Below, one piece after another: positions 1-29,835 of a DNA stretch of 29,835 nt. This DNA is from a virus (taxonomy: Duplodnaviria > Caudoviricetes): the IMG/VR virus record IMGVR_UViG_3300033407_000092, positions 1-29,835 of that record; one strand, 5' to 3'. Every line of letters starts with the position of its first letter. Within the stretch, counting starts at the first letter, position 1. The translations under genes and the position numbers were made by a program. Under the pieces are notes generated by a model. That model had not been told where the DNA came from and searched no databases. It saw nothing but the letters and a program-made list of their open reading frames with translations.

Positions 1-1
1 A

Positions 2-181
2 TTTTTCACCAGCATAGCTGAACAGGCCGCGCTTATCAGAGTAATATTAGATACCGTAGGCGTACAGTTCAACGAGACAATATCCACTGAAGAGCTGCAC
101 GATGACGGCTCACAGTATCACTTTGTCTTTCATACGTTTGATACGGACATGGACGACGACATCGACGACAACGAGGGGTAG
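2..181 (+). CDS. Partial (5'-truncated) hypothetical protein with acidic C-terminus
   Basis: Frame 2 is open from the window edge to TAG 179-181: FFTSIAEQAALIRVILDTVG...DTDMDDDIDDNEG*. Not in the ORF track; it abuts the next gene's RBS. Confidence 0.6.
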   Translation, partial: FFTSIAEQAALIRVILDTVGVQFNETISTEELHDDGSQYHFVFHTFDTDMDDDIDDNEG

Positions 182-188
182 AAAAACA

Positions 189-503
189 ATGAAAACTGAA
201 ATATTTAATAGTTACGCTGACTTCACCGCGCGCGAAGATAAAACGCTAAACGGCGTCTCTAAAGCGTTCGCGGCAAGCCATAGCGACTACGCAGACGAGC
301 GTAACAACGTCGGCTGCTGGAACTGCAACCACTGCAACGACTGCAACGACTGCATCTACTGCAACGACTGCAACCGCTGCAGCCTCTGCAACGACTGCAA
401 CGACTGCAACGACTGCAACGACTGCGAATTCTGCAACGACTGCAACGACTGCAACGACTGCAACCGCTGCAACGACTGCAGCTTTCAGGATTGTTCTTTT
501 TAA
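189..503 (+). CDS. Cys-x-x repeat protein, paralog 1 (104 aa, 20 Cys)
   Basis: Start moved to ATG 189: it follows AGGGGTAG and aligns with the start of paralog 1807..2262. Conserved head followed by (CND)n repeats. Confidence 0.85.
   Translation: MKTEIFNSYADFTAREDKTLNGVSKAFAASHSDYADERNNVGCWNCNHCNDCNDCIYCNDCNRCSLCNDCNDCNDCNDCEFCNDCNDCNDCNRCNDCSFQDCSF
315..485 (+). repeat. 9-bp tandem repeat, consensus TGCAACGAC, 19 units
   Basis: Read directly; encodes the C-x-x units. Confidence 0.95.
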
Positions 504-527
504 TAGCAAACGAGGAGTACCACCACA

Positions 528-983
528 ATGACTAAACAAGAAACTATTAACGCGCTAGCGCTGTTCCACTGCCGCATTGAGTTTAGCAAACCCCAGAACC
601 TGCGTTATCAAACAGGTATCGTGTTCCAAGTAGGCGGCCCCGCCGTCGGTAAAGTCACATTACGCAAAGGCCGCCTCCTAGCCATCCATTGGTACGGCGG
701 CATTAATAGTCATCGCTACCTGCAAGTAGCGTTTAACGAATACCTGTCATCCGGCTACTTCTTAACGGTTGACGAGTTCACCTCTCTGTGGAACCAAGCA
801 GAGCTTTTGTATCGCGAAGAAGCCGCAAAGCTAGCCGCCGAAGAGCACGAGACCAAAGTTTTCGACGATAAGCGCCAGTTTAAGCGCTACAATAAAGTTA
901 AGCCGCAATCGCCCGCGCACTTCTTTAACGCGCTGCTACGTCGCGAAATACCATTTGTTTATTGGCCAAAAACCGATAAGTAG
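528..983 (+). CDS. Hypothetical protein
   Basis: 151-aa ORF with GAGGAG RBS, co-oriented with neighbours; no motif recognised. Confidence 0.75.
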   Translation: MTKQETINALALFHCRIEFSKPQNLRYQTGIVFQVGGPAVGKVTLRKGRLLAIHWYGGINSHRYLQVAFNEYLSSGYFLTVDEFTSLWNQAELLYREEAAKLAAEEHETKVFDDKRQFKRYNKVKPQSPAHFFNALLRREIPFVYWPKTDK

Positions 984-1029
984 TCTACGCTAAAAGGGTA
1001 GCTAACTTTAAACGCCTAAGGAGGCAAAA

Positions 1030-1335
1030 ATGGAGCGTATCACTCATATGAATAACGAAAGGCTTCAGGTAATAATGCGTGACCTCGCTGCGTGCGGCGT
1101 GCTTGAGAACTTAGTCCTCACACTAGGATCAGGTTTTTTCAGGTTTATGCTGCCCCGATGGGTTCACACAACGATAGTATTTATAAAATCGTCGCTTATT
1201 TTGTCATACGCGAAGGAAATAGAATTCGTGATAGAACATCTTAGGCAGGGCAATATAGCGTTCGACGGCACCGAGTTTTTCGTGTTAACTAAACAGCAAA
1301 AAGAGAGGCTAATCAAAAATGAACATGAAGCATAA
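1030..1335 (+). CDS. Hypothetical protein
   Basis: 101-aa ORF preceded by TAAGGAGG. Confidence 0.75.
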   Translation: MERITHMNNERLQVIMRDLAACGVLENLVLTLGSGFFRFMLPRWVHTTIVFIKSSLILSYAKEIEFVIEHLRQGNIAFDGTEFFVLTKQQKERLIKNEHEA

Positions 1336-1789
1336 ATACATAACGGTTCACGCCAGCGCGACAAAGACAAGCCAAGATATCGGTGTTGAAGAGATCACAG
1401 AGTGGCACCAGGCAAGGGGCTACAGAACGATCGGGTACCACCTTGTTATCCGTCGCGACGGGACAGTACAGCCCGGCCGCGATATAAACATACGGGGCGC
1501 GCACGTAAAGGGCTACAACACTAGCAACATTGGAATATGCCTTATCGGCGGCGTAGATGACGACGGCAAACCTGAAAATAATTTCACTAACGAACAGTGG
1601 CTAACGCTGTGGTATGTGATATCCGAGTTAATGCGCCGCTACGGTATTGAGCTAGAAAACGTTAAGGGCCACCGGGACTGGCCAGGAGTTAAAAAAGCTT
1701 GCCCCTGTTTTGATGTCCAGGATAAGTTAGGGTCGTGGGATGAACGCGAAAGTTGGAAATCGCTTAGCGATCTTAAACAGCTCAAGTAA
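1319..1789 (+). CDS. N-acetylmuramoyl-L-alanine amidase (T7 lysozyme / Amidase_2 type endolysin)
   Basis: Motifs ITVHASAT, IGYH, GAHVKGYN, IGICLIGG, GHRD and KACP carry the Zn-binding His/His/Cys set and the catalytic Tyr. The start could be 1325. Confidence 0.92.
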   Translation: MNMKHKYITVHASATKTSQDIGVEEITEWHQARGYRTIGYHLVIRRDGTVQPGRDINIRGAHVKGYNTSNIGICLIGGVDDDGKPENNFTNEQWLTLWYVISELMRRYGIELENVKGHRDWPGVKKACPCFDVQDKLGSWDERESWKSLSDLKQLK

Positions 1790-1806
1790 ACAAAAAGGGG
1801 TAAGCC

Positions 1807-2262
1807 ATGAATACATTAATATTTAACAGCCGCGAAGAGTTCAACGCGCGTGCAGACAAAACAGTAAACGGCGTATCAAAAGAGTTTGCAAAAATTCATA
1901 GCGATTACGGCATCGAGTTTAACAACGTCGGCTGTTGGAACTGCCTAAGCTGCGAAAACTGCAAAGGCTGCACAAAATGCCGCCGCTGCACAAACTGCCT
2001 AAGCTGCACAAACTGCCTAAGCTGCGAAAGCTGCGAAAACTGCCTAAGCTGCGAAAACTGCCTAAGCTGCGAAAACTGCAAAGGCTGCGAAAACTGCCTA
2101 AGCTGCGAAAACTGCCTAAGCTGCGAAAACTGCAAAGGCTGCGAAAGCTGCGAAAACTGCCTAAGCTGCGAAAACTGCAAAGGCTGCGAAAGCTGCGAAA
2201 ACTGCGAAGTCTGTAACTTCTGCGCACACTTAAAATCCAGCGAAATTTACAACTTCCTCTAA
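1807..2262 (+). CDS. Cys-x-x repeat protein, paralog 2 (151 aa, 33 Cys)
   Basis: First 46 aa are 32/46 identical to 189..503, followed by CEN/CLS/CKG repeats. Confidence 0.85.
   Translation: MNTLIFNSREEFNARADKTVNGVSKEFAKIHSDYGIEFNNVGCWNCLSCENCKGCTKCRRCTNCLSCTNCLSCESCENCLSCENCLSCENCKGCENCLSCENCLSCENCKGCESCENCLSCENCKGCESCENCEVCNFCAHLKSSEIYNFL
1933..2229 (+). repeat. 9-bp tandem repeat TGC-NNA-NNC (TGCGAAAAC / TGCCTAAGC / TGCAAAGGC), 33 units
   Basis: Read directly. Confidence 0.95.
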
Positions 2263-2399
2263 GAGGTGCAGGCCAAAAGTGTGAATGTCAGGCACAGCGG
2301 AGATGGTATGTCTCTAGATCAGCAAGCGGTTATACTTGGCACTAAAAAAAACGTAGCGAAGTATATATTTAGCATCAACAAAAAAGGTAGGGGTTAATC

Positions 2400-3470
2400 A
2401 TGAGTAAAAAAATAGCATTTAAAGCGACAAATAAAGACCTCAGATGCCAGGAGCATCAATTTAAAATTGGTAAAGAGTACGCTCTTGACCCTAGTGTGAA
2501 AATAAAGGCCTGTTGTGATGGCTTTCACGCGTGTGAAAACCCGATTGACGTACTAGATTATTACCCGCTAATAGGGTCTCGTTTTTTCGTGGTTAAGCAG
2601 AGCGGAAGAATGGATGTGAAAGGTAATAAAACAGCATCTGAAAAAATTATTCTTAAAGAAGAGTTAGATTTGAAAGCGTTCATAGAGAAAATAGTTGAGC
2701 ACACACGGGACAGCCAGTCCACAACATCGATAGATGAATCCAGATACGCGCGGCTCGCATCTAGAAGCGATACAGCAACTTTGTTTGCATCAGGCGACTA
2801 TGCACATCTTACGGCCTCCGGGGCGCACTCACATCTTGTAGCCTCCGGAGATTGCGCGGCACTTGCAGCATCCGGGGCTTACTCGTATCTTGTCGCATCT
2901 GGATATGCTGTGCATCTTAGCGCCTCCAGACAATATTCATGTCTCGCGGCCTCCGGTGACTTGGCAAGGCTTTCCGCTACAGCTAACGAGGCACAACTTG
3001 CGGCCTCCGGCGTTAACGCAAAAATTATGTCCTCCGGCGATAATACACGAATTGCGGCCACAGGCGACAGTTCAAAACTTGCGGCCGCGGGTGATTTCGC
3101 GCAAATTACGGCTTCTGGCGGCAGCTCAAGGCTTACGGCCTCCGGCTACGGCGCAAGACTTACGGCTACGGGTGACAATTCTATTCTCAACGCCTCCGGT
3201 GATAAGTGTACTCTCAACGCCTCAGGCGTTAACGCGCATCTTTACGCGTCAGGTTTCGGCTCAGGCCTTACTGCGTCAGGTAGTGGTAGCGTAATAATAG
3301 CAACAGGGATGGGTAGTAAGGTTAGCGGATGCAAGGGTACGTTTGTTTGCTTGATGCATTACTTTGACGGGTTTCCTGTTGAATTGGTGAGAGGGAAGAT
3401 AGGCGAGGACGGGTTAAAAGAAAATGTGGTGTACGAACTTGACGCAAACGGTAATTTCGTAAAGGTATAA
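2400..3470 (+). CDS. DUF7666-like phage protein with central 9-aa (ASG) solenoid repeats, paralog 1
   Basis: N-terminal FKA..KDLRC...F.IGKEY..C..GFHACENP.DV..YY...SRF; repeated xASGxxxxL; C-terminal G.IGEDGLKENV.Y.LD..G.F. Confidence 0.8.
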   Translation: MSKKIAFKATNKDLRCQEHQFKIGKEYALDPSVKIKACCDGFHACENPIDVLDYYPLIGSRFFVVKQSGRMDVKGNKTASEKIILKEELDLKAFIEKIVEHTRDSQSTTSIDESRYARLASRSDTATLFASGDYAHLTASGAHSHLVASGDCAALAASGAYSYLVASGYAVHLSASRQYSCLAASGDLARLSATANEAQLAASGVNAKIMSSGDNTRIAATGDSSKLAAAGDFAQITASGGSSRLTASGYGARLTATGDNSILNASGDKCTLNASGVNAHLYASGFGSGLTASGSGSVIIATGMGSKVSGCKGTFVCLMHYFDGFPVELVRGKIGEDGLKENVVYELDANGNFVKV

Positions 3471-3492
3471 ACTAAAAAGGTAGAGATAAGTC

Positions 3493-4434
3493 ATGAAAAA
3501 ATTAATGTTTAAAGCGACAGATAAAGACTTAAGGAGTTGTAAATATTACCGGTTTGAAATTGGCAAAGAGCATGCTACGACAGGTAAAATAGAAGCGTGT
3601 AAAAATGGTTTTCACGCGTGTGAGAACCCGCTTGACGTCTTAATGTATTACCCGTTAATTGGCTCGCGTTTTTTCGTGGTTAAGCAGCGCGGGGCGAAAG
3701 ACATAGAAGAAAACAAAACAGCATCCGAAAAAATAGTTCTCGAAAAAGAGCTGGATTTAAAATCTTTTATAGAATACGCAGTTATTCACGCACGTAAGTA
3801 TGCGAATACCGGCTATGCAGCCGTACTTGCAGATTCCAACGACGGGTCAAAAATTGCAGTAGCTGGCAGCCATGCACAAATCGCTGCATCTGGTGATTCT
3901 ACGCAGATTGTCGCCTCTGGTGAGTCCACGTGGCTCGCGGCCGCAGGCACAGGCTCAAAACTAGTAGCTTTCCGGGGTAACTCAGCGCTTGCGTCGTCTG
4001 GTTACAACTCGAAACTTATGTCCTCTGGCGACGAGTCAAGACTAGCAGCCTCCGGCAACAACTCAGAGATTGCAGCTTTGGGGTTTAGAACAGGCATCGT
4101 ATCCTCTGGAAGCAGTTCAACCCTCAAGTCATTCGGCGATAAGTCGGAAATTGCGGCAACGGGCTTCCGGTCAATACTTGTGGCGTCTGGGGGTCTCTCA
4201 AGACTTGTGGCGTCTGGCGATAATGCCCGAATCACGGCGTCTGGGTGTAATAGTGTAGTAGCGGCTGTGGGGCAGGATAGTATGGTTAGCGGATGCAATG
4301 GTACGCTTATCTGCTTAACGCATTACGTGGGTGGATTACCAGTTAAATTCGTAACAGGTAAAATAGGCGAGAAGGGATTAAAAGAGAACGTATCATATGG
4401 ACTTGATAGAAAAGGTAGGTTTGTAGAAGTATAA
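3493..4434 (+). CDS. DUF7666-like phage protein, paralog 2
   Basis: Same architecture as 2400..3470 with fewer, diverged repeats. Confidence 0.8.
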   Translation: MKKLMFKATDKDLRSCKYYRFEIGKEHATTGKIEACKNGFHACENPLDVLMYYPLIGSRFFVVKQRGAKDIEENKTASEKIVLEKELDLKSFIEYAVIHARKYANTGYAAVLADSNDGSKIAVAGSHAQIAASGDSTQIVASGESTWLAAAGTGSKLVAFRGNSALASSGYNSKLMSSGDESRLAASGNNSEIAALGFRTGIVSSGSSSTLKSFGDKSEIAATGFRSILVASGGLSRLVASGDNARITASGCNSVVAAVGQDSMVSGCNGTLICLTHYVGGLPVKFVTGKIGEKGLKENVSYGLDRKGRFVEV

Positions 4435-4465
4435 ACATAAACAGCAACTAAAAGGTAGATTTAAT

Positions 4466-4720
4466 ATGAAAACTAAAACAGAAACTAAAACAGCTAGTGT
4501 AACTAATGACGCAGAGTTCGGCGCACTTTCCGTCCAATTAACCAATGTCTATATAACTAACGGCTTAAACGCAGAGGAGGCACTAAACCATCTTACTTGT
4601 TACATGTTAGAGGTTCTACTTTGCGTGGGGGTATCTGAGGCAGAAGCCGTGAGCAGCCAAGGGAAACACATGCAATTAACGATTACTGATGTCAGTGAAG
4701 AAAACGGCGCGCTTAACTAA
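4466..4720 (+). CDS. Small acidic hypothetical protein, paralog 1
   Basis: AAAGGTAG RBS; about 55% identical (41/75 by hand) to 4811..5056. Confidence 0.85.
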   Translation: MKTKTETKTASVTNDAEFGALSVQLTNVYITNGLNAEEALNHLTCYMLEVLLCVGVSEAEAVSSQGKHMQLTITDVSEENGALN

Positions 4721-4752
4721 TAGAGGCCTAAGCTGCGCTAAAACCGACAGGC

Positions 4753-4779
4753 GCAAATGGTAAGTTCGTAGAAGTATAA
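4753..4779 (+). pseudogene. Relic 3' end of a DUF7666-like gene (ANGKFVEV*)
   Basis: GCA AAT GGT AAG TTC GTA GAA GTA TAA matches the ends ANGNFVKV* (3444-3470) and RKGRFVEV* (4408-4434). Confidence 0.75.
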
Positions 4780-4810
4780 ACATAAACAACAACTAAAAGG
4801 TAGATTTAAT

Positions 4811-5056
4811 ATGAAAACTAAAATAGCTAGTGTAACTAATGACGCGGCGTTCAATGAAATTTCAGGTAAAGTAATTCAGGTTTATGTGGATAAGGGCTTA
4901 GAGCCAGAGGACGCAATAAAACATCTTACTTGCTTATTGTTAGAGCTTCTCCTTCATAATGGGGTATATGAAATTGAAGGAGGGAACAGCCAAGGAAAAT
5001 ACATGCACTTAAAGATTATTGATGTTAGTGAAGACTTAGGCACGCTTAACTCATAG
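4811..5056 (+). CDS. Small acidic hypothetical protein, paralog 2
   Basis: Same leader as 4466..4720; shared ASVTNDA, HLTC, SQGK and DVSE motifs. Confidence 0.85.
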   Translation: MKTKIASVTNDAAFNEISGKVIQVYVDKGLEPEDAIKHLTCLLLELLLHNGVYEIEGGNSQGKYMHLKIIDVSEDLGTLNS

Positions 5057-5066
5057 ATGCTAAGCG

Positions 5067-5105
5067 GCGCTAAAACCGACAGGCACAAATGGTCGGTTTT
5101 AGCGC
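5067..5105. repeat. Perfect 14-bp inverted repeat with 11-nt loop (possible terminator or processing hairpin)
   Basis: GCGCTAAAACCGAC (5067-5080) / GTCGGTTTTAGCGC (5092-5105); no U-tract follows. Confidence 0.85.
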
Positions 5106-5116
5106 GACTCATATCC

Positions 5117-5161
5117 AATATGTAAAACGTGTGATAATATACCTAACACGTTTTACATATT
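5117..5161. promoter_or_regulatory. Perfect 16-bp inverted repeat with 13-nt spacer around an extended -10-like element, upstream of terS
   Basis: AATATGTAAAACGTGT (5117-5132) / ACACGTTTTACATATT (5146-5161); TGT-GATAAT at 5130-5138. The repeat is seen; its function is inferred. Confidence 0.65.
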
Positions 5162-5189
5162 AAATATGATATTACAGGTGATACGAATT

Positions 5190-5960
5190 ATGAAATTCAA
5201 AAAGCTAACTAAGTCAGAAATGCGGATAATTAATTATTACGTTATTCACCGGGACCGCTCAAAAGCGTATCGCCTGGGTTATCCGCAAAGCGTCAACTGG
5301 AAAGATGAAACGGTTAAGGCTAAGGCTGACGAGTTTTTCGACTCAGAAAGAATAAAATATTACAGGGGATTCAAGGACGGCGGTATCGTGGTGGCCGACG
5401 AGGACGAAATAATGACGGAAGAGGAAGTACTCTATGAGATCGATAGAGTGCCTGCTGTTGGAGCGCACAACGGCGGCGGTCGCCCGTCAAGATACCGCCC
5501 CGAATTTCCGCAGATGATGATCAACTTCTTCGATATCGGCCCACAAAAAATAATAGAAAACGTGAACGAAGAAACCGGAGAAGTAACTCACACAGTACTA
5601 ACCAATATATTCCCAACCAAAGAGGCATTCGCGGCATCTCTCAGAGTGAGCATGCAGACGCTGAACGATTGGGCCACTAAAAAAGATGAGTTTGGCGAGT
5701 TCAGATACCCTGAATTTGCCGAGGCCTACGAAATTGTGGGCGCTATGCAAGAGTCAATCCTAATTACAAACACGCTCATGGGTAAGTATAACGCCAATTT
5801 TGCTCAGTTTATATCCAAGGTTAAATTGGGGTATGAAGAAAAAAGCAAGTTGGTGGTGGAAGGTGGTGATAAGCCAATAGTGTTGATAGGTGCCAATATG
5901 ACGGCTGAAGAAGCCGACGTAATATATCGTGAGTTTTTACTCGGCAATAAAGAAAAGTAG
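5190..5960 (+). CDS. terS: Terminase small subunit (apparently two TerS-type domains)
   Basis: Start moved to ATG 5190 (AGGTGA RBS). N-terminal LT..E....Y......SKAYRLGY..KDETV..KA; central GRPSRYRPEF..FPT.E.FA..L.VS..TL.DWA..YPEF.EAY..QE..YNANFA.F; C-terminal MTAEEA..IY. Confidence 0.8.
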   Translation: MKFKKLTKSEMRIINYYVIHRDRSKAYRLGYPQSVNWKDETVKAKADEFFDSERIKYYRGFKDGGIVVADEDEIMTEEEVLYEIDRVPAVGAHNGGGRPSRYRPEFPQMMINFFDIGPQKIIENVNEETGEVTHTVLTNIFPTKEAFAASLRVSMQTLNDWATKKDEFGEFRYPEFAEAYEIVGAMQESILITNTLMGKYNANFAQFISKVKLGYEEKSKLVVEGGDKPIVLIGANMTAEEADVIYREFLLGNKEK

Positions 5961-5970
5961 GGTGGTTAAC

Positions 5971-6153
5971 ATGGAATCATGGCAAGTAAGATTACAAATA
6001 GAGGCGATGGCTTGTGTTGTTCGTGTAGAGGGTATGAAGGCGGAAAATCAAGCTAGAATCCAAAATGGGGAAGCGATTGCATATGTAGCAGGCCATTTCA
6101 ATGAAGAGGCCGGAGAGCTATCTCGGCTAGCTCGTGAAATAGGAATGGGTTAA
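5971..6153 (+). CDS. Hypothetical phage protein (60 aa)
   Basis: Start moved to ATG 5971 after GGGTGG; EGMKAENQ.R...G..IAY resembles a motif common in small phage proteins. Confidence 0.7.
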   Translation: MESWQVRLQIEAMACVVRVEGMKAENQARIQNGEAIAYVAGHFNEEAGELSRLAREIGMG

Positions 6154-6157
6154 ACAA

Positions 6158-6328
6158 ATGATTAGCAGAAAAAGGCCGATGGCAGTAGAAAAAGTTAAGG
6201 ATATTAAATTGATGCTATTGTTTTCAGGGCTTAAAGTAAAAGAGATAGCGCGCTATCACGGTATCAGCCCAGGGTCAGTATCACAGATAAAACGCGGCGA
6301 TATATGGGCCGACGTCGATATTGATTAG
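6158..6328 (+). CDS. Small HTH DNA-binding protein (56 aa), missing from the ORF track
   Basis: MISRKRPMAVEKVKDIKLMLLFSGLKVKEIARYHGISPGSVSQIKRGDIWADVDID*; contains the HTH pattern EIA..HGIS..SVS.IKRG..W. Confidence 0.75.
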   Translation: MISRKRPMAVEKVKDIKLMLLFSGLKVKEIARYHGISPGSVSQIKRGDIWADVDID

Positions 6329-6368
6329 CATCGCTAACATTTTTTATTATTACTTTTTATAACAAAAC

Positions 6369-6396
6369 TTGATATTTTTAAATTTTGTACTAGTAT
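6369..6396 (+). promoter_or_regulatory. Putative sigma70 promoter
   Basis: TTGATA-N16-TAGTAT in AT-rich intergenic DNA before 6424. Confidence 0.45.
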
Positions 6397-6423
6397 TAGA
6401 GTTAAAAGGCGGGGAGAACTAAG

Positions 6424-6669
6424 ATGAACACATATAAATATGATGGGGAGTTAGCGACCCTAGTGCGTTTAATGCGATCAGTAAGCCTGGAATGCGAGGT
6501 TGGTATCTTCCCTATTCGTGACTCGGGAAAAATACGGCTCGTGTGGATTAACCGCCAGCATTCGCACATTAGAACTTTTGACGCGACGTTCAATACCACA
6601 CAGGCCAACTTGAAGAATATAAAGTTCGTGCATGCATTACAAGACGCCAAAAAAGCCATGCGCGATTAG
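6424..6669 (+). CDS. Hypothetical protein
   Basis: 81-aa ORF with GGGGAG RBS. Confidence 0.7.
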   Translation: MNTYKYDGELATLVRLMRSVSLECEVGIFPIRDSGKIRLVWINRQHSHIRTFDATFNTTQANLKNIKFVHALQDAKKAMRD

Positions 6670-6678
6670 TACAAGTTT

Positions 6679-6758
6679 AAAAAATCCTAACTACCTTAGG
6701 ATCTGGCGGTCGAAAGGCTAAAATATATGGACTCGCCCACCTGAGCCAAAAACGGGCC
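6679..6758 (-). ncRNA. Candidate ~80-nt small RNA (5' pseudoknot plus terminator hairpin)
   Basis: Lies downstream of a - strand promoter. GCCCGUUU/AGGUGGGC stem whose loop GGCUC can pair with GAGUC; ends in AUCCUAA/UUAGGAU plus a U-run. Confidence 0.45.
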
Positions 6759-6762
6759 ACTA

Positions 6763-6791
6763 ATTTTATACTAGCAACGTTGAGGTGACAA
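6763..6791 (-). promoter_or_regulatory. Putative antisense sigma70 promoter
   Basis: TTGTCA (6791-6786)-N17-TAAAAT (6768-6763). Confidence 0.55.
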
Positions 6792-6843
6792 GATGAAAAT
6801 AAGTAATAAGCGAATAGTCGCAGGGTCGATACTAGCAACGTTG
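6768..6843. repeat. 15-bp direct repeat ATACTAGCAACGTTG (6768-6782, 6829-6843)
   Basis: Exact copies with a palindromic core CAACGTTG. Confidence 0.85.
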
Positions 6844-7204
6844 CTGTTTCTCGGTCCAATAAATAAGCCCAAAGCGGGGCAGCCAACCAGTAAAATAGAG
6901 CAGAAGATCCTAACCGAAAATATAAAACTTGACCAAATACGCGCTTTAACAACATGCTTAGTTTACGTAACACATAGCGATAACAGCGACAAAGAAGAGT
7001 ACGCGCAAAAGGCGCGAAAGATGCTTCTAATGTTTCCCCGTTCGTACAATAACGTAAGCTCTTATTTTTTTGGCTTAGCTAAAGGCTACATGCACGGTAT
7101 TGCGGTTAGAACTAGAGAGCGTTACTCGCATCTAACCGAGGAGCAAGTAGTCGTGATTACTGCTGGCATTCTGTTCAATAGGGCAGAATGCACAAAAGCA
7201 GTAA

Positions 7205-7218
<14 letters not shown>
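6793..7218 (+). CDS. Hypothetical protein with N-terminal hydrophobic (signal/anchor) segment
   Basis: GAGGTGA RBS; MKISNKR followed by IVAGSILATLLFLG. Confidence 0.75.
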
Positions 7219-7555
<337 letters not shown>

Positions 7556-7564
7556 GAGTGTCAC

Positions 7565-7984
7565 ATGTACACTAGAAATAAAATCTTATACAAAAAGGGG
7601 TATAAATATCAGCTAGTAGAAGGGCTTAGCAGCTTGGTAAATATATATCCTGTTAAGACTATTATTTCAGAATATATTATTCTATCCACTTTCGGAGAGC
7701 TGTACCTTAAACGCGGCTACGCCTGGGACGGCGCAAGCGGGGCGATTGATACGCCATCATTTATGCGTGGGTCAGCGGTACATGATGCATTGTACCAGTT
7801 AATGCGACTGGGGTTATTAGACGCTGATAAGTATCGTAAGATAGCGGATAAAGAACTCCGGAATATGTGCAAAGAAGATGGTATGGGTATTTTTCGTGCT
7901 GCTTATGTCTACAAAGCGGTGCGCTTACTTGGTAGCAAGCATGTAAAACCAAGTAGTAAGAAGCTGACCTTTACAGCGCCATAG
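7565..7984 (+). CDS. DUF1353-like protein
   Basis: GYAWDGAS...DT..FMRGSAVHDALY...AD motif; AGGAG RBS. Confidence 0.7.
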   Translation: MYTRNKILYKKGYKYQLVEGLSSLVNIYPVKTIISEYIILSTFGELYLKRGYAWDGASGAIDTPSFMRGSAVHDALYQLMRLGLLDADKYRKIADKELRNMCKEDGMGIFRAAYVYKAVRLLGSKHVKPSSKKLTFTAP

Positions 7985-8001
7985 AATATAGGGGGTGTTT
8001 T

Positions 8002-8262
8002 ATGACACGATTAGAGATGAAGTTGCGGAAATTCTTTAGCACAATAAAATGTATTAACGAATTAGAAACAGGCGAAATAGATCGCATAGTTGACTGCGCT
8101 AAGACAGCAATTAAAAAAGGCGAAGAGTGGGGGATAAAAGGCACCATAAATTACGATACAAAAACGTGTAAATACAGCTTAAAAATAGTAGAGCTATGCG
8201 TTGCTGAACACTCGGATTTTAGCGTGGAAAGAATGCTAGCTTACGCACATAGCATTAAATAA
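8002..8262 (+). CDS. Hypothetical protein
   Basis: 86-aa ORF with GGGGGTG RBS. Confidence 0.7.
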   Translation: MTRLEMKLRKFFSTIKCINELETGEIDRIVDCAKTAIKKGEEWGIKGTINYDTKTCKYSLKIVELCVAEHSDFSVERMLAYAHSIK

Positions 8263-8275
8263 GGAGTAAAACAGT

Positions 8276-8572
8276 ATGCGTGACGCCATTTTGTATGAAT
8301 ATCGCTTAATAGAAGAAGGTACCGCCGATACCAGTACAGTATTTGATATTGAGCAAGAGGAGTCAGATGATTCAGAGGAGGACAGCACAAAGAAATGGGA
8401 GAAAGTCGAGGTATGTCGCGTTAAATTTCATGCGTTTGGGGTGAATTATGAAGAGTTCAATAGCAATATTGGCATCTATTCATCCGCGATTATAGAAATG
8501 CCGGACGGCATGTTAGAAAATGTTCCGGTAGAGTTAATTCAGTTAGTGCCAGATGGCGTAACATTGCAATAA
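8276..8572 (+). CDS. Conserved hypothetical phage protein (acidic)
   Basis: TAAGGAG RBS; FHAFG..YEEF......AIIE.PDG..ENVP pattern resembles a common phage family. Confidence 0.75.
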   Translation: MRDAILYEYRLIEEGTADTSTVFDIEQEESDDSEEDSTKKWEKVEVCRVKFHAFGVNYEEFNSNIGIYSSAIIEMPDGMLENVPVELIQLVPDGVTLQ

Positions 8573-8586
8573 TAGGGGTAATAAAA

Positions 8587-8823
8587 ATGCTTAAAATGAA
8601 TGGTGGTTTTAAAATGACAGATAAAAAGAATGACAAGACTATAGTAGAAAATATGCTGTTATACATAGCGGAGTACATTCTGCCTAAGAAATTAGTGTTT
8701 ATATGCGCGGTAATTGTAGTAGCCCACGCGTTAGAGGGTAAGCACAAGGGAACCGATAGAATGCGTTTACTCGCCGTAGAAGCGCTCGCGCGTTTCGCTG
8801 CAGATAACGGTTTGATAAAATAA
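8587..8823 (+). CDS. Hypothetical protein with a hydrophobic segment
   Basis: 78-aa ORF; alternative start at 8614. Confidence 0.6.
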   Translation: MLKMNGGFKMTDKKNDKTIVENMLLYIAEYILPKKLVFICAVIVVAHALEGKHKGTDRMRLLAVEALARFAADNGLIK

Positions 8824-8835
8824 GAAGGGTAGGGT

Positions 8836-9024
8836 ATGAAAGAGTTTGATGTAGAAGCAGCAAAAGCAGGCTATCCAGTTTGCGATATAGAAGGCACACC
8901 AGTGCGTGTAGCGCATTACGATACACAAAACAACATGTACCATATTATGTACATGAATCACAATCGCGGCAGTTGGGCTACAGGTAAAGATTTACGCATG
9001 TTAACCGGTAACAGCCGCAGGTAA
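8836..9024 (+). CDS. Hypothetical phage protein
   Basis: MKEFDVEAAKAG.PVC...G..VR N-terminus resembles a common small phage protein family. Confidence 0.7.
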   Translation: MKEFDVEAAKAGYPVCDIEGTPVRVAHYDTQNNMYHIMYMNHNRGSWATGKDLRMLTGNSRR

Positions 9025-9517
9025 TTTTTTAACTTTAAATACAGGGGTAAATACAAAATGAGTGAAAATACTAAGACACCGCATGCACACGCAGAGTTGA
9101 TACATAAGTGGGCGGATGACACAAGTCAAGTTGTACTTTTTAACGTTTCCGATAATTGGGAAGTTATGACGTATATTGTAGGTTTTTTATGGGATCCAAA
9201 GAATAAGTATTTCTTAGTATGCGAAGAGCACGTAGATATTGCGCTGCACTGGTTGAACGGTGGACAGGTCGAAATAATGCATCCACAGGAGGGGACCTTT
9301 ATGCGTACAAATAACCCGCAATTCGTCGCAGGCTATGTTTACCGTAAAGTCCTTACAGCAGAACAGAAAGCTGAGATAGGAGAGCTAGAGGATTATATAT
9401 CCATCAATCGACAAGTGATTAAAAATCTTACGGCAAGAGCAAAAAGCTTGACTGACCGTACGCGTGAGATGGAAGCTAAGATTCGTAGTTACGAGCAATA
9501 GGCCGCAGGTAATTTTT
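9014..9517 (+). repeat. 16-bp direct repeat GCCGCAGGTAATTTTT flanking gene 9058..9501
   Basis: Exact copies at 9014-9029 and 9502-9517. Confidence 0.88.
9058..9501 (+). CDS. Hypothetical phage protein with C-terminal coiled coil
   Basis: PHAHAELIHKWA N-terminal motif; heptad-like C-terminus. Confidence 0.75.
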   Translation: MSENTKTPHAHAELIHKWADDTSQVVLFNVSDNWEVMTYIVGFLWDPKNKYFLVCEEHVDIALHWLNGGQVEIMHPQEGTFMRTNNPQFVAGYVYRKVLTAEQKAEIGELEDYISINRQVIKNLTARAKSLTDRTREMEAKIRSYEQ

Positions 9518-9518
9518 C

Positions 9519-9597
9519 AAAGATAAGATAAACGTCGAGGGAGCGGCGGAAAGGAAAGGGTAGGAAACCTGACCGCCGGGGGTTCTCCCCCGACGAG
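9519..9597 (-). ncRNA. Candidate ~75-nt small RNA with a pyrimidine-rich anti-RBS-like loop
   Basis: On the - strand: 11-bp stem CGUCGGGGGAG/CUCCCUCGACG (one G-U), 6-bp stem CGGCGG/CCGCCG, loop UCAGGUUUCCUACCCUUUCCUUU and a U-rich tail; begins just after a promoter. Confidence 0.55.
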
Positions 9598-9602
9598 CCT
9601 CT

Positions 9603-9631
9603 AGTATACCCCGCCAACATTAAACAATCAA
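9603..9631 (-). promoter_or_regulatory. Putative sigma70 promoter for the small RNA
   Basis: TTGATT (9631-9626)-N17-TATACT (9608-9603). Confidence 0.6.
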
Positions 9632-9646
9632 TCATCCCACCAGCTA

Positions 9647-12070
9647 TTACTCACCTTCATTATTCAATTCAACTATAAAATCACGAAACTTTTCAGCGTT
9701 ACAGTCAAGTATTTTTTCTTTAAACCGTTGAATAGCGGCCGGGTCACCTGCCTGCTTCGCTGATTTCTGGCCGTTACCTTTATTCTCAATAGTATATCGT
9801 AGATAGCAGTTTTTACCGTCGAGTTTAAATTTCACGTTCGATTTAAACTTACCTCCAAGCGGAGCAGTATAATCGTTAAGCGCTTTTTTGAGCTGCGTAT
9901 CCCAGTAAGTAGTATTAGGTGCTTCACAAATTGACGCGTATTTTGCAATCCACTCTATTATTAATTTAGTACAGAACACGCCTTCGCAGTACTTTTCTGC
10001 GAACAAAATGCTACCTATCACCAGTCTATTGATGGGAGTCGCGCTACCCCTTTGTGACAGCAGGTCTTCTTCTGACGTTGTTTGTACTTCGGTTCCAACA
10101 GGCGCGAAGGGATTGTAGTTATCTATATTACGATTTTTAAGCATCAGCCATATACTCGGCTGCCAGTCTGTTTCTAACCACTTGTGTAATTTTGTAAAGT
10201 TTTCTGGACTGTCTACCTCAGTAGTACACGATATAAATTTAAAACGCCTATCGTTCAGCGGAATATTTAAAGTGTCGGCGTGTTGTGAGCATATGATATA
10301 GCTTGAATAGACTTTAGATTCTGTTTGGCCGCCGTATTTTGTTTTTAACACATGAGTAGTAGGGGAGGGGTCTATACCAGATTTTAGCGCTTCATACGCC
10401 TTATGTTCCTGCCGGGGGTTTAAGCTGATATCTTTTGCTTCGGGCACTATAACGTATGCTTTTCGTAGCCAATCATTGAAACCCTCACCTGCTAACCCCC
10501 CTAAAAGCTCTCCCAAGCCCACTACAGCGATATTGTTAGAACCCCAAAGCATTCCTAGCATCTTGCTTAAAGTGCCGCGTCCTGAGCCTTGTATGGGCGT
10601 AGTTAGTACCGCGCAGGGGCCGCGTAAAGTATGGTCTTGCACTTTAGATGCTATGTGGTCGAGAAACCAGGTGGCGTCGTCTTTATCCGGTATAAGGTAA
10701 TTGATAAAATCTACGAATGTGGACTCGTTATACGCTCTGCGTGAGACCTTTTCAGTCTCCCAAAGTGGCCGTTTAAATAGATTTAAAAATTTGTTGGGCC
10801 CTTTTTCTATGACAAGTTCGTTGCACGGTTCGTATATTTCACCGTGCAGGGTTAAAACGTTAGCTTCCATCAGCTTCCATTGTGGCACACACTTACAGTT
10901 TCCTTTTTTATCCACGTAAAAAGCTTTGTCACAATACATCTGACGCCACGAAGTAGGCGAGTATCTCAATCCTGCGCCCGATTTTACATCGAAATAGAAC
11001 CCGCTGGACGCGTTAGCTACATAAACCCATTTAACCGAGTTAGTAGGGGCATGGTCAACGTATCCAACTTCCGGCCCGCCAAGCTTCGCGATTTCCTCTA
11101 AAAATTCTGTGGGGGTTCTATGGCTACAGTGCCCATGAAAACAATGAAACCCCCGAGTTTCAGGGCGATCGCCGAAGCCTAAAGGGCTATAGCCTGCCGT
11201 GTTACCGGTACCCTCAGAGTGTTCCTCATGCCACGGACAAATAACTTCTATCCAGTCGGTTCCCTCCGTCACTATTAGCTCTTTTGCGTTTAAGAATTCA
11301 ACCACTTCATCGACTACGCCACCGAGATTTTCGAGATACGCGCCAGGTTTCCAGGGTGCTGTACCTCGGGTTCTGCGCGGGTCTTTTTTACTTGCGGACC
11401 CGTTTTGTACGTCTTCCCAGGTAACACCCGCGTTTACAGCCGTAAGCAGTTCATCAGGCGTGAAAGTATTAAAGGGCTCGTCAGTGGGGTCAGTATCCCG
11501 CACTTTAAACGCCCCGTTTTCTGTAACGTATTTGGATTTTAAGTTTATACCGCATGGCAATCTAACCAATTTGTTAGCCAGTGCACCGCCGCTATCCCAT
11601 GGGCCGGCCCCATATATAATTCTAATTAAATCGGATGCGGCGTTAATGTCGCTGATAGGCTCCTCTAATACATAGCCATATTGAAAGTTGTCGGGTGACG
11701 TTTCAACACACCACGAATATTCACACCTTAATAAATCCGGTAGTTTATCAGGGGGGCATTTAGAACCTGGCCCGGTGCCTATGTCGTCAAGTACTACGCA
11801 ATGTAAGCGGTTGAAAAGCTTCTTCAAATTGCGTAATTTACTAAAATGTGTGTCAGAATCAGGGTCATAATCCGGGTCCTCTATAGCCGTAGCCGTACTA
11901 AAATAACAGGCCTTACCGGCGGCCCCCCGGGAGGACATAAATTCATCGTAGGATTTAGCTATGCCAGGTGTGGACTTAGCACTCGCACAAAATATACGAT
12001 GCTCGTCTTCATTTAGGTTTCTAAATATGTTGTTTAAAAAGGTATTGATATTTTTAGCGTCGTCACTCAT
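9647..12070 (-). CDS. Primase-helicase (RepB-type primase, Zn-binding domain, DUF5906/SF3-like NTPase)
   Basis: CVVLDDIG and ETSPDNFQYGY (RepB-like primase); CPW.EEH...FHCFHGHC; P-loop QGSGRGT, FNDW and DRRF. Confidence 0.85.
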   Translation of the reverse strand: MSDDAKNINTFLNNIFRNLNEDEHRIFCASAKSTPGIAKSYDEFMSSRGAAGKACYFSTATAIEDPDYDPDSDTHFSKLRNLKKLFNRLHCVVLDDIGTGPGSKCPPDKLPDLLRCEYSWCVETSPDNFQYGYVLEEPISDINAASDLIRIIYGAGPWDSGGALANKLVRLPCGINLKSKYVTENGAFKVRDTDPTDEPFNTFTPDELLTAVNAGVTWEDVQNGSASKKDPRRTRGTAPWKPGAYLENLGGVVDEVVEFLNAKELIVTEGTDWIEVICPWHEEHSEGTGNTAGYSPLGFGDRPETRGFHCFHGHCSHRTPTEFLEEIAKLGGPEVGYVDHAPTNSVKWVYVANASSGFYFDVKSGAGLRYSPTSWRQMYCDKAFYVDKKGNCKCVPQWKLMEANVLTLHGEIYEPCNELVIEKGPNKFLNLFKRPLWETEKVSRRAYNESTFVDFINYLIPDKDDATWFLDHIASKVQDHTLRGPCAVLTTPIQGSGRGTLSKMLGMLWGSNNIAVVGLGELLGGLAGEGFNDWLRKAYVIVPEAKDISLNPRQEHKAYEALKSGIDPSPTTHVLKTKYGGQTESKVYSSYIICSQHADTLNIPLNDRRFKFISCTTEVDSPENFTKLHKWLETDWQPSIWLMLKNRNIDNYNPFAPVGTEVQTTSEEDLLSQRGSATPINRLVIGSILFAEKYCEGVFCTKLIIEWIAKYASICEAPNTTYWDTQLKKALNDYTAPLGGKFKSNVKFKLDGKNCYLRYTIENKGNGQKSAKQAGDPAAIQRFKEKILDCNAEKFRDFIVELNNEGE

Positions 12071-12073
12071 AAT
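12045..12073 (+). promoter_or_regulatory. Putative antisense promoter overlapping the primase start codon
   Basis: TTGATA (12045-12050)-N17-CATAAT (12068-12073). Confidence 0.5.
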
Positions 12074-12100
12074 AAAACCTCAGCAATTAAATTTCCCATT

Positions 12101-12131
12101 AGCCCGGGCCCCCATAGAACCGGGTTTTTTT
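12101..12131 (+). terminator. Intrinsic terminator oriented against the - strand operon
   Basis: AGCCCGG-N12-CCGGGTT with T7 on the + strand; the stem has a G-U pair that forms only on the + strand. Confidence 0.65.
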
Positions 12132-12133
12132 AT

Positions 12134-12595
12134 TTAGAATCTATAGTTAAAGCTCAAACTAAATACGAGCGCTTCGCCGAACCAAGTCACTTTAGGTATA
12201 AAGTAGTCATATTTTGTATACGCTACAGACGCAGCAAACAGCGCAGACGTTTCACTGTATCCGCTTACGTATCCCACGTTAACAGATGCTTCTATGTTTT
12301 TAACTGGCTGCCAGTAGTGGGCATACGACAGCGCATATGATTTGACGTAATAGCTATTGGTAAAAGATGTGAGTTCAGCACCATGCGTTTGATTACGGTA
12401 CGCGACAGAAAACATGTTTAATTTATTATTTAGATTGTATTTATCTTCGTCTAAAAAAAGTTTATGCGAAGCATACGCAAAATAGGTGACTTGTAGAAAC
12501 GGCTCTTCTATAATGCGGTTTTTAATCGGGGATTTTTCTTCGGCGCTGATGGCCTGAAAAGGTAGTAATAATAGTAGCACTAGTAATATTTTCAT
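12134..12595 (-). CDS. Outer-membrane beta-barrel protein, PagP-like family
   Basis: Signal peptide MKILLVLLLLLPFQAISA; amphipathic strands; F-x-NS-Y and G-x-V-x-GY motifs; C-terminal FSLSFNYRF (BAM beta-signal). Confidence 0.7.
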   Translation of the reverse strand: MKILLVLLLLLPFQAISAEEKSPIKNRIIEEPFLQVTYFAYASHKLFLDEDKYNLNNKLNMFSVAYRNQTHGAELTSFTNSYYVKSYALSYAHYWQPVKNIEASVNVGYVSGYSETSALFAASVAYTKYDYFIPKVTWFGEALVFSLSFNYRF

Positions 12596-13983
12596 TTTGT
12601 CAATCTCCTGCAGTTGTTAAGGTATTCATGAAATTTGTCTGAGGCCTCTTTACGATTTTTCAATTTAAGCTTCATAACGTTGTCTTCTATCGTGTTTACA
12701 GAATGTATGACGTATCTATCTACAAAAGAAGACTTTTGCCCCTGTCGCGCAAGCCGCCCCACCAGCTGGCCCCATTCATCTGCAGACCAGAAATAGCCTA
12801 AGCATATTATGGTATGGCCAGGGCCGTATTGTAAATTTAAGCCGTGTCCAGCCGATTTTGGATGAATGAGCATGATAGAAAGGGAGCCATTTTCCCACTC
12901 TTGCAGCAACTTGTCATTAGTTTTTTTGCCGTTGGCAGCGCTGAAAACAGGCGCGTTATATTTTTCAATTAACGCGTCCCGTTGAAAACTAAATTGATAC
13001 ACGACCAATACAGGCGTATCAATCGTCTTTAGTAATTCATCTAGCAGTTGCATTTTTGTATCGTGTATAGCTATGGCTGTTTTGTGCGTATCAAACTCGC
13101 CCTGATAGTACAAACCGCCGCAGCATATTTGATGCAATTTACCCTGCAATACCGCTTCGTTAGCCGCTTCAATAGTATAGCCCCCTATATCGCATACGCT
13201 ATATTTTACCAGTTCAAAATAGCATTGTTTGGCATTAGGTGGTAGGTCGAACGTGATTTCGATATCGCGTATCTCCGGTAAGTGTTCGGCGTATTTAGTG
13301 CCTTCTACAATGTAAATAACATCTTCTAGGATTCGCGTTAAACGCTCGCGGCCATCCACTTGAAAATCCCATTTGTGACCCTTGAAATCCATCTGCATAA
13401 AAAACCTTCGCTTAAACATATCGTTATTGCGTCCGAGTCTTCGTCCCAGGTCGATAATTAGCATTTGCCCGTAGATTTCTATACTCTCCTGGGCCACAGG
13501 GTCCGCAGTCATACCCACGCGCCATGAAAATCTTTTAGTTTGATTTCTTAACTTTTTAAACCCTACGCCACATATAGCTTTTAATTTAGTGATCTCGTCC
13601 ACCAGCAGCCCGTCAAAGTTGTGCTCCGGGTACGTCTTAAATAACCACGCTAAATTTTCAAAGTTACATATGACGACTTGAGAGTTTTGAGCCATTAGTT
13701 CTTTACGCTTTTTTGCGGCGGCCCCGGCCAGGCACACGCAAGTAGCATCTTGTAAATGTGACCATTTGTTCGCCTCGTCAGCCCACACCATAGTGCACAC
13801 TTGAGAGGTAGACAGAACAAGCACGCGCTTTAATACGCCGTCATTTAGCAGGTCTGTAATAGCTGTGTAACCTACGACGCATTTACCGAAGCCCTTAGGC
13901 GCGACAAGCAGGCACTCGTCAACGCCGAATAGATGGTCAATAGCTTTGTTCTGGTCCTTGGTAAAATTATCAGGTGTCAGCAT
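12592..13983 (-). CDS. SNF2-like SF2 helicase
   Basis: GFGK, VDEIT, MTADP, HPKSAGHGLNLQ and Q..GRL.RQGQ motifs. Confidence 0.92.
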   Translation of the reverse strand: MLTPDNFTKDQNKAIDHLFGVDECLLVAPKGFGKCVVGYTAITDLLNDGVLKRVLVLSTSQVCTMVWADEANKWSHLQDATCVCLAGAAAKKRKELMAQNSQVVICNFENLAWLFKTYPEHNFDGLLVDEITKLKAICGVGFKKLRNQTKRFSWRVGMTADPVAQESIEIYGQMLIIDLGRRLGRNNDMFKRRFFMQMDFKGHKWDFQVDGRERLTRILEDVIYIVEGTKYAEHLPEIRDIEITFDLPPNAKQCYFELVKYSVCDIGGYTIEAANEAVLQGKLHQICCGGLYYQGEFDTHKTAIAIHDTKMQLLDELLKTIDTPVLVVYQFSFQRDALIEKYNAPVFSAANGKKTNDKLLQEWENGSLSIMLIHPKSAGHGLNLQYGPGHTIICLGYFWSADEWGQLVGRLARQGQKSSFVDRYVIHSVNTIEDNVMKLKLKNRKEASDKFHEYLNNCRRLTK

Positions 13984-14188
13984 GCTTTTTCCTCTTTATC
14001 AGCGTGGGCGTGGTGGTAACGAGCGTATAGAATTTTTCAGAAAAAAGTATCTCAAAGTCTTCAGCAACCATGTGGTCTATAATTCTGATGTACTCCTCAA
14101 TTTCTGCCCTGTTAGGGGACGTTTTAAACACTGAATACTTGCCTTCTGGGCTTCGCACGCCCGCTTCAAAAACTATTAACGATTCCAT
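13970..14188 (-). CDS. Hypothetical protein
   Basis: 72-aa ORF filling the gap between the nuclease and the helicase; overlaps the helicase start. Confidence 0.65.
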   Translation of the reverse strand: MESLIVFEAGVRSPEGKYSVFKTSPNRAEIEEYIRIIDHMVAEDFEILFSEKFYTLVTTTPTLIKRKKHADT

Positions 14189-14199
14189 AAATAGGGCCC

Positions 14200-14511
14200 T
14201 TATAAACCGGAGTTACATTTGCAGTCTGCGTGATGCGCCTGCACTATTTGAACAAAGTAATCAAAAGATTCGCAGACGTAAGCACTCGCGCCTTGAGCTA
14301 TTATCTTTTTTCTTTCTATTTTTTGAAGCTCTGCTAATTTACCGGTGCCGTCTGGGCGTTTCATTTCAACGTAGACAGTGTTACCGGTAACAGGAAATAT
14401 TAATAGCAGGTCTGGCCATCCTTTGCGCCCTTCGCAATGCACTTTGCGCACTAACACTTTGTATTTTTTTGCGTAGGCTGCGCACTTTTTTTGCAGTTTT
14501 GATTCAATCAT
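14200..14511 (-). CDS. VRR-NUC domain nuclease
   Basis: Start moved to ATG 14511 (MIESKLQ); E..LQ, GWPDLL, VEMKRP..GKL..LQ motifs. Confidence 0.88.
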   Translation of the reverse strand: MIESKLQKKCAAYAKKYKVLVRKVHCEGRKGWPDLLLIFPVTGNTVYVEMKRPDGTGKLAELQKIERKKIIAQGASAYVCESFDYFVQIVQAHHADCKCNSGL

Positions 14512-14542
14512 GATATAAAAACCCCCCTTTTTGGAAAATCCT

Positions 14543-14570
14543 ATACTACCATTAATATTAAAAAATACAA
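14543..14570 (-). promoter_or_regulatory. Putative leftward promoter for the nuclease/helicase/primase operon
   Basis: TTGTAT-N16-TAGTAT with a TGn extension. Confidence 0.5.
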
Positions 14571-14591
14571 TCAAAAAGTTTTTTAATTAGT

Positions 14592-14630
14592 GTTTGCTTT
14601 TTATAACGATATGTTTTACTATTAGCAAAC
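14592..14630 (+). promoter_or_regulatory. Putative rightward promoter bracketed by the inverted repeat GTTTGCT/AGCAAAC
   Basis: TTGCTT (14594-14599)-N17-TACTAT (14617-14622); repeat arms at 14592-14598 and 14624-14630. Confidence 0.55.
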
Positions 14631-14656
14631 TTAAAAAATAGGTATATGGAGGGCGT

Positions 14657-14839
14657 ATGACTGAAATCAGTAAAAAACTAGATCTAAAGTTACCGAAAAA
14701 ATCTGTTAAAAAGCAAAAGGGGTTTTATTTAGAAATAGGTGTGATAGAATTTTTTAAAGAAGAGTCAGCGGCGCTTGAAGTTTCTGAAAATATTTTACTG
14801 ACAGCATTGGTTGATTTCTACAAGTCAAACGCTAAATAA
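14657..14839 (+). CDS. Putative ribbon-helix-helix (CopG/Arc-like) regulator
   Basis: GGAGG RBS; strand KQKGFYL followed by two helices (VIEFFKEESAAL-EVS-ENILLTALVDFY). Confidence 0.55.
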   Translation: MTEISKKLDLKLPKKSVKKQKGFYLEIGVIEFFKEESAALEVSENILLTALVDFYKSNAK

Positions 14840-14873
14840 TAGCTATTAATCTATTAATAAGGGTAAAAAATAT

Positions 14874-16121
14874 ATGACTATTCATTTTCGCTACGGTGGT
14901 AGTACGGCTAAACGCACGCTAAGATGCCCTGGTTGGGCCGCGCTAGCCCAAAAACTAGCCGAAGAACGCGGCACAGTTGACAATTCAAGCGTCCACGCAG
15001 ATCGCGGCTCCATGTTACATAAGTGTTGTGAGCTATTAGAAAAAGATGGCTTGGACTATGACGACTTATTAGATATGGGTGTGGAGTACAACGGCTTTAA
15101 GTTAACCGAAGAGTTATTAGATACTAAAGTTATTCCCGCAATGGAAGCGCTGGATGACCTACTTGATAAATATAAGGTCCACACGGTAGTCACGGAAGAG
15201 ACCATAAAAATTAATGATGTTATAGGTGGCACGCTGGATGTTTTCGGTGAGGGCGTCAACACGCTTGTGTTCGCGGATTATAAATTTGGCGAAGGTATTT
15301 TAGTTGACGCAGAAGATAATGACCAATTACTATTCAGCGGCTGGACTAAAATCACAAAAGGTAAATTTTCTAAGCCGCTAAAAGAATACAAAAAAGTAGC
15401 CTTGGCAATTATTCAACCTGCAGACCGCCGCGAAGAGGAACTAGATGTTTGGGAAGTAACTGTACAGGATTTAGAGGAGTTCGGCGAAAGATTCAAAGCA
15501 GCTGTAAGTATAGCCGAAGACTCCAAACCCGGTGAAAATCTATGCATGGGTGACCACTGCATGTTTTGCCCCGCATCTGGATTAAATGATTGTCCCGCAA
15601 AAGCCGACGAAGCCAATTTTAATCTTAGACAGTTACAGAAACTGGATGATGGCTATATTGACGGTGATGATTTTGAAGTACTTGACAAAAAATGTAGCGA
15701 CTTGCCAGCGCTTAAACTTAATATAGAACAAGCGCTTGACATAGTAGAAAAGTTAGAAGCATGGACTAAAGATGTTAGAGCTTTTGCTTGTAAACAGCTT
15801 GAATTAGAAGGTGACAGCATCCCAGGGTGGAAGTTAGTCGATAAGCGCGCTACAAAGCATTGGGTTGACGAGGCTAGCGCTGAACGGTATTTGAAGCGTA
15901 AGTTAAAAGCTAAAAATGCGATGAAATCCGTAGTCATAACACCTGCACAGGCTTTACAAGTAGCTAAAAAGCTAAAGATTAAGGTCAAACTGGATGACCA
16001 TATAGTTTCACTTAGCTCAGGAACCACGCTAGCCAGAGAAAGTGATAAACGCCAAGCGGTACTGTCTTCAGCGGATACCGTTAATGGTCTAAAACTGTTA
16101 GACTCACTGGACGACGAATAA
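14874..16121 (+). CDS. DUF2800 / Cas4-like PD-(D/E)XK exonuclease
   Basis: GGS.A.R...CPG, GTLD, DYKFG.G..V.A..N.QL, G.HC.FCPA...CP and PGWKLV motifs. Confidence 0.88.
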   Translation: MTIHFRYGGSTAKRTLRCPGWAALAQKLAEERGTVDNSSVHADRGSMLHKCCELLEKDGLDYDDLLDMGVEYNGFKLTEELLDTKVIPAMEALDDLLDKYKVHTVVTEETIKINDVIGGTLDVFGEGVNTLVFADYKFGEGILVDAEDNDQLLFSGWTKITKGKFSKPLKEYKKVALAIIQPADRREEELDVWEVTVQDLEEFGERFKAAVSIAEDSKPGENLCMGDHCMFCPASGLNDCPAKADEANFNLRQLQKLDDGYIDGDDFEVLDKKCSDLPALKLNIEQALDIVEKLEAWTKDVRAFACKQLELEGDSIPGWKLVDKRATKHWVDEASAERYLKRKLKAKNAMKSVVITPAQALQVAKKLKIKVKLDDHIVSLSSGTTLARESDKRQAVLSSADTVNGLKLLDSLDDE

Positions 16122-16228
16122 TTAGCCACTCATAATAAATAGAAGGAGCGTAAATACACTAAAACTTAAAAATTTTAAAAAGCATGAAACCGGTAATCTA
16201 AAACCACTAAACTAAAAGGTAATATAAT

Positions 16229-17062
<834 letters not shown>

Positions 17063-17085
17063 GTCACATTTAGCTACGGCCAACT

Positions 17086-17112
17086 AAAAGCCCTTTACCG
17101 AGGGCTTTTTTT
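17086..17112 (+). terminator. Rho-independent terminator
   Basis: AAAAGCCCT-TTACCG-AGGGCTTTTTTT. Confidence 0.85.
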
Positions 17113-17143
17113 CCACAAAAATACATACTAAAGGGTGCTGGAA

Positions 17144-19222
17144 ATGAAAAAGATAGAGCCTCTATTAATAGATTTTGAGACACAAAGCAGGGTTTCAATA
17201 AGCAACCCGCTATACACATGCCACTCCTCCACTAAAATTTTATGCATGTCTTACGGTTTCCGTAAAGGTAAAGGCGCGCTATGGTGGCCAGGTGACAAAT
17301 TGCCGGAGCCTGTTATAGCGTATATTACGGCTGGTGGACGGATAGGCGCCAGTAATGCGCGGTTTGATAGGCAGATATGGCAACTTATAGGAGAAACTGA
17401 GCACGATTTCCCCTATACCGAAGACGAGCAGTGGTTTTGCACACAGGCGCAATCGCGTGTAGCTGGACTACCGTCAGCGCTTGATAAGGGCGCCAGGGCG
17501 TTAGGACTCAAACAACGTAAATCAACAAGAGGTTCTCAGCTTATAGCTAAATGCTGCATCCCCCCGTTTAGTACGGACCCGCAAGACTATTGCGATTTAG
17601 GCGCGTACTGCCTCCAGGATTTTGTAGTTATGAGCGATTCGTCCTCGGCGGTACCAGACTTAAACGAATATCAGATTGAGGACTACCAGTATAACGAGTT
17701 AGTAAACGATCGCGGCATAAAAGTCGATGTCGAATTAGCAGCTGCAGCTATGACATACGCCGAAGCTGAGCGCGAAGAGCTTAACACCGCGCTAAACCTG
17801 TTAACAGGCGGTAAGTTAGTAAAAGGTAAAGCAGTAGGTGGAACGATAACCGCGTGCACGCAGCACAGACGCGTTTGCACCTGGCTGCAGAAAGAATTAA
17901 AAGAATGCCCCGACATTTTAAAATTAATGCGTAAGCACAAGAGAGACAAAGACACCGGAAAAGACGTCGTTAAATATTCCTCGGATAAAGGCGTTAGAAT
18001 AAATATGTTAGCCGGTGACGAAGACGGTTCGTTCAAGTTGCCTGCCAGAGTAAAAGAGCTATTGGAATACATGGATGATGCTGGTGGCAGCGCGGTATCG
18101 AAATTCACGCGTATGGTCCAAAAAGCAGACCCTGACGACGGCCGAGTACGAGGAATCTTAAGATACGCCGGTGCGCCGTCCACGCTCAGGTATAGCGCTA
18201 TTGAGCTGCAAATACACAATTTCCGTCGCGACGCCTTCGAGACCGTAGAAGCCGAGTTCATCCGTGACCAGTTAATACGCGGCGCGGTACTACGAGACAG
18301 AGACGGTAACCGGTTGGGCGTTATGGACACCCTCGGCAGGCTATTACGAAGCGCAATCATACCTGCCGAGGGCAAGGTGCTAGTAGTGGGTGACTGGAAC
18401 GCTGTAGAGTCCCGTATGACTGCATGGCTAGCAGGCGACGAAGCTAAGTTAGATATTTTTAGAAACGGCGGCGACCCGTACTGCTACGAGGCGAGCGGTA
18501 TCTTCGGTTTTGAAGTGACTAAGGAAGACGCCAAAGAACGGCAGATCGGCAAAATCACCGATTTAGCCTGTGGCTTCATGGGCGGCGTGGGTGCGCTAGC
18601 TTCCATGGCGGCGCAATTCCGGATATTCATCGACCCTGAAAAAATGCAGAGCATTGTTGACAGCTACCGCGCAAACCATCCTCAGATTGTAGAATATAGC
18701 AATCAGTTAATGGGTGCCGCTATACGGGCGATAAGGAACCCTGGGGAGATACAGAAAGTGAAGCATACCGCGTATCTATTTAACCCTGAGGATAGAGCGC
18801 TGTACTGCCAGTTAACCGGCGGCATAAACATGATACGCTACCCTGAGGCCAGAATTGAAATGAAAAAAGTGCCCTGGTCTGATACTGAAACCCGGCCACA
18901 AATTACAGCGCTGAAAGCGGCCTTCACCCCTGCAGCAGATGCCAAGGAATGGGCGCGTCACGGATTATGGCGCGGTATATTCGTGGAGAACATGGCGCAA
19001 GGTAACTGTGCTCAGTTATTAAGAGAGAAATGTCTGGACTGCGAAGACGCTGGTTTAGACGTGATATTCCATGTACATGATGAAATAGTTTTAGAAGTCG
19101 ATATTGATAAAGCTGAAGAAGCAAAGCGCATGCTACAAGAAATAATGGAGCGTACACCGCATTGGCTAAAAGGAATGCCGTTAGTAGCTGAACCTAAAAT
19201 AATGACGCGATACGGGAAATAA
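17144..19222 (+). CDS. Family A DNA polymerase with 3'-5' exonuclease
   Basis: Exo motifs DFETQS, NARFD and YC.QD; motif A GDWNAVESR; motif B RQIGKITDLACGF; motif C VHDE. ATG 17144 preferred over GTG 17135. Confidence 0.95.
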   Translation: MKKIEPLLIDFETQSRVSISNPLYTCHSSTKILCMSYGFRKGKGALWWPGDKLPEPVIAYITAGGRIGASNARFDRQIWQLIGETEHDFPYTEDEQWFCTQAQSRVAGLPSALDKGARALGLKQRKSTRGSQLIAKCCIPPFSTDPQDYCDLGAYCLQDFVVMSDSSSAVPDLNEYQIEDYQYNELVNDRGIKVDVELAAAAMTYAEAEREELNTALNLLTGGKLVKGKAVGGTITACTQHRRVCTWLQKELKECPDILKLMRKHKRDKDTGKDVVKYSSDKGVRINMLAGDEDGSFKLPARVKELLEYMDDAGGSAVSKFTRMVQKADPDDGRVRGILRYAGAPSTLRYSAIELQIHNFRRDAFETVEAEFIRDQLIRGAVLRDRDGNRLGVMDTLGRLLRSAIIPAEGKVLVVGDWNAVESRMTAWLAGDEAKLDIFRNGGDPYCYEASGIFGFEVTKEDAKERQIGKITDLACGFMGGVGALASMAAQFRIFIDPEKMQSIVDSYRANHPQIVEYSNQLMGAAIRAIRNPGEIQKVKHTAYLFNPEDRALYCQLTGGINMIRYPEARIEMKKVPWSDTETRPQITALKAAFTPAADAKEWARHGLWRGIFVENMAQGNCAQLLREKCLDCEDAGLDVIFHVHDEIVLEVDIDKAEEAKRMLQEIMERTPHWLKGMPLVAEPKIMTRYGK

Positions 19223-19226
19223 AACG

Positions 19227-19832
19227 ATGGCAGATACTATAAAAAGTATAGATTACGACCAGCATAACATCATTAAGTCTATAATGACGCTATGCAACAT
19301 TGACCGTTTTGACGCGGATTTTACATTTGGAAACGGGTCATTTTACAAAGGCATAGAGCCGCCGCTGCATAGATTCGATTTAGATGACACACTCGATAAC
19401 TTGACTGGCGTAGCCAATAGTTCAAAAGTGCCACTAGGTGACTCTTCAATTAAAAGCATTATGTTTGACCCGCCATTTTTAACGTATATAAAAGCCGGTA
19501 GAACGGGTAACGGCGGCATGGTAATGGCCAGACGCTTCGGGGGTTATTGGAGGTATGACGAACTTGAAGAGCACTATAGAGCCACTCTACGAGAAGCCCA
19601 TAGAACGCTAGGCAAAAAAGGCATACTAGTATTCAAGTGCCAAGATATCATTCACAATCATAAAATGCACTGCACCCACGCTAACGTGTTACTTTGGGCT
19701 GCAGGTATGTTCCGGTTGAAAGATATGTTTATCCTTATGGCAAAGCGCCGCATGCCTAAAATAAATAGCCGAGGCACCCAGTTGCACGCTAGAATCTATC
19801 ACAGTTACTTTTTAGTGCTCGAAAAGATATAG
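19227..19832 (+). CDS. DNA amino-methyltransferase (N6-A or N4-C), orphan
   Basis: D.TFGNG SAM-binding motif, FDPPF catalytic motif and EAHRTL...GILVFK; no restriction partner adjacent. Confidence 0.8.
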   Translation: MADTIKSIDYDQHNIIKSIMTLCNIDRFDADFTFGNGSFYKGIEPPLHRFDLDDTLDNLTGVANSSKVPLGDSSIKSIMFDPPFLTYIKAGRTGNGGMVMARRFGGYWRYDELEEHYRATLREAHRTLGKKGILVFKCQDIIHNHKMHCTHANVLLWAAGMFRLKDMFILMAKRRMPKINSRGTQLHARIYHSYFLVLEKI

Positions 19833-19841
19833 GTGAACAAA

Positions 19842-20054
19842 ATGAATCAAACTAGAAAACGAAGTTGGCAGGAAGCTTTTACAAATACTGCGGTAGGATA
19901 TGGCTTTGGCTTAGCCGGTCAAATGGTTATTTTTCCTTTGTTGGGTATGGATGTGTCATTTAATAACAATATGATTATATGCATGTTTTTCACAGTCATA
20001 TCAATTATACGGAATTACATAATACGTAGATTTTTCAACACGTTCAAAAACTAG
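19842..20054 (+). CDS. Small two-TM membrane protein of a widespread phage family (DUF7220-like)
   Basis: Q..K.S..EA.TN..VGY...FP..G...N....FT..S..R.Y..RR.FN; AGGTGA RBS before ATG 19842. Confidence 0.75.
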   Translation: MNQTRKRSWQEAFTNTAVGYGFGLAGQMVIFPLLGMDVSFNNNMIICMFFTVISIIRNYIIRRFFNTFKN

Positions 20055-20057
20055 AGC

Positions 20058-20086
20058 TTGACAGAACGGGCATCTTGCCCAATACT
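20058..20086 (+). promoter_or_regulatory. sigma70 promoter with a palindromic operator in the spacer
   Basis: TTGACA-N17-AATACT; GGGCA-TCT-TGCCC at 20068-20080. Confidence 0.65.
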
Positions 20087-20118
20087 TAAATCAGTAATAT
20101 TTAAAGGGCATTAAAATT

Positions 20119-20547
20119 ATGAGCACAAAGCTAAATGCTTTCGGTACACTGCTAAAACAATCTCATATGTCTATCTCGAAGGCGGCGAAATTTTTTAACG
20201 TCGACCCTACAACAGCACGACGCTGGAGAAACGATAAAGCCACTACGCCAGAAGCGGTACTCTTATGTTTACAAAGTATCAGTTCAGGCACTCCTGTCGA
20301 CGCAGATAAATTTGTATTAGAAGACAAACTGGTTGACGCGCTCCGCAGCATCATAAGAGCTATGAAGCGCGATCCCAGTTACGCGTATACATGGCATATT
20401 AATTTAGTGAACGCGATGCTTGACAGCGGCGTGTCTAGCCAACTGGCTAATGAAGCCGCCGCACGATTCATGTACGATATGTTTACAATTGACACGATTA
20501 CCGGTACCGGAGGAGAAGGGCATGAAAAAGATAACAAAGACGGCTAA
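20119..20547 (+). CDS. Cro/XRE-like HTH protein fused to an uncharacterised phage domain
   Basis: SISKAAKFFNVDPTTARRW is an HTH; C-terminal YA..WH.N...M.D.G....AN.AAARFM. Confidence 0.75.
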   Translation: MSTKLNAFGTLLKQSHMSISKAAKFFNVDPTTARRWRNDKATTPEAVLLCLQSISSGTPVDADKFVLEDKLVDALRSIIRAMKRDPSYAYTWHINLVNAMLDSGVSSQLANEAAARFMYDMFTIDTITGTGGEGHEKDNKDG

Positions 20548-20626
20548 CATAATTAATACTATATCTCTGTTTGTCATATGTTTTTTGGTGCCTGTGGTAC
20601 TTGAATTTGTAATGTGGCTAGGCTAA
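20522..20626 (+). CDS. Small membrane peptide (34 aa)
   Basis: ATG 20522 after GGAG; basic N-terminus and one hydrophobic helix. Confidence 0.5.
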   Translation: MKKITKTANIINTISLFVICFLVPVVLEFVMWLG

Positions 20627-20644
20627 AAAAGGAATGGTTAACAC

Positions 20645-22300
20645 ATGTTAGATTACAAAAATCCCGATTATATAAGCATATTTGCTAAGCGCCAACGAAA
20701 TCTAATTGATATACGTAATAACCCACAGCTATTGGCCGCGTTAAAAGTACACTACAAGAATAACCCCTGGGATTTTATAACTGACTGGGGCTTCACTTTC
20801 GACCCCCGTCAAATTGAAAAAGGGTTAACGCCAAACATACCTTTCATTTTATGGCCCAAACAAGAAGAATATCTTAAATGGGTTGTTGAAAGATGGAAAG
20901 CTGGCGAGTACGGGATAGTAGAAAAGTCGCGGGATTGCGGGGTAACATGGCTATCTGTCGGGCTAGCGGTAACGCTATTTCTATTCGTACCAGGTTACAG
21001 CGCCGGATTCGGTTCGGCCATTGAGGACAAAGTTGATAAAAAGGGCGACCCGGACTGTATATTTGAAAAAATAAGATACTTTCTAAACCACCTTCCACCT
21101 GAGTTTATGCCTGCAGGATACGAAGAGCGTTTGCACAGCAGCTTTATGAAGCTTACCAACCCCGAAAACGGAGCCAGTATAACGGGCGGTTCGGGCGACC
21201 AGATAGGCCGTGGTGGACGTAAATCTATGTGGCTAATAGACGAAGCTGCGTTCGTTGAGCATCAATTAATGGTAGATAACGCCCTATCACAGTCTACCAA
21301 CTGCCATATCGACATAAGTACTTATAACGGTAACGGTAACGTGTTTTATACCAAGTCGATGCGGTTTGATAAAACCCGCCGTAAATTCATCTTCGACTGG
21401 CGTGACGACCCGCGTAAAGACGATGTATGGTACAAAAAACAAAAGGATGAAAAAGACCCGATAACCGTAGCACAAGAAATAGACCGTGACCCTAACGCGT
21501 CAGCAGAAGATGTATTCATTCCGAGCAAATGGGTTAAAGCGGCCATAGATTTACACAAGCTGATAGGTGTCCAGCCTACGGGCGTTAAGGTGACAGCATT
21601 CGACCCTGCAGATGTCGGTGATGCTAAGGCGTATGTGACGCGTCATGGCTTTGTAGTTACGGCTGCGGACTGTATGACTGATGGCGATATAACGCAAGCG
21701 GTCCCCTGGGTATACAGTGAGGCGTTTAAGCAGCGCTCAGATGTATTAGTATATGACGCGGACGGTATGGGCGCGCCAATTATGAAGCTAACGTTTGACC
21801 AGTACGCCGCAGGTCGCATACCGATAGTGCCCTATTACGGCTCCGGTGAACTTAGGGACAAGGATAAACGCTACGGGGAAGACCCTGAGCATCCCGATCC
21901 ATCTTTAAAAAAGAACAAGGAATTATTCGTTAACTTTAGAGCGCAATCGGCAACGGAATTACGCGACAGATTCGAGGCTGCGTATAGGCTGAGACAGCTA
22001 ATAGAGAAAGGAGGTGTAGCAATGGGTATGAAGATAGACAACATAATATCAATTGATTCAAGCTGTGCTAAACAATTTGAATTAGTTGCCGAGCTATCCC
22101 GCCCAAAAAGAATTTATACTAACGATGGTAAAATAAAAGTGGAGTCTAAAAAAGAAATGAAAGCCCGCCATGTAGCGTCACCTAACTTCTTCGACGCGTG
22201 TAAAATGGCGTTCTCAGTAAAGACGCCCACGCGTCAAAAAAATAGCCAAAAGGCTAAAATTGTAACTAGACGAACACGTGACAGAGGGCTAGGGTTCTAG
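20645..22300 (+). CDS. terL: Terminase large subunit
   Basis: PF.LWPKQ adenine-binding motif, EKSRDCGVTW Walker A, WLIDEAA Walker B, RNase H-like AFDPAD / YDADGMG / SPNFFDA. Confidence 0.93.
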   Translation: MLDYKNPDYISIFAKRQRNLIDIRNNPQLLAALKVHYKNNPWDFITDWGFTFDPRQIEKGLTPNIPFILWPKQEEYLKWVVERWKAGEYGIVEKSRDCGVTWLSVGLAVTLFLFVPGYSAGFGSAIEDKVDKKGDPDCIFEKIRYFLNHLPPEFMPAGYEERLHSSFMKLTNPENGASITGGSGDQIGRGGRKSMWLIDEAAFVEHQLMVDNALSQSTNCHIDISTYNGNGNVFYTKSMRFDKTRRKFIFDWRDDPRKDDVWYKKQKDEKDPITVAQEIDRDPNASAEDVFIPSKWVKAAIDLHKLIGVQPTGVKVTAFDPADVGDAKAYVTRHGFVVTAADCMTDGDITQAVPWVYSEAFKQRSDVLVYDADGMGAPIMKLTFDQYAAGRIPIVPYYGSGELRDKDKRYGEDPEHPDPSLKKNKELFVNFRAQSATELRDRFEAAYRLRQLIEKGGVAMGMKIDNIISIDSSCAKQFELVAELSRPKRIYTNDGKIKVESKKEMKARHVASPNFFDACKMAFSVKTPTRQKNSQKAKIVTRRTRDRGLGF

Positions 22301-22360
22301 CCTTATTCGACACTAGTTATCCGTATCTTCTAACAAATTAATAGCTAAGGAGTACAGGAT

Positions 22361-22681
22361 ATGATAAACGGAATAGATATAGGTCCTCGTGTTGTACCTG
22401 ATGGTATAACACGTTTAACTGATGGGGTGGAATGGGCCCTGCAAGAAGACGAACAAGGGGAAGAGCTTATAGATTACATGCTAGAAGTTCTTGAATTAAA
22501 AACACGTATTAGGTATTTAGAATCTGTAGAGCAGGCCGCCAGGCGGTATATCGGATGCGTAGATAGTACGCGTAAACATAATTACCATAGAAATTTTAAA
22601 AACGCTAAAAACGATTTAGTTAATGCGTTAAATAATTTCGAGGACCTAGAGATAGATAACTGGGAGAGAAGAGTAAGCTAG
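22361..22681 (+). CDS. Hypothetical protein
   Basis: 106-aa ORF with TAAGGAG RBS. Confidence 0.7.
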   Translation: MINGIDIGPRVVPDGITRLTDGVEWALQEDEQGEELIDYMLEVLELKTRIRYLESVEQAARRYIGCVDSTRKHNYHRNFKNAKNDLVNALNNFEDLEIDNWERRVS

Positions 22682-22687
22682 GCATTA

Positions 22688-22719
22688 AATAGGGAAGACG
22701 CTAAGCAGCCTTCCCTATT
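22688..22719. terminator. Hairpin between convergent transcription units
   Basis: AATAGGGAAG / CTTCCCTATT 10-bp inverted repeat between the stops at 22681 and 22731. Confidence 0.75.
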
Positions 22720-22730
22720 CCATCCGCATT

Positions 22731-25700
22731 TTATTTACCCTTATCTTTTTTGTTTTTACGTTCTTCAATCTGTTTATCTTGTACGTGTTTGAGATCTGCA
22801 ATCTGTTTAGTAATAGAGTTTTTAAAGAGTTGTAAGCGGTCAATTTCTCGGCCTTTATCTTCCGGTTTCATTTTGCTGGCCCTAATTAGGTTCATACGTT
22901 TATTAACATTGGCCAGCCTTTTTTGCTGCCCCTCATAGAACTTACGCTGATCTAATAAGTGGCCTTTGTCTGCTTTCAACCGCATTTCTTCTTCGTAATC
23001 GTTCCGTTTTTTAGCATCACGTATATCCATATAGGCATTATTAATCTCGCCGAGAGTCTCGTAGAAACTAGCGGTTTGCTGAGTATTTCTTAACGGCTCC
23101 GTAACCGCAAAAAGTTTAATAATGGGGTACTCAGTCAGTTTCATAGGTGGCTGTGTAGGTGAGTCAGTTAGCGGCCGTGTGAGCAGCATATCAGTAGAGG
23201 ATAAAACAAACGCGCCAGCCCAACCGAAGTATCCCCTTACTAGATGCTCAATTTGAATAGGTGACAGCTTAACCGCGTCCCAGTCAAGCTTGTCTATACC
23301 CTCAGCCATTTCTATAGCCGTTTCGCTAGTCCATGCGCGTTTGCGTTTTGCGGGTGATAACGCAGATATATGTTCGTATGGCGCTTCTATATCTCGGTCC
23401 GTAAAAAAGTTTTTATTCATACCCACTTCTAATATCGGTTTAACCGGTTGAATAAACGGGTTAAAGCCGAAAGTATCCATAAGTGTGTGAAGCATACGTT
23501 CCGCGAATAGCTCGCCATGCACTTTATCATCTACAAGTTGTTGCACAAGTGACTCTGCTATATACCCGATAGCGCCGACTTCAAAAGGCCGGGGTAGTGA
23601 CGATAAAAAGTTTGCCCCAGGCATCCTGAAATAGTGATAAGTACGTTTTTGCCATTCCTCAAGCTGGTCATAGAGTGGGTCTTTTCTAACTGACAGATAC
23701 ATGCCGATAGAAGCAAGGGAGTACGTAGCTACAACAGCTGCAAATTTAGCCCCGGATTTAGTAGTTAGGTCTCTTTTGCTCGTTGGCGCTGCCCGGGCCA
23801 GTTTGTCCAGGCTAAGCAATCGGGCATTAACAAATGGCAGTAGTTGCGCCATAGCACGCACCCATATAGATGAACCGGTGCGATCAAAATCTAAGTGGTC
23901 GCGCGCGTTAAACGTAGCCTTTAGGGTCCCCTCTCCACGCGCGAGAGTTTGTACGTAGTCTGCTGCCCTGTTAAGGTTTTCTGTTCTCGCACCGAACTCT
24001 TGATAGCGGTTCCACACGTTGGCCCATTTAAGCGCGCTGTCTATAACTGTTTCCGGTTTAACACCCTTTTTAACTAAACGCGATATAGCTATCGGGTCGC
24101 TCCCATGAATATATCCAGACTGGCTAAAAGTCGCGCCTGAGGTGGCCATCGCTATCGCTGTAGGCGTTCCTTTTTTAGTGGCTCTCCAGCCATCGGCAAG
24201 ATTTTTAGCTATATTTAGGCTAACGTCGGTAGTGGCTATAGCTGTAATGGAGTCACGCTCAAGGTTAGCGATTTTAAATGTGGGACTCGCAGTTGTACCT
24301 GCGGTTATCGCGTGTTTAAATGCGCGCCCTATTTTCATGGCACGGCTATTTAAGCCCTCCCAGTTAAGCGCAGTAAAGGCTGCGAGGACTAAAGGGTCAT
24401 ACACTTCGTACCATACCTCTTTACCGTCTCTGCGTAAAAATATAGCGTCTTTGCTGGCCTCTTCCTTGGTTACGCGTTTCGCAAGTGGCGGGTTCATTTT
24501 TAATGCGAAGTCTATAGCGCTAAGGCCTGCTTGGTTGTTTAACGACGCAGATATTACATGATTCCAATTCACAAGTACGTTACTCATAATGTCATCAAGC
24601 TTATGGGTACCGCCTTTTAATTGTTTGTAAGCTGTTTGACGCGCTAAAGATGGGCTGCTCGCTATACGCGGACCGCGCGCGTCCTTCTCGTCTATTACAC
24701 GGTTAAAAGGGACATAAAAGCCTTCTTCTCGCCATTGCGCGGCTTCTTCAGCGTTAATTAAGCCGCTATCAACACCTATTTGTGTGACGTTATTAGCTAA
24801 TTTCTCGTATTCTTGTCGTACACTATCGAATAATTCCTCGTCGCCTCGGTTCATGTTTTTTAAAACTTGAATATTTTCCTCAGTGATGTTTCTCTCTTTA
24901 CCTTCTGCGAATAATTTTTCAGCGCGATGGCCCACCATGTAATAGGTCCATCGCTGTAATTTTTTTCCTAACGGTTTTACAACATCTTGAAGCCCTTTTA
25001 TATCCGGGTCAACAGATAAAACGCCTTCGCTATCAAGAAAAAGGCCGCCGTTAAGAATAAGGCTTTCAGTCGCGCCCTTTGCGGATTTAGTTAAGTGTGA
25101 CAGCATCCAAGACCTGTCATCATGCATTATGTCCCTGAATGGCCCGAACTGGTCAACCATTGATTGCCTTATTTTTGCTTTGGAATCAACAAGGCTATCG
25201 GCCAGTGCAAGCTCAACTCTTTCAATAAAAGTTTTTCTTTTGCCAAAGCTAGCAGTAACCGCCGCTTCTTCTTTGGGCGTTAACGGGTCAGCAGCATTTT
25301 CGCCCTGGCCAGGTTCTGCCATTTTATGGGCCGCCAGCTTAAGGCCGAGTGGTGTTATAATTTCAGCCTCTGCGGCTTCTTTAAGACCTTTAATTTGGGT
25401 ATCGGTAAGTTTCAATTCGCCGCTAGCTACATCAGCTAAAATCTCGTCCATAGCTTCGTTAACGTCTGAAACTTCGCCTGGTATCTTAGGCGATTTAGAT
25501 TTTAGGCCTAAAACCTCTGCCGCTTTATCTATAACGTTTTCTCTCGTTAACTCAGTGTCTTTAAGTCCTAAGTCGATATCGCCGCGTTCAGACGCTTTAA
25601 TTGCATCTGATATTGAGCCGTCAAACATGTCGTCTATCACAGGGTCGCTTTCTGCGCCTTCTGTGATTTTTTCCAGCGACTTGCGTTTACGCTTTTCGTT

Positions 25701-26000
25701 GTAATCGTTTATCTCCTCGGACACCTTTAAAGGGGGGCGTTTAATCGAGGCTAAAACACTGGATATGCTAAAAGCTTCCGCGTCTTTGCCGACGTCACCA
25801 CCTTTAAGTTTGACCTCGTTTTCATAACCCTTAACTATGTTATGCGCGTTCATTACAAACTCTTCTGCGGCCCGTTTAGCGGCATCGGCTTTAGGCATGC
25901 CGGCGTCCACATATTTGTCATGCGCTGTTTTTAACATTTCTACATCGGCTTTGCTTAGTAGCGCGCCCGCTTTTTTAATGCAGTTTACTAATGTGCTCAT
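22731..26000 (-). CDS. Large polyvalent / DNA-ejection-type protein with LPD38-like C-terminal domain
   Basis: YVPF.R, DF.R.G..PF.NA, PRPFEVG, NFFT.R.IE and SP.QIEHLVRGYFG motifs; mostly helical. Confidence 0.8.
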   Translation of the reverse strand: MSTLVNCIKKAGALLSKADVEMLKTAHDKYVDAGMPKADAAKRAAEEFVMNAHNIVKGYENEVKLKGGDVGKDAEAFSISSVLASIKRPPLKVSEEINDYNEKRKRKSLEKITEGAESDPVIDDMFDGSISDAIKASERGDIDLGLKDTELTRENVIDKAAEVLGLKSKSPKIPGEVSDVNEAMDEILADVASGELKLTDTQIKGLKEAAEAEIITPLGLKLAAHKMAEPGQGENAADPLTPKEEAAVTASFGKRKTFIERVELALADSLVDSKAKIRQSMVDQFGPFRDIMHDDRSWMLSHLTKSAKGATESLILNGGLFLDSEGVLSVDPDIKGLQDVVKPLGKKLQRWTYYMVGHRAEKLFAEGKERNITEENIQVLKNMNRGDEELFDSVRQEYEKLANNVTQIGVDSGLINAEEAAQWREEGFYVPFNRVIDEKDARGPRIASSPSLARQTAYKQLKGGTHKLDDIMSNVLVNWNHVISASLNNQAGLSAIDFALKMNPPLAKRVTKEEASKDAIFLRRDGKEVWYEVYDPLVLAAFTALNWEGLNSRAMKIGRAFKHAITAGTTASPTFKIANLERDSITAIATTDVSLNIAKNLADGWRATKKGTPTAIAMATSGATFSQSGYIHGSDPIAISRLVKKGVKPETVIDSALKWANVWNRYQEFGARTENLNRAADYVQTLARGEGTLKATFNARDHLDFDRTGSSIWVRAMAQLLPFVNARLLSLDKLARAAPTSKRDLTTKSGAKFAAVVATYSLASIGMYLSVRKDPLYDQLEEWQKRTYHYFRMPGANFLSSLPRPFEVGAIGYIAESLVQQLVDDKVHGELFAERMLHTLMDTFGFNPFIQPVKPILEVGMNKNFFTDRDIEAPYEHISALSPAKRKRAWTSETAIEMAEGIDKLDWDAVKLSPIQIEHLVRGYFGWAGAFVLSSTDMLLTRPLTDSPTQPPMKLTEYPIIKLFAVTEPLRNTQQTASFYETLGEINNAYMDIRDAKKRNDYEEEMRLKADKGHLLDQRKFYEGQQKRLANVNKRMNLIRASKMKPEDKGREIDRLQLFKNSITKQIADLKHVQDKQIEERKNKKDKGK

Positions 26001-28468
26001 AAAAGGAGGCCCCCAAGTATATTAACGAATTCTAAGAGTTCATCGTCTTCTCGACGTATTCTAGCATTTATTGATGACGTTGACTTGCCTTTGCCGGCCG
26101 AACCGCCATAGAATTTTTTTCCAAAACGATTATCAGTAGTAGACGGCACTATAGACGGAATGCCAACACTAGCAGTACCGAATATCTCTCCACTAGATAT
26201 ACCTGTAGGCGATAGTGTAACCGCGCCAGTAGTTATAACGGCTGTCCCAAACGATTCTGCGCTTGCTATTCCTGTGGGCGATAAGACATCACCGGCAGTA
26301 ACCACCGCCGTTCCGAACGATTCTGCGCTTGCTATTCCTGTGGGCGATAAGGTAACCGCGCCAGTAGTTATAACGGCTGTTCCGAATGATTCCGCGCTTG
26401 CTATTCCTGTGGGCGATAAGGTAACCGCGCCAGTAGTTATAACGGCCGTTCCGAACGATTCTGCGCTTGCTATTCCCGTGGGAGCCAGGTCAACAGAACT
26501 AGTTATAACGGCCGTTCCGAACGATTCTGCGCTTGCTATTCCTGTGGGCGATAGGGTAACCGCGCCGGTAGTTATAACCGCCGTTCCAAAGGATTCTGCG
26601 CTTGCTATTCCTGTGGGCGATAATATAACAGTATTAGCAACTATAGCCGTTCCGAACGATTCTGCGCTTGCTATTCCTGTGGGCGATAACGTAACCGCGC
26701 CAGTAGTTATAGCGGCCGTTCCAAACGATTCTGCGCTTGCTATTCCTGTGGGCGATAGGGTAACCGCGCCGGTAGTTATAACGGCTGTTCCGAATGATTC
26801 CGCGCTTGCTATTCCTGTTGGCGATAATGTAACCGCGCCAGTAGTTATAGCGGCCGTTCCGAACGATTCTGCGCTTGCTATTCCCGTGGGCGATAAGATT
26901 ACCCCACCCGTAACCACTGCCGTTCCAAACGATTCTGCGCTTGCTATTCCTGTGGGCGATAGGGTAACCGCGCCGGTAGTTATAACGGCTGTTCCGAACA
27001 ATTCTGCGCTTGCTATTCCTGTGGGAGCCAGGTCAACAGAACTAGTTATAACGGCCGTTCCGAACGATTCCGCGCTTGCTATTCCTGTGGGCGATAGAGT
27101 AACCGCGCCAGTAGTTATAACTGCTGTTCCGAACGATTCTGCGCTTGCTATTCCTGTGGGAGCCAGGTCAACAGAACTAGTTATAACGGCCGTTCCGAAC
27201 GATTCCGCGCTTGCTATTCCTGTGGGCGATAGAGTAACCGCGCCAGTAGTTATAACTGCTGTTCCGAACGATTCTGCGCTTGCTATTCCTGTGGGCGATA
27301 GAGTAACCGCGCCAGTAGTTATAACTGCTGTTCCGAACGATTCTGCGCTTGCTATTCCTGTGGGCGATAAGTTAGTAATATTAGCAACTGTCGCCGTTCC
27401 GAATGATTCCGCGCTTGCTATTCCTGTGGGGGACAGGGTAACAGCGCCAGTAGTTATAACGGCTGTTCCAAATGATTCCGCGCTTGCTATTCCTGTGGGC
27501 GATATATCTTGTGAGGCTACACCCACAAAAAAATCCGCGCCAATAGACCAGGTACCGGTTATGGCGTCACCATCTATATCTATCGAATCTGTGACCCCGC
27601 TTAGGTCCACGCCAAAATCTAATGCGCCGGTATCAGAGGAACCTAAGTGGAAGTTGTCGCTCGCTTCATTGGCAAAAGTAAAAGTCTGGCTTACCCTATC
27701 GTTGGTGTTAGTTGAATAGCCAGCACCAAAAGTACTGCCATCAGTAGCGTTATAATCAGAAGATGAAGATACGGTGTCGAATATACCGCTAGTACTGCCT
27801 TTGATTAAGTTATTTTTAAATACGGCAAGAGCCGACCCGGTAGATTTATGTATATATTCGCAGTCCACAAACGTATTATTATATAAGTCGGTAGCAGCAC
27901 CAGCGGAATTAAGAAGCGCAGTACCAGCGAGGTCATAAAAAATATTGAAGGCTATTAAAGCAGGTTCGGCATAAGCCTTTCGTATAGCGGCCTCGGTCGA
28001 GTCTGTGCCGACCTGTTTAAATATATTTCTTGAAAGTTTGGTATCTTCTGAGCTTGTGCCTAGATATACCCAACCACTCAAGTTATACGTACCCGTATAC
28101 GAGAACTGCAGGTATTCCACGTTTACGTGACGCGCACTAACTCCAAGTAGTATACCGCTAGCAGTATCACTTTCTATACGGTATGCTGAAGTTGAGTAGA
28201 CACCGGCGTGCCTGCCGGAGGTGTGCCCTCGTATTGTTATCTGGCCGCCACCGTTTACGTTCCAGCCTGAAAAGGTGACGGGTGTGTCAGCCGTTGTACC
28301 TTTACATTCAAATATTATATGTGCACCGCCACCAACAGTGCCCTGACGCGCGGCCTCTGCAGCAGATAAAGACGCATACGCAGCAGTAGAACCGGATAGT
28401 ACGTCAATACCACCGGTTCCGTCACCGCCAGCTGACGCGGTATTTACATAATAGAAGGTATCAGCCAT
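25997..28468 (-). CDS. Putative virion fibre/adhesin: beta-helix-like head plus a 20-repeat stalk
   Basis: N-terminal NIF/NNTF/KNN beta-helix-like strands and FHL...GA.D.G...DIDG...W.IGAD; 20 copies of L(S/A)PTGIASAESFGTA... Confidence 0.75.
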   Translation of the reverse strand: MADTFYYVNTASAGGDGTGGIDVLSGSTAAYASLSAAEAARQGTVGGGAHIIFECKGTTADTPVTFSGWNVNGGGQITIRGHTSGRHAGVYSTSAYRIESDTASGILLGVSARHVNVEYLQFSYTGTYNLSGWVYLGTSSEDTKLSRNIFKQVGTDSTEAAIRKAYAEPALIAFNIFYDLAGTALLNSAGAATDLYNNTFVDCEYIHKSTGSALAVFKNNLIKGSTSGIFDTVSSSSDYNATDGSTFGAGYSTNTNDRVSQTFTFANEASDNFHLGSSDTGALDFGVDLSGVTDSIDIDGDAITGTWSIGADFFVGVASQDISPTGIASAESFGTAVITTGAVTLSPTGIASAESFGTATVANITNLSPTGIASAESFGTAVITTGAVTLSPTGIASAESFGTAVITTGAVTLSPTGIASAESFGTAVITSSVDLAPTGIASAESFGTAVITTGAVTLSPTGIASAESFGTAVITSSVDLAPTGIASAELFGTAVITTGAVTLSPTGIASAESFGTAVVTGGVILSPTGIASAESFGTAAITTGAVTLSPTGIASAESFGTAVITTGAVTLSPTGIASAESFGTAAITTGAVTLSPTGIASAESFGTAIVANTVILSPTGIASAESFGTAVITTGAVTLSPTGIASAESFGTAVITSSVDLAPTGIASAESFGTAVITTGAVTLSPTGIASAESFGTAVITTGAVTLSPTGIASAESFGTAVVTAGDVLSPTGIASAESFGTAVITTGAVTLSPTGISSGEIFGTASVGIPSIVPSTTDNRFGKKFYGGSAGKGKSTSSINARIRREDDELLEFVNILGGLLL
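26162..27505 (-). repeat. Coding tandem repeat, 20 units of 66/69 bp
   Basis: Counted from the translation; units are 22 or 23 aa, all in frame. Confidence 0.95.
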
Positions 28469-28859
28469 TTAGGGTATCTTTTAATAGTCTAAGCATACGT
28501 TTCCAGGTTATGGTTAGATGCTTGTCAGTTAAAAGTGAACTCGCCTCGGACGTATTAATCTCGTTGATATCTATTACGCGTCTACGGCGTCTTAACATCT
28601 CAGGATTTTCGTCTTCAGGATTTACTATTACGACGGGTATTTCTTTGAATACGGGTTCTAAAAAAAAGTCGCGCGCAGCTGATAGCGACGCGAAAGGTGT
28701 GTCAAGCACATCTATAGTATAGAACGTATGCAATTGACGCTGTATCTTATTTATAGGATACACTTCTACTAGGCCGTATTTCTCGTACCTCAAAGAAAGC
28801 TGCTCGGTTTCATGAGTCTTATCTTCGGCCATAATTAATAATGTGACGGGCATAGCCAT
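28461..28859 (-). CDS. Hypothetical protein
   Basis: ATG 28859 follows GGAGGTGG; overlaps the start of the fibre-like gene. Confidence 0.7.
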   Translation of the reverse strand: MAMPVTLLIMAEDKTHETEQLSLRYEKYGLVEVYPINKIQRQLHTFYTIDVLDTPFASLSAARDFFLEPVFKEIPVVIVNPEDENPEMLRRRRRVIDINEINTSEASSLLTDKHLTITWKRMLRLLKDTLNG

Positions 28860-28951
28860 AACCACCTCCATAAAAACTTAAATACGTATATTAATAGCCA
28901 GTTAGAGAGGGGGGCTAGAACGGCGCTATAACCGGTTACATGAATCGCTAA

Positions 28952-29353
28952 TTAGATTTTAAAGATTTTATCGCCGCCACTGTCCCATGTTACAGTGATA
29001 TCCCCGCCATTAGGGGTTACAGGTAGACCTGTTGCGGTATCAATGTACGCGATTAACGGGCTGGTGGACGCAGTGCCTGTATCTTTATATACAACAAGAA
29101 TTTCAGATACAGCTCCTGATACAGCTGTGAACGTTATATCTGCCGCGTCGAAAACGCCGAGGGTGGTAGTTTTACTTGCTAGATTTCCAGATGTCGCGAT
29201 AACAGAAGTGATGTCGTCAAGAAACTCGTCAACGTCAATACTTACAGTGTACACCGCAGAATCAACTAAAACCACTTTGATATCATCAACTAATAGGTCG
29301 ATATCACCATCCAAAAATTTTTTTCTCGCTAGACCATAAATTGCATTAGCCAT
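28952..29353 (-). CDS. Conserved phage virion/tail-associated protein
   Basis: MANAIY...FL.G.ID...D.IKV.LV, GVFDAAD.TF and PLIAYID..GLPVTPNGGDITV.W resemble a widespread beta-rich family found beside tail genes. Confidence 0.75.
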   Translation of the reverse strand: MANAIYGLARKKFLDGDIDLLVDDIKVVLVDSAVYTVSIDVDEFLDDITSVIATSGNLASKTTTLGVFDAADITFTAVSGAVSEILVVYKDTGTASTSPLIAYIDTATGLPVTPNGGDITVTWDSGGDKIFKI

Positions 29354-29370
29354 GATTTTGTTCCTCAGTG

Positions 29371-29670
29371 TTATTTATTAACTTTAGCTCTAATACGTGT
29401 CATGAATCCGCGTGAATCGCGTTCAATATCCAGCGTAAAGCCGTCTGGTTTGGATTCCATTGAATATATCAGCTGCGCGAGTCCATTCTGTAAAGCTTCG
29501 TTAGAATCCTTAATAGCTGTTAATACATCCCTGTTATCCATGATAATGAGTTTTGAAGGCTCTGTTTCAGGTGCGGGTATCGGGTTATCAGCCTTGATAG
29601 TTTTAATCCCCTCGCCTTCTTCATAGACTGTAAACCCCTCGTTTTCAAAGTCTTGTATTGTTCTACCCAT
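29371..29670 (-). CDS. Hypothetical protein in the virion module
   Basis: GAGGTG RBS; C-terminal F.I.RD..G.M..I.A motif. Confidence 0.75.
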   Translation of the reverse strand: MGRTIQDFENEGFTVYEEGEGIKTIKADNPIPAPETEPSKLIIMDNRDVLTAIKDSNEALQNGLAQLIYSMESKPDGFTLDIERDSRGFMTRIRAKVNK

Positions 29671-29833
29671 AAATGCACCTCAACAATTTAGTCGCTAGGT
29701 CGCGTTTTTTACGTGTTTGTCGTAAAACGGTCTCCGCGTCAGCTTGTACAACCTGTACTTTACCATGTTTCCCGGTGACTTTTCTAGTTAATTTTATTTC
29801 AGCCAATGGAGTTACGGCTCCAGTTTGTGCCTG
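29663..29833 (-). CDS. Partial (5'-truncated) CDS, probably a virion protein C-terminus
   Basis: Open frame QAQTGAVTPLAEIKL...RDLATKLLRCIYG* whose stop overlaps the start of 29670. Confidence 0.6.
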   Translation of the reverse strand, partial: QAQTGAVTPLAEIKLTRKVTGKHGKVQVVQADAETVLRQTRKKRDLATKLLRCIYG

Positions 29834-29835
29834 GA

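Follow-up and report, generated by a model that had tools for sequence, protein, structure and literature searches.

Staphylococcal RNAIII is a multi-hairpin RNA with C-rich loops, and among the phage-encoded RNAs c4 has an Rfam entry. In alphaproteobacteria, the small RNAs (sRNAs) of the alphaR8 family, such as MmgR of Sinorhizobium and SisA-D of Caulobacter, share the core decamer UUUCCUCCCU, an anti-Shine-Dalgarno (anti-SD) signature, and overexpressed SisA, which bears this decamer, represses many targets (PMC12559287). In these RNAs, the decamer lies between a weak hairpin and a separate terminator, the gene usually neighbors an FGase gene on the chromosome of an alphaproteobacterium, and CrfA sponges SisA-D via a G/A-rich loop (PMC12559287). 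Anti-hemB, also named ncS04, is expressed in Burkholderia cenocepacia (PMC5688073; further background in PMC1950547). The Burkholderia 'toxic small RNAs' (RF02278) contain unpaired CU-rich stretches predicted to cover many ribosome-binding sites (RBSs), and their overexpression lowers growth (PMC5688073). Phages also encode base-pairing RNAs, namely VpdS, PreS, OOP, c4, and AsxR; the phage sRNAs covered in the cited part of the review act on single targets, host sRNAs, or Hfq (PMC12197685).

We analyzed a 29.8-kb fragment of an uncultured tailed phage (29,835 nucleotides, hereafter the window). Soil and sediment metagenomes contain window DNA, and at least half of the sampled words were present in three of them, one of which is a possible source; the listed data sets with window DNA included none from RNA. 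The nearest cultured matches are distant (terminase, at most 45%; polymerase, at most 33%) and belong mostly to proteobacterial phages; no similar DNA was found in the cultured phages and plasmids searched. The element studied here is located in a 145-nt gap between the end of a plus-strand cluster (9501) and the end of a minus-strand primase-helicase gene (9647). The primase-helicase (9647..12070, minus strand) is the upstream neighbor; it has a weak RepB-primase N-terminus and an SF3 helicase related to PDB 6K9C/6K9E, and its stop codon is 52 nt from the start of the rod described below. The convergent gene (9058..9501, plus strand), a phage hypothetical gene, is the final gene of the left accessory cluster (189-9501), which consists mostly of small genes; a minus-strand RNA reading through would be antisense to it. 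Contigs of run X3 span positions 9397-9652 with zero differences, but this identity is uninformative for the rod because the flanking primase pieces are equally identical. Contigs of X2, X4, and X5 leave the rod uncovered.

Several other features were observed in the window. The left cluster contains three paralog pairs (189-503, 1807-2262, 2400-4434, 4466-5056), among them two Cys-rich proteins made of 9-nt repeats; the leaders were duplicated together with the genes. At 5041-5169, ahead of the small terminase gene, there are inverted repeats nested within one another, with arms of 24 nt (92% complementary) and perfect arms of 14 nt, which are possibly an operator or a packaging signal. The sequence CTAAAAGG occurs five times (990, 4448, 4793, 16212, 19166), always on the plus strand and four times in intergenic regions. 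A gene for a PagP-like outer-membrane protein (12134-12595, minus strand) is directly upstream of the primase gene; in L001 and L002, genes of similar appearance, compared without alignment, are located downstream of the primase gene. On the plus strand at 12045-12134, a promoter-like site with 10/12 matches, whose − 10 region lies over the primase start codon, is followed by a GC hairpin and a U run (12100-12134). This site would yield a cis-antisense RNA of about 55 nt from over the primase SD, comparable to the countertranscripts of plasmid copy control.

The earlier note on this DNA described the sequence TTGATT-N17-TATACT before a GC-rich rod with 11-bp and 6-bp stems and a U-rich tail. 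All of these are present, and the hairpin element is real and is read on the minus strand, which the note had left unnamed. The candidate sigma70-like promoter TTGATT-17-TATACT (9603..9631, minus strand; 9/12 matches) has a predicted start near 9596-9598. The 2-kb region has no excess of promoter-like sites (4 versus 4.6 expected), but only 0.65% of minus-strand bases have such a site ending 4-9 nt upstream. The rod (9533..9595, minus strand) comprises an 11-bp outer stem with one G-U pair (9595-9585 with 9543-9533), a 6-nt bulge on the 5′ side, a 6-bp inner stem (9578-9573 with 9549-9544), and a 23-nt loop region. It folds at − 34.3 kcal/mol (z − 4.51), a value reached by none of 200 shuffles; the opposite strand folds at − 30.3. 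The 23-nt loop is present as a region, but the predicted fold adds 3 bp inside it and leaves an open loop of 13 nt; opening the whole region is predicted to cost approximately 4.9 kcal/mol. The 15-nt loop core, UUUCCUACCCUUUCC (9553..9567, minus strand), contains the anti-SD decamer of alphaR8 interrupted by a single inserted A, and the same letters are found in the homolog L174 described below.

The rod is followed by the U-rich tail UUUAUCUU (9519..9532, minus strand), which has 6 U in its first 8 nt from position 9532 and is likely a terminator tract. In the intrinsic-terminator test, we found the stem and an interrupted U tract (6/8), with a loop of more than 8 nt, beyond what the terminator scan scores; the scan detected no other terminator-like site in the gap. 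The statement that the element contains no ORF is true of the RNA itself, although a 48-codon ATG frame (9635-9489, minus strand) crosses the element. This frame is probably incidental, because the longest listed ORF of L174 reads the identical 15-mer in another frame.

An alternative 5′ hairpin, CGGGGG-AGAA-CCCCCG, had been proposed to act as a switch. The hairpin (9573..9596, minus strand) exists and excludes the rod; it has 10 bp including G-U pairs (− 19.3) rather than 6. It is the first structure to form in stepwise folding of the nascent RNA, and its weight in the full-length ensemble is approximately 1e-6. The window hairpin was significant in our test (1/300), but the same test was significant in none of 13 relatives, and the hairpin is absent from L174, whose 5′ half folds at − 2.5. 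The proposed switch is not a conserved feature of the class; the hairpin may still influence folding or read-through in this phage.

We scanned viral contigs for the 15-nt core and obtained 48 loci, 45 of them distinct. A matching rod was found at one of the 45, represented by L095, which is the same locus as L149, L171, L174, and L276 (record G004). L174 presents the core as a fully open loop, with a 6-bp stem, a 5-nt bulge on the 5′ side, an outer stem of 11-12 bp with another sequence, and a U-rich tail. The energy of its enclosing rod was − 30.4, whereas the other four of the 45 distinct loci with at least 15 enclosing pairs reached − 14.8 or weaker. A model built from the window alone matched L174 at 26.2 bits, with 17/17 pairs intact and 6 altered on both sides, as counted in an alignment fitted to the model. 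The loop was itself the criterion by which L174 was picked out of a very large collection, and a 26-bit score alone is expected a few times at that scale (about 26 Gb, a rough estimate). Among 4000 native flanks, 12 gave a rod as good as that of L174 (about 0.13 expected for 45 loci), and 37 of 200,000 random flanks gave both inner arms beside the core (about 0.008 expected for 45 loci). No sigma70-like site was found at L174.

Two more scans (42 and 32 loci) gave no second homolog: no matching rod was seen at the remaining 41 and 31 loci, respectively, or at any of 4 loci of another set, and most of these loci were in long open frames. L108 shares 22 nt, but these lie within a reading frame, and it was rejected. 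A scan with a 20-mer of the loop gave no match in viral contigs and one, without a rod, in genome contigs. As a separate observation, the 15-mer in L092, L116, and L120 (3 of the 48 loci, near 401-415) pairs with an adjacent reverse complement to form terminator-like hairpins.

Record G004 is a 4.8-kb fragment with an unrelated replication module, consisting of genes for an exonuclease, a Sak4-like protein, a 149-aa protein, and a ParB-methylase, and it has no primase gene. The small-RNA module appears to move between unrelated phages. The 149-aa gene had zero Pfam or PHROG matches; its neighbors suggest an 'SSB-like' product. The L174 rod is located downstream of this gene, in a region that we call the slot.

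We collected relatives of the 149-aa gene (the best 80 of 148 viral loci, 2 genome loci, and 1 annotated phage), which provided 68 distinct downstream regions. A rod finder requiring an open CU motif and a U tail was designed after the sequences had been viewed; it matched 17/68 sense slots (one of them, L229, doubtful), 1/68 antisense slots, 0/136 shuffles, and 0/205 other gene ends. When given the element of the window within 420 nt of context, the finder does not detect it. Six rods aligned without fitting had an outer stem that was 100% paired, with 5/10 pairs altered on both sides; in a fitted set of 13, including three probable non-members, 16/18 pairs were altered on both sides. The CU strand was the better-folding strand in just 9/18 elements, and G-U pairs numbered 43 versus 25. 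The slot class is tied to the window only indirectly. Model R1, built from six CCUCCC rods, detected neither the window element nor that of L174. Model R3, built from the window and L174, was searched against 830 kb without the training sequences, and its top match was the slot rod of L187 (E 0.0015), followed by L184 and then weakly by L176, L182, L222, and L180 (13 of the loci, filters off). The exact decamer UUUCCUCCCU was found in 6/68 slots and in 0 antisense, with 8 exact matches across all 756 kb of loci.

The slot regions showed further regularities. In L175-L252, the 0-420 nt past the 149-aa gene form a variable cassette of a first hairpin followed by the rod, and the rod loops differ among close relatives (CCUCCC, CCUACCC, CCUCCUCC). 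A second motif, CAGUUGCC, occupies the bulge in certain rods and the loop in other rods (L176, L180, L182). A GG(T/C)A(T/A)TT(A/G)CCCGTG-like motif lies 15-40 nt past the rod tail (L189, L191, L194, L196, L198, L204, and others); in many slot phages it trails the rod or the first terminator, upstream of the ParB-methylase gene, and it is possibly an operator. This phage class was not described in the literature searched. In PMC10690425, none of the searched motifs or contig identifiers appeared in the seven supplementary files searched.

We also searched bacterial genomes. R1 gave no match in 4 genomes, R3 none in 151 genomes of one sampled class, and the exact 15-mer none in 401 genomes of one sampled class; one-mismatch matches of the 15-mer numbered 53 versus about 60 for the control (hand count). 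These blanks carry little weight. Two unpublished genomes, G049 and G127, are counted in these numbers, and the claims made here are independent of their sequence.

Comparison with the described families showed both likenesses and differences. Like alphaR8, the rods would be short RNAs with a terminal U tail and a single-stranded anti-SD decamer, exact in 6/68 slots. However, the loops of the window and L174 are UUUCCUCCCU plus one inserted A, which departs from the exact decamer; in the window the decamer-like seed is the apical loop of one rod with no separate terminator; and the neighbors are a phage primase-helicase gene and a phage hypothetical gene, with no FGase gene. The inner hairpin of L191 resembles the first hairpin of Burkholderia anti-hemB nearly letter for letter and scored 31.1 bits against that family (RF02837), and L194 scored 17.3, compared with a gathering threshold of 49.5. 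Anti-hemB has two separate hairpins instead of one nested rod, and the window did not match it at E values up to 10. The toxic small RNAs likewise are two-hairpin host RNAs, whereas the window element is a single rod. No Rfam family, c4 among them, matched the window at gathering level (junk alone appeared at E up to 10), and none of 15 slot loci attained an Rfam gathering score. The analogy with RNAIII and RsaE drawn in the earlier note concerns mechanism only; neither gave an Rfam match. The element shares phage origin and a predicted action by base-pairing with VpdS, PreS, OOP, c4, and AsxR, and none of the RNAs in the cited part of the review is an anti-SD rod common to unrelated phages (PMC12197685). 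Judged by seed, architecture, and score, the window element lies outside alphaR8 and anti-hemB, but it most likely works like them. The module is probably either a descendant or a mimic of the anti-SD sRNAs of proteobacterial hosts.

These results support a structured small RNA, probably an independent one, whose anti-SD loop is exposed. The most likely explanation is that it is an anti-SD small RNA that has a host-type seed and belongs to an uncatalogued phage class, because of the L174 rod, the slot class, and a seed one A away from the alphaR8/MmgR decamer. We hold with moderate confidence that it is a trans-acting RNA of about 75 nt (9597-9520, minus strand) with broad purine-rich leader targets; the rod, loop, tail, homolog, slot class, and seed are all observed. 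Transcription would start at the neighboring promoter, or the RNA would be the 3′ end of the primase operon transcript, and it would terminate at the U tail. The CU loop would then base-pair with purine-rich Shine-Dalgarno leaders and block translation. Its targets would most likely be broad, comprising purine-rich leaders of host and phage, with the GG(G)UAG leaders of the left cluster favored though not exclusive (8836 best, followed by 5971, 9058, 2400, and 189).

A narrower explanation is that the RNA is a dedicated self-regulator, its seed retuned to the GG(G)UAG barcode, which would turn the left accessory cluster off once the replication genes are on. This is unlikely; it corresponds to the inference in the earlier note that one RNA silences a whole class of phage (or host) mRNAs through a shared RBS barcode. 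Exact 9-nt complements of the loop are present at 993-1001 (AAAGGGTAG) and 8825-8833 (AAGGGTAGG); with at most one mismatch, the 9-mer occurs 6 times versus 5.2 expected. The site at 8825-8833 is an RBS, but that at 993-1001 lies 29-37 nt before ORF 1030, with the SD-like AAGGAGG nearer the start. The GGTAG core was found in the leaders of 189, 2400, 3493, 4466, and 4811, as had been noted; the leaders of 3493, 4466, and 4811, three of the six GGTAG leaders, share one duplicated intergenic stretch. GGTAG or GGGTA was present in 9/21 left-cluster leaders, versus 1/19 other leaders of the window and 9/312 leaders of other phages, the last taken from crude first-ATG calls. In pairing with GGUAG, it is the inserted A that would face the U.

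The best predicted target in a whole-window scan was also a leader, covering the SD and start codon of the 62-aa ORF 8836 (8823..8840, plus strand; − 19.9), with a predicted net energy of − 10.3 kcal/mol after opening costs. The second-best window site reached − 19.5, a margin of 0.4 kcal/mol, 12 of 12 shuffled loops reached a stronger best site, and just 2 of the 25 best window sites were leaders. With the leaders of other phages as reference, the 15-mer outperformed the natural CCUCCC loops on the left leaders (p 0.0035, or 0.031 when three paralogs were removed), and equally selective shuffled 15-mers numbered 11/300 (17/300 without paralogs). Ranked among 40 leaders, the top 7 were all from the left cluster, a result matched by 6 of 300 shuffled loops. 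Because several tests were run, the positive leader p-values are suggestive only.

Other results speak against such tuning. The left leaders did not differ clearly from the rest (p 0.16), and without paralogs the signal had p values of 0.03-0.06. Tests of the longest exact match were not significant, the observed values being reached by 92-532 of 1000 shuffles. The AAAGGTAG leaders showed weak pairing (− 7.7 to − 8.3). L174 has the identical core but the motif in 0/5 plus-strand leaders, a weak result since the fragment is only 4.8 kb; its five leaders pair better with CCUCCC loops. The barcode claim is sustained only in part, by the left-leader preference, and not by the exact-match tests or the L174 leaders; tuning to the phage's own leaders is weakly supported by the sequences. 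We regard as equally tentative the version in which a mobile anti-SD module came from host RNAs of the alphaR8/anti-hemB type and its one-base seed change fits the phage's own GG(G)UAG barcode.

It is improbable that the element is only a terminator or 3′ stabilizer of the primase operon between convergent genes, with an incidental loop. The rod does lie 52 nt past the primase stop in a gap flanked by convergent genes, it has a U tail, and the scan gave no other terminator-like site in the gap; the slot rods likewise come after an operon end. However, a terminator would have no need to keep every letter of a 15-nt loop in an unrelated phage whose outer stem has a rewritten sequence. The slot family already has a separate hairpin before the rod, and the promoter-like site of the window is in register with the rod.

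We consider it quite improbable that the RNA is a decoy that mimics alphaR8-type sRNAs to titrate Hfq or a CrfA-like sponge, or that its GA-rich strand sponges host anti-SD sRNAs. A seed equal or nearly equal to the alphaR8 decamer, the sponging of SisA-D by the G/A-rich loop of CrfA (PMC12559287), and the folding of the opposite strand are in line with such a role. The U tails and the promoter favor the CU strand, however (17 versus 1), and the inserted A breaks perfect mimicry.

Still less probable is that the element acts at the DNA level, as a stem-loop origin of replication like those of pRN1 and BIP-1, immediately 3′ of the primase-SF3 helicase gene. This alternative arises because the pRN1 stem-loop, which is essential, starts 54 bp past the primase-helicase gene orf904, and a similar one has been proposed for phage BIP-1 (PMC4234260). 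The window stem-loop is located at a closely similar distance (+ 52) 3′ of an AEP primase-SF3 helicase gene. The stem-loop of pRN plasmids is about 100 nt long with a poorly conserved sequence, whereas in the present element it is the sequence of the loop that is conserved. We fetched loci of primase relatives from three collections. Origin-like two-way repeats (at least 5 copies) were found at the matching position in 14/39 of them, but the window scored 0, its gap having neither two-way repeats nor a long AT-rich stretch, and the region as DNA was unremarkable (z − 0.8). No equivalent structure is kept at that place: the close relatives L002, L056, L057, L059, and L047 had nothing comparable past the primase stop, and no CU rod was found in the primase relatives, including the complete G002. 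The homolog in L174 lies past the unrelated 149-aa gene on a fragment without a primase gene, and the slot class is strand-specific with U tails. The recognition sites of RSF1010 (ssiA) and NrS-1 were also considered (PMC8567376, PMC8718748); the NrS-1 octamer and GTG triplet do not occur in the minus-strand rod.

The two-way repeat clusters that directly follow the primase gene in these relatives (L003, L017, L020-L022, L024, L028, L031, L038, L041, L044, L046, L048, and L068) are mostly accompanied by an AT-rich stretch, and the repeat word varies among phages. In L001 (8416-8495) and L051 (8412-8490), an 11-bp inverted repeat is located directly past the primase stop; it is absent from L002 and L056, and an overlapping alternative hairpin shows a compensatory change between the two phages. 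Its CU segment is loop-like, but we rejected it as a homolog: the pattern was devised after both sequences had been seen, neither locus was within the top 40 tiles of an a priori loop alignment, and models R2 and R3 gave no match.

A chance hairpin, with L174 a convergence of low-complexity CU sequence, would fit the low-complexity loop, the one homolog, and the modest significance at database scale, but it is the least probable explanation. The window and L174 agree in the loop, the inner stem, the letters at the junction, the side of the bulge, and the tail, and the model built from both goes on to detect slot rods that are independent of them.

The most likely explanation thus remains an anti-SD small RNA with a host-type seed. 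Few phage sRNAs have a known mechanism. If this explanation is true, phage-borne anti-Shine-Dalgarno rods with swappable loops, a host-type seed, and transfer among unrelated phages would be an RNA-only means of broad translation tuning. The natural CCUCCC and CCUACCC loops make it directly testable whether the seed decides which class of leaders is silenced. If the barcode is also true, one 75-nt RNA, made together with the replication genes, would silence a whole class of phage genes at the RBS with no protein regulator.
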